This document shows positions 1-64,000 of a stretch of 64,000 nucleotides of DNA, in pieces (positions within the stretch are counted from its first letter, which is position 1; every line of letters starts with the position of its first letter). The position numbers and the translations under genes were made by a program. This DNA comes from an uncultured Gemmatimonadaceae bacterium (GTDB taxonomy: Bacteria > Gemmatimonadota > Gemmatimonadetes > Gemmatimonadales > Gemmatimonadaceae): positions 704,001 to 768,000 of the forward strand of contig CAWAGQ010000004.1 in assembly GCA_963781585.1 (NCBI GenBank), written 5' to 3'. The notes below the pieces were generated by a model. The model saw only the letters and a list, made by a program, of their open reading frames with translations, was not told where the DNA came from and did no database searches.

Positions 1-270
1 TCCGGCAGCGAGGCGGGCCGCGGCGGCCGGACCGTGCAGCACGGAGAGCGGAAGCGAATCGTCCGGCGCCCAGCGGCGCAACTCGGCTTCGGGGGCGTCG
101 CGCATTGCGTCGTGCCACGCGCCGGCGTCGTGCCAGGCGCGGGCCTCGCCGGCCGGCAGGTGGAGCGTCTCCCCCCACGCGTCGAGCAAACCGACTACGC
201 GGGCGACGTGACTGCGGCGCTTCTCCGTCATCTGTGCCCAGTCCGGAAACTCCACCGCCGGAACCGTCAT
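1..270 (-). CDS. HD-domain phosphohydrolase, YqeK-like (Ap4A hydrolase family); truncated at window edge
   Basis: Not in the ORF track. Manual translation from the ATG at 270 (ATGA overlap with the folK stop) gives MTVPAVEFPDWAQMTEKRRSHVARV...AGAWHDAMRD...VLHGPAAA, the YqeK-type H...HD...LHG pattern. Confidence 0.75.
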   Translation of the reverse strand, partial: MTVPAVEFPDWAQMTEKRRSHVARVVGLLDAWGETLHLPAGEARAWHDAGAWHDAMRDAPEAELRRWAPDDSLPLSVLHGPAAAARLAAG

Positions 271-689
271 GCGCGTGCGGAGAGGTGCTCGCGCACGGCA
301 GCGACCTGGCGGTTCCAGAAGTCGCGATCCGCCAGTCCCGGGTGTGGAAGCGTCAGGTCAGGGTCGTCCAGGCGATAGTCGTCGTAGGTGACCAGGTCGA
401 GGTCCAGAATCCTCGACGCCCAGCGTTCCCCTCGCACCCGGCCGCGCGCCGCTTCGATGTCGTGCAGCCGGTCGAGCAGGACGCGCGGCGGCAGGGCGGT
501 TTCCACGGCGACCATCTGATTCAGGTACGCGGGCTGAGCCCGGCCGCCGAGCGGTGCCGTCTCCTCAACCGCCGATGCGGCCAGCACCCGGATGCCGGGA
601 ACCGCGGCGATGCGCTCTCGCGCGAAGGCCAGATGGGCTTCGCGATCGCCGAGGTTCGATCCGAGTGCGATGAATGCGACCTCACTCAT
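267..689 (-). CDS. folK: 2-amino-4-hydroxy-6-hydroxymethyldihydropteridine diphosphokinase
   Basis: MSEVAFIALGSNLGDR...YLNQMV...RWASRILDLDL...LPHP motifs; start taken at ATG 689. Confidence 0.95.
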   Translation of the reverse strand: MSEVAFIALGSNLGDREAHLAFARERIAAVPGIRVLAASAVEETAPLGGRAQPAYLNQMVAVETALPPRVLLDRLHDIEAARGRVRGERWASRILDLDLVTYDDYRLDDPDLTLPHPGLADRDFWNRQVAAVREHLSARA

Positions 690-1074
690 CTCGCGAGAGC
701 TCGATGGCGACTTCGGCGTACGCCAGAGGGCCGGGAAGCGGCACGTGGGGCTTCCGCACCGCCACACGTACCCGCCGCACGTTGCCGACGTCCATGATTC
801 CCGCTGCCACGGCGGCGGCGACGCCCTCCAGAAAATCCACCGGGCCGCGCGCGAGAACGGTGGCCGCGGCATCGTAGAGTGCGCGGTAGTCCAGCAGCGT
901 GCCGGTCGTATCGCGGTCGTACGGAGCGCGCGGCCAGACATCGATGTCGATCTCGATGGGCTGAGGCAATTCCCGCTCATGGGGCAGGATGCCGACGCGC
1001 GCGTGAAAGCGGAGTCCGCGCAGCGCGATCGTGTACTCGGAGCGCACGGCCGGAACGTAGGTGCGGCTTCCCAA
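682..1074 (-). CDS. folB: Dihydroneopterin aldolase
   Basis: LRGLRFHARVGILPHERELPQ...LDY...LEGVA...VRKP motifs; adjacent to folK. Start could be GTG 1047. Confidence 0.9.
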   Translation of the reverse strand: MGSRTYVPAVRSEYTIALRGLRFHARVGILPHERELPQPIEIDIDVWPRAPYDRDTTGTLLDYRALYDAAATVLARGPVDFLEGVAAAVAAGIMDVGNVRRVRVAVRKPHVPLPGPLAYAEVAIELSRDE

Positions 1075-1088
1075 CGTGTCAAACGACG

Positions 1089-3164
1089 TCAGGAAATCCG
1101 CGTCAGCCGCCGAGTGAGATCGCCAAGATAGATGGCCAGTTCGCGCAGGTCGCGCGACGCGCTTTCGAGTTCGGCCAGCGCGCGGGCCTGGTCGCCGGCC
1201 GACAGTCGCACCTGTTCCGAGCCCGTGCGGTTGCGGCGTGAGATCTCGGCGATGCGCTCGGCGCGTTCCTGCATCAACCCCGAGGCCTGCTCCTGCTCGC
1301 GCGAGACATCGGCGATCCTCCTCGCCCAGGCGGACGCGGCGCGGCTTCCCTCGAGGATCGCTTCCATGGCCTTCATGGCAGACGCCGACAGCGATTCCAC
1401 GTCGCCGACCAGGCCGCGTCCGCGCTCCATCTGACGCGCCACGCGCTCCATGCGGCTGGCGAATTCCGTGAGGATCGAGCTGGCGCTCTCCGACGCGCGG
1501 GCGCTCTGCGCGGCCAGGCGGCGGATCTCTTCGGCGACGACCGCGAAGCCCTTCCCTTCCTCACCGGCGCGGGCGGCTTCGATGCCGGCGTTGAGCGCGA
1601 GGAGGTTGGTCTGATCGGCCAGCTCGCGGATGACCGCAATGAAGCCGGTGACCTGCTTGGTGCCCTGCCCCAGGCTCGTCATGGCCTCGGTGCTCTCGGT
1701 GACGAAGGCCTTGGCCGTGACCAGCCGATCGACCGCAGTGCCGATGGTGGTGCGGTGCTCGGCGGCGAGGTCGGCTGATCGCTCGCTGGCGCCGGCGGCT
1801 TCGCGCGCGTCGCGGGCGATCCCGGACGTGGCGCGAAACAGCGCGTCGGCCGTTTCCCGGCTGCGAGCGGCCTGGTCAGCTTCGTCGACGATGGTGCGAT
1901 TCATGTCATCGAGAAGGCGGGCCACGGCCTCCGCGCCGCTGCGCAGGAGGTGCGCCGAGTCATTCAGCTTGGCGATCTGGGTTTCCAGACGGGAGAGGGT
2001 TTCGGCGAGCGGCGCCCGCAGGTCCTGGATCTGAATCGTGGTGGCGAGCTGTCCGGCGAAGCGTTCGATGGCCTCCAGCTGCTTGCGGCCATACATGGCG
2101 CGCTTGCGGTGCTCGATCTCGAGCAGCCCCAGGATGCGGTCGCCGAACCGGAGCGGGGCGACGACGACGCTGCCCCGGTCGGTCCCCGACACGCCGCGAT
2201 CGCGCAGCGCATCGCCGATCGAGACGAGCCTGCTCCGGTCCACGGCTTCGCGCCGCAGCGCCGCCAGGGCCGGGTCCGGTTCGCGATCGTGCGGAAGCAG
2301 TCCTTCTCCGGCGGTGAAGATGAGACGGGGGGACCGCTCGTCGAGCCGCAGGATGCGGAAGTCGGTCCAGTCCACGAGCCGGTTGGCGAGCGCCGCGACG
2401 CGCGCGAACGCGTCGGCCACCGTTGCGTCGGTGCTGACCATCAGCTCGAGGGCGTGGATCCGGTTCAGCTCCTCGGCGGCGGCGGCTTCCTCGATGATCC
2501 GTTTCAGCAACAGGCCGCCGAAGCCTAACGCGAGGGCCACGACCGGCCACCCGCCGCGGCGCACGTTCGCCAGCGTCAGGAGCGTGGCGATCACGCCGAC
2601 CGCGGTCGCGCCGAAGGCCACCACTTCGTACCGCAGGATGAGCGTGCGTTCGTCGGGCAGCAGCTTGTCGCGCACCATCAGCGAGAAGTACTGGAGCGCC
2701 CGCCCCAGCAGGAACTGCGCGAACACGAGCACGGCGATCGCGGGCAGGGCCTCGGCGGTGAGCTCGCCGGTCATCGCGCCCGCGGTCTGGGAGGCGACCG
2801 CCGCGTAGAATCCGTACGCGGCGTAGAGCGCGAGCGGCTCGCGCGCCCCATTGATCCAGGCCGCGTCAACAGTCTTTCGCTGCAGCAGCCAGTCGACGCC
2901 GAGCACGCCGATGAAGAGAGCGATCGCCGTGGCCGGCAAGCCCACCGCGATCGCACCCGTGACCGCGACCACCGGCACCGCCGTCAGCCGGGCGTACTTG
3001 GTGACGGCTACCCCCTGCCCGCGCAGCACAGCGGTCGCCAGGACGAGCAGCACCAGGGGCCACGGCTGCTCCAGCCACCGCGGGTCGCGCGCGGCCCCGA
3101 CCACCAGAACGATCGTGCCGGCGAGTCCGGTCAGTCGCGAGATGAGTCGGACCCGTTGGCGCAT
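1089..3164 (-). CDS. Methyl-accepting chemotaxis protein with multi-TM N-terminus and GAF domain
   Basis: About 6-7 hydrophobic segments, a GAF motif ([19 protein letters not shown]), and the MCP hairpin [40 protein letters not shown]. Confidence 0.9.
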
Positions 3165-3165
3165 G

Positions 3166-3966
3166 TCAGGGCGTGTCGAGTGACTGGCGGAACGTCCGGG
3201 TGAGCGCGGCGGCCGCGTTCAGGCTCTCGCCGGCAGCTTTCACGAGGGCGCTGCCGACGACGATCCCGTCGGCCAGCGCGCCCACGCGGCGGGCCTGGTC
3301 GGCAGTGGAAATGCCGAAGCCCACGCAGATCGGCAGCGATGTCGCCCGCCGGAGTCGCGCCACGGTGGCGGGCAGTTCGATGGGAAGGTCGTCACGGGCG
3401 CCGGTTACGCCGAGTCGGCTGATCAGATAGACGAAGCCGTTGCCGAGGGCGCCGATTTCGCGCATCCGGTCGTCGGGGGTGGTCGGGGCGACGAGGCGCA
3501 CGAACGCCAGCGGCGAGCCGGCGAACCAGCGTTCGCGCTCGGGGTCGGCGCCGACGGGGAGGTCGGTGATCAGGATGCCATGGACCCCGCTGGCGGCGGC
3601 CCGGGTGAGCGCGTCCGGTCCCGCGGCGACCACGGGATTGAGGTAGCTGAAGAGCACCACCGGAATCGTCAGGCGGGCGTCGCGGACGAACCCGAGCACG
3701 GAGTCGAATGTGACTCCCTGTTGCAGCGCCACCTGCGAGCTCGCCTGGATGACGGGGCCGTCAGCCATCGGATCGGAAAACGGGACGCCGACCTCAATGA
3801 CGTCGGCGCCGGCGTCTTCGAGCGCCCGGAACAGGGGAACCGACGACTGCGGATCGGGATGGCCGGCGGTGACGTACGTGACGAGGGCCTTGCGTCCGTC
3901 GCGCGCCAGCGCCGCGAAGCGCCGGTGCAGCAGGTCAGACGAAGTAGTCGCCGACGCTGATGCCAT
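3166..3966 (-). CDS. trpA: Tryptophan synthase alpha chain
   Basis: [52 protein letters not shown]; start approximate (ATG 3966). Confidence 0.96.
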
Positions 3967-5449
3967 ACCGGTCGGGGTTCTCCGTCTTGATGATGGTCCG
4001 CAGGAAGGCGCCCTGGGCATTCTGCTCGGTGAGATCGACCAGCTCGCCGGGATAGAGCACGTTGCCGCGATCGTCGCTCACGATGCGCACGATGGGGCGC
4101 GAGATCGACTCCGGGCGCGGATGCACGGAGTGGACGATGGCCAGCTCGAAGGTGTCGAGCACGACCAGCGTCCCGACCGGATAGATGCCGAGCAGATTGA
4201 TGAAGCCCTTGACGATGACCGGGTCCATGCCGCGTCGTGGATTGTCGCGCATGCCGGCGAGCACGGCGGCCGGCGACATCGGAACGGTCTGGTAGGCGCG
4301 GCGGGTGGTGGCGGCATCGAATCCATCGGCGACCGCGACGATCTTGCCGAAGATGGTCTGGACGCGACTGCGAATCGGCTTGGGGTAGCCCGACAGATCG
4401 TTCTTCATGTGATGTTCGTAGGCCACCACCATCGCGCGGTACGGCAGTTCCTGCTGTCCCCGCATGTGGAAGAGCGCCAGCACGCCGAGCCAGGGGTGGG
4501 CCGCCAGCCAGCGCCAGTCTTCGTCGGTCAGGCCATCGGTCTTGTTGAGGACCCCGAGCGGTACCCGCGACTTGCCGATGTCGTGGAACAGCGCCGCCAG
4601 GCCGAGATCGTACAGCTGCAGTTTGGACAACCCCAGTCGCCGGCCTAACGCGACGGCGAAGATACAGACGTTCACCGAGTGGGTGAAGGTGTATTCGTCG
4701 TAGTCGCGGATGGTCGTCAGCCCCACCAGCGACGTCTCCTCGTTGAGGATCTGGTCGACGATGGTCTGCACCACCCGCTTGATCTTGCGGATGTTGGGCG
4801 CCTGCCCCATCCGGAGCGAGTTCATCACGTCCCTGGTGACCGCGACCGAATGCGAATACGTCCGCTTGGCGGCTTCCTTGGCGCGACGCATGAAATCGGA
4901 ATCGTCGTCGGTGACCAGCGGCGGCCCGAGCTCGAAGGCGAGGATGCCGGCGGTTTCGAGCTTCTGAAGGAGGTCGTAGACGGTGACCTCGTCCTCCTCC
5001 TTGCTCATGGTCAGCAACTGGTAGAGGAGGACGTGCCAGTCGCGTGCCTGCGTCGCCTCCGACGCCCGCACGGTCCCCACGCCGCACTTGCGCAGCACCG
5101 ACAGCAGATGGCTGAAGCTCGCGTAGTTGTCGAGGTCGAGGCGGAGGCGTGTGGAGTTGACGAAGATGAACTCGTTCGAGACCCGTAGCTCCAGCTCGTG
5201 GTCGCGCTCGATGATGGCGCGGGCGGCGGACACCAGATCGTTGAGGGCGTTCTTCACCGCCTCGTTTTCCGGCGGATACATGCGAATGACCCGCATGGCG
5301 CCGTAGAGGGACACGATCAGCTGACGGCCGGCCCGGCGGATGAACGAGTCGGAGAGGAAGTCGCTCGATGGAGCGGGGAGCGCCCCGGTTCCGTGGGGCG
5401 CGGGCGGTGCGGCGACCGGTGCCGGGGTATGCGCGGAGGTGTCCGTCAC
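3935..5449 (-). CDS. HD-GYP cyclic-dinucleotide phosphodiesterase with uncharacterised N-terminal domain
   Basis: DEYTFTHSVNV, HDIGK, AHP, EHH, SGYP, VADGFDA, RAYQ and the C-terminal YPVGTLV region; GTG start at 5449 overlaps the stop of the HEAT gene. Confidence 0.9.
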   Translation of the reverse strand: MTDTSAHTPAPVAAPPAPHGTGALPAPSSDFLSDSFIRRAGRQLIVSLYGAMRVIRMYPPENEAVKNALNDLVSAARAIIERDHELELRVSNEFIFVNSTRLRLDLDNYASFSHLLSVLRKCGVGTVRASEATQARDWHVLLYQLLTMSKEEDEVTVYDLLQKLETAGILAFELGPPLVTDDDSDFMRRAKEAAKRTYSHSVAVTRDVMNSLRMGQAPNIRKIKRVVQTIVDQILNEETSLVGLTTIRDYDEYTFTHSVNVCIFAVALGRRLGLSKLQLYDLGLAALFHDIGKSRVPLGVLNKTDGLTDEDWRWLAAHPWLGVLALFHMRGQQELPYRAMVVAYEHHMKNDLSGYPKPIRSRVQTIFGKIVAVADGFDAATTRRAYQTVPMSPAAVLAGMRDNPRRGMDPVIVKGFINLLGIYPVGTLVVLDTFELAIVHSVHPRPESISRPIVRIVSDDRGNVLYPGELVDLTEQNAQGAFLRTIIKTENPDRYGISVGDYFV

Positions 5450-7151
5450 GACGTCGCGCCTCCACGCAGCGAGCGGTTCACGGCATTGCGGACCAGGACT
5501 TCCTTGTCGCTCGAGGACTTGCGCAGCGCTTGGACGGCAGCGTCGGTTCCGATCCGCCCGAGCGCCAGGGCGGCGCAGGCACGGACCTCGGCGTCCTCGC
5601 GCTTCCCGAACAGACCACGGCCGTTGAGATAGGCATCGAGCATCGAGACCCCGGCCTCGCCACACATGGCGCCGTATGCCTCGAAGAAGGCCATCTTCTC
5701 CGTGAGGTCGCTCTCCTGGAGGCGCTTGCCCTTGACGACGCCCTCGATGCGTGGAAGTGCCGCCCGGTAGCCGCGCGCGGCGAGCGCCTTGGCGGCGGCC
5801 ACGCGAACGTCGCGCTCCGGGTCGTCGATTCCGCGTTCGAGCTGCTGTAGCGCCCCCGGCGATGCGATCTCCGCCAGCGCCTGCACGACCGCGACGCGCA
5901 TCTCGGCGTCGCCCTGGGTGAGCAGCCGGGCCAGGGCTGCGACCGCGGCCGCGGCCTTCGCGGCGCCGGCCCGGCGTACCGCCTCGAGCGCCACGTCGCG
6001 CTCGCTGGCGCCGAGGAGCCGGACCAGCTCGGCGGTGTTGGCTGAAGCCAGGCGGTCGGCCGTGGCCTCGAGCAGCTTTCGCACCGCGACCGATTGCAGC
6101 CGCCCCATCCACGCGAAGAGGGTGCCCAACGCTCCGCCCCGGAGCTGCTCGAACAGCTCGTTGAGTTCGTCCTGCGGCGGAAGTTCCACGCGTTCGTCGA
6201 GGGCCTGCAGGAACTGGGCGAGGGCCTCCGGCTCGCTCATGCGACTGGGGAGCGACAGCAGGAGTTCGCGCTGGGCCGGCGTCAGATCGCGGGCGCGGTT
6301 GGCTGCGATGTTCACCTCACGCAGCAGGAGTGCGACCGTGCGCAGGTGGCCGGACGAGAGGAGCTGGACCAGCATGCCGTCGAGGATCCCGCAGATTTCG
6401 TCGCGAATGGCCGGATCCGTCTGCTGCTCGAAGACGTCGAGCAGGATGGTCACGACGTTGGCGCGCAGGTCGGCGGCGTAGTGCCGCTGCACTTCGGTGC
6501 GGAGATAGTCGACCTCCGATTCGTCGAGGAAGTAGAGCGTGGAGTCGAACTCGTCGAGATTCACCACGCCCGGCGGCGCGACCACTTCCTGCGGCGGCTC
6601 GTGCACGATGGCGGTGTCGATCAGCCGCGGGCGCTCGGATTCGTCGGTGGCTTCGATCGCGTCGGCGGTCTCGAAGCTGATGTCGACGTAGCGGTATTTG
6701 ACGTACGAGAACTCGTGCTCCCACAACAGGGTGAGCAGATCGTCTTCGTCGGGCGATGCCTTCCGGACCCGGGCCACGATCTGCACGAGGGCGACGATTT
6801 CCTGCTCCTCGATCCCCTTGAGGAAGCGGAGCTCGCGGATGCCGTCCTTGTACAGCACCCACGGCAGCGCGTCGCCCGTCTTGTCCGGCTCGTTGACGAC
6901 GGCGTGCCCTTCCCAGGTGAGTCGCGTGTCGCTCACCTCGAACACCAGCTCGTCGGTGTGCGTCCAGATGGGGCTGAACGCGCCCTTCACGTTGTCGAGC
7001 GCCCGCAGGTAGGTGGGATTGTTCTGCAGGTACAGCTGATGCGCCCGCACGGCGCGGGCGAACAGGCGCAACATCTCCTCGACCAGCGCGATGTTGAACG
7101 GTGGGTCGGGTCGCTCGGTGTCCGGGGTCGCCGCCGACGTGGTCGGGAGTG

Positions 7152-7155
<4 letters not shown>
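5446..7155 (-). CDS. HEAT-repeat domain protein
   Basis: C-terminal HEAT/PBS-lyase-like repeats ([53 protein letters not shown]); GTGA overlap with the trpB stop. Confidence 0.88.
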
Positions 7156-8327
<1,172 letters not shown>

Positions 8328-8335
8328 GCGCTTAC

Positions 8336-8983
8336 CTAACGAGGGATGTCCGCGTGAACCGCCTCGACAAAAGCGCGCATCCGTGAGGGGTCCTTGACGC
8401 CGGGCCCGGCCTCCACGCCCGACGAGACATCCACCACATCGGGACCGAGGGCCGCGATCGCGCGACCCACATTGTCCGGCCGGAGACCTCCGGCGACCAC
8501 CAGCTGCGCACCGGCGCGCATCCCGGGGACCACCTCGCCCGCTCTCGCCCAGTCGAACGCCTCACCGGTGCCCCCGTTTCCCCGCGGCGAGCGGGTGTCG
8601 AGGACCACGCCGTGGGCCACCTCGAAGAGGGAGCGCGCCTCCGCCGGCACACCCTGCGACCCGATGGGCACAACCGCCCACACGATCCCACCGAAACGAG
8701 ACAGGGCCGCCGCGATCGAACCGGCTGCCACGGGTCCATGCAACTGCACGCCATCCAGACGCAGGCGTTCGGCCACTTCCACCGCCCGGTCCACTCCGTC
8801 ATCGAACACGCCGATGCAGCGCACCCCACGTTCCTGCACCGACCGCGCGATCTCCAGCGCGCGCACCTCGGACACCAGGCGGGGACTCCGGGCGAAGATG
8901 ACTCCCACGTAGCGGGCGCCAAGCTCCGCCGCCAGCTCCGCATCGACCGTGCGGGTGATTCCGCAGAACTTGATTTCAGGCAC
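8336..8983 (-). CDS. trpF: Phosphoribosylanthranilate isomerase
   Basis: [54 protein letters not shown] start 8983. Confidence 0.95.
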
Positions 8984-9806
8984 GCTGCCCCCGCCCGTGG
9001 CGGAGCACACCACAAAGGGCGCGCACCGCCTCCTCCCCGTCCGGTGCCCGCGACAGGCTCGATCCCACCAATACCGCGTCGGCTCCCAACGTCGCGGCCG
9101 CGAGCACCCCCGTCCGGCTGGTGATGCCGCTCTCGGCGACGGTCAGGCAGTGGCCCGGGACCAGAGGGACCAGTCGCTCGGGTACCCCATCGTCAATCTC
9201 GAGCGTTTCCAGGTTACGGCGGTTCACCCCGATTACCACAGCGCCCGCTTCGAGCGCCCATTCGAGTTCTGCCTCGTCACGGACCTCGAAGAGAGCCTCG
9301 ATGCCCGCCTCCGCGGCAGCGTCTGCGAGCCGGGCCGTCCTGACCGGGCCCAACGCCCGGACAATCAGGAGCAGCGCCGATGCCCCCAGCGCGCGCGCTT
9401 CCCACACCTGGGCCGCCTCGACATGGAAGTCCTTCTTGAGCACCGGCAACCGTGTCGCTCCGAGAACGGCGCGCAGGTCGTCGGTTGATCCCAGGAATTC
9501 GCTGGGCTCCGTTAGAACGGAAATGGCGGAAGCTCCTCCGGAGGTGTAGGCCAGCGCGCGCTGCCCCGGGTCCAGCGTCTCATCGAGGGGCCCCTTGGAC
9601 GGGGCCCGTCGCTTGATCTCCGCAATCACGTGCAGGGCGGTTCCCTGACGCAGGGCATCCGCCAGGGATGTTGGAGGCGCGTGAGAGAGTGCCTCCCGTC
9701 GCAACGAGGGGAGATGCGATGAGAGCGACGCGGCTCGGAGCGCCGCGCGCTCACAGAGGCGGCCCAGGACGCCGCTCGGAGGGATCCAGTGGGTCTGCGC
9801 TTGCAC
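8976..9806 (-). CDS. trpC: Indole-3-glycerol phosphate synthase
   Basis: IAEIKRRAPSKG, ISVLTE, PVLKKDF, IGVNRRNL, VAESGI, AVLVGSSL. Confidence 0.96.
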   Translation of the reverse strand: MQAQTHWIPPSGVLGRLCERAALRAASLSSHLPSLRREALSHAPPTSLADALRQGTALHVIAEIKRRAPSKGPLDETLDPGQRALAYTSGGASAISVLTEPSEFLGSTDDLRAVLGATRLPVLKKDFHVEAAQVWEARALGASALLLIVRALGPVRTARLADAAAEAGIEALFEVRDEAELEWALEAGAVVIGVNRRNLETLEIDDGVPERLVPLVPGHCLTVAESGITSRTGVLAAATLGADAVLVGSSLSRAPDGEEAVRALCGVLRHGRGQRA

Positions 9807-9829
9807 TTCGGGGATTCTTCGGTTATCGT
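9801..9829 (+). promoter_or_regulatory. Putative sigma70 promoter of lexA (TTGCAC-N17-TATCGT)
   Basis: -35 at 9801-9806, -10 at 9824-9829, 17-nt spacer, about 65 nt upstream of the lexA ATG. Confidence 0.65.
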
Positions 9830-9849
9830 GGTCTTCGGCAGTTGTTCGG
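9806..9849. promoter_or_regulatory. Two candidate LexA operators, direct repeat TTCGG-N6-TTCGG
   Basis: TTCGG at 9807, 9818, 9834 and 9845, i.e. two pairs with an 11-bp period, overlapping the lexA promoter. Confidence 0.65.
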
Positions 9850-9895
9850 GTTGCTCCTGTGATCCCGCCGCCGACACCACCAGTCGGAGTGCTCC

Positions 9896-10504
9896 ATGCC
9901 GCTCACGAGGCGTCAACGAGAAATCCTCACGTACCTGCAGGCGTACTCGGGCGAAAACGGCTACGCCCCAAGCTTCGAGGAGATCGCGCGGCACTTCAAC
10001 TATAACTCGCTCGCTACCGTGCACGAGCATCTGAGCAACCTGGAGCGCAAGGGCTACATCAAGCGCTCTTACAATGAGAGTCGTGCCATCCAGATCCTGC
10101 CTTCCGAAGTCTTCCCGCGCGCTGTCGAGCTTCCGCTGTACGGCACGGTCGCGGCAGGTACCCCGATCGAGGCCGTCGCCGGCTCCGAAACGGTGTCGGT
10201 GCCCGAGGAATTCGCGCAACGCCGGGGTCACCATTACGTCCTGCGGGTGCGCGGGAATTCCATGATCGACGAACAGATCCGCGACGGCGACTTCGTGATC
10301 GTGAACGAGCGGCAGAGCGCGGATGAAGGGGAAATGGTGATTGCGCTGCTGAACGGATCGTCCGCGACGGTGAAGCGTTTCTTCCGCGAGCGTGACGGTC
10401 GGATCCGGCTCCAGCCCGCCAACGAGACGCTCGCGCCACTGTATGTGCACGAGAACGACATCCTGATTCAGGGAGTCGTGGTGGGCGTTATCCGGCGCTA
10501 CTGA
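9896..10504 (+). CDS. lexA: SOS repressor LexA
   Basis: N-terminal wHTH (LTRRQREIL...PSFEEIA...SLATVHEHL), Ala-Gly cleavage site (VAAG), catalytic Ser (VRGNSM) and Lys (ATVKRF). Confidence 0.97.
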   Translation: MPLTRRQREILTYLQAYSGENGYAPSFEEIARHFNYNSLATVHEHLSNLERKGYIKRSYNESRAIQILPSEVFPRAVELPLYGTVAAGTPIEAVAGSETVSVPEEFAQRRGHHYVLRVRGNSMIDEQIRDGDFVIVNERQSADEGEMVIALLNGSSATVKRFFRERDGRIRLQPANETLAPLYVHENDILIQGVVVGVIRRY

Positions 10505-11541
10505 ATGTCCCGGGCGCGCGCGTAAGCGTCGCGCATGCGTTCCAGGGCAGCCTTCCCCGCCCCCTGCTCCAGCGCCTGGGTCGCGTCGTTCACGCATTGA
10601 GTGAACGGGCGACCGCGTCCGGACACGTAGAGGGCGGCGGCGGCATTGAGAATCACCGCGGCGCGCGCCGCTGGCGCCCCGTGCCCGGCCAGCACTTCAG
10701 TGATGACCTGCGCGTTGTCCGCCGGCCCGCCTCCAACCAGGTCATCGGCGGAGAAGTCGCGCATCCCGAGTTCACGCGGATCGAAAATCCACTCGGTGAC
10801 CACACCCAGGCGAACCTCGGCGATCCGGCTGGGTCCGAGTGGCGATATCTCGTCTATGCCGGGTTCGCCGAAAGCCACCAGAGCGTGGTGCGTGTCCAGG
10901 GCAGCCAGCGCACCGGCCAGCAGCGACAATCGTCGCAGCTCGGCGACGCCGACGATCTGGCGCCCGGCCCGGGCCGGATTGGCGAGTGGTCCGACGATAT
11001 TCATGACGGTCGGGATGGCGATCTCGCGCCGAACGGACGCGACGTGGCGCATCGCCGGGTGCATGGTGGGCGCGAACATGAACACGATGCCCGCCCGTCG
11101 CAGCACGAACGCCATCTGGTGTGGCGTGGCGTCAATGGGGACGCCGAGCGCCTCCAGCACCTCGGCGCTGCCGCACTGCGAGGTGAACGAACGATTCCCG
11201 TGCTTGGCGACTCGAACTCCGGCGCCGGCGGCAAGCAGTCCGGCGGCGGTCGAGATGTTGAAGGTGGTGAGCGCGCCGCCACCCGTACCGCAGGTGTCGA
11301 CCAGCTCGTGAGGCGCGTCCGCGTCGAGCTGGACCATCGCGGCACGGAGTGCGCGGGCGGCCCCGGCGACCTCGTCGGCGGTTTCGCCCTTGACGCGCAG
11401 GCCCATCAGCAAGGCTGCCACCTGGGCCGCACTGGCCTCGCCCTGCATCACCACGCCGAACGCATCGGCCGCTTCCTCCGGCGCCAGCGACTCTCCGAAA
11501 GCGAGGCGCCGGATGGCGGTCTGCATGACGTTAGGCGGCAT
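10498..11541 (-). CDS. trpD: Anthranilate phosphoribosyltransferase
   Basis: DTCGTGG, TFNIST, VAKHGNRS, GSAEVLEALG, MHPAM, GPLANPA, GIDEIS. Confidence 0.97.
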   Translation of the reverse strand: MPPNVMQTAIRRLAFGESLAPEEAADAFGVVMQGEASAAQVAALLMGLRVKGETADEVAGAARALRAAMVQLDADAPHELVDTCGTGGGALTTFNISTAAGLLAAGAGVRVAKHGNRSFTSQCGSAEVLEALGVPIDATPHQMAFVLRRAGIVFMFAPTMHPAMRHVASVRREIAIPTVMNIVGPLANPARAGRQIVGVAELRRLSLLAGALAALDTHHALVAFGEPGIDEISPLGPSRIAEVRLGVVTEWIFDPRELGMRDFSADDLVGGGPADNAQVITEVLAGHGAPAARAAVILNAAAALYVSGRGRPFTQCVNDATQALEQGAGKAALERMRDAYARARDIQ

Positions 11542-12841
11542 GGATGGAATCGAACAGGCGGGTGGCGAGTTGGGCGCGGGTCGTGATGAGGGCGATCACC
11601 AGCGCCAGCAGTCGCACCCGCTCCATGTCCTCCTCCACGAACACCCCGCGTTTGGCGCGGTTGGTAAGGTTGACGACGCCAAGCAGCTCGTCGTGGTAGA
11701 TGAGCGGGAAGCTGATGAACGAGCCGGTCGTCAGGTACTCGTCTCGAAGGAGCGGATGGGTGACTCCGTCAGCCACGTCCTGCACCAGGAGAGGCTCACG
11801 GGTGCTGGCGACGATCCCGGCAACGCCTTTGCCGAAACGCGTCCGTTGCCCCATCTGCACGTGGGGGAGCAGACCTCGCGCCGCCGCCAGAAAGAGCGAA
11901 TCCGGTTCGGGCGCGCGCAGCATGAGCGAGCACCGCTGCGCCTGCATGTCGTCGCCGACCAGGGCCAGCAGGCCGTCGACGAGCGGGGCGGGCTCCCCCG
12001 TCGTGTTGTCGAGGGTGAGGGCGCGCTCGATGAGGTAGAGCGTACGCGTCTTCTGGCGCAGCGCCTCATGACGCCGGTGCAGTTCGATGTGGGCCTGTTC
12101 GAGCTGGCCGATCGCCGCCGTGAGCTGGTGCTCGAGCGACTGCGCCCGGTGCGCCGCGCGTCGCGCATCCTCTTCGGCGCGGGCCATGCTGTGCTCGAGC
12201 TGGAGCAACCGCGCGGTCTCGTGCACGCCCGAATGGGTCACCGCATCACGAGCGCGCGCGAGTTCGTTCTCCATCTCGCCGAGCTTCTTGAGGTAGTCGC
12301 CGTGCACACGCTGGGTGATGTCCTCGAGCGTCCGCACCGCTTCGGCGCGCGCCTCGCGGTCGGCAAACCGGGCGAATGCCAGATCGAACAGCGCCGCGTC
12401 GGGGGCGAAGCGTTCGCTGGTGCGGGTGCCGAACATCTTCCGCTGTTCGTACAGGGCCAGCACGGAGGTCAGCGCGCCGTCTGTCGACAGCCCGCGCAAC
12501 GAGAGGATGCCGCCGTCGGCGAATGGTGAAAGCCCCAGCAACCCCGCGTACTCGGCGGAGCGATCCCCGAGGTCGACGAACTGACCGCCGGCGGAGACGA
12601 GCGTCCGGATGGAGGGCGGCAGATGATCGAACGTGGTGTCCACCGGAGCGCGCTCTACCCGGTCGCCGATCGGGGTCAGTCGTTCCCGGAGCATCTCCCG
12701 GCGTCCATCGTAGCGCAGCAGACCGAGGACGGCGGAGCGGTCGCTGTCAGCGAGCGCTTCGCCGAGGGCCACGAGTGCCGCGTCGAGGTCCGGTGAGACT
12801 GCCAGCGCGTGCGCGAGCGATGGGAGAGAGCGGGTAGCCAC
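11531..12841 (-). CDS. GAF domain protein (GAF-like, coiled coil, GAF) with no output domain
   Basis: C-terminal GAF (RCSLML...GKGVAGIVA...SFISFPL...LGVVNLTN) and a central heptad-rich helix. Start taken as GTG 12841; the longer ORF runs through the divergent promoter region. Confidence 0.8.
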   Translation of the reverse strand: MATRSLPSLAHALAVSPDLDAALVALGEALADSDRSAVLGLLRYDGRREMLRERLTPIGDRVERAPVDTTFDHLPPSIRTLVSAGGQFVDLGDRSAEYAGLLGLSPFADGGILSLRGLSTDGALTSVLALYEQRKMFGTRTSERFAPDAALFDLAFARFADREARAEAVRTLEDITQRVHGDYLKKLGEMENELARARDAVTHSGVHETARLLQLEHSMARAEEDARRAAHRAQSLEHQLTAAIGQLEQAHIELHRRHEALRQKTRTLYLIERALTLDNTTGEPAPLVDGLLALVGDDMQAQRCSLMLRAPEPDSLFLAAARGLLPHVQMGQRTRFGKGVAGIVASTREPLLVQDVADGVTHPLLRDEYLTTGSFISFPLIYHDELLGVVNLTNRAKRGVFVEEDMERVRLLALVIALITTRAQLATRLFDSIHAA

Positions 12842-12973
12842 TACGCGTTGGAGGACAGAGGTCGAAGGTCGGATCGGCGGAAAGGAAGCGCCCCCGGCGG
12901 CTCGCACCTCCGTCTCCGGGTTCGAACCGATTCCCGACTGCCGGTCTCCGGGCTGGACATTATGTGGAGCAGG

Positions 12974-13003
12974 AATGTGGGCGCGTACGTGAAGCCATGT
13001 CAA
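12974..13003 (-). promoter_or_regulatory. Putative sigma70 promoter for GAF-trpD (TTGACA-N18-CACATT)
   Basis: Perfect TTGACA on the minus strand at 12998-13003; weaker -10. Confidence 0.45.
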
Positions 13004-13028
13004 TCGTTTCCGTGTGCTCACGCGTTGC

Positions 13029-13056
13029 TTGACTTGAACTGGCGGCGGGCTAATTT
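13029..13056 (+). promoter_or_regulatory. Putative promoter of the truA operon (TTGACT-N16-TAATTT)
   Basis: -10 lies 8 nt before the truA ATG with no SD, suggesting a near-leaderless transcript. Confidence 0.5.
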
Positions 13057-13064
13057 CCGAGTCG

Positions 13065-13841
13065 ATGACGGCGCGCACCGTGCAGCTGGTGCTGCACTAC
13101 GACGGCACCGACTTCGCGGGTTGGCAGCGACAACCGAATGAGCGGACCGTCCAGGGCGAACTGGAGCGCGTGCTCGCCGATCTCTGCGGACAACGGATCG
13201 TGGCGCAAGGGGCCGGCCGCACCGACGCGGGCGTTCACGCGCGCGGGCAGGCGGTCGGTGTACGGGTGTCTGACAAGTGGTGTGCGGCGCCGCTGCGCCG
13301 CGCGGTCAATGCACTCCTGCCCAGGGACGTGTGGGTCGCGGCGGCGTACGACATGCGCCCCGAGTTCCATGCACGCTTCAGCGCTACCTCCCGTCGCTAT
13401 GTCTATCACGTGGGAACAGACGAGGACGCGCGGTCTCCCTTTCGGCGTCGCACCGAATGGGCGTACCGACGTCCGGTGTCGCGCGCCTCACTGGACGAAT
13501 CGGCGGCGCGGATCGTGGGCAACCACTGTTTCGTGGCGTTCGCGGCGCGTGGGACGGCACCGCCCACCGATGCCCACCGATGCACGGTGTTCGAGGCCGC
13601 GTGGCGCGACCGCCCCGGCGGCATCAGTCTGCAGATCGAGGCGAACCGCTTTCTGCACCACATGGTGCGCTTCCTCGTTGGCACGATGCTGGAGGTGGCC
13701 AGCGGGCGCCGCGATCCGGACACGGTGGCGCGTCTCCTCGAGGCCGTTACCAACGATGAGGTCTCACCCCCGGCTCCGGCGCACGCGCTCGTGCTGGAGC
13801 GGGTCACCTACCCTGCGGCGCTGTATCTGAGCCCGGCATGA
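13065..13841 (+). CDS. truA: tRNA pseudouridine(38-40) synthase
   Basis: YDGTDFAGWQRQ, GAGRTDAGVHA, FHARFSA, ANRFLHHMVR. Confidence 0.97.
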   Translation: MTARTVQLVLHYDGTDFAGWQRQPNERTVQGELERVLADLCGQRIVAQGAGRTDAGVHARGQAVGVRVSDKWCAAPLRRAVNALLPRDVWVAAAYDMRPEFHARFSATSRRYVYHVGTDEDARSPFRRRTEWAYRRPVSRASLDESAARIVGNHCFVAFAARGTAPPTDAHRCTVFEAAWRDRPGGISLQIEANRFLHHMVRFLVGTMLEVASGRRDPDTVARLLEAVTNDEVSPPAPAHALVLERVTYPAALYLSPA

Positions 13842-14491
13842 AGATCTTTCTCGCCAGTGCTTCATTCGACGACGTGCGATGGGCGGCGTCGTGTGGATTC
13901 CTCGACGGCGTGCTGGTCAGTCCCTCTTTGATGGAAGGCGAGGAGGAGGGGGCGACCGCACGCGCGCTCGAGATTGCGCGCCTGTTCGCCTGTCCGGTGA
14001 TCCTGTCCCTGGGGTCGCACGACGCCGAGGATCTGTATCGGGAGGCACGGGCACTGGCACACAATACGGACGAAGTCATCCTGGAATTTCCGCTCGCAGC
14101 CGACACGGTCGAGGGGCTGCATCGCGCGATGAGCGACGGCATGCAAGTGGCGGCGAGCATGGTGTTCACGTCGGCACAGGCGCTGCTGGCCGCGAAGGCC
14201 GGCGCGTCGGCGGTGCTCGTGCACATGCGTGCCCTCGAGGCCCAGGGCCAGAATGCCACCACCGCCCTGGGGGAGATGCGGGCGATCTTCGATGTGCACC
14301 GTCTTGAATGCGAGATCGTCGCGGTGACGCCGGGCAGCGCGGGACAGGTTGCGGCGTGCGCAGCATCGGGCGTGGACGCCGTGGTGCTCGAGCCGTCGGT
14401 TCTGCGCGACCTGCTGCTGCATCCGCTCGCCGACCGCACTCTGGACGCGCTGCTGCAGGCGGGCCCCGGGGTTCGCGCGAGGGCGGTGTGA
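13838..14491 (+). CDS. Transaldolase/fructose-6-phosphate aldolase-family homolog with degenerate active site
   Basis: Fold-family pattern MKIFL...DGV..PSL...QALLAAKAGA...LLLHPL is retained, but DTA, TTNP and VKIP are replaced by ASA, LVSP and LEFP. Confidence 0.85.
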   Translation: MKIFLASASFDDVRWAASCGFLDGVLVSPSLMEGEEEGATARALEIARLFACPVILSLGSHDAEDLYREARALAHNTDEVILEFPLAADTVEGLHRAMSDGMQVAASMVFTSAQALLAAKAGASAVLVHMRALEAQGQNATTALGEMRAIFDVHRLECEIVAVTPGSAGQVAACAASGVDAVVLEPSVLRDLLLHPLADRTLDALLQAGPGVRARAV

Positions 14492-16041
14492 TGACGGAAA
14501 AGGCCGTAGGTCATGGACCAAGGGTCATGGGCCAGAGTCCGAAGGCCGGAGGCACGAGACCAACGGCCAGAGGCCGAACGGCACAGGCCAAAGGTCATAG
14601 ACAACAGGCCACAGTCCACACGTCGCAGGCCATCGGCCTTGCGATGTCCCTTGCGGTGGCGGGGTCGCTCTGCGGCTGCGGGAGCAGCGGGCCGCGCGAC
14701 TCGCACGCCGAAACGCTGACGCCGCCGCCGGCGCAGACCAGCGCGTCGGTCGGCGCCTCGCGGCAAACAGCCATCACCGCGGCCGTGGCGCGGGTGGCGC
14801 CGTCGGTGGTGACGGTGCAGACGGAGACGGTGGAACAGGTGCCGATGGACTTCTGGGAGGGGTTTTTCGGCGGGCGGTCCGGCCAGCGTCTGGCGCCGGG
14901 GATGGGGACGGGTTTCGTCATCCGCCCCGACGGCGTGATCCTCACCAACGCCCACGTGGTGAGCGGGGCGACCAAGGTGTCGGTGATGATGCGCGACGGC
15001 ACCACCTATCCGGCGACGGTGCTGGGCAAGGACGAGACCAACGACCTGGCGGTGGTGAAAGTCGATGCGAAGAACATGCCGACCGCGCCGTTAGGCACGT
15101 CGGCCGATCTGATCATCGGCGAATGGGCGATCGCGATCGGCAATCCGTTCGGCTTTGTTCTCGGCAACACCGAGCCGTCGGTCACCGCCGGCGTGATCAG
15201 CGCGACCGGACGCAACCTGATCGGGCAGCAGGAAGGGGGCGGCCTGTACGTGGACATGATCCAGACCGACGCGTCGATCAACCCGGGCAATTCGGGCGGC
15301 CCGCTGGTGAATGCCGAGGGCCAGGTGATCGGGGTCAACAGCTCGATCTACACCCCCACCTCGAACGGGGGTTCGGTGGGCATCGGCTTCGCCATTCCGA
15401 TCGATCGGGCGAAGCGGGTGGCCGACGACCTCATCGAGCACGGCGAAGTCCGTCATCCCTGGGTCGGGGAGCTACTCCAGCAACCGGTGTCGTCGAATCC
15501 GCGCGACGTGGTCACCGCGGGGGTGAAGGTCCGGGCGGTGGTCCCCGACTCGCCGGCGCAAAAGGCCGGACTCCGTGCCGGCGACGAGATCGTTCAGGCG
15601 CACGGCCGGACCCTGCATAACGTGTTCGACTGGGAAGCCGCGCGGCTGACGATGCAGGTTGGAGAGAACGTGCCACTGGTGATCCGGCGCGGCGGACGCG
15701 AGGTCACGCTCACGGTCACGGTGGCCGATCGCCCCGAGGTGAGCGCCCCGAAGCTGACGGTGTTGCGCGAAATCGAGCTCACGGACCTGACGCCCGCGAT
15801 CCGGGCCGAGCGGGGCATCCGGAGCGGCCAGGGCGCGCTGGTGACCAGGGTGAGCGATCGGGTGCGCGACGAGATCGGCATCGATGTCGGCGATCTGATC
15901 TTCCAGATCAACGGCACGCCGGTAACCAGCGCGGCTGGCGTGAAGCGCGCGCTCGATTTCTACGCCGGGCGGCAGGGGATCCGGATGTTGTTCGAGCGCG
16001 GGGGCGTGGCGTACCCCACACCCGACTTCGTCATCCGGTGA
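14491..16041 (+). CDS. HtrA/DegP-family serine protease with PDZ domains, probable lipoprotein
   Basis: Triad motifs LTNAHVV, NDLAVVK and INPGNSGG; two PDZ-like regions; lipobox-like SLCGC. Start is 14491 (coupled to the upstream stop) or 14644. Confidence 0.93.
   Translation: MTEKAVGHGPRVMGQSPKAGGTRPTARGRTAQAKGHRQQATVHTSQAIGLAMSLAVAGSLCGCGSSGPRDSHAETLTPPPAQTSASVGASRQTAITAAVARVAPSVVTVQTETVEQVPMDFWEGFFGGRSGQRLAPGMGTGFVIRPDGVILTNAHVVSGATKVSVMMRDGTTYPATVLGKDETNDLAVVKVDAKNMPTAPLGTSADLIIGEWAIAIGNPFGFVLGNTEPSVTAGVISATGRNLIGQQEGGGLYVDMIQTDASINPGNSGGPLVNAEGQVIGVNSSIYTPTSNGGSVGIGFAIPIDRAKRVADDLIEHGEVRHPWVGELLQQPVSSNPRDVVTAGVKVRAVVPDSPAQKAGLRAGDEIVQAHGRTLHNVFDWEAARLTMQVGENVPLVIRRGGREVTLTVTVADRPEVSAPKLTVLREIELTDLTPAIRAERGIRSGQGALVTRVSDRVRDEIGIDVGDLIFQINGTPVTSAAGVKRALDFYAGRQGIRMLFERGGVAYPTPDFVIR
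14502..14620 (+). repeat. Degenerate heptamer tandem array, 17 units, consensus about GGYCANA
   Basis: ggccgta|ggtcatg|gaccaag|ggtcatg|ggccaga|gtccgaa|ggccgga|ggcacga|gaccaac|ggccaga|ggccgaa|cggcaca|ggccaaa|ggtcata|gacaaca|ggccaca|gtccaca. Confidence 0.85.
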
Positions 16042-17477
16042 CGTCGCGCTCCGTGTACTCCTCGCCGCTCGCCGAGCGCTACGCGTCGCGAGCGATGCTT
16101 GAGTTGTGGTCGCCCGACCGCAGGCATGGACTGTGGCGGCGACTCTGGCTGGCGCTGGCTGAGGGTGAGCAGGCGCTGGGGGTGCCGATTCCAGGCGAGG
16201 CACTGGCGCAGATGCGTGCCCACCTCGACGACATCGACTACGAAGCGGTGGCTGGCTATGAGCGGCGGCTGCGCCACGACGTCATGGCGCACGTGAAGGC
16301 GTTCGGGGACCTCGCGCCGGCGGCAGCGCCGTTCATCCATCTGGGCGCCACCAGCGCGTTCGTGACCGACAACGCCGACCTGGTGCTGATGCGAGAGGCG
16401 CTTGGCCTTCTGCGACACCGCGTGATCGACACGCTTCGCATCCTCGACGCGTTCGCACGGCGCTGGCGTGCGGAACCCACGCTCGGATACACGCACCTGC
16501 AGCCGGCGCAGCTCACCACGGTGGGGAAGCGCGCCACCCTGTGGATGCAGGACCTGGTGCTCGACCTGACCGATCTCGACCATCGGGTGGCGACGATGCC
16601 GCTGCGGGGCGTGAAGGGGACCACCGGCACCCAGGCGAGCTTTCTGGAGCTCTTTGGCGGCAACCACGCCAGGGTCCGCGAGCTGGACGCGCGCGTCACC
16701 TCGGCAATGGGGTTTCCGCGCAGCGTGCCGGCATCGGGCCAGACCTACACACGCAAGGTGGACGCACAGGTGTTGTGCGTGGTTGCGGGAATAGCCGCGA
16801 GTGCGGCGAAGTTCAGCGGCGATGTGCGCATGCTGCAGGCGTTCGGCGAGATGAGCGAGCCATTCGAGACCGACCAGGTGGGTTCGTCGGCGATGGCCTA
16901 CAAACGCAATCCGATGCGCAGCGAGCGCATCGCGTCGCTGTCCCGGTTCGTGTGTACGCTCGAAGCCAATGCCAATCAGACCCTCAGCGTGCAGTTCTTC
17001 GAACGGACCCTGGACGACAGCGCCAACCGCCGTCTGATTCTGCCCGAGGCGTTCCTGGCCACCGACGCGGTCCTGCTGCTCATGTGCAGCGTGGTCGAAG
17101 GGCTGGAGGTTCACCGGGCGCGCATTCGGCAGCGCATCATGGACGAGTTGCCATTCATGGCCACCGAAGCGTTGTTGGTGCGTGCCGTGCAGGCGGGCGG
17201 CGATCGCCAGACGGCGCACGAGATCATCAGACGGCACAGCCTGGCGGCGGTGGCCGCCATGCGGAACGACGGTGTGGCCAACGACATGCTGGAGCGCCTG
17301 GCGGGCGACCCGGCCTTCCCGGCCGGACTCGACGACTTGCGCTCCACGACGGATCCGGCGCGCTTCTACGGCCGGGCCCCGGAACAGGTGGATGAATTCC
17401 TCGTGGAAGTGATCGAACCCATTCTCAGCAGCGCGACGCGCGGCACCTACGACGACAGGGAGAGACCTCAGGTATGA
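16038..17477 (+). CDS. purB: Adenylosuccinate lyase
   Basis: [48 protein letters not shown]. Confidence 0.97.
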
Positions 17478-18397
17478 CACCAGTGACTGCTACGCGACTC
17501 CCATTGAAACTCTTTCGGCGCGGCAAGGTCCGCGACGTCTACCATGTCGATGACACGCGGCTGCTGGTGGTGGCCACCGACCGGGTCTCGGCGTTCGACG
17601 TCGTGATGCGCGAGGCGGTGCCGCACAAGGGCGCCGTGCTCACGCAGCTCTCCGCCTGGTGGTTTCGCCAGCTGAATGGCAGCGTCGCGCACCACATGAT
17701 CACCGCCGACGCCGACGAAATCGTCGATGATCTGCCGAGTCTGGCCGGCGCGCGTGAGCTGCTCGACGGGCGCGCCATGCTCTGCCAGCGTACCTCCGTC
17801 TTCCCGGTGGAGTGCGTGGTGCGTGGCTTTCTCGCCGGCTCGGCGTGGAAGGAGTATCGCACCACCGGCACGTTGGCGGGTGAGCGGCTGTCCACCGGCC
17901 TCCAGGAAAGCGACCGCCTCACACCGGCGCTGTTCAGTCCGGCCACCAAGGCCGAGTCGGGCCACGACGAGAACATCACCATCGACCGGATGGCCGAGAT
18001 CGTAGGCGCCGACACCGCTGCGAGACTGGAGCAGCTGTCGCGGCGCGTCTACGAGTTCGGATGCACCACGGCCGAACCGCGGGGCATTATTATCGCCGAC
18101 ACCAAATTCGAGTTCGGGTCGGCAGGGGATCGCATCCTTCTCGTTGACGAGGTGCTGACCCCCGACAGCTCGCGGTTCTGGGCGGCGAATGAATACCGGC
18201 CCGGGCGCACACAGCCGAGCTTCGACAAGCAGCCGCTGCGAGACTACCTCGACGGCGAACGACTGGCCGGCCGCTGGAACGGTGACGCCCCGCCGCCTCC
18301 CCTTCCCGAAGAGGTCGTGGCCGCCACCAGCGCGCGGTACCTTGATGCGTATCGTCGGCTGACCGGGTCACCGCTGGCCGTCAACGCCACCGCATGA
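17474..18397 (+). CDS. purC: SAICAR synthase
   Basis: [49 protein letters not shown]. Confidence 0.97.
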
Positions 18398-19047
18398 ACT
18401 TCGCACGTGAGGGATTCGTCTTCATCGTGGTGGCGGCCGTGCTGGCCGCGGCCGCCTTCGTCCTCGCGCTCAACATGCGCTCGTGGGGCCTGTGGCTCGT
18501 AGCCCTCGGGCTCACCGTCGTCACGTTGTGGGTCGCGTACTTCTTTCGCGATCCGGAGCGGAGCGGCGCACGAGGAGCGGGGCTGGTCATCGCCCCGGCC
18601 GACGGCCGGGTGGTCATGATCACTACGGTGGACGAACCGTCATTTCTGCAGGAACCGGCGCAGCGGATTTCGATCTTCATGAACGTCTTCAACGTGCACG
18701 TGAACCGGTACCCGGTGACTGGCATGATCCGCTATGTCCAGTACAACCCGGGCAAGTTCCTGAACGCCGCTTCGGAGAAGTCGAGCCTCGAGAACGAGCA
18801 GCGGTCGGTGGGCATCGAGTCCGGCCTCCGCCGCATTCTCGTGCGCCAGATTGCCGGACTGATCGCGCGACGCGTCGTCACGTACAGCCACGAAGGCGAG
18901 CACGTTGTACAGGGCGATCGGATGGGGATCATCCGATTCGGCTCGCGCGTGGACGTGTTCGTCCCGGTCGACACCGAGGTCACAGTTCGGGTTGGTCAGA
19001 GCACCTTCGCCGGGGTCACGGTGCTCGGCACGTTACCGGAGAGCTGA
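18394..19047 (+). CDS. psd: Phosphatidylserine decarboxylase proenzyme
   Basis: [44 protein letters not shown] (pyruvoyl GS site). Confidence 0.95.
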
Positions 19048-19946
19048 TGGCAGGCGACGATCGGGTCGGTCTGGGCCGCACCATCGTGCAGCTTCCGAAC
19101 GGGTTCACGCTGGCGAACCTGTTCTTCGGCGTGTTCGCCATCGTCGCCGCATCGCGCGGCGACCCGTCGCGCGCGGGCGCGTACATCGTCTTCGGAGGCA
19201 TCGCCGACGGCCTCGACGGGCGAGTGGCTCGAGCTACCCGCACCGGCAGCCGGTTCGGCGCCGAGCTGGACTCGCTGGTCGACGCCATCTCGTTCGGACT
19301 GGCTCCGGCGATGATCATGTACTTCGCCGTGCTGAACCAGTCGGGGTGGGATTGGATTCTGTGCTTTCTGTATACGATGTGCGCGGTGATCCGGCTCGCG
19401 CGCTTCAACATCGAGCAGGCGGGGCGCGCGAAGACGTTCTTCAACGGACTGCCGACCCCGGCCGCGGGTCTCACACTGGCGACATACTACTGGTTCAGCC
19501 AGACGCCGTTGTACCAGGAGACGGTGCTGGTCGACCTGCCGTGGCATCAGTTGTTGCGCTACCTGATGATGGGACTGGCGTTCCTGATGATCAGCAACGT
19601 GAAGTACGCGGCGGTGCCGACGATCGGGTATCGCACGCTGCGCGAGATCTTCGGATCGCTGGTGGTGGTGGCGGCCGTGGTTGGCGTGATTCTTCTCCCT
19701 CGGCAGTTCTTCTTTCCGGCGTTGCTTGCGTACGTGGTGTGGGGCGTGGTGCGGACGTTCTTCGTCGGATTGCTGGCGCGGCTGCCGGGCGCCGAATACG
19801 AAGACGCCACCCTTCTGCACAACCCGGCCGACGACGCGAGCGCGCAGGGAGACGGCGCGGGGCCGAGGCGGCGACGGCGCCGGCGACGGGTGCGTGGCGC
19901 GCGGCATCAGCCTCCCCAGAATCCGATGGAGGACCCTCGCGCATGA
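19047..19946 (+). CDS. pssA: CDP-diacylglycerol--serine O-phosphatidyltransferase (type II)
   Basis: LPNGFTLAN, CDP-alcohol motif DGLDGRVAR...FGAELDSLVD, RLARFN, FNGLPTP; ATG 19047 overlaps the psd stop. Confidence 0.93.
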   Translation: MAGDDRVGLGRTIVQLPNGFTLANLFFGVFAIVAASRGDPSRAGAYIVFGGIADGLDGRVARATRTGSRFGAELDSLVDAISFGLAPAMIMYFAVLNQSGWDWILCFLYTMCAVIRLARFNIEQAGRAKTFFNGLPTPAAGLTLATYYWFSQTPLYQETVLVDLPWHQLLRYLMMGLAFLMISNVKYAAVPTIGYRTLREIFGSLVVVAAVVGVILLPRQFFFPALLAYVVWGVVRTFFVGLLARLPGAEYEDATLLHNPADDASAQGDGAGPRRRRRRRRVRGARHQPPQNPMEDPRA

Positions 19947-20200
19947 CGCGCTTTCGTGTCGCTGTCCACATCGTGCCCCGACGTGGCGTGCTGGACCCGC
20001 AAGGCAAGGCGGTCGCCGATGCATTGCACGCGCTGGGATTCGGGGCGGTGCGCGAGGTGCGCGTGGGACGGCACCTGGTGATCGATGCCGACGCCGCCGA
20101 GCCGACGGCCGCCGAGCGCGCGGTGCGCGAGATGTGCGACAAGCTGCTGGCCAACCCTGTGACCGAGGACTACGAGATCGCCGGAGTGACGCCCGCGTGA
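19943..20200 (+). CDS. purS: FGAM synthase subunit PurS
   Basis: VLDPQGKAV...VRVGR...MCDKLLANPVTEDY; ATG 19943. Confidence 0.95.
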   Translation: MTRFRVAVHIVPRRGVLDPQGKAVADALHALGFGAVREVRVGRHLVIDADAAEPTAAERAVREMCDKLLANPVTEDYEIAGVTPA

Positions 20201-20889
20201 AATTCGGCATTGTGACCTTCCCGGGTTCCAACTGCGACGACGACACGTACCATGCCGTCGTCGACGCGCTCGGCGCACGCGCGGTACGCCTCTGGCACAA
20301 GGACCACGACCTGCAGGGCGCCGACGTCGTGGTTCTGCCGGGCGGCTTCAGCTACGGTGACTACCTGCGCGCCGGAGCCATTGCGCGGTTCAGTCCAATC
20401 ATGCGCGAGGTGGTCGAGCACGCGCGCCGGGGCGCCCCGGTGGTGGGGATCTGCAATGGCTTCCAGATCCTCTGTGAAGCGCAGCTCCTTCCCGGCGCGC
20501 TGCTGCGCAACGCCAGTCTCCGGTTCGCAAGCCAGTGGGTGTGGGTGCGTACCGAGAACGCCGAGACCCAGTTCACCAACCAGTACCATCGGGGACAACT
20601 GTTGCGACTCCCGATTGCCCACGGCGATGGCCGGTACACCATCGATGCGGATGGGCTGGCGCGGCTGGAAGGCAACGGACAGATCGTCTTCCGCTACGTC
20701 GACGCGACCGGGGAACCGACGGTCGCGGCCAATCCCAACGGCGCGATGGACAACATCGCCGGCATCGTCAATGAAGCGGGGAACGTCATGGCGCTGATGC
20801 CGCATCCGGAGCGGGCGGTGGAAGCCACGCTCGGTTCGACGGACGGATTGCCGCTGTTTGAATCGCTTCTGGCGAGTGTGGCCGCGTGA
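20197..20889 (+). CDS. purQ: FGAM synthase glutaminase subunit
   Basis: FPGSNCD, PGGFSYGDYLR, GICNGFQIL, MPHPER; GTG 20197. Confidence 0.97.
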   Translation: MKFGIVTFPGSNCDDDTYHAVVDALGARAVRLWHKDHDLQGADVVVLPGGFSYGDYLRAGAIARFSPIMREVVEHARRGAPVVGICNGFQILCEAQLLPGALLRNASLRFASQWVWVRTENAETQFTNQYHRGQLLRLPIAHGDGRYTIDADGLARLEGNGQIVFRYVDATGEPTVAANPNGAMDNIAGIVNEAGNVMALMPHPERAVEATLGSTDGLPLFESLLASVAA

Positions 20890-20961
20890 CGCGCCAGCGA
20901 GGCGGCTGTCTGCGGATTCCTGCCGGACCTGACCACGACACCAGACCCCAGACGTGCTGCC

Positions 20962-21267
20962 ATGGATAACGAAAAGCCCAGCCGAAACGAGGACGAATAC
21001 TTCGCCCGCAAGGACGCCGACCTCATTCAGGAGCAACGGGCGCGGCTCGACGCGGAGCGACGTCGCGCCGAGCGCGCGTCCCACTACATGCACTGCCCGA
21101 AGTGTGGCTCGAAGCTGATCGAAACCGAGTTCCACAACATCAAGATCGACAAGTGCCCCGAGTGTTCCGGGGTGTGGTTCGACGGCGGTGAGATCGAGCT
21201 GCTGGAGCACATCGACCAGAGCAGCATCCGCTCGTTGATGCGGTCCACGTTCGGGCTCCGGTGGTGA
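20962..21267 (+). CDS. Small zinc-ribbon protein (zf-TFIIB-like)
   Basis: CPKC...[16 protein letters not shown] preceded by a charged helix (EDEYFARKD). Confidence 0.85.
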
Positions 21268-23573
21268 GCGGAGCGGTCCCCCGCCCCGGTGACCCGGCCA
21301 TCACGCCCGCCCTGGTCAGCGAGCACGGGCTCACCGCGGACGAGTACCAGCGGCTGGTGGCGATGTTGGGCCGCACGCCGACGTTCACCGAGCTCGGGAT
21401 CGTCAGCGCATTGTGGAGTGAACATTGCTCGTACAAGCATTCGCGACCGGTGCTGCGCACGCTTCCCACCTCCGCACCGTACGTGTTGCAGGGGCCGGGC
21501 GAGAACGCCGGCGTGATCTCGGTGGGCGACGGACTCGCCGTGGCCTTCAAGATCGAGTCGCACAACCATCCGTCCGCGGTCGAACCGTATCAGGGCGCGG
21601 CCACCGGTGTTGGAGGCATCCTGCGCGACGTGTTCACCATGGGGGCGCGCCCGATCGCATTGCTCAATTCGCTGCGGTTCGGGAGCCTGGAGCATCCTCG
21701 CACGCGCTGGCTCTTTGCCGGCGTGGTGAAAGGCATCGGCGACTACGGCAACTGTGTGGGGGTGCCGACGGTGGCCGGCGAGGTGGTGTTCGACGATGCC
21801 TACGCGGCCAACCCCCTGGTGAACGCCATGTGCGTCGGCGTGTTGCGTGAGGAGGAGTTGATAACGGCGCGTGCCGAGGGTGTCGGGAACCCGATCATCG
21901 CGGTTGGCGCGCGCACCGGCCGCGACGGGATCCACGGAGCGTCGTTCGCATCGGAGGACCTGTCGCACGAGAGCGACGCGAAGCGCCCGCGGGTGCAGGT
22001 GGGCGATCCGTTCACCGAGAAGCTGCTTCTCGAGGCGTCGCTCGAACTGATCCGGTCGGGACATATCGTGGCCATCCAGGACATGGGCGCCGCCGGTCTC
22101 ACGAGTTCGTCGGCCGAGATGGCGGCGCGTGGCGACGTCGGCGTGACGATCGATGTGCGCCGCGTTCCGCTCCGCGAGGAGGGCATGACACCGTACGAAA
22201 TCCTGCTCAGCGAATCGCAGGAACGGATGCTCGTGGTGGCGCGCCGCGGACACGAGCGCGACGTAAAGGGCATTCTCGAGAAGTGGGACCTCAACGCGTC
22301 GGTGATCGGCGAGGTGATCGCCGAGCCGGTGTACCGGGTGACCGAGGGAGACCGCATCGTCGCGGAATTCCCGGGGTCGCGTCTGGTGACGGACTGTCCG
22401 GTCTACACACCTGAGGCCCGCGAAAGCGAGGAGGTGCGCCGCCTGCGCGAGCGCGAGGTGGATTCCATCGCCGAGCTGGCGGAGGAGAGCGATCCCTTCT
22501 GGACCCTCGAGCGGCTGCTCGGCTCGCCGACGATCGCCGACAAGACGTGGGTGGTGCGGCAATACGACAGCACGGTGCGGGCGAGCACGGTGGTGGGCCC
22601 GGGGTCGGCGGATGCCGCCGTGGTGCGGTTGCGTGGGACCGGCAAGGCGATCGCCATGAAGACGGACTGCAACGGTCGCTACGTCTATCTCGACCCGCGT
22701 GTGGGCGGGCGCATTGCCGTGGTGGAGGCGGCGCGCAACGTTGCGTGTACGGGGGCGCGCCCGATGGCGATCACCAACTGCCTGAATTTCGGCAATCCGC
22801 GGCGTCCCGAGGTCTTCTTCCAGTTCCGGGAGGCGGTGGCGGGCATGGCTGAAGCCTGTGAGGCGTTAGGCACCCCGGTCACGGGCGGCAACGTCTCGTT
22901 CTACAACGAGAGTCCCGGGCGCGCGGTGTACCCGACCCCCACGATCGGCATGGTGGGGCTGATCGACGATCTCGCTCACGTGACACGCGCGGGATTCTCG
23001 TCCCCGGGCGACGCGATCATCCTGCTCGGCGAGAACAGCGGCGAGATCGGTGGCAGTGAGTACCTGCGCTGGATCCACGACGTGGTGGGGGGGTATGCGC
23101 CGCGGTGCGATTTGCAGGGCGAGCGCAAGCTGATCGACGTTCTCCTTTCCGCGATCCGGGGCGGGCATGTGGCCTCGGCGCACGATTGCAGCGAGGGCGG
23201 CCTCGCGGTGGCACTTGCTGAGTGCTGCCTCCTGAGCTCCCCGGAACCCCTCGGGGCCTCGATCGACCTGAGCGCGTGGGAGGCCCTGCCGCGACGGGCG
23301 CTGTTGTTCGGGGAGGCGCAGGGGCGCGTCGTGGTCTCCACCGACGCGGCCGATGCGGTGGTCGAAGTCGCCCGGCTGGGTGGGGTGCCCGCGCGTGTTA
23401 TCGGCCGCGTGGGCGATGCCAACGGGTTATTCTCCGTAAGAACAGGTTCGAGAGAATGGCGGATGCCGGTCGCGAGGCTGGGCGATGCCTATTTCGATGC
23501 GATTCCCTCGATCATGACACGGATCGCCACGGCGAGTGACGAGACGGAGCGGACCTTGACGGCGGACGTTTGA
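21264..23573 (+). CDS. purL: FGAM synthase subunit PurL
   Basis: [64 protein letters not shown]. Confidence 0.98.
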
Positions 23574-23578
23574 TTCAA

Positions 23579-24961
23579 ATGTGCGGCATCTTTGGAGTCT
23601 GGGGTCACTCGGGCGCAGCGTCGCTGACGCGCCTGGGCTTGTATGCCCTGCAGCATCGCGGGCAGGAGTCGGCCGGCATCGTCGCCGTGGGCGAGGATGG
23701 GGTGGCCCATTCCCTCCGCAAGATGGGGCTGGTGTCCGAGGCCTTCACGACCGAGGAGCTCGAGCACCTGGACGGGCGCATCGCCATCGGGCACACCCGC
23801 TACAGCACCGCCGGGACGTCCGCCATCGAAAACGCGCAGCCGGTGCTGGCGCGGTTCCGCGAGGGCCACCTGGCGCTGGCTCACAACGGCAACCTGATCA
23901 ACGCGGTGGAGCTGCGCCGCCAGCTGGAAGATCGCGGTTCGATTTTCTCGTCGAGCATGGACTCGGAGGTGCTGGTCCACCGGCTTGCCAGGTCGTCGGC
24001 CGTGGCGCCCGAGCACCGTCTGGCTGACGCGCTGGCGCGCGTGGAGGGCGCGTACAGCCTGCTGGTCCTGATCGGGGAGACGCTGCTCGCGGCGCGCGAT
24101 CCGCGTGGCTGGCGCCCCCTGGTGATCGGACGGGCCGGAGAGGCCTGGGTCGCCGCCTCGGAAACGTGCGCCCTCGACATGGTGGGCGCGACCCTGATGC
24201 GCGAGGTCAGGCCGGGCGAGATCATCGCCATCGACCGGGACGGCATGCGGTGCTTCCAGGCGTTCGATGTGCAGCCCCTCAAGCGGTGCGTCTTCGAGTA
24301 CATCTACTTCGCGCGTCCTGACAGCTACGTGTTCGGTGGATCGGTCGATCGGGCGCGTCGCGCTCTCGGGAGGCAACTGGCGCTGGAGCGTCCGGCACCT
24401 GGAGCCGACCTGGTATTTGCGGTCCCCGACTCGTCGAACGCAGCCGCGCTTGGTTACGCCGAGGGCTCGGGGCTCCCGCTCGAACTGGCGCTGATCCGCA
24501 ACCACTATGTGGGTCGCACGTTCATCCAGCCTTCGCAGGGCGACCGCGACGCGAAGGTGAAAGTGAAATACAACGCGGTGCGCGAGGTGCTGGCCGGAAA
24601 GAGCGTTGTGATGGTGGACGATTCCATCGTGCGGGGCACGACGACCCGTGGGCTCGTGGCGATGGTGCGCGCGGCCGGCGCGCGACAGGTGCACATGCGC
24701 GTGTCGTCACCGCCCATCACCGGGCCGTGCTATTACGGCATCGACACGCCCCGTCGTGAGGAACTCATCGCCGCGAACTATCCGGTCCGGGAGATCGCCA
24801 GACGGATCGACGTGGACAGCCTGGGATACCTCTCGCTCGAGGGAATGCTGCAGGCCGTACCCGGCGGTCCGGACGGGTTCTGCCATGCCTGCTTTTCGGG
24901 AGATTACCCGACGCCTCCGCCGAGCAACCCTGACAAACTGCGATTTGGCCGCGTAGCATAG
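23579..24961 (+). CDS. purF: Amidophosphoribosyltransferase
   Basis: MCGIFG (Ntn Cys), LQHRGQE, GHTRYST, CVFEYIYFARPDS, VDDSIVRGTT. Confidence 0.98.
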   Translation: MCGIFGVWGHSGAASLTRLGLYALQHRGQESAGIVAVGEDGVAHSLRKMGLVSEAFTTEELEHLDGRIAIGHTRYSTAGTSAIENAQPVLARFREGHLALAHNGNLINAVELRRQLEDRGSIFSSSMDSEVLVHRLARSSAVAPEHRLADALARVEGAYSLLVLIGETLLAARDPRGWRPLVIGRAGEAWVAASETCALDMVGATLMREVRPGEIIAIDRDGMRCFQAFDVQPLKRCVFEYIYFARPDSYVFGGSVDRARRALGRQLALERPAPGADLVFAVPDSSNAAALGYAEGSGLPLELALIRNHYVGRTFIQPSQGDRDAKVKVKYNAVREVLAGKSVVMVDDSIVRGTTTRGLVAMVRAAGARQVHMRVSSPPITGPCYYGIDTPRREELIAANYPVREIARRIDVDSLGYLSLEGMLQAVPGGPDGFCHACFSGDYPTPPPSNPDKLRFGRVA

Positions 24962-25049
24962 AGGTTCGCCCGGATGTTCGCGGGCGCGCGGTCATCGGAC
25001 CGCGCAGCGTCCGATCGAACCCTTCCCCGCCCTCCTCCCCTGACGTCCC

Positions 25050-27710
<2,661 letters not shown>

Positions 27711-27790
27711 GGGGCGTGGTGCGTCGCCGGCCGGATGATATTTTTCCGGTGGCATGCAGCACCTCACCCGCCACGCAGGAGCCTACGTCC

Positions 27791-28579
27791 GTGAGTCGCA
27801 CTGCCACTGGATTGCCGGCCGCGCCGGCGCCGGTTTCACCCGGCTCGAGTGGGACCCAGGCTGATCGGTTGTTTGCCGCCACGGCGCAGGGACCGGACGA
27901 TTTCCGCTTCGATACGAACACGGCCGCGGTCTTCGACGACATGGTCAACCGGTCGGTGCCGTTCTACGGAGAGATTCAGCGGATGATCGCGGAACTGGCG
28001 GCGGATTTCGCGGTGCCCGGCACGAACCTCTACGATCTCGGCTGCGCCACGGCCACCACATTTGCCGCCCTGGAGGGCGTGGTGGATCCCGGGGTGCGGT
28101 TCATCGGGATGGATAGCTCGGACGAGATGCTCTCCCGGGCGCGGCAGAAGCTGGACCTGGTGCCGAGCGCGCGGGAGCGGCGGCTGGTGGTACAGGACCT
28201 GAACGACCGGTTCCGGATCGAGAATGCCTCGGTCGTGATCATGATGCTGACCCTGCAGTTCGTGCGGCCGCTGCAACGTGAGCGGGTGGTTGGCGAGATC
28301 GCGCGCGGGCTCCATCCCGGGGGGTGTCTGATCCTCGTGGAGAAACTCACCGAGAGCGATTCGCTCTTCAACCGGCTGTTCATCAAGTACTACTACGAGA
28401 TGAAGCGCCGGCACGGATACTCGGAGCTGGAGATCGCCAAGAAGCGCGAGGCGCTGGAGAACGTGCTCATTCCCTATCACTACGAGGAGAATTCCACGCT
28501 CCTGCTGTCGAACGGGTTCAGCACCCTTCAGACGTGGTTCCGCTGGTACAACTTCTGTGGCATGATCGCGGTCAAGTGA
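27791..28579 (+). CDS. cmoA: Carboxy-S-adenosyl-L-methionine synthase
   Basis: FRFD...[51 protein letters not shown] 27791 follows an AGGAG. Confidence 0.9.
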
Positions 28580-29340
28580 CGGCGTCCGCCAGCGTCACCA
28601 CAAGCGCGGGCCCGACGCCACTGGCCCGGCTCGGTGCGTTCTTCTTCCGGTACCGCGACGCGGTGTTCCCGGGGGTGTTCGGCGTGATGGTGCTGGCCAC
28701 CGATCCGCAGCGCCTGCTGGGCAGTGACCGTCTGGACGCGCTCGCGGATGGCGTGGGGATTCTCCTGTCGGCTCTCGGCCAGGCGCTGCGGATCGCCGTT
28801 GTGGGCTACGCCTACATCATTCGCGGCGGGCGCAAGCGCACGGTATACGCGGAGGATCTCGTGACCGGCGGATTGTTCGGGGTCTGCCGCAATCCCCTCT
28901 ATCTCGGGAACCTGCTCGTCATTCTGGGGCTGTTGCTGATCTGGAACAGCCCGTGGGCGTACGCGGTCTGCGTTCCGTTCTTCCTGCTCGGCTATCGCGC
29001 GATCGTCGCCGCGGAGGAAGGCTACCTGCGCGCCCAGTTCGGACCGGCGTACGACCAGTACTGCCGGGAGGTTCGGCGCTGGCTGCCGGCGTGGGGGCGC
29101 CTAGCGAGCTCCGTGCAGGGAATTGGGTTCCACTGGCACCGGGTCGTGCTGAAGGAGTACGGCACCATCGCGGCCTGGCTGGGCACGACGCTCGCGCTGA
29201 TCGTGCTCGAGACCATCTCGTTCTCGACCGTTGCCGTGCACCCGGTGCGCCTCGCCGTGTGCGTCCTGCTGATCGCAATTGTCGTCGCGCTCTGGGCCAT
29301 CACGCGATGGCTGAAGATCACCCACCGCCTGCATCGATGA
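28576..29340 (+). CDS. Isoprenylcysteine carboxylmethyltransferase/PEMT-family membrane methyltransferase
   Basis: [18 protein letters not shown]...[26 protein letters not shown] signature and multiple TM segments; GTGA overlap with the cmoA stop. Confidence 0.88.
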
Positions 29341-31215
29341 GGACGACCGGCGACTGCCGGCGGTCGCCGCCGGCAGCACAATCCGGAACGTAGCCCCCTC
29401 GCCAGGTCCACTCTCGGCCGTCAGTTCACCGTCGTTCGCCTGCACCAGGCTGCGCGAGACTGCGAGCCCGAGCCCGATGCCGTGCGATTTGGTCGTGAAC
29501 AGGGGTTCAAAGATCTTTTCGAGGTTCTCCTCTGCTATTCCCGGTCCGGTGTCGCGTACCTCGAGCCGCACCCGATCCGGCCCGGTCGCCCGTCCACGAA
29601 GCGTGAGGATCGCGCTGCCTCCGTCCACGGCCTGAAGGGCGTTGGTCAGGAGATTGAAGACCACCTGTCCCAGCTGAACAGGATCGGCCCACACCGCCGG
29701 CAGGTCATCCGGGAAGTCGCGCTCCAGGCGGACGCCATTCAGCGAACCGAGCCGCTCGAGTTGCGCATCCACCAGCTCGACCAGAGGGACAGCGACTCGA
29801 TCCGGCGTCCTGATGCGCGCTACATCCAGCAGATCTCCGATAATGCGCTCCGAGAGCGCGACCTGCCGGCGCATCACGCCCAGATATTCCCGCACGTCCT
29901 CCGACGGCTGCTCCAGCACCAGTCCGAGATACTCGATGGCGTTGCTCATCACGCCCAGGGGATTGCGGAGCTCGTGTCCGACCCCGCTGGCAAGTTGTCC
30001 CAGGAGGGTCAGCTTCTCCCTGCGCAGCAGCGCCTCCTGCGCATCCCGCAACTGGCGATTCGTCTGGTCGAGATCGCGCGTCCGTTCGGCAACTTTCTCC
30101 TCGAGCCGTTGCTGCGAATCGCGAATGCGGCCGGCCATGGCTTCGAAGGCCTTGGACAGCCGACCGATTTCATCGGCGCGATCGGTCGGTACCGCGCGCG
30201 AGTAGTCCCCTGCTGCCACCTGGTCGGCGGCGTCGGTGAGCACGCGCAGCGGATGCGTGATACGACGTCCCAGGAACCACTGGACGGCGAGACCGATCAC
30301 GACGAAGGCGACCGCGATCAGCAGGATCTGCCTCAGGAACTGGTCAGCCGGTTCGAGAATGTTGCTGAACGGGAATTCCAGCCGCATCAGCCACGGTCGG
30401 GACGGCATGGCGGTGGTAATCGCCATAGCTGGCTCGAGGGAATCCGTCGCGGCGTAGCGGACCACCGAGTCGAGGGACGGCTCCGGACGGTCGGGCGGAC
30501 CCGATCCAACCAGGACGGACCAGTTGGTCCCGTCGCGATTCCCGATCACAAGGCGGGCTTTTGATCCGATTAGTTGCTGGAACCGCTCGGCGCCGTTCCC
30601 GCCCGGCGACCTCGGCATACGACGCCACTGCACCACGGCTCCGCGCACCGGTTTCCGGAACGTCGCGCCGAAGGGAAAGACCACTGCTCCGTCGTACGAG
30701 CGGAATTCTCCAAAGACGATGGAATCCTCACCGGCACGCCGGAGCATCGACGCCACGCTGGAATCGGCCCAGCTGGGCATCGTGGCGTTCCCCGCCCCGA
30801 GGAGGAGAGTACCCCCCGAGCTGCGCAATTCCGTACGAATCGCGCTGGGCACCGCCTTGTGCGCGGCCTGCAAGGCGTCGAGCGCGCTCAATTCAGTGCG
30901 CGGATCAGGGGAGGCGAGAAAAGTGCGCACCTCCCCGCTGTCCACCAGGGCGCGCAGCTGCAACGCGTTCTGCCGTCCAAGGGCACTGGTCACGGCTGTC
31001 AGCTGCCCGGAAAGGACCTGGAGGCGGTCTGCGGCCGCGTCGATGGCGGTGCGCCGTACCTCGTAGTATGAGGCCAGGCTGAGCGCCGCGGCGAGCAGCA
31101 GGAGCAGCACCGCCGTGATCAGCGGGACCTTGTAGGCGATCGAGAGCCTGGCCAGGAACCCGCTCGGCATGTGGCGAGGAGCACCCGGCAAGCCGGCGCC
31201 AGGACTAGCCGACAT
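29101..31215 (-). CDS. Membrane sensor histidine kinase (TM-extracytoplasmic sensor-TM-HAMP-HisKA-HATPase)
   Basis: HAMP (PLRVL...DEIGRL), H-box GHELRNPL, N-box NLLTNA, DTGPGI, FEPLFTTK, GLGL. Start is 31215 or 31170; the C-terminal tail runs into the convergent gene. Confidence 0.92.
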   Translation of the reverse strand: MSASPGAGLPGAPRHMPSGFLARLSIAYKVPLITAVLLLLLAAALSLASYYEVRRTAIDAAADRLQVLSGQLTAVTSALGRQNALQLRALVDSGEVRTFLASPDPRTELSALDALQAAHKAVPSAIRTELRSSGGTLLLGAGNATMPSWADSSVASMLRRAGEDSIVFGEFRSYDGAVVFPFGATFRKPVRGAVVQWRRMPRSPGGNGAERFQQLIGSKARLVIGNRDGTNWSVLVGSGPPDRPEPSLDSVVRYAATDSLEPAMAITTAMPSRPWLMRLEFPFSNILEPADQFLRQILLIAVAFVVIGLAVQWFLGRRITHPLRVLTDAADQVAAGDYSRAVPTDRADEIGRLSKAFEAMAGRIRDSQQRLEEKVAERTRDLDQTNRQLRDAQEALLRREKLTLLGQLASGVGHELRNPLGVMSNAIEYLGLVLEQPSEDVREYLGVMRRQVALSERIIGDLLDVARIRTPDRVAVPLVELVDAQLERLGSLNGVRLERDFPDDLPAVWADPVQLGQVVFNLLTNALQAVDGGSAILTLRGRATGPDRVRLEVRDTGPGIAEENLEKIFEPLFTTKSHGIGLGLAVSRSLVQANDGELTAESGPGEGATFRIVLPAATAGSRRSSSSMQAVGDLQPSRDGPERDDNCDQQDAHGEAHRVHGNGRERDGLEHDQRERRAQPGRDGAVLLQHDPVPVEPNSLHGAR

Positions 31216-31991
31216 CAGTTCGGGGTTGATTGCTGCCAGAACGTATCGGGGGCGATTGCAGGGCGGATGTGACGCGTCGCACGTCTTCACTTCCGGTGCT
31301 CGGCTTGCCGAAGGTCGCCATTGCAGGACTCGTCGCCTGGCCCGTGCTCGTGCGCCTGGGGACCGTCCGTACCCCGGCTCGCCCACCGGGTGCCAGTGCT
31401 GCACTACGCCCAGTGCCCGCCCGACCCCAAGATCGCATCACTCGCTCCGACTCGAAGGAAGGCATGTTGCCATCCGACTTGCAGGGACAGCGCCACCTAA
31501 CGAACCGCCGGGACGCGACCCTTCTCCGCGTGCGCGGGAAGAGCATCGGGCGACACGGACCGCGTGTCCTCGAAGAGTGCGTTCTCCCTAAGGTAGACGC
31601 CGCCAGGCAATGTGCAACCCGCGCGGGCGGCCGTCGCAGCCGGTCCGGAGGTCCGCCCTTCGCGGAAGCGTCCGGGGACCACAAACCGGGCCCATCCAAC
31701 ATCCTGGGGGTGCCGCACGTTCACTGAGGGTGTTTCGTCACATCCCGTGGTATGGCGGGAATTGCACGTGTTGGGCGCGCGGACGCGGATCGCGCTGGCG
31801 CGCCCAGCCCAGCGTTCTGCTGTGTCCGTGCACGCGGGCGCGGAGCGGCTGGGTTCGGTAACATTTCGCCACCCAGGAGCACCACCTCACTTCAGACGTC
31901 CGCACGGCCACGAGCCGCGCCTTACCTCCCGCGAACGCTCAGGAGCGCCAAACGTACGTCGCAAGCCACACACTGTGTTCGGAGGCCCCTC

Positions 31992-34900
31992 ATGGCAGCG
32001 CACCGCTTCACGACGTTTGGGTCAGCCGCAGTAGTCGCTCTCGGTCTGGGCTGGAGTTCCGCGACCGCCCAGTCGGGCCCGTCCTCGGGACCGGTGGCGC
32101 CGGAGTTCGAGCACCTGCACTTCCGGTCCATCGGTCCGGCGACCATGTCGGGCCGGATAGCGGATCTGGCGGTGTTCGAGGCCAATCCCGCGATCTTCTA
32201 CGTCGGCAGCGCACACGGCGGGGTCTGGAAGACGACAAGCAAGGGTGCCCTGTTCACGCCGCTGATGCAGGATCAGGGACTCCTCTCGATCGGTGACGTC
32301 ACCGTCTCGCAGCAGGATCCCGATCTGGTGTGGGTTGGTACCGGCGAATCGAACAATCGCCAGAGTACCTCCTGGGGCGACGGCGTCTTCAAGTCGACCG
32401 ATGGCGGGAAATCGTTCCAGTTCATGGGACTGGGCAACTCCAAGCACGTGGGCCGCATCGTTATCGACCCCGGCAACAACGACGTCGTGCTGGTGGCCGC
32501 CACCGGACCGCTGTTTGGTCCTGGCGGCGATCGCGGCGTCTACAAGACCGTGGATGGCGGCAAGACCTGGAAACAGGTACTCAAGGTCGACGACGAGACC
32601 GGGGCGAACGATCTGGTGATGGCCACGACCGATCCCCGGATCCTCTTTGCCTCGACATACCAGCGACGCCGGACCGCGTGCTGCATGAACGGCGGCGGAC
32701 CCGGGAGCGGCATCTGGAAGTCCACGGACGGCGGCGACACGTGGCGCCGGGTGAGCGGTGGCGGACTTCCCGGTGAGTCGCTGGGGCGCATCGCGGTCGA
32801 TGTGTATCGGAAGAACGCGAACATCGTGTACGCGTCGATCGAGGGACCCGGGACAGGGGGACGCGGCTTCGGCGGCGGCGGGGCCGCGCCGGAACCCGAC
32901 ACGGCGGCGGGGCGCGGCGGTCAGGCTGGTGGTCGAGGGGGGCGCGGTGGCGGCGGCGGAGCCGATCAGGGCGTCACGGGGCTCTATCGCTCCGACGACG
33001 GCGGACAGAACTGGCACAAGGTGAGCAGCAACAATCCGCGGCCGATGTATTTCAGCCAGGTTCGCATCGATCCGAACAATCCGGACCGCGTCTACATGGG
33101 CGGCGTCGGCCTGCAGATGACCATCGACGGCGGGCAGACCTTTGCAACCGACGCGGCGCTGGTCGCCCACGATGACATCCACGCGATCTGGATCGATCCG
33201 GGTAACTCGAATCACCTCCTGATCGGCAATGACGGCGGCGTGTACGAATCCTTCGACATGAGCAAGACGTGGACGTTCATGCCGAACCTGCCGGTAGGGC
33301 TCTTCTACCACGTCAGCTACGATATGGAGATGCCCTACAACGTCTGCGGCGGCATGCAGGACAACTACGACTGGTGCGGACCGAGCGCGTCGCGGCACGG
33401 CAACGGCATCATGAACTACGACTGGTTCCAGGTGCAGGGTGGTGACGGTTTCGTGGCACTGCCCGACCAGCGCGACTCGCGGTTCGTCTACACCGAGTCG
33501 CAGGATGGGAACATGATTCGTCGCAACAAGATCACCGGCGAATCGAAGAGCATCCGGCCGAACGCGAACAACGTCACGCCGCCTCCGGCCGAGGGCGAGA
33601 CGTTCCGGTTCCATTGGGACACGCCGATGATCCTCTCGCCGAACGATCCCGGCATTCTGCTGGTCGCGGCCAATCGCGTCTTCCGATCGACCGACCACGG
33701 CGACTCGTGGACGGTCATCAGTCCCGACCTCACGACCAACGCCGACCGCGACACGATCGTGACCATGGGGCTCAAAGGGAGCGACATCAGGATTTCGCGC
33801 GACGACGGCATCTCGCAATGGCCGACGATCGTCGCACTGGCGGAGTCGCCGCGGCAGCCGGGCGTTTACTACACCGGCACGGACGACGGCGTGGTGAGTA
33901 TTTCGCGCGACGGAGGAAAGAGCTGGCAGAACATCACCACGCGGCTTTCCGGATTCCCGGCCGGCGCATTTGTCTCCGAGGTGGTTCCGTCGCGTTTCGA
34001 CGCCGGCACGGTGTACATCACCGTCGACAACCACCGGCTGAATGACTTCGAAACCCATATGTGGGTGAGCAACGACTTCGGTGCAACGTTCCGCTCGCTC
34101 AACGGCGACCTCCGCGGTCAGGTGGTCAAGACGCTGACGGAAGACCAGCGCAATCCGGACGTGCTCTACATTGGTACCGAGACGGGAATCTTCCTGTCGC
34201 TCGATCGCGGAAAGACGTGGCGCCGGCTAAAGGCCAACCTGCCCACTGTGCGGGTCGACGAGATCACCCTGCATCCGCGCGACAACGCGATGATCGTCGC
34301 GACCCATGGTCGGGCCCTCTGGATCCTCGATCATCTCGAGCCGATTCAGGAGTACACCGCGGTCGCCTCGGCGGGCGGAGACGCCAGACTGTTCTCGGTG
34401 CCGAACGCCCTCGAGTGGAAGGCGAAGGACGATCGCAACGACGAATTCTGGGGCCACAACTACTTCATCGGCGAGAATCCGCCCACCGACGCCGTCATCG
34501 AGTTCGATCTCAAGCGTCCCGTCAACAACCTTTCGGTCAGGGTGACGGACGGGTCGGGGCGCACGGTCCGCGACATCACGGCGCCGGCGAATCGGCGGCA
34601 GGCCGGCATTCAGGCCGTCTGCTGGGATCTGCGCGTGGAGCCGATCGAGACGCCTAACGCTGGAGGGGGCGGTGGGCGGGGCGGTGCCGGACGTGGTGGG
34701 GGTGGAGGCGGCGGTGGCGGGCGCGGTGGCGCTCAGGCCGACATCCCGGGCGTACCAACGCCTCTTCCGACTCCCGGGTATCTGCCGTCCGATCCCTGCG
34801 CCCCCGAAGGCGGTGCGGGCGGTCGTGGTGGCGGTTTCGGTGGCTTCGGTGGGGGAGGCGGCGCGGGTCCGCACGTGCTGCCAGGAACGTACACGGTCGC

Positions 34901-35471
34901 GCTCATGGTCGACGGGAAACAGGTCGACAGCAAGTCCATGAAGGTGGTGATGGACCCGGCCGTACAACTCTCCGACGCGCAGCGTCGGCGCTACAACGAG
35001 ATCGTGAGCGATCTGCACGAGATGCAGCGGCGCGCGACCGAGGCGGCCACGGCGCTGAACACGATGTACCCGCAGATGACTGCCATCGCCACGAAGATCA
35101 AGGACATGAACGACGTTTCCGCCGGAGACAAGGAGCAGTTCGCGGCCTTCAACAAGGACTTCGACGGGATCCGCGACAAGTTTGGCGTACCCATGGGTGG
35201 AGCGGGCGGGCGTGGTGGCGGTCGCGGCGGTGGACGCGGAGCGCCGATCGATCCGCAGAACGTTCTGGCGCGGGTCGCGGCGCTGAAGGGTCAGATGCTG
35301 GGCATGTGGGAAATGCCGAGCGAGGCCCTGGTACGGCAGTACTCCGAGCTGAAGGGAGCGCTACCGAAGTCTGTGGCAGACGCCAACGCGTTTCTCGCCC
35401 GCGCCCTGAACATGAGTGCGATGCTCAAGCGGTATTCGCTGACGCTCACCGTTCCGGCCAGCCCAAAGTGA
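31992..35471 (+). CDS. Secreted VPS10/sortilin-like (BNR/Asp-box) beta-propeller protein, putative glycosyl hydrolase
   Basis: GGAGG RBS, signal peptide, FRSIGPATMSGRI, repeated SxDGGxTW Asp-boxes, GGMQDN. Confidence 0.88.
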   Translation: MAAHRFTTFGSAAVVALGLGWSSATAQSGPSSGPVAPEFEHLHFRSIGPATMSGRIADLAVFEANPAIFYVGSAHGGVWKTTSKGALFTPLMQDQGLLSIGDVTVSQQDPDLVWVGTGESNNRQSTSWGDGVFKSTDGGKSFQFMGLGNSKHVGRIVIDPGNNDVVLVAATGPLFGPGGDRGVYKTVDGGKTWKQVLKVDDETGANDLVMATTDPRILFASTYQRRRTACCMNGGGPGSGIWKSTDGGDTWRRVSGGGLPGESLGRIAVDVYRKNANIVYASIEGPGTGGRGFGGGGAAPEPDTAAGRGGQAGGRGGRGGGGGADQGVTGLYRSDDGGQNWHKVSSNNPRPMYFSQVRIDPNNPDRVYMGGVGLQMTIDGGQTFATDAALVAHDDIHAIWIDPGNSNHLLIGNDGGVYESFDMSKTWTFMPNLPVGLFYHVSYDMEMPYNVCGGMQDNYDWCGPSASRHGNGIMNYDWFQVQGGDGFVALPDQRDSRFVYTESQDGNMIRRNKITGESKSIRPNANNVTPPPAEGETFRFHWDTPMILSPNDPGILLVAANRVFRSTDHGDSWTVISPDLTTNADRDTIVTMGLKGSDIRISRDDGISQWPTIVALAESPRQPGVYYTGTDDGVVSISRDGGKSWQNITTRLSGFPAGAFVSEVVPSRFDAGTVYITVDNHRLNDFETHMWVSNDFGATFRSLNGDLRGQVVKTLTEDQRNPDVLYIGTETGIFLSLDRGKTWRRLKANLPTVRVDEITLHPRDNAMIVATHGRALWILDHLEPIQEYTAVASAGGDARLFSVPNALEWKAKDDRNDEFWGHNYFIGENPPTDAVIEFDLKRPVNNLSVRVTDGSGRTVRDITAPANRRQAGIQAVCWDLRVEPIETPNAGGGGGRGGAGRGGGGGGGGGRGGAQADIPGVPTPLPTPGYLPSDPCAPEGGAGGRGGGFGGFGGGGGAGPHVLPGTYTVALMVDGKQVDSKSMKVVMDPAVQLSDAQRRRYNEIVSDLHEMQRRATEAATALNTMYPQMTAIATKIKDMNDVSAGDKEQFAAFNKDFDGIRDKFGVPMGGAGGRGGGRGGGRGAPIDPQNVLARVAALKGQMLGMWEMPSEALVRQYSELKGALPKSVADANAFLARALNMSAMLKRYSLTLTVPASPK

Positions 35472-35579
35472 GCCCGTGCGCGAACGAACGCCGCCGCGCC
35501 GCGGACGAGCCGCGGCGCCCTGGGTCGCGGACCGATGAGTAGCGGGCTCGGTCCCTAGCACGTCCGCCGAAAACCGGCA

Positions 35580-35622
35580 GGTAGAGGGGAGACCGATATT
35601 GAGATCGCGTCTCCCCTCTGCC
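35580..35622. terminator. Strong hairpin (terminator or attenuator candidate)
   Basis: ggtagaggggagac (35580-35593) pairs with gtctcccctctgcc (35609-35622), plus an inner cgat/atcg stem; the U-tract is weak. Confidence 0.5.
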
Positions 35623-35744
35623 GTTGTCCGTCCCTATTCTCCAGCGGACCGGGCACGCACACCCCTGGCTCGCCCCCCACGCCGCGGCCCCATCCCACAC
35701 CTCGAGGTCACTCGTGCACTTCCCTGCCCCCACGGAGCGCCGTC

Positions 35745-36500
35745 GTGGCTGACCGCGACCCCGTTATCGACGTTGCCGGTCTCACGAAGACCTACGGTGA
35801 CATCACGGCGGTCCAGTCGCTTTCCTTCAGCGTGGCGGCGGGTGAGGTCCTTGGCCTCGTGGGACCCAACGGGGCCGGAAAGACCACCACACTCCGGTCG
35901 CTGTGCGGCATCGTCAATCCCACGCAGGGGACGATCCGGATCGCGGGCCACGATCTGCGCACTGACGCGCCCAGGGCGAAGGGTCAGCTGGCCTTCATTC
36001 CGGACGAGCCGCAGCTCTTCGACTACCTCACCGTTGAGGAACACCTGCGCTTCATCGGCCGGTTGTATGGCGTTGCCGAGACGCCCAGCCGCGCGCCGAT
36101 TCTGCTCGAGGAGCTGGAGCTGGTGGACAAGCGAAAGTCGTTTCCATCAGAACTTTCGCGCGGCATGCGCCAGAAGCTCGCGATCGCCTGCGGTCTGCTG
36201 CACGCGCCCGCGGCGCTGATCTTCGACGAGCCGCTTACCGGCCTGGACCCTGCCGGAATGAAGCGAATGCGTGCCACCATCGCGATGCGCGCGCGCGAGG
36301 GGGCGGCCGTGATTCTGAGTTCGCATCTGCTCCAGCTGGTGCAGGAGCTCTGCACCACGCTGCTCATTCTGCGGCGAGGCAAGTGCGTTGCGTACGGCCC
36401 CCTCGAGAGCATTGTTGCGGAGCAGCCGGATCTCGCGGGACGGAGCCTGGAGGACATCTTCCTGACGCTCACGGGCGACGCCACCGGCACGACGCGATGA
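35745..36500 (+). CDS. ABC transporter ATP-binding protein
   Basis: Walker A GPNGAGKTT, signature LSRGMRQK, Walker B LIFDEP, SSH. Confidence 0.95.
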   Translation: MADRDPVIDVAGLTKTYGDITAVQSLSFSVAAGEVLGLVGPNGAGKTTTLRSLCGIVNPTQGTIRIAGHDLRTDAPRAKGQLAFIPDEPQLFDYLTVEEHLRFIGRLYGVAETPSRAPILLEELELVDKRKSFPSELSRGMRQKLAIACGLLHAPAALIFDEPLTGLDPAGMKRMRATIAMRAREGAAVILSSHLLQLVQELCTTLLILRRGKCVAYGPLESIVAEQPDLAGRSLEDIFLTLTGDATGTTR

Positions 36501-38233
36501 GAGACGCCCTCGCCTACCTGATTGGACAATCCCTGCGGAACCGGCTCGCGCGCCAGCTGAGCCGCGTGCGCAGCCCGCGATACGCCATCGCCATGCTGGT
36601 CGGGGTGGCGTACTTCTGGTTCGCCTTTGTCCATCCCTATTCCTCGAGCACCACAACCAGCTCTCCCGGCGCGCCGGTGACCGGCGGGGTCAGCACCGCG
36701 CTCACGAGCTTTCTCGGCGTGTCCCTCGCAATCACCATGATCGTGTGGTGGCTGCGCGGGGGAGTGTCGGGCGCGCTGGCCTTTCAACCGGCGGAAGTGC
36801 AGATGCTCTTTCCGGCGCCGCTCTCCAGGCGCGAGCTGATCGGCTATCGGGTGGTGCGTTCGCAGGTGCTCATTCTCTTCAATGCGCTGATCTGGACGGT
36901 CCTCATGAGGCGGTGGGGGCTGCACCTGGCCGCTCCTCTGCGCTATGCCACTGCGTGGGCGTTCTTCTCCGTGCTCAGTCTGCACCGCCTGGGCGCGGCG
37001 CTGGTGCAGACGCCGCCCGTACGCGGGGGACGCAGAATCGCACTGACCGTGGCGAAAGGCCTCGCGTGGGGCGCCGCACTGGCGCTCGTCGCGGGCGTGG
37101 TGCCAGTCGTGCGAAGGATTGGAGAACTCGGTATGGCGGAGAGCGTGCGAGCTCTCGGGCAGGCGTTGACCGCCGGTCCGGCGGGAGCGGCGCTCTGGCC
37201 CTTCCGGCTCGTTCTCGCCCCGCTAACAGCCACCAGCATGTCGGCGTGGGTAACGTCGTTCGCTGTCGTGGGCCTGATCATTCTGCTGCACGTCGCGTGG
37301 GTGCTGGGCCTGAGGGTGGAGTTCGAGGAGGCGGCCGCGGTCGCGTCAGAGGAACTCGCCAAGCGTCTGGCGGCGTTCCGGGAACGGCGAGCCGGTGGCT
37401 CGGCGATGAGCCGACCGCGAAAGGTGAAGCGGGACTGGCTTCCGCTCGCGCCGATCGGACCTGCCCCGGTGGCGATTGCCTGGAAGAACACCCTGGCGCT
37501 GGTGCGCACGGGGGGTATCCGATCGGTGATCATGATCGGCGCCCTGGCGGTGCTCGGGACGGTCGTGTCGTCCGGACTGTCCCACGAGAATCCGGAGAGT
37601 CGGATTCTCGCGGCTGGACAGCTTCCTCTGGCGGTGGTGCTCGCGATTTCGATCTTCATGGGCCCCCGCATGCTGCGCAACGATCTCCGTCAGGACCTGC
37701 CGAGTCTCTCGCTCCTGAAGACGTATCCGCTCGGGGGCATGCAGATGGTCCTGGCCGAGATGGTGTCGCCGACGTTCGTGCTCACCCTGTTCCAGGTGGT
37801 GCTGATCGTGGCCGGTGGCTTGACGCTTCCCAGTGAGATGCGGGCGGTGGTCGGCAACACGCGACTGGTGGTCGGGATCGTGACGATTCCGCTGCTCCTG
37901 GCGACACTCAACGCGATGAACATCACGATCCAGAACGGCGGCGCCGTGCTGTTCCCGGGGTGGACGCGGCTTGGCCCCGATTCCGGCGGTGTCGAAGCGA
38001 TCGGCCAGAATCTCCTCTTTACCGTCGGATCGGTGCTGGTCCTCGTGCTGTCCCTGATTCTGCCCGCGATCTGGGGCGGGCTGGCGTTTCTGGTCACCCG
38101 GCCGTTCTTCGGCACCTTCGCGTTGGCGGTGGGGGCGGTAGCCTTTGCAGCCGCCATGATCGCCGAAGTGGGGTTCATGGTGGTGAGGCTCGGCCGCACG
38201 TTCGAGAAGATGGAGCTGAGCGCGCTGGTTTAG
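36497..38233 (+). CDS. Putative ABC exporter membrane subunit
   Basis: Many TM segments, FQPAEVQMLFPAPLSRRELI and LRNDLRQDL motifs; ATGA overlap with the ATPase gene. Confidence 0.82.
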   Translation: MRDALAYLIGQSLRNRLARQLSRVRSPRYAIAMLVGVAYFWFAFVHPYSSSTTTSSPGAPVTGGVSTALTSFLGVSLAITMIVWWLRGGVSGALAFQPAEVQMLFPAPLSRRELIGYRVVRSQVLILFNALIWTVLMRRWGLHLAAPLRYATAWAFFSVLSLHRLGAALVQTPPVRGGRRIALTVAKGLAWGAALALVAGVVPVVRRIGELGMAESVRALGQALTAGPAGAALWPFRLVLAPLTATSMSAWVTSFAVVGLIILLHVAWVLGLRVEFEEAAAVASEELAKRLAAFRERRAGGSAMSRPRKVKRDWLPLAPIGPAPVAIAWKNTLALVRTGGIRSVIMIGALAVLGTVVSSGLSHENPESRILAAGQLPLAVVLAISIFMGPRMLRNDLRQDLPSLSLLKTYPLGGMQMVLAEMVSPTFVLTLFQVVLIVAGGLTLPSEMRAVVGNTRLVVGIVTIPLLLATLNAMNITIQNGGAVLFPGWTRLGPDSGGVEAIGQNLLFTVGSVLVLVLSLILPAIWGGLAFLVTRPFFGTFALAVGAVAFAAAMIAEVGFMVVRLGRTFEKMELSALV

Positions 38234-38310
38234 GTGTCCCGGAGATCCGAAGGAGTTGTGGGCGGCCTCTGGGTTCAAGCTTTGCGGCGGCCATTTCCGC
38301 CCCATACTCG

Positions 38311-38787
38311 TTAGGTGCCGGATGTGCGGGGGGCGGGCAGCGGGTCGGCGGCGTCGAGCGTGGCCCGAACGGAGGCTGCCCATCGGCGCACCCGGTCGAT
38401 GTGGCCCTGCGCGCCCGCGGACTCGCTCGCCGGTGGCAGCGCGTCCGCCGCGGTCAGCGGCCATGTCGTCGGCCACCACGCCGGCGGAACGGCGTTCTTC
38501 TCGCGCACGCGTGCCGGCCCCTCGAACCGGCGGCGCGCCTCCCGCAACAGCTCCTTCGGCGTGGCGACGCCGTCCATGGATTGGGCGAGCATCTGGCGCC
38601 ACATGGCAAGCGCGGCGCCCACGTAGCCCTCCGGATGCTGCAGCGAATAGCACGCCACCGTGAGATGATGCACCGCGCCAAAGGCCGGCGGAAACGCCAG
38701 CTCGATGGCCAGGAGTGCATCGAAACGTGTCCGGCACGTGTCGCCGTCGGAGATGCCGGCACCGCACTGCGCACATGCGTCAGTCAT
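38311..38787 (-). CDS. DUF5946-like protein
   Basis: CAQCGA...CRTRFD...VHHLTVACYSLQHP...VRRWA pattern. Confidence 0.65.
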   Translation of the reverse strand: MTDACAQCGAGISDGDTCRTRFDALLAIELAFPPAFGAVHHLTVACYSLQHPEGYVGAALAMWRQMLAQSMDGVATPKELLREARRRFEGPARVREKNAVPPAWWPTTWPLTAADALPPASESAGAQGHIDRVRRWAASVRATLDAADPLPAPRTSGT

Positions 38788-38788
38788 G

Positions 38789-40009
38789 TCAACCGAGCAG
38801 CGCCCGCGTCAGGTATGCGATCGCGATCCCGGCGTAATTGCCGAACGCATTCCCCAGCATCCCGACCGCGACACCGGGAAGGATCAGATCCGGCCGCTTG
38901 CGCGCTCCCGAGAGCGCCATTGCAGTGGCGGCTCCGCCGACGTTCGCCTGGGACGCCACCGCCAGAAGGTCGCCGTTCATCCTGAGTGCGAAGCCGATGC
39001 CGAAGATGATGACGCCGTGAATGGCGACCGTTCCAGCAGCGAAGTAGAAGATCGCGGGGCCGACATCGACGATGTGCGAGATCACCGACTTGGCGCCGTT
39101 GCTCGCGAGGAACAACAGGAGCAGGAAGTTTCCCATCACGACGCTGCCCGAGAGTTTCCGGATGACCGGCAGCTGGGCGACCACCAGCACCAGCGTGGTC
39201 AGCCAGATGATCTTCGGCACGCCCGGCAGGAGCGACGCCAGCATGTCGGAGAGCCACATGATGCCCAGCGTCAGGCTCGACAATCCGGCGAAGTCTCTGA
39301 GCGTCAGTGGAACGCCGCTGCTCTGGAGTTGCGCATCCAGACCGATGGCAGCGACTCCGACCTCTCCGGTGGCGACCAACGGCGGCGTAGCTGGCTGCGC
39401 GCCATCCGGTGCGCCGGGCGCCCGGGCTGCGGGCCCGGGGGTCGCAGTTTGCGGTATCGGGGTGTTTGGTTGGCGGCCGCGCGCGACGAGTTCGGGAATC
39501 ACCAGGCAGGCAACCAGCCAGATGGCGGTGACGATCACGTCGGCTGCAATGCCGGCGGTGAAGAGATCGCTCCGCGTCTGCAACTGCTGACCTACCGCCG
39601 CGAAGTTCATTCCGCCGCCGATGTACGTGGCTGCGAACTGGCCCGAGAGCTTCCATGCGTCACTGCCGATGGAGGCGCTGACCACCCGCGCCATGATCAC
39701 GGCGCCGAGACCGGAGCCCACGGCGCCGATCGCGAACGCCGCCAGCATCGGCGCGCCGGCATCGCGGATCGAACCCAGGTTCACGCTGAGGAGAATGAGA
39801 ACGATGCCGGCGATCACCGCCTGCCCCAGCAGGAAGTCGTAGACCGGTGACTCGCCGGGAATCAGACCGAGATTGGAGAGTGTGAGCGCGAGGAGGATGG
39901 CCGTTGCCGCCGCGCCGATCTTCCTGAATGGTCGCAGGTGATCTTCCAGCCAGAGTGCCGCGAGGACCACCGCGGCGAGCACGAACAGGATCAGAACCGG
40001 GTTCGTCAC
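38789..40009 (-). CDS. DUF819-family membrane protein
   Basis: ATYIGGGMNFAAV and ASQANVGGAATA motifs; many TM segments. Confidence 0.85.
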   Translation of the reverse strand: MTNPVLILFVLAAVVLAALWLEDHLRPFRKIGAAATAILLALTLSNLGLIPGESPVYDFLLGQAVIAGIVLILLSVNLGSIRDAGAPMLAAFAIGAVGSGLGAVIMARVVSASIGSDAWKLSGQFAATYIGGGMNFAAVGQQLQTRSDLFTAGIAADVIVTAIWLVACLVIPELVARGRQPNTPIPQTATPGPAARAPGAPDGAQPATPPLVATGEVGVAAIGLDAQLQSSGVPLTLRDFAGLSSLTLGIMWLSDMLASLLPGVPKIIWLTTLVLVVAQLPVIRKLSGSVVMGNFLLLLFLASNGAKSVISHIVDVGPAIFYFAAGTVAIHGVIIFGIGFALRMNGDLLAVASQANVGGAATAMALSGARKRPDLILPGVAVGMLGNAFGNYAGIAIAYLTRALLG

Positions 40010-40100
40010 GTGTGTGCGCGCTGCGCGGCGCGGCGATCAGGAGCGAAGCGAGTTCCTGCCTCGCCAGGGCTGGTTTGGGGCAGCACTGGCGTCAGCATGA

Positions 40101-41138
40101 CTAGAACCCGAGGCTCGTGTCGAGCCGGTTCAGGAGGGGCTGTGCGTCGAGGAAGAGGCGCAGATTCCGGCAAAAGAGATCCGTGATGCGGGCGTTCTCC
40201 CGGTCGGAGGTACTGGCCGAGTGCGGACTGACGATGACGTTCTCCATTTGCCAGAGGGGACTCGACGGCGGCAGCGGTTCCTCCTGAAAGACATCCAGTC
40301 CGGCGCCGAGCAGGCGGCCGGAACGAAGGGCTTCGATGAGGGCGTTCTCGTCCACCAGCGCGCCCCGTCCGATGTTGATGAAGACCGCCCCCTCAGGAAG
40401 GAGCGCCAGTTCGGGCGCCCCGATCATGCGCTCCGTCTCCGGAGTGTGCGGCGCAATCAGCACCAGGTTCCGGGCCTCCGCCAGCACGCGATGCAGGTCG
40501 GCGGGGCCAAACAGCCCGTCGAGTTGCAGGTCGGCTGGTGCCATTGTCGATGGCGAGCGCTTCACGCCAAGCACGCGCATGCCGAACGCCTTGCCGATCC
40601 GCGCCACTTCCGATCCGACGTGTCCGACGCCAACGATGACGAGGGTTTGTCCGCGCAGATCCGTGCCCGCGAAGCGCTCCCAATGTCTCCGCCGCTGGTC
40701 GCGCAGGGTCATGAGGAGCTTCTTGTGGAAGGCGCACATCACCATGAAGCAGAACTCGGCAAGCGGCTGCGCGTGCACGCCGCTCGCTGTGGTGAACACC
40801 GTGCGCGGCATGGATGCGGCGTAGCCCATCCGTCGTACGTATTCACCGATGCCGGCGCTGGTGGCCTGGATCCACACCACGTTGGGCGCCAACACGGCGA
40901 GATCGGGGGCGTTGGCGCGATCGAAGTCGAGGAGGATGTCGGCGCGGGCGAGCAGTCGTCGCCATTCGGACTCCTGCTCCGGGGTGCGCACGAACGGTGC
41001 TCCGTGGTGGTCGGCGGGATATCGCGGCGGTGCCAGCAGGTCGGGGACGTACACTACGTCGAGTCGCGCATCGACCCGGCGTATCTGTTCCACCAGGTCG
41101 GGCTCGAAGTAGCTGGCGATGAGGAGGGTCGTGGTCAT
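40101..41138 (-). CDS. D-2-hydroxyacid dehydrogenase
   Basis: IVGVGHVG Rossmann motif, INIGRG, LDVFQEEPLP, SPH. Confidence 0.93.
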   Translation of the reverse strand: MTTTLLIASYFEPDLVEQIRRVDARLDVVYVPDLLAPPRYPADHHGAPFVRTPEQESEWRRLLARADILLDFDRANAPDLAVLAPNVVWIQATSAGIGEYVRRMGYAASMPRTVFTTASGVHAQPLAEFCFMVMCAFHKKLLMTLRDQRRRHWERFAGTDLRGQTLVIVGVGHVGSEVARIGKAFGMRVLGVKRSPSTMAPADLQLDGLFGPADLHRVLAEARNLVLIAPHTPETERMIGAPELALLPEGAVFINIGRGALVDENALIEALRSGRLLGAGLDVFQEEPLPPSSPLWQMENVIVSPHSASTSDRENARITDLFCRNLRLFLDAQPLLNRLDTSLGF

Positions 41139-41152
41139 CTCGTCGAACGGGC

Positions 41153-43792
41153 CTACCGCGCCATTCTGGTTTTCAGCTCCTCCACCCAGTTGAGGACCAC
41201 CACGATCGGGAGCGCGTCCGGGCGCTCTACCGGCTTCACCATGAGGAACCGATTGCCGTCCGGGGAAACATCATATCGATGCACGTCAATCGTGGTCGCG
41301 TGGTCGTACGGTCCGCGAAAGAGCACAACCGGCGCGGAGAAGCTCCCCGCCGCCGGATCTGCGGCCACGGACATCATGGCATCCCCGTGCCGGAACACGA
41401 TCTCCCGGCCCCCCCGCGAAAATCGTGGCTCGGTGCCGCCGGCGATGGATACCTGAATCCGGGCCCCTGATCCGTCGGTCGCACGAACGAAGACCTCCTC
41501 GCGGCCGCGGGCCTCCGCCGCAAACGCCACCCAGCGACCGTCGGGCGAGAGCGCCGGTTGGTTACCGCTTGCCGTGGAATCCAGCTGCCACGGTGGCCGG
41601 CGGCCATCGAGCGGCGCCAGCATGATCCGATTATCGCGGCGCACCGTTTCGACATACACCATGAGACCGGCGGCTGGCGAGATGCTCGTCGGGTTCTTGT
41701 CGTAGGGGCTCTCGACCACCGCGCGTGGAGGCACGCTGTTGTCGGCACGAACGGAGTAGATGTCGTAGGCGCGCGCCTCCCACGAACAGAGCACGCTCCG
41801 ACCGTCCGGCGCCCATACCGCGCTGAACACCGCGCCGGGGTGTCCTTCCACCGTGGTGAGGATCCCCCGTCCGACCTCGAAGAATCCCAGCGTCGGATAG
41901 GCCTCGCGAATCGTGACCGCGATCCACCTGCCGTCGGGCGACAGCCGCGGTTCCGAATACTTCCCTGGAGTTGGCAGAGCGTCCCGCTCCCGTCCATCGC
42001 GATCCACCCAGAGCACCCGCGCCTGAGTTGCCCAGGCCGTCGCGCTGACGTAGGCCAGCGTACCGTCAGGGGCGACGGCGTAGGCCGCCTGTCCCAGCGT
42101 CGGATTCCAGAACACGTCTTCCAGCACGGGCACCGCGTCACCGGAGGTGGTGAGTGTGCCGGGGTCGAATGCGATCGCGAACACGGTCCCGTCGCGAACG
42201 AAGAGCAGGTGGCCGCCCGGCGCGTACCGTCCGTTGACCGCATTCTCCTGCACGACCGTACGCGCGCCGGAGCGAAGGTCGATCGTCTCGATCCGCGAGC
42301 GTCCGATGGGAATCGCGTAGTTCGTGAACAGGGCGACCTGGCCCCCGGGCAGGGGCTGCGGCCGCCAGTGCGCCCACTCGCCGCGCGCGACGTCCAGCGA
42401 GGTCAGCGACCGCGACTGCCCGCCTGACGACGCAATGCTGGAGAGGCCGAAGTCACTCGCGCGCGTGTAGACAATGGACCCGTCGGGCATCCAGGCCCCG
42501 CCATCGAGGGCATCCTCGCTGAGGGTCACGCTCGGGCCGCCGCGCGACGGTACCTTGAGCAGCACGTGATCCCGGTTGAACGAGAGCCACTCGCCGTCGG
42601 TCGAGAAGGTCGCAAGCCGGCCCCCGTCGGTGCCGGCGATGCGGACCACGTCGCTCGACGCCAGATTCCGTACCAGCACGCCCTGCTGGTCGGGGCCGAT
42701 TTCGCCGCTGAGCGCGATGCGCCGACCGTCGGGAGACAGGTCGAGGTAGATCGAGCTGCCGCCCGGCTGCCCCATCGCGAGGGCGAAACGCGTCACGTCA
42801 CGGCGCGCGTTTCCGCCGGCGCGGCTCTTCAAGGTCCAACCGGCCACGAGACCAATCGCCAGCAGCACCAATCCGGCGACGGGCCACTGCCACGAGCGAA
42901 GCGCGCGCCGCCCGCCAAGCGGCGGACGCGACCGATCACGCGGGGCCGGAGTCGTGGTCGCTCCGGAAATGGCGCCCGCGAATTCCGCCGCGGAGTGGAA
43001 TCGGTCGGCGGGGAGCTTCTCGAGGGCGGTGAGCACGGCGTCCTCGACGTATGCCGGAATGCGCTCACGCCGCGCCGCCAGCGGCGCCGGCTTCTCCGTC
43101 ATCACCTTGGCCACGATGGCCTGCGCCGTGGGACCGGTGAACGGCGGCTCCCCGAGCAGCATCTCGTACAGCATCGCGCCGAGGGCGTACACGTCGGTGC
43201 GCGCGTCGAGGTCCCGCTCGCCCATGGCCTGCTCGGGGCTCATGTAGGTGGGCGTGCCCAGCGACAGCCCGGTCTCGGTCATCCGGCTGGCGCCATCGGA
43301 CCGGCTCACCGCCAGGGCGATACCGAAATCGGCGACCAGCGCCGCGCCGTCGTGCAGCAGGATGTTCTCGGGCTTGATGTCGCGATGAATCACGCCGTGC
43401 CGATGCGCGTAATCGAGCGCCGAGGCGATTTCGGTGGCGATACGCACGGCGTCGGATATAGGGAGCTGCTTCTCCCGTGTGAGTCGGTCGCGAAGCGATT
43501 CGCCTTCCACGTACGGCATCACGTAGTAGACGGTGCCGTTCACCTCGCCCGAGTCGTGAAGCGGGAGAATGTGCGGATGCTGGAGGTTCGCCGTCGTCTT
43601 GATCTCGGCGAGGAATCGCTCTGCCCCGATGACCGCGGCCAGCTCCGGGCGCAGCACCTTGATGGCGACCTGGCGGTCGTGCTTTAGGTCATGCGCGAGG
43701 TAGACCGTGGCCATGCCGCCCGCGCCGAGCTCGCGCTCGATCCGGTAGCTGTCCGAGAGGCTCCGGCGCAGCGCGTCGGCGGTGGTGGTCAC
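41153..43792 (-). CDS. Ser/Thr protein kinase with TM segment and TolB/PD40 beta-propellers
   Basis: LGAGGMATVY, VAIK, HRDIKPEN, DFG, GTPTYMSPEQ; SPDGR repeats; GTG 43792. Confidence 0.93.
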   Translation of the reverse strand: MTTTADALRRSLSDSYRIERELGAGGMATVYLAHDLKHDRQVAIKVLRPELAAVIGAERFLAEIKTTANLQHPHILPLHDSGEVNGTVYYVMPYVEGESLRDRLTREKQLPISDAVRIATEIASALDYAHRHGVIHRDIKPENILLHDGAALVADFGIALAVSRSDGASRMTETGLSLGTPTYMSPEQAMGERDLDARTDVYALGAMLYEMLLGEPPFTGPTAQAIVAKVMTEKPAPLAARRERIPAYVEDAVLTALEKLPADRFHSAAEFAGAISGATTTPAPRDRSRPPLGGRRALRSWQWPVAGLVLLAIGLVAGWTLKSRAGGNARRDVTRFALAMGQPGGSSIYLDLSPDGRRIALSGEIGPDQQGVLVRNLASSDVVRIAGTDGGRLATFSTDGEWLSFNRDHVLLKVPSRGGPSVTLSEDALDGGAWMPDGSIVYTRASDFGLSSIASSGGQSRSLTSLDVARGEWAHWRPQPLPGGQVALFTNYAIPIGRSRIETIDLRSGARTVVQENAVNGRYAPGGHLLFVRDGTVFAIAFDPGTLTTSGDAVPVLEDVFWNPTLGQAAYAVAPDGTLAYVSATAWATQARVLWVDRDGRERDALPTPGKYSEPRLSPDGRWIAVTIREAYPTLGFFEVGRGILTTVEGHPGAVFSAVWAPDGRSVLCSWEARAYDIYSVRADNSVPPRAVVESPYDKNPTSISPAAGLMVYVETVRRDNRIMLAPLDGRRPPWQLDSTASGNQPALSPDGRWVAFAAEARGREEVFVRATDGSGARIQVSIAGGTEPRFSRGGREIVFRHGDAMMSVAADPAAGSFSAPVVLFRGPYDHATTIDVHRYDVSPDGNRFLMVKPVERPDALPIVVVLNWVEELKTRMAR

Positions 43793-43970
43793 GAGAGAGG
43801 GGCGATGCGAGGGACCATCAGGAGAGGCAAACGTACGCGCGAGCCCCACCGCCTTCAACGCCCGAGAGGCCGGAGGAGAGCCGCCTTCCCATGATGCGCG
43901 ACGTCGGTACGTTATGGAGTGCATCCCCTTCCCGTTCGTGATACACCTCCGGTCCCGCCTCCAGGCCGCC

Positions 43971-45971
43971 ATGCGCACTGTCTCGTTAGGCGCGTTCATG
44001 ACCCTCATCGCCGCGACGGCGGGCCGGTCGCAATCGGTGCGTCTCCACGTTGACCGGCGCGAGCCCGTGCTCGGCAGCCGCGCGTTCGGCGCCGCGGGAG
44101 CCTACGAGAAGCTGATCGGGACGGTGGAGTTCCAGTTCGACCCGGGACTTCCCGCCAATGCGATGATCGTCGATCTGCCGCTGGCCCCGCGCAACGCGGA
44201 TGGCCGGGTGGTGGTTACCGCCGACTTCTATCTCCTCAAGCCCGTCGATCCGGAGAACGGCAACGGACGGCTCTTCTACGAGGTCGGGAATCGTGGCGGC
44301 AAGGGCATGCTGGTCACGTTTCAGAAAGCGACGGGCTCGACCGATCCGTCCACCGAGGCGCAGTTCGGGGACGCGTGGCTCATGGAGCGGGGGTTCTCGC
44401 TGCTCTGGATGGGGTGGCAGTGGGACGTGCCTGACGGGCGCATGCGGATGGAGATGCCGATCGCGACCGAGGATGGCCGCCAGATCACCGGACTGGTACG
44501 CGGGAACTTCATTCCCGATATCCGTGCGGACACCGAGTCGCTGGCCGATCGCGGGCACAAGGGATATCCGGTGCTCGATCCGCGGAGCCCCGATAACGTG
44601 ATGACCGTGCGTGCGAACCGGACGGATTCGCCGCAGGTGGTGCCACATGAGAAGTGGCGATTCGTCGGCGATTGGAGCGTGAGCCTCGACGGCGGATTCG
44701 AGCCGGGGATGATCTACGATGTCGTCTACCGGGCCCGAGATCCGCGTGTTGTGGGCGTTGGACTTGCCGGCACGCGAGACATCATCAGCTTCTTCAAGTA
44801 CGAGAAGGGGCCTGCGAATCCGTTGCCCACGATTCGCTACGCGCTCGCCTGGGGAGGATCGCAGAGCGGTCGATTCCTCCGCCACTTTCTCTACCAGGGT
44901 TTCAACGCCGACGCGCAGGGGCGGCGGGTCTTCGACGGCGTGATCGACGAGCGCGGCGGTGCCGGCCGCGGGTCGTTCAATCATCGCTTCGCGCAGGCGT
45001 CGCGCGACGCGCTGGAGCATTACAACATTCTTTTCCCCGTGGACATGTTCCCGTTCACGGATGGCCTCGAGACCGACCCGCTCACCGGCGAGACCGACGG
45101 CTTGCTGGCGCGAGCCGACCGGAGCGGCACAGCGCCCAAGGTCTTCCACATCCTCTCGGGCTCGGAGTACTGGAATCGCGCCGGGTCCCTGCTGCACACG
45201 GACGTGACGGGCGCGCGGGACGTCGCTGTACCGGCGAATGTCCGTCTGTACTTCATCTCGTCGGCGCCGCACATCATCGGTCCCCGTCCGCCCACCTCGC
45301 ACCGGTCCGGCACACTGGTCGGGCAGGCCGCGCTCAATCCGCTCGATCCCCGTCCGGTGGTGCGCAGCCTGTTCGACGCCATGGACCGCTGGGTCACCGA
45401 CGACATCGACCCGCCGGCGAGCCGCTATCCGCAGATTGCCGATGGCACGCTGGTGCCTCGCCAACGCGGTGGATGGCCCGCGATACCCGGATATCGCTTT
45501 CCGCCACCGCAACTCATCACGTATCGGCTCGACTTCGGCCCCAACTGGTCGCGCGGCATCGTCGACAACGAGCCACCGAAGATCGGCGCCCCATTCGCGG
45601 TCCTCGTGCCGGCCGTAGATGCCGACGGCAACGACCGCGCAGGCGTTCGTATTCCGGAACTCGCCGTCCCGCTCGGCACGTTCTTCGGCTGGAACTACCG
45701 GGACGCCAGTATCGGGGCTCCGGAACACCTGGCGGGTGAGATCGGCTCGTACATCCCGTTCGCCCGCACACGCGTCGAGCGCCACCGCAATGGCGATCCG
45801 CGTCTCTCGATCGAGGAGCGCTACCCGAACAAGGACGACTACATGGCGAGGATCGAGAAGGCGGCGAGGGACCTTGTGACCCACGGCTATCTGTTGGCGC
45901 GAGACGTGCCCGATGTGGTGGCGCGGGCCGCGGTGCTCTGGGACTGGGCGATCAGCCCGTCGCCTCGATGA
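43971..45971 (+). CDS. Secreted alpha/beta hydrolase-domain protein (Abhydrolase_10-like)
   Basis: Signal peptide, YEVGNRG, GWQWD, nucleophile elbow WGGSQSGRFLR, EYW, DADGN. Confidence 0.8.
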   Translation: MRTVSLGAFMTLIAATAGRSQSVRLHVDRREPVLGSRAFGAAGAYEKLIGTVEFQFDPGLPANAMIVDLPLAPRNADGRVVVTADFYLLKPVDPENGNGRLFYEVGNRGGKGMLVTFQKATGSTDPSTEAQFGDAWLMERGFSLLWMGWQWDVPDGRMRMEMPIATEDGRQITGLVRGNFIPDIRADTESLADRGHKGYPVLDPRSPDNVMTVRANRTDSPQVVPHEKWRFVGDWSVSLDGGFEPGMIYDVVYRARDPRVVGVGLAGTRDIISFFKYEKGPANPLPTIRYALAWGGSQSGRFLRHFLYQGFNADAQGRRVFDGVIDERGGAGRGSFNHRFAQASRDALEHYNILFPVDMFPFTDGLETDPLTGETDGLLARADRSGTAPKVFHILSGSEYWNRAGSLLHTDVTGARDVAVPANVRLYFISSAPHIIGPRPPTSHRSGTLVGQAALNPLDPRPVVRSLFDAMDRWVTDDIDPPASRYPQIADGTLVPRQRGGWPAIPGYRFPPPQLITYRLDFGPNWSRGIVDNEPPKIGAPFAVLVPAVDADGNDRAGVRIPELAVPLGTFFGWNYRDASIGAPEHLAGEIGSYIPFARTRVERHRNGDPRLSIEERYPNKDDYMARIEKAARDLVTHGYLLARDVPDVVARAAVLWDWAISPSPR

Positions 45972-46068
45972 TCAGGGCGCGCGCCGTGACTCGCGCGCAG
46001 CAAAGTCCACATCGACCGGGCCGATCTGGTCTGGCTGATCGGCAGGGCTTCACCACTCTCCCCAAACG

Positions 46069-46099
46069 GCCAACGGCGCCCGATCTGGGCGCCGTCGGC
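46069..46099 (-). terminator. Hairpin downstream of tmRNA
   Basis: acggcgccc-gatct-gggcgccgt inverted repeat between the convergent ssrA and hydrolase genes. Confidence 0.55.
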
Positions 46100-46117
46100 G
46101 CGTGCAATTCCTGCGAG

Positions 46118-46474
46118 TGGAGGCGCGGGGAGTTGAACCCCGGTCCGAGACTGGATCTACCACAGCGTCTACGTGCGTAGCTCTCCATTCATTGTCTTCA
46201 GGAACTGGCCGGTGAGCCGCCGATTCCCGAACGAGCCCTCTTGATTTTCGCGAGACGCCGGAAGGCGCGACGCCCCGCTATCCCGATATTGCGATACCCG
46301 CGAAGCCGCCTCGGGCGGGCTTCCTCGAGGGCAGGTGCGTGAACGCGTTAAGCGTTACGCAGCCAGGGCCAAGTTGTTGTTGGCAGTTGTGATTTTCCCG
46401 AGAGTTTTACCAGGGCTCAGGACCTGGGCACGCAGCCACGGCTTCACCGACCCCGTCGAAGCCAGGTCGCCCCC
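46118..46474 (-). ncRNA. ssrA: Transfer-messenger RNA; tag (A)ANNNLALAA
   Basis: 5' GGGGGCGACCTGGCTTCGAC; 3' T-arm and acceptor CGGGGTTCAACTCCCCGCGCCTCCA with a G3:U pair; tag ORF at 46384-46355 reads GCC AAC AAC AAC TTG GCC CTG GCT GCG TAA. Confidence 0.96.
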
Positions 46475-46761
46475 GTAATGCTGTTCCAGCAACCTAGCGA
46501 GGCTGGGCACCACGGTCAACGAGCACGAAGCTCGAAGTCACTTGAGGTGCGTCAGTCAAATCGTCCCGCCGCAATGTGTTCTATCCCAGCCCCTTGCTGC
46601 GCCCATCGCTTCACACGCAGGTCGGTTTGCACCGGCTCCGACCCCCGGTCGCCGCCTTCTGGTCTCTCAGCGCCGAGCTCCGGCCGCTGATCGTCTCCCG
46701 AATCACTGTACGGCGCTTCAGAAGTCTCCCGACCGCCCAATCGTCCCCACAGCTGACAATC

Positions 46762-47523
46762 TCAGCGCTTCACCGTGCCGCGCGTGATGCGCGCTGCCGC
46801 CATCGCCGCGCCGAATCCGTTGTCAATGTTCACCACTGTCACCCCCGACGCGCACGACGTGAGCATGGTGAAGAGCGCACTGAGTCCGCCCAGCGAGGCG
46901 CCGTAGCCAACGCTCGTCGGGACCGCGATCACCGGACAGCCGACGAGCCCTCCCACCACGGAAGGCAGCGCGCCATCCATGCCGGCCACCACGATGATGA
47001 CGGCGGCAGACGAGAGCTCTTCGCCATGGGCGAGAAGGCGATGCAGGCCGGCGACCCCCACGTCCTTGAGACGCTGCACCTGGTCGCCCATCGCGAATGC
47101 GGTCTCGGCGGCCTCCTCCGCCACGGGCTCGTCGCTCGTGCCGGCAGTGACGATCAGGATTCTCCCTTCGCCAGGCGGCGGACTCGCTTCGCCGGGAAGA
47201 GAAACGATGCGTCCCACGACGTTCACTCGTGCATCGGGGAAGCGGGCCACGAGCGCGTCGCGCGTTTCCGCGCCCGCCCGCGTGACGAGGAAGCCTCCGC
47301 CGCGCGCCGCGGTCCGCTCGGCGATCGCCACGGTCTGGTGCGGCGTCTTGCCTTCTCCAAAGACCACCTCCGGATATCCGTGCCGGAGCGCGCGATGGTG
47401 GTCAATCGTGGCGAAGTCGATCGACTCGAACGGCTCGAACGATAGCTGCCGCAGGGCCTCTTCGGCCGGCATGGTCCCCTCAGCGACCTGGCGCAACAGC
47501 GTCAGGACGCGATCCCGCCTCAC
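46762..47523 (-). CDS. larB: Nickel-pincer cofactor biosynthesis protein LarB (PurE-like carboxylase)
   Basis: [61 protein letters not shown]. Confidence 0.92.
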
Positions 47524-48554
47524 GCGACGGCCGCCCCGGCCTCGGCTTCGGGACGCTGGCCGGGCTCGGCGTCGTTGAACGTGTCCCGGATGGCGAGATA
47601 GTCCTCGAAGATCCCCTCGATCTCGCCCAGCGACTCGATCGCGTGAAGGCGCCGGCGCAGGTCGGCGGACCCCGGGAGCCCCTTCACGTACCAGCCGAGG
47701 TGCTTGCGGAACTCGATGGCCGCGCCGCGACGGTCCGGTTCATAGGCGTCCGCCATGCGGGCGTGCCGGAGCGCAATGGCGAAGCGATCTTCGACCGGCG
47801 GCGCGGCGGGTGCCGGCCGGCCCGCCAGCAGTGCCCGCGTCTGATCGAAGATCCACGGTTGACCGAACGATCCGCGCGCCACCATGATGCCGTCGCACCG
47901 CGTCAGGCGCTGGAGGCGTACGGCGTCCTCGGCGGTCCTGATGTCGCCATTGCCGATGACCGGAATCGACAGCGTGTTCTTTACCGCCGCGATCTCCTCC
48001 CAGGCCGCCGCGCCGGTGTACATCTGCGTGCGGGTGCGCGGGTGCAGCGCGAGCGCGCGCGCGCCGGCGTCCTGACAGCGAAGCCCGATCGCGACCGGGT
48101 CGCGCTGCTCCTCGTTCCAGCCGCTGCGGATCTTGACTGTGACGGGGAGATGCGTTCCCGCGATAACCGCCCGGATCACCCGTTCGACAAGATCGAGATC
48201 CTTCAGGCACCCGGAGCCGCCATTGCGCCGCACCACTTTCTTCACCGGACACCCGAAGTTGATGTCGATGAACTCCGGCTCAAACACGTCGGTGACCAGT
48301 TCCGCGGCCTCACGCATCGCATCCGGCTCGGACCCGAAGATCTGGACGCCGATGGGTCGTTCGTCGGCGCCGAATCGCAGCTTCTCGATGGTGGCCGGAT
48401 TCTCGCGCCGGATTCCCTCGGCGGACAGGAATTCCGTAACGACAACGTCTGCGCCGAATGCGCGACAGAGGCGCCGGAAGGGGGATTCCGAGACTCCAGC
48501 CATCGGAGCGAGATAGAGCGGCACGTCGTGCGCGACGGCAAACGGCCAAGGCAT
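47520..48554 (-). CDS. dusB: tRNA-dihydrouridine synthase B
   Basis: LAPMAGVS, DINFGCPV, VTVKIRSGW, LHPRT, IGNGDI, RKHLGWY; ATG 48554. Confidence 0.95.
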   Translation of the reverse strand: MPWPFAVAHDVPLYLAPMAGVSESPFRRLCRAFGADVVVTEFLSAEGIRRENPATIEKLRFGADERPIGVQIFGSEPDAMREAAELVTDVFEPEFIDINFGCPVKKVVRRNGGSGCLKDLDLVERVIRAVIAGTHLPVTVKIRSGWNEEQRDPVAIGLRCQDAGARALALHPRTRTQMYTGAAAWEEIAAVKNTLSIPVIGNGDIRTAEDAVRLQRLTRCDGIMVARGSFGQPWIFDQTRALLAGRPAPAAPPVEDRFAIALRHARMADAYEPDRRGAAIEFRKHLGWYVKGLPGSADLRRRLHAIESLGEIEGIFEDYLAIRDTFNDAEPGQRPEAEAGAAVA

Positions 48555-48561
48555 GGTCGGG

Positions 48562-48590
48562 AAGCTAACGGAGCGCGGAAAACGCTGCAA
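48562..48590 (-). promoter_or_regulatory. Putative dusB promoter (TTGCAG-N17-TAGCTT), near-leaderless
   Basis: -10 at 48567-48562, 7 nt before the ATG; no SD. Confidence 0.55.
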
Positions 48591-48599
48591 CGCGAAGGT

Positions 48600-48629
48600 T
48601 TGACACGACTTGGGGCGATGCGGTATGTT
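48600..48629 (+). promoter_or_regulatory. Putative promoter for the PTS IIA gene (TTGACA-N18-TATGTT)
   Basis: Consensus -35 and near-consensus -10. Confidence 0.6.
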
Positions 48630-48692
48630 GCGCCGCCGAGTGGCGAGAGACCGCCGCGGCCGTTCTGTTCGCCATCGATTCGCTCCCCCGAC

Positions 48693-48720
48693 CTCTGGAC
48701 TCCGGGCTCCGGACTCCCGA
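48693..48720 (+). repeat. Short heptamer array, 4 units (CTCYGGR-like)
   Basis: ctctgga|ctccggg|ctccgga|ctcccga in the PTS IIA leader. Confidence 0.6.
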
Positions 48721-48731
48721 CGCCCCTCCCC

Positions 48732-49184
48732 ATGGAACTTCGCGAGTTCTTCACGGAAGACGCCATCAAGCTCGAGCTCGAGGGGACGTCGAAGGACGAT
48801 GTCCTCCGGGAGCTGATCGGCCTGCTCAAGCTTGACGAGAAGAACGAAGCGACGCTCTTCAAGATGCTGAAACGGCGGGAGAACCTCGGCTCGACGGGCA
48901 TCGGGCGTAGCATTGCCATCCCGCACTGTCGATCGTTGGTGGTGACCCGGCTACGCGTTGCGTTCGGCAGAAAACCGAACGGCGTGGACTTCAAGGCGAT
49001 CGACGAGAAGCCGGTGAAGTTCTTTTTCCTGATCGTCGCCCCGCCGCTCGAGGTCTCGAACCAGTATCTCCCCGTGCTGGGGAAAATCGCCCAGTTCAGC
49101 AAGGAGCCCGACGTTCCCGAGCGCCTGCTTCAGCTCAGCGAGCCGGGGCAGTTTCTGAAGCTGCTGGAAGAAAAGGGCGTGTAA
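48732..49184 (+). CDS. PTS IIA component (PtsN/Fru-family), stand-alone
   Basis: RRENLGSTGIGRSIAIPH (phospho-His), FKAIDEKPV. Confidence 0.92.
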   Translation: MELREFFTEDAIKLELEGTSKDDVLRELIGLLKLDEKNEATLFKMLKRRENLGSTGIGRSIAIPHCRSLVVTRLRVAFGRKPNGVDFKAIDEKPVKFFFLIVAPPLEVSNQYLPVLGKIAQFSKEPDVPERLLQLSEPGQFLKLLEEKGV

Positions 49185-49299
49185 CGGCGTACGCGCCGGG
49201 CAGGTGCGCGAAGACCTGCGTTGGAGAGTCGCGTCTGTCGCGACCGGGCGACGCGATATCCTTCGATGAGTCGAGCGTCTTGCGACTGGGCCGCGACCC

Positions 49300-50859
49300 C
49301 TACTCCCACTCGATCGTGGCCGGCGGCTTCGAGCTCACGTCGTAGACTACGCGGTTCACCCCCTTCACCTCGTTGATGATGCGGCTCGAGATGCGCGCCA
49401 GCACCTCGTGCGGAAAGGGGAACCAGTCGGCCGTCATGCCGTCGGTGCTGGTGACCGCGCGCAACGCCACCACGTTGTCATAGGTGCGGTAATCTCCCAT
49501 CACGCCCACCGAGCGCACCGGCAGCAGAACCGCGAACGCCTGCCAGATCTCGTCGTACAGCGAGACGCCCCGGATCTCCTCGAGGTAGATCGCGTCCGCC
49601 TGGCGCAGCACGTCCAGCTTCTCGCGCGTCACGTCGCCAAGGATGCGGATGCCGAGGCCGGGCCCGGGGAATGGATGCCGACCTACCATCTCGTCCGGCA
49701 GGCCGAGCTCACGCCCCACGTTGCGCACTTCGTCCTTGAAGAGCTCGCGCAACGGTTCGATCAGCGTGAATTTCATTCCTGGCTTGAGGCCGCCCACGTT
49801 GTGATGCGTCTTGATCGTCACCGATGGCCCGCCGCGCGGCGAGAAGCTTTCGATCACGTCCGGATACAGCGTGCCCTGCACGAGGAAATCCACGTCGTCG
49901 CCCACGTCCCGGGACGCCTCCTCGAAGACGTCGATGAACGTGTGGCCGATGATGGTCCGCTTGCGCTCCGGCTCCTCGACGCCGGCGAGCGCTGACAGAA
50001 AACGCTCCTCGGCATCGATGGTGCGCAGATCGATGCCGAGGTTGGCGCGAAACGTCCGCTCCACCTGCTCGCGTTCGTGGAGCCGGAGGAGGCCGGTGTC
50101 GACGAAGATGCAGGTGAGCCGGTCGCCCACGGCGCGGTGCACGAGCGCGGCGGCCACCGACGAATCGACCCCGCCGGACAGGCCACATATGACGCGACGG
50201 TCGCCTACCCTGGTCCCGACCTTCTCGCACTCCTCCGCAATGAACGCCCCCGGCGTCCACGTGGGGCGCGCGCGGCAGACGGCGAACAGAAAATTGGAAA
50301 TGACGTCCTTCCCCCGCAGTGAATGGGCGACCTCGGGATGGAACTGCACGCCGAAGATCGGCCGCGTCTCGTGGCGATAGGCCGCGAAGTGACTGTTGTC
50401 GCTTCGGGCGCTTGCGAGGTAGCCGTCGGGCAGCCGGTCCACGAGGTCGCCGTGGCTCATCCAGACCTGGGTCAGCTCGTGGGGTGCAAATCCGGCGAAA
50501 AGCCCATCCGGACGCGTGATCTCGAGTTGCGCACGCCCATACTCGCGTTGATGTGCCGGCGCGATGTGCCCGCCCTCGAGCTGCGCGATCAGGTTCATGC
50601 CGTAACAGATGCCCAGCACCGGGGCCACGTCGAGAATCCCGCGGTCGGCGCCGGGCGCGCCTTCGTCGTATACCGAGTTCGGGCCCCCGCTCAGTATGAT
50701 GCCGGTTGGATGCCACGACCTGATCCAGTCGAGCGTGACCGAGGGCGGATGGATTTCCGAGTACACGCGGGCCTCGCGCACGCGCCGCGCAATGAGCTGG
50801 GTGTACTGGGAACCGTAGTCGATGATCAGGATCCGGCTTGCGTCGGTCGGATCGATCAC
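49300..50859 (-). CDS. guaA: GMP synthase (glutamine-hydrolysing)
   Basis: [50 protein letters not shown] 50859. Confidence 0.98.
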
Positions 50860-51362
50860 GGATTCCCTCCCCCGGGGAGCGTGAAGAACTCCACGCGCTT
50901 GCTGTCCAGGTCGAGTACCGCGGCCGATGGGGCGCCGTGCAACCAGCCGCACGCTTCACCCGGGTTCACCACCAGGGTATCGCCCCGCGTCTTCATCTCG
51001 GTGCGATGCGTGGAGCCGTGCACCACGATGGCGTGATTGCCGATCGACGCCTCGCGCACGTCGCCCAGATCGTGCACCAGCAGAATGTGCTCGCCGCCGA
51101 CCTCGATGCTGTGGGGCGATTCGAAGAGCTCGATGCCGAAGCCCGACGCGGCCGTCGAGATCAGCCCCTCGTGGTCGCCGTCGTTGCGTCCGAAGACGCC
51201 GGCCATTGCGACGTTATGCTCCAGAAACGGACGGAGCGCGAACGGCGCGCAATAATCTCCGGCGTGCAGAACGAAGCTGGCGCCCCGCGCGATCATCTCG
51301 CGCAGCAGCGAGTCGATGGCGGGAAGCCGGTCGTGCGAATCGGCCATCAGCCCTACGATCAT
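50856..51362 (-). CDS. YfcE/MJ0936-family metallophosphoesterase with altered metal ligands
   Basis: ADSHD, LHAGD, FGRND, VHD, HGSTH, VNPGE; ATGA overlap with the lysA stop. Confidence 0.85.
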
Positions 51363-52645
51363 CCGCCCATCCTCCATTCGAGGACGTCGCGCTCGAGCCG
51401 CACGAGGTCGTCGTAGTCTTCGCGGTCTGTCGTGACGGCGAACCGGTCGCCTTCCACCAGCACCTCGACCGCCCGCGGCCGCGCGTTGTAGTTGGACGCC
51501 ATGGCGTAGCCGTATGCGCCGGCCGTGTGCACGGCCAGCACATCGCCAGTCTGGACGTCGCTCATCTCGCGGTCGAGGGCCAGAAAGTCGCCGCTCTCGC
51601 ACACCGGCCCCACGACGTCCAGGCGGACGAGACCCGTTCGCGCGACCAGCGGCTCGATCCGGTGATAGGCCTGGTAGTGCGACGGGCGCAGCAACTCCGT
51701 CATCCCCGCGTCGGTGACCGCGATCTCGCGTCCACCGCTGCGCTTGCGGTAGAGGACGCGGGTGAGGAGGATGCCGGCGCCAGCCACGAGAAAACGACCG
51801 GGTTCCACGAGAATCGCCAGTTCGGTCGCGTGGGCCGCCGACCGCACGATGCGCCCGAACTCGGCGAGGTCGGGCGGCAGTTCCGCCTCATACGGCACGG
51901 CAAGGCCACCGCCGATGTCCAGATATCGCAGCGACTCCACGCCCAGCGCGCGTGTGGCCGAACAGAGCTCCAGCATTCGCGACAACCCGTGCTCGTACGC
52001 CTCCAGCCGCGAGAGCTGGGATCCCACGTGCATGTCCAGGCCAAGCAGCCGGATGTGACGCAGTTCCTGCGAGAGGCGCGTTGCGGCCGCGGCCTCATCC
52101 CACGGGATCCCGAACTTGCGTCCCCGCTCTCCCGTCGTGGTGTAGCTGTGAAAACTCCCCACGGTGATCTCGGGGTTGATCCGCAGGGCCACCGGCGCCG
52201 TGACGCCACGTTGCGCCGCCATGCGGTCGAGCAGTCGAAGCTCATCCGCCGACTCGACGTTGAAGAGCAGGATCCCCGCGTCGAGCGCCTCGCCAAGCTC
52301 GCGCGGCGACTTGCCCACTCCGCCGAAAATGATGTCCGCTGGTGAGAATCCGGCCCGGAGCGCACGAAAGAGCTCGCCTCCCGAAACCACGTCGGCGCCC
52401 GAGCCGAGCGATCGGAGAAGCGCCAGCAGCGCGCGATTGCCGTTGGCTTTGAGCGAGTAGTGCACCCGGTGGGGCACCCCCGCCAGCGCCTCGCTCAAAC
52501 GGGCATACTGCTCCCGGATGCTCGCCGAAGAGTAAACGTACGCCGGGGTGCCGACGGCGTCCGCCACCGCGGCGAGCGACACGCCCTCACAGGAGAGCGT
52601 GCCGCTGTGGCGCTCCAGACCGCCGGTCAATACGCTTTCGCCCAC
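51359..52645 (-). CDS. lysA: Diaminopimelate decarboxylase
   Basis: GTPAYVYS, YSLKAN (PLP Lys), VVSGGEL, HVGSQ, DIGGG, EPGR, GPVCESGD, AGAYG...MASNYN. Start is GTG 52645 or TTG 52630. Confidence 0.96.
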   Translation of the reverse strand: MGESVLTGGLERHSGTLSCEGVSLAAVADAVGTPAYVYSSASIREQYARLSEALAGVPHRVHYSLKANGNRALLALLRSLGSGADVVSGGELFRALRAGFSPADIIFGGVGKSPRELGEALDAGILLFNVESADELRLLDRMAAQRGVTAPVALRINPEITVGSFHSYTTTGERGRKFGIPWDEAAAATRLSQELRHIRLLGLDMHVGSQLSRLEAYEHGLSRMLELCSATRALGVESLRYLDIGGGLAVPYEAELPPDLAEFGRIVRSAAHATELAILVEPGRFLVAGAGILLTRVLYRKRSGGREIAVTDAGMTELLRPSHYQAYHRIEPLVARTGLVRLDVVGPVCESGDFLALDREMSDVQTGDVLAVHTAGAYGYAMASNYNARPRAVEVLVEGDRFAVTTDREDYDDLVRLERDVLEWRMGG

Positions 52646-54096
52646 ACGACCTCGAATTGTGCCGGCCGACCGGTGTAGAGGCACGTCTTCGGCGCCTCAC
52701 GCGACCGGAAGTCCTCGTCCGGAATGACGCGAATGGTGGCTTTCGTTTCTTCCTTCACCTTGGCCTCCACCTCCGGGTCGCCGCACCAGCCGGCGTAGAC
52801 GAAGGCACCGTCGCCGTCCATGATCTCGCGGAAGCGGTCATAGGTGATGGGCTCGCGAACGGTGTTGGCGTCCGCGCGCGCGCGGGCGGCTGCCAGCATG
52901 TCGTGCTGGATCTGCTCCAGCAGTCCGGTGACGTCGCCGGCGACGGCAGACAAGCCGATCGACATCTTGTCGCGCGTGTCGCGGCGAGCTGCCATGCACG
53001 ATCCCTTGTCCAGGTCGCGGGGGCCGATCTCCAGCCTCAGCGGCACCCCACGGAGCTCCCACTCATAGTACTTGGCGCCGGGCTTTACTCCATCGCGGCC
53101 GTCGATCCACACGCGGATCCGGTCATCGCCGCGGCCGCCCCAGTTGGTCAGGTCGCTCCGAACCCGATCGGCCACTTCCATGAGGCGTGCCCGTTCGGCG
53201 TCGCTCTTCCAGATGGGAACGATCACGACCTCGATCGGCGCCAGACGCGGCGGCATCCGCATGCCGTTGTCGTCACCGTGCGTCATCACCAGTCCGCCCA
53301 CCAGACGTGTGGAGACGCCCCAACTGGTGTTCCAGGCATGCTCGATGCTCCCGCTCTCGCTCTGGAACTTGAGGTCGAATGCCCTGGAGAAGTTCTGACC
53401 GAGATCGTGCGAGGTGCCGGCCTGGAGGGCCTTGTTGTCCTGCATGATGGCTTCACACGCATAGGTGCGCAGCGCACCGGCGAAGCGTTCGGAATCGGTC
53501 TTGAGCCCGGTCACCACCGGCATGGCCATCCACTGCTCCATGAACTCGCGATACAGGTCGAGGATCAGGCGAGCTTCCGCTTCCGCCTCGGCATGGGTGG
53601 CGTGCGCCGTGTGTCCCTCCTGCCAGAGGAACTCCAGCGTACGCAGGAACAGCCGGGTGCGCATTTCCCAGCGCACCACATTGGCCCACTGGTTGATCAG
53701 GATGGGGAGGTCGCGGTAGCTCTGCACCCACTTGGCGTACATCGCATAGATGATCGTCTCGGACGTCGGGCGGATGACGAGCGGCTCGGCGAGCTTCTGG
53801 CCGCCGCCGTGCGTCACCACGGCGGCCTCGGGCGCGAATCCCTCGACGTGCTCGGCCTCCTTGTGCAGGAAGCTCTCGGGGATCAACAGAGGGAAATAGG
53901 CGTTCTGGTGCCCGGTGGCCTTGAACATGGCGTCGAGCGCGCGCTGCATCCGTTCCCAGATGCCGTACCCGTTAGGCCGGATGACCATGCAGCCGCGGAC
54001 CGGAGAGTAGTCCGCCAGTTCGGCGCGGAGCACCACTTCGTTGTACCAGGCGGCGAAGTCGGCTGCGCGGGTGGTGAGTTTCCTATCGTCTGACAT
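52627..54096 (-). CDS. proS: Proline--tRNA ligase, archaeal/eukaryote-like type
   Basis: HVEGFAPE, RPTSET, QWANVVRWE, EFLWQEGHT, QAGTSHDLGQNF, C-terminal WAKAY. Confidence 0.97.
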   Translation of the reverse strand: MSDDRKLTTRAADFAAWYNEVVLRAELADYSPVRGCMVIRPNGYGIWERMQRALDAMFKATGHQNAYFPLLIPESFLHKEAEHVEGFAPEAAVVTHGGGQKLAEPLVIRPTSETIIYAMYAKWVQSYRDLPILINQWANVVRWEMRTRLFLRTLEFLWQEGHTAHATHAEAEAEARLILDLYREFMEQWMAMPVVTGLKTDSERFAGALRTYACEAIMQDNKALQAGTSHDLGQNFSRAFDLKFQSESGSIEHAWNTSWGVSTRLVGGLVMTHGDDNGMRMPPRLAPIEVVIVPIWKSDAERARLMEVADRVRSDLTNWGGRGDDRIRVWIDGRDGVKPGAKYYEWELRGVPLRLEIGPRDLDKGSCMAARRDTRDKMSIGLSAVAGDVTGLLEQIQHDMLAAARARADANTVREPITYDRFREIMDGDGAFVYAGWCGDPEVEAKVKEETKATIRVIPDEDFRSREAPKTCLYTGRPAQFEVVWAKAY

Positions 54097-54240
54097 GGGA
54101 GATTGGGAGATGGGAGGAAGTCGGTGTGTGGCTCGGCATCCGTCCCGGATCCGGAGAACCGCATGCGTCTCGATCCGCGCGACTCCACGCCTCGCGCGCG
54201 ATGGCTCCAGCACCCGGGTGGTACGATGGGTGCGCGAGCG

Positions 54241-55545
54241 TCACGGTCGATCTGCCGTCGATCCGGCCATCTCCTGCCATGTTCGCAGAACCACCTCCAG
54301 CGTCGTTGTCTGCTGGCTTCCATCAGTGAGAGACTTCACGACCACGTCACCGGCACTGCTGCCGGCGATCAGGACGCGCGGCACCGCCCGCTGCGACGCC
54401 GCCTTCATCTGCCGCGAGAGCGTCTGCTCCCGCAACGAGTACTCCACCGCGGCCCCCGCCCGACGCAGTTGCGCCGCCATCGACACGACAACCGGCATCT
54501 GATCCGGCGCGTTGTACGCGATCCAGAAATCGGGACTCCGTTCCGGCGCCTGCGCCAGCCCGCGTGCTCGCAGCAGCTCCGAGAGGACCACGTCGCCCAT
54601 GCCGAACCCCAATGCGGGAAGATCGACCCCTCCCAGGTCCTGCAACAGGGTGTCGTACCGTCCGCCGCCGCAGATCGCGCGAAACTCGCCCTTGCGATCG
54701 AACAGTTCGAAGACGATGCCGGTGTAGTACGCGAGCCCGCGCACGATGGTGAGGTCGAACTGCACCCAGTCCTGGAGCCCGTGTGCTGCGAGCAGCGCGA
54801 AGTAGCGGTCGAGCCGGCTCAGCGCGGCCGCGGCCTCATCGTCGGAAGCCAGTTCGTCTACGAGCGCCGCGCGGTCCGACCGCGCGGCCGCGTCGAGAAT
54901 ACCGGCGGCGGTGGCAGCCGACAGCCCGGCCTTCACCAGCCGGCCCACCAGCACGTCGAGAGGGTCGCGCTGCACCTTGTCGATCGCGGCAAAGGCCGCC
55001 GGCACGCTCTCGTCAGGCACGCCCCGCCGGCGGAGGAGCGCGGTCAGCAGCCGGCGATCGGAAACGCGAGCCACCACGTCGTCGGGCGTGAGCCCGCACC
55101 CGCGCATGATCTCGATGGCCACCGCCAGCAGCTCGGCGTCCGCCGCGACGTCCGTCTCTCCCACGATGTCCACGTTGAGCTGAAAGTGCTCGCGCAGACG
55201 GCCGCGTTGCTGCCGCTCGTACCGGAACAGCTGGGGAATGGAGAACCAGCGGACGGGTTTCCGGAGCGCATTGGCGCGGGCCGACACCATGCGCGCGAAA
55301 GTCGGTGTCATCTCTGGGCGCAGGGCAACCTCGCGGCCGCCCTTGTCTGTGAAATTGTAGAGCTGCCCTACGATCTCGTCTCCGCTCTTCCTGGTGTAGA
55401 GCTCCAGCGGTTCGAGCGGAGGGCCGTCGTACTCCACGAAGGCGAAGCGCCTGGCAACATCACGCCACACGCCGAACAGATGGTCTCGTTCGGCGAGGTC
55501 GGAAGGGAAAAAATCGCGAAATCCGGGGAGCGCTCCCGCTGACAT
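54241..55545 (-). CDS. hisS: Histidine--tRNA ligase
   Basis: PGFRDF, LRPEMT, FRYERQQRGRLREHFQ, VRGLAYYTG, GGGRYD. Confidence 0.96.
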   Translation of the reverse strand: MSAGALPGFRDFFPSDLAERDHLFGVWRDVARRFAFVEYDGPPLEPLELYTRKSGDEIVGQLYNFTDKGGREVALRPEMTPTFARMVSARANALRKPVRWFSIPQLFRYERQQRGRLREHFQLNVDIVGETDVAADAELLAVAIEIMRGCGLTPDDVVARVSDRRLLTALLRRRGVPDESVPAAFAAIDKVQRDPLDVLVGRLVKAGLSAATAAGILDAAARSDRAALVDELASDDEAAAALSRLDRYFALLAAHGLQDWVQFDLTIVRGLAYYTGIVFELFDRKGEFRAICGGGRYDTLLQDLGGVDLPALGFGMGDVVLSELLRARGLAQAPERSPDFWIAYNAPDQMPVVVSMAAQLRRAGAAVEYSLREQTLSRQMKAASQRAVPRVLIAGSSAGDVVVKSLTDGSQQTTTLEVVLRTWQEMAGSTADRP

Positions 55546-55550
55546 GTTGA

Positions 55551-55580
55551 AAGCTAGCGAGCCAGCGGATCGACCTGCAA
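55551..55580 (-). promoter_or_regulatory. Putative internal hisS promoter (TTGCAG-N18-TAGCTT), leaderless
   Basis: -10 lies 5 nt before the hisS ATG and overlaps the folC stop. Confidence 0.5.
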
Positions 55581-56843
55581 GCGAGCCATCGCATCACCCA
55601 CGGTGTGAAAGGATCCGGTCACGAGCACGGTCTGGCCGAGGCGCGGAGCGAGGGCAAGGGCGCTGTCGAAGTCTTCGTCGACCACCGTCGCCCACCCCTG
55701 CCCGCGGGCGAACGCGCCGGCATCGGCCGCCGACCACGCCCGGCTGGCTGGCGCCGAAGGCGCGTTCGTGACAAGGAAGACGTCGACCGCCGGCGCCAGC
55801 GCAGACATGAGGCCTCGCCAATCCTTGTCGGCCAGCACGGTCAGCAGAACCACCATTGGCCGACGGACGCGCACCGCGTCCAGCGTGGCGGCGAGTACGG
55901 TCGCCCCATCGGGGTTGTGGGCCACGTCGAAGATGAATGAGTCGTGCCGGTGGAAACGACCGGGCAGCCGCACGGCGGGGAGCGCCTCGCGAAACTCCGC
56001 CGGTCCCCCGTAGAATGGCGCTCCTGACAGTTGCAGCATGAGCAGAGCGAGCGCGGTATTCGAGGCCTGATGCGCACCGATCAGGGGCGTGTGAAAGGCG
56101 GCGGGAGCGCCGTCCACGGCAAGGGTGAAGCGGGTGCCATCGTCGCCGACCGCGATGTCGCGGGGGGCGAGGTCACGCCACACGCTCGCGACCGGGCGCG
56201 CGCCGGCGCGCCCGGCGAGGTCGCTCAGCAGGCGGGCCACCGCCGGGTCGCGCTCGCCCACCGCCGCCGGGATGCCAGCCTTGAAGATCCCGGCCTTTTC
56301 GGCGGCGATCTCGTCCCGGCTGTTCCCCAGGTACTCCACATGATCGATGCCGATCGACGTCACGCCGGCCACCACGGGCCTAACGACGTTGGTCGAGTCG
56401 AGGCGCCCGCCGAGGCCGGTCTCGATGACCGCCGCGTCCACGCCGGCCCCGGCGAACGCGGCGAACGCCATCGCCGTGGTGGCCTCGAAGAAGGTGGCGC
56501 CGATCCGTTCCACCTCCGGTGTCCATCGGTCGATGAACTCCGTCACGTAGTCTTCGCTCACCGGCCGGCCGTCGATCACGAAGCGCTCGCGGAAATCGAC
56601 CAGATGCGGCGAAGTGTACTTGCCGACGTGGAGGCCACGGTGGCGCAGCGCCTCCTCCAGGGTGGCGCAGACGCTCCCCTTCCCGTTGGTTCCGGCTACG
56701 TGGAACGAGCGGAGTCGCCGGTGCGGATCGCCGAGGACCGCCAGCAGCTGCTCGGTGCGCTCCAGGCCGAAACGGTTGCCGCCGGTGGTGCGCGCGAACA
56801 GCGACGCCAGGGCGTCGCGGTAGGCGCTCAGGCGTTGGTCCAG
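55554..56843 (-). CDS. folC: Bifunctional folylpolyglutamate/dihydrofolate synthase
   Basis: HVAGTNGKGS, YTSPHL, ETGLGGRLDSTN, EKAGIFK, DVAHNPDG, TGSF. Start is uncertain; only CTG codons lie near the expected position. Confidence 0.94.
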   Translation of the reverse strand: MDQRLSAYRDALASLFARTTGGNRFGLERTEQLLAVLGDPHRRLRSFHVAGTNGKGSVCATLEEALRHRGLHVGKYTSPHLVDFRERFVIDGRPVSEDYVTEFIDRWTPEVERIGATFFEATTAMAFAAFAGAGVDAAVIETGLGGRLDSTNVVRPVVAGVTSIGIDHVEYLGNSRDEIAAEKAGIFKAGIPAAVGERDPAVARLLSDLAGRAGARPVASVWRDLAPRDIAVGDDGTRFTLAVDGAPAAFHTPLIGAHQASNTALALLMLQLSGAPFYGGPAEFREALPAVRLPGRFHRHDSFIFDVAHNPDGATVLAATLDAVRVRRPMVVLLTVLADKDWRGLMSALAPAVDVFLVTNAPSAPASRAWSAADAGAFARGQGWATVVDEDFDSALALAPRLGQTVLVTGSFHTVGDAMARLQVDPLAR

Positions 56844-57691
56844 CCGGCGACCGCCGGCTTGCCGCTCATGTGGCGCAACAGCCGCCCCACGGTCTGCTTG
56901 AGGTCCCGGCGGTGCACCACCGCGTCGAGCATGCCATGGTCCACCAGGAACTCGGCGGTCTGGAATCCCTCGGGGAGGTCCTGGCCTAACGTCTGCTTGA
57001 TCACCCGCGGCCCCGCGAATCCGATCACCGCGCCCGGCTCGGCGAGCACCGCGTCGCCCAGCATGGCATAGCTCGCGCTCACGCCGCCGGTGGTAGGGTT
57101 GGTGAGAATCGAAACGTAGGGGATGCGCCGCTCGGCCAGCTGGGAGAGGAGCGCGCTGACCTTGGCCATCTGCATCAGCGAAAGCACCCCTTCCTGCATG
57201 CGCGCTCCGCCTGACGCCGAGACGATCACCAGCGGGTGCTTGCGCTCGAGGGAGCGCTGGCCCAGGCGCGATATCTTCTCGCCGACCACCGACCCCATCG
57301 AACCGCCCATGAACGCGAAATCCATGACCCCGAGATTCACCGGCATTTCGCCCAGGGTCCCGGCGACGGTGAGAATGGCGTCGTACTCGCCCGCCGACGT
57401 ACGCGCTCGCTTGAGGCGCGCCGGGTAGTCTGGGAACCCGAGCGGATCGATGGACCGGATTTCGGCCTCGGTCTCCGTCCACCCCTTGTCGTCCATGAGC
57501 AGACGCACGTAGTCCGTCCCGCGCAGCCGCCTGTGGAAATCACACTCCGGGCAGACGTTGAGGTTGCGCTCGAACTTCTCGCGGATATCCGTGTGCCCGC
57601 AGGCCTCGCATTTCTCCCACACGTCGGGCGGGATCTCGAGGCGTTCGGTGCGCGGTCGGCGGGGTTTCTTCTCCTTGCGGAACCAAGCCAT
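56828..57691 (-). CDS. accD: Acetyl-CoA carboxylase carboxyltransferase beta subunit
   Basis: WEKCEAC...VCPEC zinc finger, FMGGSMG, SGGARMQEG, PTTGGV, GFAGPRVI. Confidence 0.97.
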   Translation of the reverse strand: MAWFRKEKKPRRPRTERLEIPPDVWEKCEACGHTDIREKFERNLNVCPECDFHRRLRGTDYVRLLMDDKGWTETEAEIRSIDPLGFPDYPARLKRARTSAGEYDAILTVAGTLGEMPVNLGVMDFAFMGGSMGSVVGEKISRLGQRSLERKHPLVIVSASGGARMQEGVLSLMQMAKVSALLSQLAERRIPYVSILTNPTTGGVSASYAMLGDAVLAEPGAVIGFAGPRVIKQTLGQDLPEGFQTAEFLVDHGMLDAVVHRRDLKQTVGRLLRHMSGKPAVAGWTNA

Positions 57692-57716
57692 ATGCAGGGA
57701 TTATGGGCGGCGACAA

Positions 57717-57805
57717 GGCCATAGGCCATAGGCCAAGCGGCGCAGGCCATGGGTCAAAGGCCATGGGCCAGGTCAAAGGCCAGAGGTCAAAGGCCAGAGG
57801 CCCTC
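57717..57805 (+). repeat. Heptamer tandem array, about 13 units, consensus about GGYCANA
   Basis: ggccata|ggccata|ggccaag|cggcgca|ggccatg|ggtcaaa|ggccatg|ggcca|ggtcaaa|ggccaga|ggtcaaa|ggccaga|ggccctc. Confidence 0.88.
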
Positions 57806-57827
57806 CCTCCCCGATCGTCCTTCCGCC

Positions 57828-59084
57828 CTACAGCTCGATCGGCATCTCCCCGGCCTTGCCCCGCCCCTCGCTGGAAATACGGACCAGGATGCCGACCGCG
57901 ATCCAGCACGCGAGCAGAAACGATCCGCCGTAGCTGAAGAACGGCAGCGGGATGCCGGTGATGGGCATCAGATGGTTCGTCATGCCGATGTTGACGAAGA
58001 CGTGCACGAACCAGCTCGCGGCGAGGCCGAAGGCGAGCAGGCTGCTGAACGAATCGTTGGCCCTGGTCGCCACCCGGATCACGCGCAGAAACAGGAACAG
58101 AAACAGCGTCAGCGCCACGGCCACGCCGATGAAGCCCAGCTCTTCGCCCACCACCGCGAAGATGAAATCGGTGTGCTGTTCCGGCAGGAACGCCAGCCGC
58201 TTCTGCGTGCCCGCGGTGAAGCCCTTGCCTAACCAGCCGCCCGATCCAATGGCGATCTTCGACTGGATGATGTGATAGCCCGACTGGCGCGGATCGCGGC
58301 CGGGGTCGAGAAACACCAGCAGCCGGTTCTGCTGGTAGGCATCGAGGCGCTCCCACAGCAGCGGCGCCGCCACGCCCATCACCACGTTGGCGATCACCAG
58401 CGCCACGCCCTCCACCATGTACGGCTTGTACATCAGCACGATCGCCACGAAGATCAGGAACCACGCCCCCCACAACTTCGTGCTGAACGCCAGCACCAGG
58501 CTGATGGCGGGCGATGCCGCCAGCAGCAGCAACGGCGCCGAGACTCCCGCCCAGAACAGCATCGCAAAAAAGATCCCGAGGAACACCATGCCGGTGCCCA
58601 GGTCCGGCTGCATCATCACCAGCACCCACGGGACGGCCACGACCAGGGCCGGCTTCACCAGGTCCACCAGGGATTTCGGCGCCTCGCGGCGCGACGCCAG
58701 CACCTTGGCCAGCATCAGCGCCACCGTGAGCTTGGCGAGCTCCGAGGGCTGGCCCAGGCGTACGTGGCCGATCGTGATCCAGCCCTTGACGCCCGCCGCG
58801 GTGCCGGCTCCGCTGCCGATCACCAGGGTGACCGCCAGCAGCGCCACGCCTAACAAGTAGGCCGGCAGGGCCGCCCACTCGAAGAACCGCACCGACGCCC
58901 GCGTGCAGACCCAGGCCGCCGACAGGGCGATCGCGAACCAGATCAGCTGGCGCTTCCACGCGCCCGCCACCGCGGCGATCGAGACATCGGTCTGCCCCGC
59001 GCTGTACACCACCGCGATGCCGTATCCCGTGAGCAGCAGGGCGATGATGACCAGCGGATAGTCGGCAACAGCTTTCCGGATCAC
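57828..59084 (-). CDS. rodA: Rod shape-determining peptidoglycan glycosyltransferase RodA
   Basis: QPSELAK, QPDLGT, QSKIAIGSGG, PEQHTDFIF, PITGIPLPFFSYGGS; follows mrdA; GTG 59084. Confidence 0.96.
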   Translation of the reverse strand: MIRKAVADYPLVIIALLLTGYGIAVVYSAGQTDVSIAAVAGAWKRQLIWFAIALSAAWVCTRASVRFFEWAALPAYLLGVALLAVTLVIGSGAGTAAGVKGWITIGHVRLGQPSELAKLTVALMLAKVLASRREAPKSLVDLVKPALVVAVPWVLVMMQPDLGTGMVFLGIFFAMLFWAGVSAPLLLLAASPAISLVLAFSTKLWGAWFLIFVAIVLMYKPYMVEGVALVIANVVMGVAAPLLWERLDAYQQNRLLVFLDPGRDPRQSGYHIIQSKIAIGSGGWLGKGFTAGTQKRLAFLPEQHTDFIFAVVGEELGFIGVAVALTLFLFLFLRVIRVATRANDSFSSLLAFGLAASWFVHVFVNIGMTNHLMPITGIPLPFFSYGGSFLLACWIAVGILVRISSEGRGKAGEMPIEL

Positions 59085-60850
59085 TCGCCCTCCACCCTCG
59101 GCGGTTCGATGGTCGGCCTCTTCAGATAGTGCTCGATGATCTTCGACGCCACCCGCGCCGCCAGGTAGCCGTGTTCTCCACCCACCAGCAGGACGCCCAC
59201 CACGATCTGCGGGTCCTCGCTGGGCGCGAATCCGACGAACCAGGCGTCGGTGTTCCTGGGACCATTCTGCGCCGACCCCGTCTTGCCGGCGATCACCACT
59301 CCCTGCACCTGGGCGCTCGCCGCGGTGCCGCGGGAGGAGATTACGTTCGCCATCGCCGCGCGCAGCCCGTCCAGTTGCGCCGGCGTCAGGTCGAAGATCT
59401 TGGGGCGCTCGACCGTCTGACGGGCGATGCTCGGCGTCGCCGCATGGCCATCGGTGGCCAGCGCTGTATAGAACCGCGCCATGTTGATCAGGGTCTGCGA
59501 ATTCTCGCCCTGTCCAATCGCCAGGTTGAGCGTCACGGCGTTGGTCCAACCGTTGGGCCCGTATCGGCGGTCGAAGTAGCTCACCGCGTCGGGCCAGCGC
59601 GGCTTGGTCTCGACGGGCAGATCGATGCCGCTCACGTCTCCAAACCGGAGCTGCACGCCGCCCGCCACCATCTTTGCGAGCGTCAGCCGCAGACCAAGCT
59701 GGTAGAAGTACACGTCGCACGACTTGGTGATCGCCTCGGACATCGTGAGGAAGCCGTGTCCCTTCGGATCCCAGCAATGGAAATACCGGCCGCCGAAGTA
59801 ATATCCGCCGGTGCACGGCTGCGGCATCCGGTCGTCGAGGGTCGCCACGCCGTCCTCGAGGGCCATGACCGCAGTGGCCAGCTTGAACGTGGAGCCGGGC
59901 GGATACAGTCCCTGAGTCGCCTTGTTGAACAGCGGCTTCCTCGGATCGTTGATCAGGCTCGCGTAGTAGTCCTTCGGGATGCCGCCCACGAATCGGTTCG
60001 GATCGAACCCCGGGGCACTGACCATCGCCAGCACCTCGCCGGTCTTGGGCTCGAGCGCTACGGCGGCGCCACGCAGCGAGTCGCCAAAATACGCGGCGGT
60101 GAACCGCTGGAGGTCGAGATCGATGTGCGTGTCGAGGGGCGGTCCCGGAACCGGCGGCAGGTCCGGGCGCGCCCCCGCTTCGGTCACCACCCGGCCCCGC
60201 GCATCCACCTCGACGAAGCGCGACCCCTCTCGTCCCCGCAGCCGCGATTCGTACTCACGCTCGAGCCCGGCCTTGCCGATCTCCTGGCCCGGCTTGTAGC
60301 CGGCGTATGCGCTCTCGTTGAGCTCCGCTTCGCTGATCTCGCCCGTGTACCCTACCAGCGCCGATACGGCCGCTGCGTCCGGGTAGTACCGCTTGGGCGA
60401 GGCCTGGATGATGAGGCTCGGAAACTCGGTGCGGTGTTCCTCCAGCACCGACACCTGCTCGAACGAAGCGTCGGGGAGCACAACGACCGGCCGCGCCGGG
60501 TCGCGACGGTAGCGTCGCACCACCGATTCGATCTCATCCTCGCCGAGCGGCACTACGCTCGTCAGGAGACGCAGCATCAGACGGAGCGAGTCGGGGCCGC
60601 TGCTGAGAATCGAAACCGAGTATCCCGGTATGTTCTCGGCAATCGTCAGGCGGTGCCGATCGTAGATGACACCTCGCGGCGCCGGGAGCGGTACCTCGCG
60701 CAGCCGGTTGGTCTCCGACTGCAGCGCGTACTGGCTGTACTCGAGGATTTGCGTGCGAAAGAACGCGGCGCCGAGCACCAGCAGGGCCAACCCGACTGCC
60801 GCACTCGCCACGCGGCCGCGCCGCTGGACTTCGTTCGGATGGAAGCTCAC
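59081..60850 (-). CDS. mrdA: Penicillin-binding protein 2
   Basis: PAPRGVIYDR, YPPGSTFK (SxxK), SCD, GKTGSAQ. Confidence 0.96.
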   Translation of the reverse strand: MSFHPNEVQRRGRVASAAVGLALLVLGAAFFRTQILEYSQYALQSETNRLREVPLPAPRGVIYDRHRLTIAENIPGYSVSILSSGPDSLRLMLRLLTSVVPLGEDEIESVVRRYRRDPARPVVVLPDASFEQVSVLEEHRTEFPSLIIQASPKRYYPDAAAVSALVGYTGEISEAELNESAYAGYKPGQEIGKAGLEREYESRLRGREGSRFVEVDARGRVVTEAGARPDLPPVPGPPLDTHIDLDLQRFTAAYFGDSLRGAAVALEPKTGEVLAMVSAPGFDPNRFVGGIPKDYYASLINDPRKPLFNKATQGLYPPGSTFKLATAVMALEDGVATLDDRMPQPCTGGYYFGGRYFHCWDPKGHGFLTMSEAITKSCDVYFYQLGLRLTLAKMVAGGVQLRFGDVSGIDLPVETKPRWPDAVSYFDRRYGPNGWTNAVTLNLAIGQGENSQTLINMARFYTALATDGHAATPSIARQTVERPKIFDLTPAQLDGLRAAMANVISSRGTAASAQVQGVVIAGKTGSAQNGPRNTDAWFVGFAPSEDPQIVVGVLLVGGEHGYLAARVASKIIEHYLKRPTIEPPRVEGE

Positions 60851-61335
60851 GACCTCTTCGGCTGCATCGTGGTCCGGAATGCCAGAATGACGATCACCCC
60901 GGTGACGGCAGTGAGCGCCGCCGCCAGCGGAGACCAGAGCAGGAGCTGCGTCGCCGTGTCGCGGAAACTCGTGTTCCGCTCAGCCAGCACGTACACCACA
61001 TCATACGCCCACTTGCCAACAAAGAAATAGAAGGCGTGGAGCACCACGTTGTCGGCAAAGAACACGGCCTTGAGCCACGATGCGCCGAACCCGATGACGG
61101 TCATCGCCAGCGCGCCCGCGCCCAGCGACGTCGGCGTCAGGGAATCGGCGATGAGCCCGGTGGCAAACCCCAGGATCGCGGCCGCCCCCGGTCGCAGCCG
61201 GACCGCCATCAGGAGCACGGCGATCACGAGGAAGTCCATCGACACTTTCCATCCCAGGAGAGGCCGCACCGTGTAGTGAAGTGCAACCAGCACCGCGAAC
61301 GCGATCACCGCGCGGAGCGTCACCTGCCACCTCAT
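60847..61335 (-). CDS. mreD: Rod shape-determining protein MreD
   Basis: 162-aa hydrophobic protein (GFATGLIADSL) between mreC and mrdA. Confidence 0.88.
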   Translation of the reverse strand: MRWQVTLRAVIAFAVLVALHYTVRPLLGWKVSMDFLVIAVLLMAVRLRPGAAAILGFATGLIADSLTPTSLGAGALAMTVIGFGASWLKAVFFADNVVLHAFYFFVGKWAYDVVYVLAERNTSFRDTATQLLLWSPLAAALTAVTGVIVILAFRTTMQPKRS

Positions 61336-62324
61336 CGCGGCGATCGCTCCGGAGGCGCCGGCGGGATGGAGTCGGGGCGCGGTGTGCTGCGGCGAACCGA
61401 ATCGCGCCGGATGGAGTCACGCTGGGCGTCCAGTCGCGCCAGCGAATCCCCGGCTGCCGCGATGCGGCGCTGCGCCGAGTCGACGCTCTCGGCCGAGGGC
61501 CACAGCGGAGTCAGGTCGCCAACCACCCGCCCGGGCAGGAGCACCATGACGTTGGTCACGTCGGGGGGCTCCACTACCGGCCGGATGAGGTAGGTGCGCG
61601 CCCATCCCTCGCTGGTGGTGATTTCGCTGATGACGGATCCGATCGGGATGCCGCGCGGGAAGACGCCTCCCAACCCGGAGCTGCGAATCAGCGTGCCCGG
61701 TTTGAGCGCCTGCCGGAAGGCCACGCCCCGCAATTCGAGCAGGAAGCGCTCGGGGTCATCGCCGTTGTGGGGGGTGATGATGCCGAAGGCCGTGCCATTC
61801 GCCGCCATGGCGCTCACCCGGAATTCGGGATGGGTCCAGAGGATGACGAGACTGGTGTGCGGATCGACGGCGGAGACGAGGCCCACCAGACCGGCCGGCG
61901 CAACAACCGGTGCGCGCTCGACCACGCCGGCGGTGGCACCGGCGGTCACGACGATGGAGTTCTCGTCGGCGAGGGTGCGCACATGCAGCGCTTCGGCCGG
62001 CACGAACCCCCAGCGCAGCTTGCTCCCCAGGCCGATCAGCCGCCGGAGCCGGTCATTCTCCTGCTCCAGTTCCGCCAGTTCGGCGTTATGCAGCGCCAGA
62101 CTGTCGAGACGGGCGGCGATGGACTCCCGTTCGGCCAGGGCGCTGCGGGCGCGCTCGGCCTGCTGCTGCAATCGGATCAGCGGCGCGACCGCGGTGCGTC
62201 GTAGAGCCGAGGCGACATCGCCGCGAATTCGCGTTGGGAGAACCGTGCAGAGCAGGGCCAGGCCCACACACGCCGCGAGTGCCGCGGTGTCTGCGCGCGT
62301 GCCCGAGCGGACGGCGCGTGCCAC
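61332..62324 (-). CDS. mreC: Rod shape-determining protein MreC
   Basis: TM segment, coiled coil (LEQENDRLRRLI), GLVGLV, SSGLGGVFPRGIPIG. Confidence 0.94.
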   Translation of the reverse strand: MARAVRSGTRADTAALAACVGLALLCTVLPTRIRGDVASALRRTAVAPLIRLQQQAERARSALAERESIAARLDSLALHNAELAELEQENDRLRRLIGLGSKLRWGFVPAEALHVRTLADENSIVVTAGATAGVVERAPVVAPAGLVGLVSAVDPHTSLVILWTHPEFRVSAMAANGTAFGIITPHNGDDPERFLLELRGVAFRQALKPGTLIRSSGLGGVFPRGIPIGSVISEITTSEGWARTYLIRPVVEPPDVTNVMVLLPGRVVGDLTPLWPSAESVDSAQRRIAAAGDSLARLDAQRDSIRRDSVRRSTPRPDSIPPAPPERSPR

Positions 62325-62334
62325 TTCAGCGACC

Positions 62335-63372
62335 TCAGGTGCTCAACACCGACCAGTACTTCTCCTCGTCGTCGAGGATGCGCCCCGTTCCCCGCACTAC
62401 GCAGGTCAGGGGGTCCTCGTCGACATGGATAGGGAGTCCCGTTTCCTGGTGCAGCACGACGTCGAGTCCACGAATCAGCGCACCGCCTCCGGTCATGACG
62501 ATGCCGCGGTCGACGATATCGCTCGCGAGCTCGGGCGGCGTGATTTCCAGCGCGCGGCGCACCGCGTCGACGATCTGCTGGATGGGCTCCTGAATGGCCT
62601 CGCGGATCTCGGTGGAGTGGACGCGGACCGTCTTGGGGATGCCGGAGACGAGGTCGCGTCCCTTCACTTCCGTCTCCCGCTCGTCGCCGACCGGGGCCGC
62701 CGAACCGATGGAGATCTTGATCAGCTCGGCGGTCGGCTCGCCAATGAGCAGGTTGTAGTTCTTGCGCATGAACTGCACGATGGCGGTATCGAGCTCGTCG
62801 CCGCCAGTGCGGATCGAGGTATCGCTGACGATTCCGGAGAGGGCAATGACGGCGATCTCGGTGGTGCCGCCTCCGATATCGATCACCATGTTGCCGGTGG
62901 GCGTTTCGATGGGGAGGCCCACGCCGATCGCCGCCGCCATCGGTTCGGCGACCATGAACACTTCCTTGGCACCGGCGCCTAACGCGGAGTCACGCACCGC
63001 GCGCTTCTCCACTTCGGTGATGCCCGAGGGCACGCACACGATCACCCGCGGCTTGATCTTGAACATCCGGTTGCGGATGATGAGCTCGAGAAAGTAGCGC
63101 AACATCTTCTCGGTCACGTCGAAGTCGGCGATCACGCCGTCCTTCATCGGGCGCACCGCGATGATGCCGTCGGGGGTGCGTCCGAGCATGCGCTTGGCTT
63201 CGAGTCCCACGCCCTTCACCCGCTTGGTGTCGCGATCGATGGCGACCACCGAGGGCTCGTTGAGGACGATTCCTTCGCCCTTGACGAATATCAGCGTGTT
63301 GGCGGTGCCGAGGTCGACGGCAATCGCGTTGGCGGGGAAGAAGGTCCCCGGTTTGAAGAAGGGCCAGCGCAT
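62335..63372 (-). CDS. mreB: Actin-like rod shape-determining protein MreB
   Basis: [50 protein letters not shown] 63372. Confidence 0.98.
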
Positions 63373-63436
63373 CGATGGAGTGCTCAACGTGCCGCGGCGC
63401 GTCGGTCGACGAGGTGGGGGGGCAGGAACGCGAGGT

Positions 63437-63465
63437 AAGCTAGTGAGGTGGAGCGAGCTGTGCAA
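63437..63465 (-). promoter_or_regulatory. Putative mreB operon promoter (TTGCAC-N17-TAGCTT)
   Basis: -35 at 63465-63460, -10 at 63442-63437. Confidence 0.55.
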
Positions 63466-63972
63466 GACATTGCGTTTTCACAACCTAGACGCTTCGTCTG
63501 ACGTACTGCTGGAAGTCGGGCGGCGGCTTCCAGCGGTCGTTATGAATCATCCGTGTCCGGCTACCCGCCGCCGCAACGTCGTCGCGCACCGACCGCGCGC
63601 CTCATCGGTCCATCGCGTCCACCAGTGGCGCCACGATCCGTCACTCCCGCTGTCGCCGGGCCCGCCTCAGGCCGTCCGCACGCGACGGGGGCCGCATGTA
63701 GGACGCGCGACAGGCGCCAGCGCCACAGCGAGACCGAGGTCCCCACCCGGATGAGTGCGCTCGTTAGGCGCACAACCGGTCTCCGCCGGATCGCGCCGCG
63801 GGCTCGGCTGTGCCGGTCACCGTCGTGGTCGCTGCGATGCGCCGCGCGAAGTGACTTGGGTCGCAGCATGAGACCACGGCGAGGCACATCGTGTCCTCCG
63901 CACGATTCGGCCCTGGGTGGGCAGTTCCGTTGTCGGTGCGGCGCGGTAGCGGGCCGGGTGCTGCGTCCGCGA

Positions 63973-64000
63973 TCACTCGAGGAGGTTCATGATGAGATAT
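63973..64000 (-). CDS. Possible 3' end of a gene beyond the window (...YLIMNLLE*)
   Basis: Coding-like codons ending in TGA at 63975-63973; too short to identify. Confidence 0.3.

Follow-up and report, generated by a model that had tools for sequence, protein, structure and literature searches.

A CmoA-type carboxy-SAM synthase gene paired with a membrane ICMT/PEMT-fold gene in a Gemmatimonadaceae bacterium: a candidate carboxymethylation module conserved across phyla

Carboxy-S-adenosyl-L-methionine (Cx-SAM) is known from four systems only, the transferases of which are soluble and act on nucleic-acid or peptide acceptors. In Escherichia coli, CmoA uses prephenate to turn SAM into Cx-SAM, CmoB then transfers the carboxymethyl group, and Arg-199 is the only CmoA residue that contacts the Cx-SAM carboxylate (PMC4482062). 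TglF and MccB-CTD (PMC10491745) and the phage enzyme CmoX (PMC12783734) use Cx-SAM outside tRNA, and each of the four transferases known to use Cx-SAM has a CmoA homologue encoded next to it (PMC10491745, PMC12783734, PMC4482062). The E. coli study also states that acceptors of Cx-SAM beyond the known ones 'remain to be discovered' (PMC4482062). The original prediction for the locus described here proposed a use of Cx-SAM outside tRNA by a membrane enzyme. The first half of this proposal is not new, because such use is already known, with soluble enzymes only. The second half appears to be without precedent: judged by titles and abstract openings, no report was found among the papers listed of a pairing of CmoA with a membrane transferase, nor of a Cx-SAM transferase that is membrane-embedded or acts on lipids.

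The locus lies within a 64-kb stretch of DNA, hereafter the window, from an uncultured Gemmatimonadaceae bacterium. Its first gene, on the forward strand at 27791..28579, encodes a CmoA-type carboxy-SAM synthase of 262 residues. A GGAG sequence at 27778..27781 on the same strand, 9 nt 5' of the GTG codon, is a likely ribosome-binding site as read from the sequence; the start at 27791 is likely but not certain, because a longer open reading frame from 27650 is also present. The protein scores 225.2 bits against the NCBIfam equivalog model TIGR00740 ('carboxy-S-adenosyl-L-methionine synthase CmoA'; cut-off 193.3), and the match, which is essentially full-length, spans residues 25-262 of the protein and all but the first of the 239 model positions (2-239). 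Against the stricter enterobacterial model NF011995 it reaches 168.3 bits, below the cut-off of 285. The solved CmoA/YecO chains 1im8 and 4gek are matched at an E-value of 1e-49, and the identity to CmoA of E. coli K-12 is 38% over 242 residues. In this alignment R219 (codon 28445..28447, forward strand), which lies within residues 210-220 ([11 protein letters not shown], from the translation of 27791-28579), corresponds to R199 of E. coli CmoA. The view that the locus encodes a full CmoA with the carboxylate-binding arginine was thus borne out. From this family membership and the conserved arginine, we infer that the protein would convert SAM and prephenate into Cx-SAM.

The second gene (28576..29340, forward strand) encodes a protein of 254 residues with six predicted transmembrane helices, a candidate Cx-SAM-dependent carboxymethyltransferase of the ICMT/PEMT fold. 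As had been noted earlier, the two genes overlap in a GTGA at 28576..28579 on the forward strand, the TGA being the stop of cmoA and the GTG the start of the membrane gene, an arrangement that suggests translational coupling. This GTG is the last in-frame start ahead of the conserved N-terminal region of the protein; the next one upstream is at 28324. A scan for promoters and terminators between 27000 and 30000 gave nothing above shuffled expectation, and an Rfam scan of the window detected a tmRNA only.

The proposed assignment of the second product to the ICMT/PEMT superfamily proved correct, as judged from its Pfam score and its fold. PF04191 (PEMT) is the sole Pfam family above its gathering score (41.7 bits, gathering score 25), with a match that is confined to residues 92-156, the shared cofactor core. 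NCBIfam models of characterised families were matched weakly relative to their cut-offs. LmtA (TIGR04571), the best-scoring of these, gave 69.7 bits, far below its cut-off of 325, in a match between residues 17-200 and model positions 8-191 (out of 252). For isoprenylcysteine methyltransferase (NF040696) the score was 30.7 bits, the cut-off being 160. A protein-cluster search matched PEMT/ICMT-type clusters only. The AlphaFold2 model (pLDDT 88, pTM 0.84) retrieved as its best four Foldseek matches in the PDB the ICMT-fold chains 8xku_G, 5v7p, 4a2n and 5vg9, with probabilities of 0.99-1.00 but TM-scores of only 0.31-0.40. A profile of the family matched the solved structures 5vg9 and 5v7p at E-values of about 5e-8 and 4a2n at 7e-6.

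Alignment of 79 family members revealed which parts of the ICMT cofactor site are kept. The R, P, Y and G of the ICMT motif and its EE pair are invariant, but the histidine of R-H-P-x-Y is replaced by asparagine in 79/79 members. In the window protein this motif reads RNPLY (28888..28902, forward strand), and R105, N106, P107 and Y109 are each present in 79/79 sequences. RNP was also found in 119/120 and 139/150 members of two larger sets, while all solved ICMT-fold chains in the alignment have RHP. E147-E148 (29014..29019, forward strand; both 79/79) belong to the conserved cofactor-binding segment common to ICMT and align with the EE of the Tribolium and Methanosarcina ICMTs. The likewise invariant R72 aligns with R173 of Tribolium ICMT, which we take to be a substrate-binding arginine. 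Other invariant basic residues, R27, R83, K193 and K247, are specific to the family. Of these, R83 is a candidate ligand of the carboxylate and lies in the cytoplasmic loop IIRGGRKR, where R83-G84-G85 (28822..28830, forward strand; 79/79, 78/79 and 79/79, respectively) are all but invariant. The RGG loop has no counterpart in the aligned ICMT structures, and its pLDDT in the AlphaFold2 model is low.

A survey of co-occurrence, as suggested by the original prediction, was carried out on 80 loci, those of the proteins that matched the membrane protein best among species-representative genomes, with flanks of up to 8 kb and a spread over 13 named phyla. A cmoA-like gene is located directly upstream on the same strand in 75 of these 80 loci, so that the pairing is conserved and the adjacency is far beyond chance. 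In 35 of the 75 pairs, an in-frame start at the cmoA stop creates the same 4-nt overlap as in the window. The pair was also present in all five plasmid or chromid loci examined out of 18 matches, including those of the cultured Gemmatirosa kalamazoonensis, Ensifer and Rhizobium. Among the five loci without an adjacent cmoA, one has just 200 nt of upstream sequence. The four that could be assessed are all from Gemmatimonadota (L004, L012, L018 and L023), and the clade nearest to the window protein in a tree consists of L004, L018 and the unassessable L006. The membrane gene can therefore persist apart from cmoA.

When 2829 ORFs of the flanks were clustered all against all, and 40 of the 62 ORFs found downstream were compared with Pfam, the neighbours turned out to be heterogeneous, with no conserved third gene that might point to the acceptor. 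At single loci, and therefore anecdotally, the neighbours include a lipid A acyltransferase (L057), an Rce1-like protease (L058), a KDO8P synthase (L019) and a PAP2 phosphatase (L082). No fusion of CmoA with the membrane protein was found among longer proteins, in a search that is itself weak evidence; it gave just two EamA (PF00892)-PEMT proteins, one of which is named drug/metabolite transporter-like permease by JGI. Prediction of a complex between CmoA and the membrane enzyme with two alignments resulted in scores of 0.00 and 0.00, which speak neither for nor against binding.

The position directly downstream of cmoA, which cmoB takes in a cmoA-cmoB operon, is occupied in the window by the PEMT/ICMT-fold gene. 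The absence of cmoB from the window, as originally noted, holds upon closer inspection: tblastn with E. coli CmoB gave no matches in the six frames of the 64 kb, and an NCBIfam scan of 38 window ORFs gave no match to CmoB either. The same query produced no matches in the 80 related loci with their flanks or in the five plasmid and chromid loci. When plasmids were searched, just partial matches with about 30% identity were obtained, in Rhizobium, one of which carries the annotation TIGR04290 family methyltransferase. A cmoB gene or another soluble user of Cx-SAM may be located elsewhere in the genome.

The CmoA proteins that accompany the membrane gene form a subfamily of their own, as judged by sequence comparison, and the window CmoA belongs to it. 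Of 69 module-linked CmoAs, 66 are nearer to the window CmoA than to E. coli CmoA, the gammaproteobacterial ones included, and the median identity is 59.7% to the former versus 38.0% to the latter. An arginine is present in the R199 column in 66 of 70 module-linked CmoAs. The upstream genes of L047, L052, L059 and L076 encode divergent CmoA-like proteins that score below the NCBIfam cut-off and lack an arginine in this column.

A further set of observations concerns prephenate, which is the product of chorismate mutase and the co-substrate of CmoA. A DAHP synthase gene adjoins the module in 16 of the 80 loci, and a chorismate mutase, fused or separate, is encoded in 14 of these 16. In 5 of 12 long representatives that were scanned, the membrane protein itself continues into a C-terminal chorismate mutase domain, and such fusions account for 15 of 120 entries among the clusters listed. 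The fusion proteins have the motifs of the family and are 45% identical to the window membrane protein. These links to prephenate, as far as they can be read from sequence, support a role of the module in Cx-SAM metabolism.

The central idea of the original prediction, namely that CmoA feeds a membrane ICMT/PEMT transferase rather than CmoB, is supported by four independent comparative results: the conserved adjacency, the lack of cmoB in the window and in the 80 flanks, the separate CmoA subfamily and the links to prephenate. We consider it probable that the two products form a Cx-SAM cascade in which a membrane-embedded transferase carboxymethylates a lipid or another hydrophobic acceptor. 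In such a cascade, cmoA and the membrane gene would constitute a translationally coupled operon for a two-step pathway. The soluble CmoA-type enzyme would first make Cx-SAM from SAM and prephenate; in many relatives the prephenate may come from a DAHP synthase and a chorismate mutase dedicated to this purpose, the latter sometimes fused to the membrane enzyme. The six-helix ICMT-fold enzyme would then take up Cx-SAM into a cytoplasm-facing cofactor pocket, presumably formed by the conserved segment LVT.G.F..RNPLY.GN ... AEE..L..FG..Y..Y...V.RW.P, and alkylate a nucleophile of the membrane-embedded or hydrophobic acceptor with the carboxymethyl group (+58.005 Da). Candidate residues for the selection of Cx-SAM over SAM are R27, R83 of the RGG loop, N106 in place of the ICMT histidine, K193 and K247.

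With respect to the acceptor, ICMT alkylates a carboxylate, and the acceptor of LmtA, by its NCBIfam name, is the 1-phosphate of lipid A. Since these nearest characterised relatives alkylate an anionic oxygen and R72, the equivalent of Tribolium R173, is invariant, we favour, by analogy and with low confidence, O-carboxymethylation of an anionic lipid head group. More broadly, and with a chance that we place slightly below even, the module may represent a widespread, unrecognised pathway in at least 13 named phyla, in which a dedicated CmoA subfamily, fed by its own chorismate mutase, would supply Cx-SAM to the first known membrane-embedded carboxymethyltransferase of the ICMT fold, giving rise to a new class of carboxymethylated membrane lipids or envelope components, such as a lipid with a carboxymethyl ester on its phosphate or carboxylate.

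Several of these observations could be accommodated differently. The membrane enzyme might be an ordinary SAM-dependent methyltransferase at another step of the pathway, with the carboxymethyl transfer being performed by an unlinked enzyme; it could, for example, form the methyl ester of a carboxymethyl or carboxyl group, in the way of CmoM on cmo5U and ICMT on prenylcysteine. Such a role would suit the ICMT family, the enzymes of which are carboxyl or phosphate O-methyltransferases, as well as the retention of both the ICMT cofactor segment and the arginine aligned with the ICMT substrate-binding one, and it would agree with the four loci in which the membrane gene stands without an adjacent cmoA. 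We nevertheless regard it as unlikely. None of the flanks of the 80 loci contains cmoB and, because the conserved module consists of two genes only, no other candidate carboxymethyltransferase accompanies it. Moreover, the fusion with chorismate mutase ties the membrane enzyme to the production of Cx-SAM and not to a later methylation, and the invariant exchange of histidine for asparagine in the cofactor motif suggests an altered cofactor site.

The CmoA partner may be questioned in the same way. With about 38% identity to E. coli CmoA, the subfamily might make another SAM derivative or be a methyltransferase itself, in which case both enzymes could act sequentially on a hydrophobic compound derived from chorismate or prephenate; the association with DAHP synthase and chorismate mutase could equally point to such a shikimate-derived acceptor instead of the cofactor. 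This appears rather improbable to us, as the window CmoA exceeds the equivalog cut-off of TIGR00740, chorismate mutase yields exactly the co-substrate of CmoA, and the arginine retained in 66 of 70 members is the only residue that binds the Cx-SAM carboxylate (PMC4482062). Lastly, the adjacency could be meaningless, with CmoA serving tRNA cmo5U together with a distant cmoB beyond the window and the membrane methyltransferase being unrelated. This would fit RefSeq, where the paired gene is called cmoA and assigned the GO term 'tRNA modification', and the possible presence of cmoB elsewhere in the genome. However, the two genes adjoin on the same strand in 75 of the 80 loci, which span 13 named phyla, and the stop and start codons often overlap. 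Together with a dedicated CmoA subfamily and the fusion of chorismate mutase to the membrane protein, this makes a chance neighbourhood strongly disfavoured.

Should the cascade of CmoA and a membrane carboxymethyltransferase be confirmed, Cx-SAM would be extended to membrane chemistry, and many environmental and plant-associated bacteria would be expected to carry a lipid, or another hydrophobic compound, with an undescribed +58 Da modification. For such cmoA genes, the automatically assigned label 'tRNA modification' would have to be corrected, and a natural membrane enzyme would be added to the tools for biocatalytic carboxymethylation.

Compared with known systems, the organization of the module is familiar and its second component is not. 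As in E. coli, cmoA comes first in a probable two-cistron operon, and its stop overlaps the start of the second gene by 4 nt. However, E. coli CmoB is soluble, of the Rossmann type and equipped with an N-domain that binds tRNA, whereas the partner in the window has a six-helix membrane ICMT/PEMT fold, and the window CmoA falls into a subfamily separate from that of E. coli CmoA. Closer in logic are TglE/TglF (3-thiaglutamate), MccS/MccB-CTD (microcin C-like) and the phage CmoA/CmoX (5-carboxymethylcytosine), where a CmoA homologue likewise adjoins a dedicated Cx-SAM-dependent transferase with a non-tRNA acceptor (PMC10491745, PMC12783734). By the same sources, TglF, MccB-CTD and CmoX differ in being soluble Rossmann-type enzymes with a peptide, a peptidyl-nucleotide or DNA as acceptor. 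The Tgl, Mcc and phage Cmo systems belong to specialised gene clusters or phages, unlike the chromosomal window pair with its relatives in 13 named phyla. With the known transferases CmoB, TglF, MccB-CTD and CmoX, the window protein therefore shares the CmoA neighbour but neither sequence nor fold homology.

On the side of the membrane enzymes, LmtA of Leptospira, the lipid A Kdo2 1-phosphate O-methyltransferase, resembles the window protein as an ICMT-type membrane enzyme, in its case with a lipid head group as the acceptor, but it is named a SAM-dependent methyltransferase, and the window protein scores far below the cut-off of its model. The likeness to PEMT and the bacterial phospholipid N-methyltransferases (PF04191) is limited to the cofactor core and gives no pointer to phosphatidylethanolamine as an acceptor. 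ICMT/Ste14 (5v7p, 5vg9 and 4a2n) has the same fold as the family and agrees with it in the cofactor segment towards the C-terminus (LVT.G.Y, R.P.Y.G and EE..L..FG..Y..Y). In contrast to ICMT/Ste14, the window family has an invariant asparagine in place of the histidine of RHP and, as additional elements, an invariant RGG loop and two C-terminal helices with the motif F-[NH]-W-x-R-V-x-x-K-E-Y-G.

The cmoA ORF lies on the forward strand (27791-28579), starts with GTG preceded by GGAG 9 nt upstream, and follows directly on the pyruvate phosphate dikinase gene ppdK (25050-27710). Its product scored 225.2 bits against the NCBIfam CmoA model TIGR00740 (cut-off 193.3), was matched by the solved CmoA/YecO structures 1im8 and 4gek with E-values of about 1e-49, and is 38% identical to CmoA of Escherichia coli K-12, with R219, within [11 protein letters not shown], aligned to R199. 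The cmoA stop codon is the TGA of a GTGA at 28576-28579, whose GTG starts the membrane gene (28576-29340, forward strand); this GTG is the last in-frame start ahead of the region conserved among homologues. With E. coli CmoB as query, no match was found in the six frames of the 64-kb window.

The 254-aa membrane protein matched Pfam PEMT above the gathering score, whereas its matches to the NCBIfam models for LmtA and isoprenylcysteine methyltransferase were far below the cut-offs; NCBIfam has no model for its family. An AlphaFold2 model based on a 30-sequence alignment (pLDDT 88, pTM 0.84) found its best PDB matches in the ICMT-fold chains 8xku_G, 5v7p, 4a2n and 5vg9, with probabilities of 0.99-1.00 but TM-scores of only 0.31-0.40. 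In our reading of the model, six long helices are predicted to span the membrane, accompanied by short amphipathic ones; by the positive-inside rule, every conserved polar residue would, like the C-terminus, lie on the cytoplasmic side. Altogether, the original prediction of a full CmoA with its Arg, overlapping by GTGA a gene for an integral-membrane ICMT/PEMT-type protein, with no cmoB in the window, was confirmed in every particular.

Among 79 sequences of the membrane family, G20, R27, G68, R72, R83, G85, A92, L95, G99, R105, N106, P107, Y109, G111, N112, E147, E148, L151, Y162 and R168 are invariant, and K247 is kept in 78 of 78. A profile alignment with solved ICMTs revealed a common cofactor segment and paired R72 with R173 of Tribolium ICMT, which we take to have a role in binding the substrate carboxylate. 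The family has R-N-P (79/79, 119/120 and 139/150 members) where all ICMT-fold structures have R-H-P. The RGG loop, part of the stretch IIRGGRKR, is invariant and family-specific, and the model has low confidence there; R27, K193, K247 and two extra C-terminal helices are further family-specific features. Residues that would confer selectivity for carboxy-SAM (Cx-SAM) are putative.

The window itself is chromosomal, has 67.5% G+C, and carries housekeeping genes, including trp genes, lexA, purC/L/F, guaA, lysA, proS, hisS, accD and mreBCD-pbp2. Relatives of the membrane protein that carry taxonomic names assign it to Gemmatimonadaceae. A convergent ORF for a 767-aa sensor histidine kinase (29101-31404, reverse strand) has its kinase core ending at about residue 690 and terminates at 29101, so that about 240 nt of its tail (29101-29340) lie opposite the 3' end of the membrane gene. 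This is either a real long convergent overlap or a tail of non-functional read-through. Elsewhere in the window are a 1239-aa protein (31752-35471, forward strand) with three stretches matching the F510_1955 family glycosylhydrolase model and long Gly/Arg-rich low-complexity runs (GGRGG repeats), a Ser/Thr protein kinase with a PknB-like kinase domain fused to a TolB-like beta-propeller region (41153-44008, reverse strand), and a full-length tmRNA gene (46115-46474, reverse strand; RF00023, 163 bits), the sole Rfam match.

For a survey of the pairing, 30 homologues were aligned and species-representative genomes were scanned; the search patterns were the hallmark motifs of the family itself. 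Relatives of the membrane protein are encoded in at least 585 genomes. The best 80 loci, which were kept, span 13 named phyla: Pseudomonadota (30), Gemmatimonadota (20), Acidobacteriota (5), Myxococcota, Planctomycetota and Verrucomicrobiota (3 each), Nitrospirota, Eisenbacteria and Armatimonadota (2 each), and Hydrogenedentota, Binatota, Bacteroidota and Rhodothermota (1 each), with 6 loci unassigned. In tblastn searches with the window CmoA, 75 of these 80 loci showed a cmoA-like gene directly before the membrane gene and in the same orientation (L010, L043, L062 and L078 being cut by a contig end, and L029 and L069 matching in two HSPs). In 35 of the 75 there is a 4-nt overlap between the cmoA stop and an in-frame start, the layout also seen in E. 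coli cmoA-cmoB. One locus lacking a cmoA match, L006, has just 200 nt of upstream sequence. The other four (L004, L012, L018 and L023, all Gemmatimonadota) have different genes upstream and show that the linkage is not obligatory: a phosphotriesterase-like gene in L004, ppdK directly upstream in L012, sugar isomerase and oxidoreductase genes in L018, and DAHP synthase plus chorismate mutase directly upstream in L023. In a quick tree of 79 rows, from which L051 and L054 were omitted because their translations covered too little, L004, L006 and L018 make up the clade closest to the window protein. The membrane protein also matched 18 records of a plasmid collection (Ensifer 9, Rhizobium 6, Sinorhizobium 2, Gemmatirosa kalamazoonensis 1); in each of the five records examined, cmoA directly precedes it and no cmoB was found. 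In RefSeq the first gene is called 'cmoA' and given the GO term tRNA modification, while the second is an 'isoprenylcysteine carboxylmethyltransferase family protein'.

The CmoA proteins of this module, that is, the cmoA-like gene with the downstream membrane gene, were compared using 69 sequences, each a single HSP of more than 200 aa. Their median identity was 59.7% to the window CmoA versus 38.0% to E. coli CmoA, and 66 of the 69 are nearer to the former. Even the gammaproteobacterial members show 57-65% identity to the Gemmatimonadota window protein, against 37-41% to E. coli CmoA, which is itself gammaproteobacterial. On this basis, the CmoA accompanying the membrane gene forms an orthologous group separate from the cmoB-linked one. 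No match to E. coli CmoB was detected by tblastn in any of the 80 best loci. In L047, L059 and L076 (Massilia, Acidovorax) and L052 (Dongiaceae), which count among the 75 loci with an upstream match, that upstream gene encodes a third CmoA-like type, which is divergent and shares 27-36% identity with the window CmoA. CmoA is its best NCBIfam family, at 148-172 bits and thus below the cut-off; all four lack Arg in the R199 column, and three have Arg one position later.

Clustering of 2829 flanking ORFs yielded just one further recurrent neighbour, a type I-beta DAHP synthase, which adjoins the module in 16 of the best 80 loci, in 14 of them together with chorismate mutase, encoded either by a small gene of its own or in fusion with the synthase. 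Close Gemmatimonadaceae relatives show the order purF-ppdK-DAHP synthase-chorismate mutase-cmoA-membrane gene (L016, L017, L020 and L040; also compared were L022 and L012, the latter with ppdK next to the membrane gene and no cmoA); in the window, cmoA follows ppdK without the two intervening genes. Envelope-related neighbours occur singly, namely a PAP2 phosphatase that follows a two-component pair in Ensifer canadensis (L082, 8015-8689), a lipid A biosynthesis acyltransferase (L057, 5356-6372), an Rce1-like CAAX protease (L058, 8728-9831) and a KDO8P synthase (L019, 3536-4372); with so few cases, they do not identify the acceptor.

When 1.84 billion cluster representatives were searched with a profile, 313 matched at E <= 1e-30, 4404 at <= 1e-10 and 23461 at <= 1e-3. 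In a Pfam scan of 12 unusually long matches (at least 309 aa), five proved to be fusions in which a type II chorismate mutase domain follows the membrane protein at its C-terminal end. The family motifs are present in these fusions, one of which shares 45% identity with the window membrane protein over 181 residues. A search with one fusion found both Pfam domains in 15 of 120 clusters among those listed, from several sources and on contigs of up to 50.9 kb; JGI names such proteins 'Ste14/chorismate mutase', and one NCBI record, from a Phycisphaerales MAG, is named chorismate mutase. The predicted cytoplasmic C-terminus of the membrane protein would fit a cytoplasmic mutase domain. Other architectures were seen in three proteins from the profile search, P0265, P0130 and P0213: a C-terminal OmpA-family (peptidoglycan-binding) domain in one, and a pair of PEMT/ICMT stretches within a single chain in the other two.

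Chorismate mutase produces prephenate, which according to PMC4482062 is the co-substrate of CmoA; why a membrane methyltransferase that simply uses SAM should need prephenate is not apparent. The membrane enzyme might use SAM at another step of the pathway, the product of this CmoA subfamily might not be Cx-SAM, or the adjacency of the two genes might be meaningless. The constancy of the two-gene module, the lack of cmoB in the 80 flanks, the conserved equivalent of R199 and the chorismate mutase fusions make these three alternatives less likely. The data are most simply read as a cascade of two Cx-SAM enzymes in which an ICMT-fold membrane enzyme stands in for CmoB. CmoA would make Cx-SAM, often with prephenate from a linked or fused chorismate mutase, and the membrane enzyme, for which we infer Cx-SAM as the donor, would carboxymethylate an acceptor that is hydrophobic or resides in the membrane. 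What the comparisons show directly is the identity of the genes, their conserved coupling, the distinct CmoA subfamily and the connections to prephenate. As acceptor we tentatively favour a lipid with an anionic head group, because the nearest characterised families, LmtA and ICMT, alkylate anionic oxygens, because R72 is kept, and because all 13 named phyla are, to our knowledge, diderm. Small hydrophobic acceptors are possible as well; MddA, an ICMT-type enzyme, methylates methanethiol.

Our literature searches found no report of CmoA paired with an ICMT/PEMT-type membrane enzyme. PMC4482062 assigns CmoB orthologues to proteobacteria and to some Verrucomicrobia, Acidobacteria and Cyanobacteria, and states that additional Cx-SAM acceptors await discovery. 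Four Cx-SAM transferases are known: CmoB, TglF and MccB-CTD (PMC10491745) and the phage enzyme CmoX (PMC12783734). Like the membrane enzyme of the module, each of these is encoded near a CmoA homologue; all four are soluble, whereas the module's enzyme is predicted to be membrane-embedded. The two-enzyme logic of Cx-SAM use is therefore already known, while the transferase fold and its cellular location would be new, and presumably also the class of acceptor.
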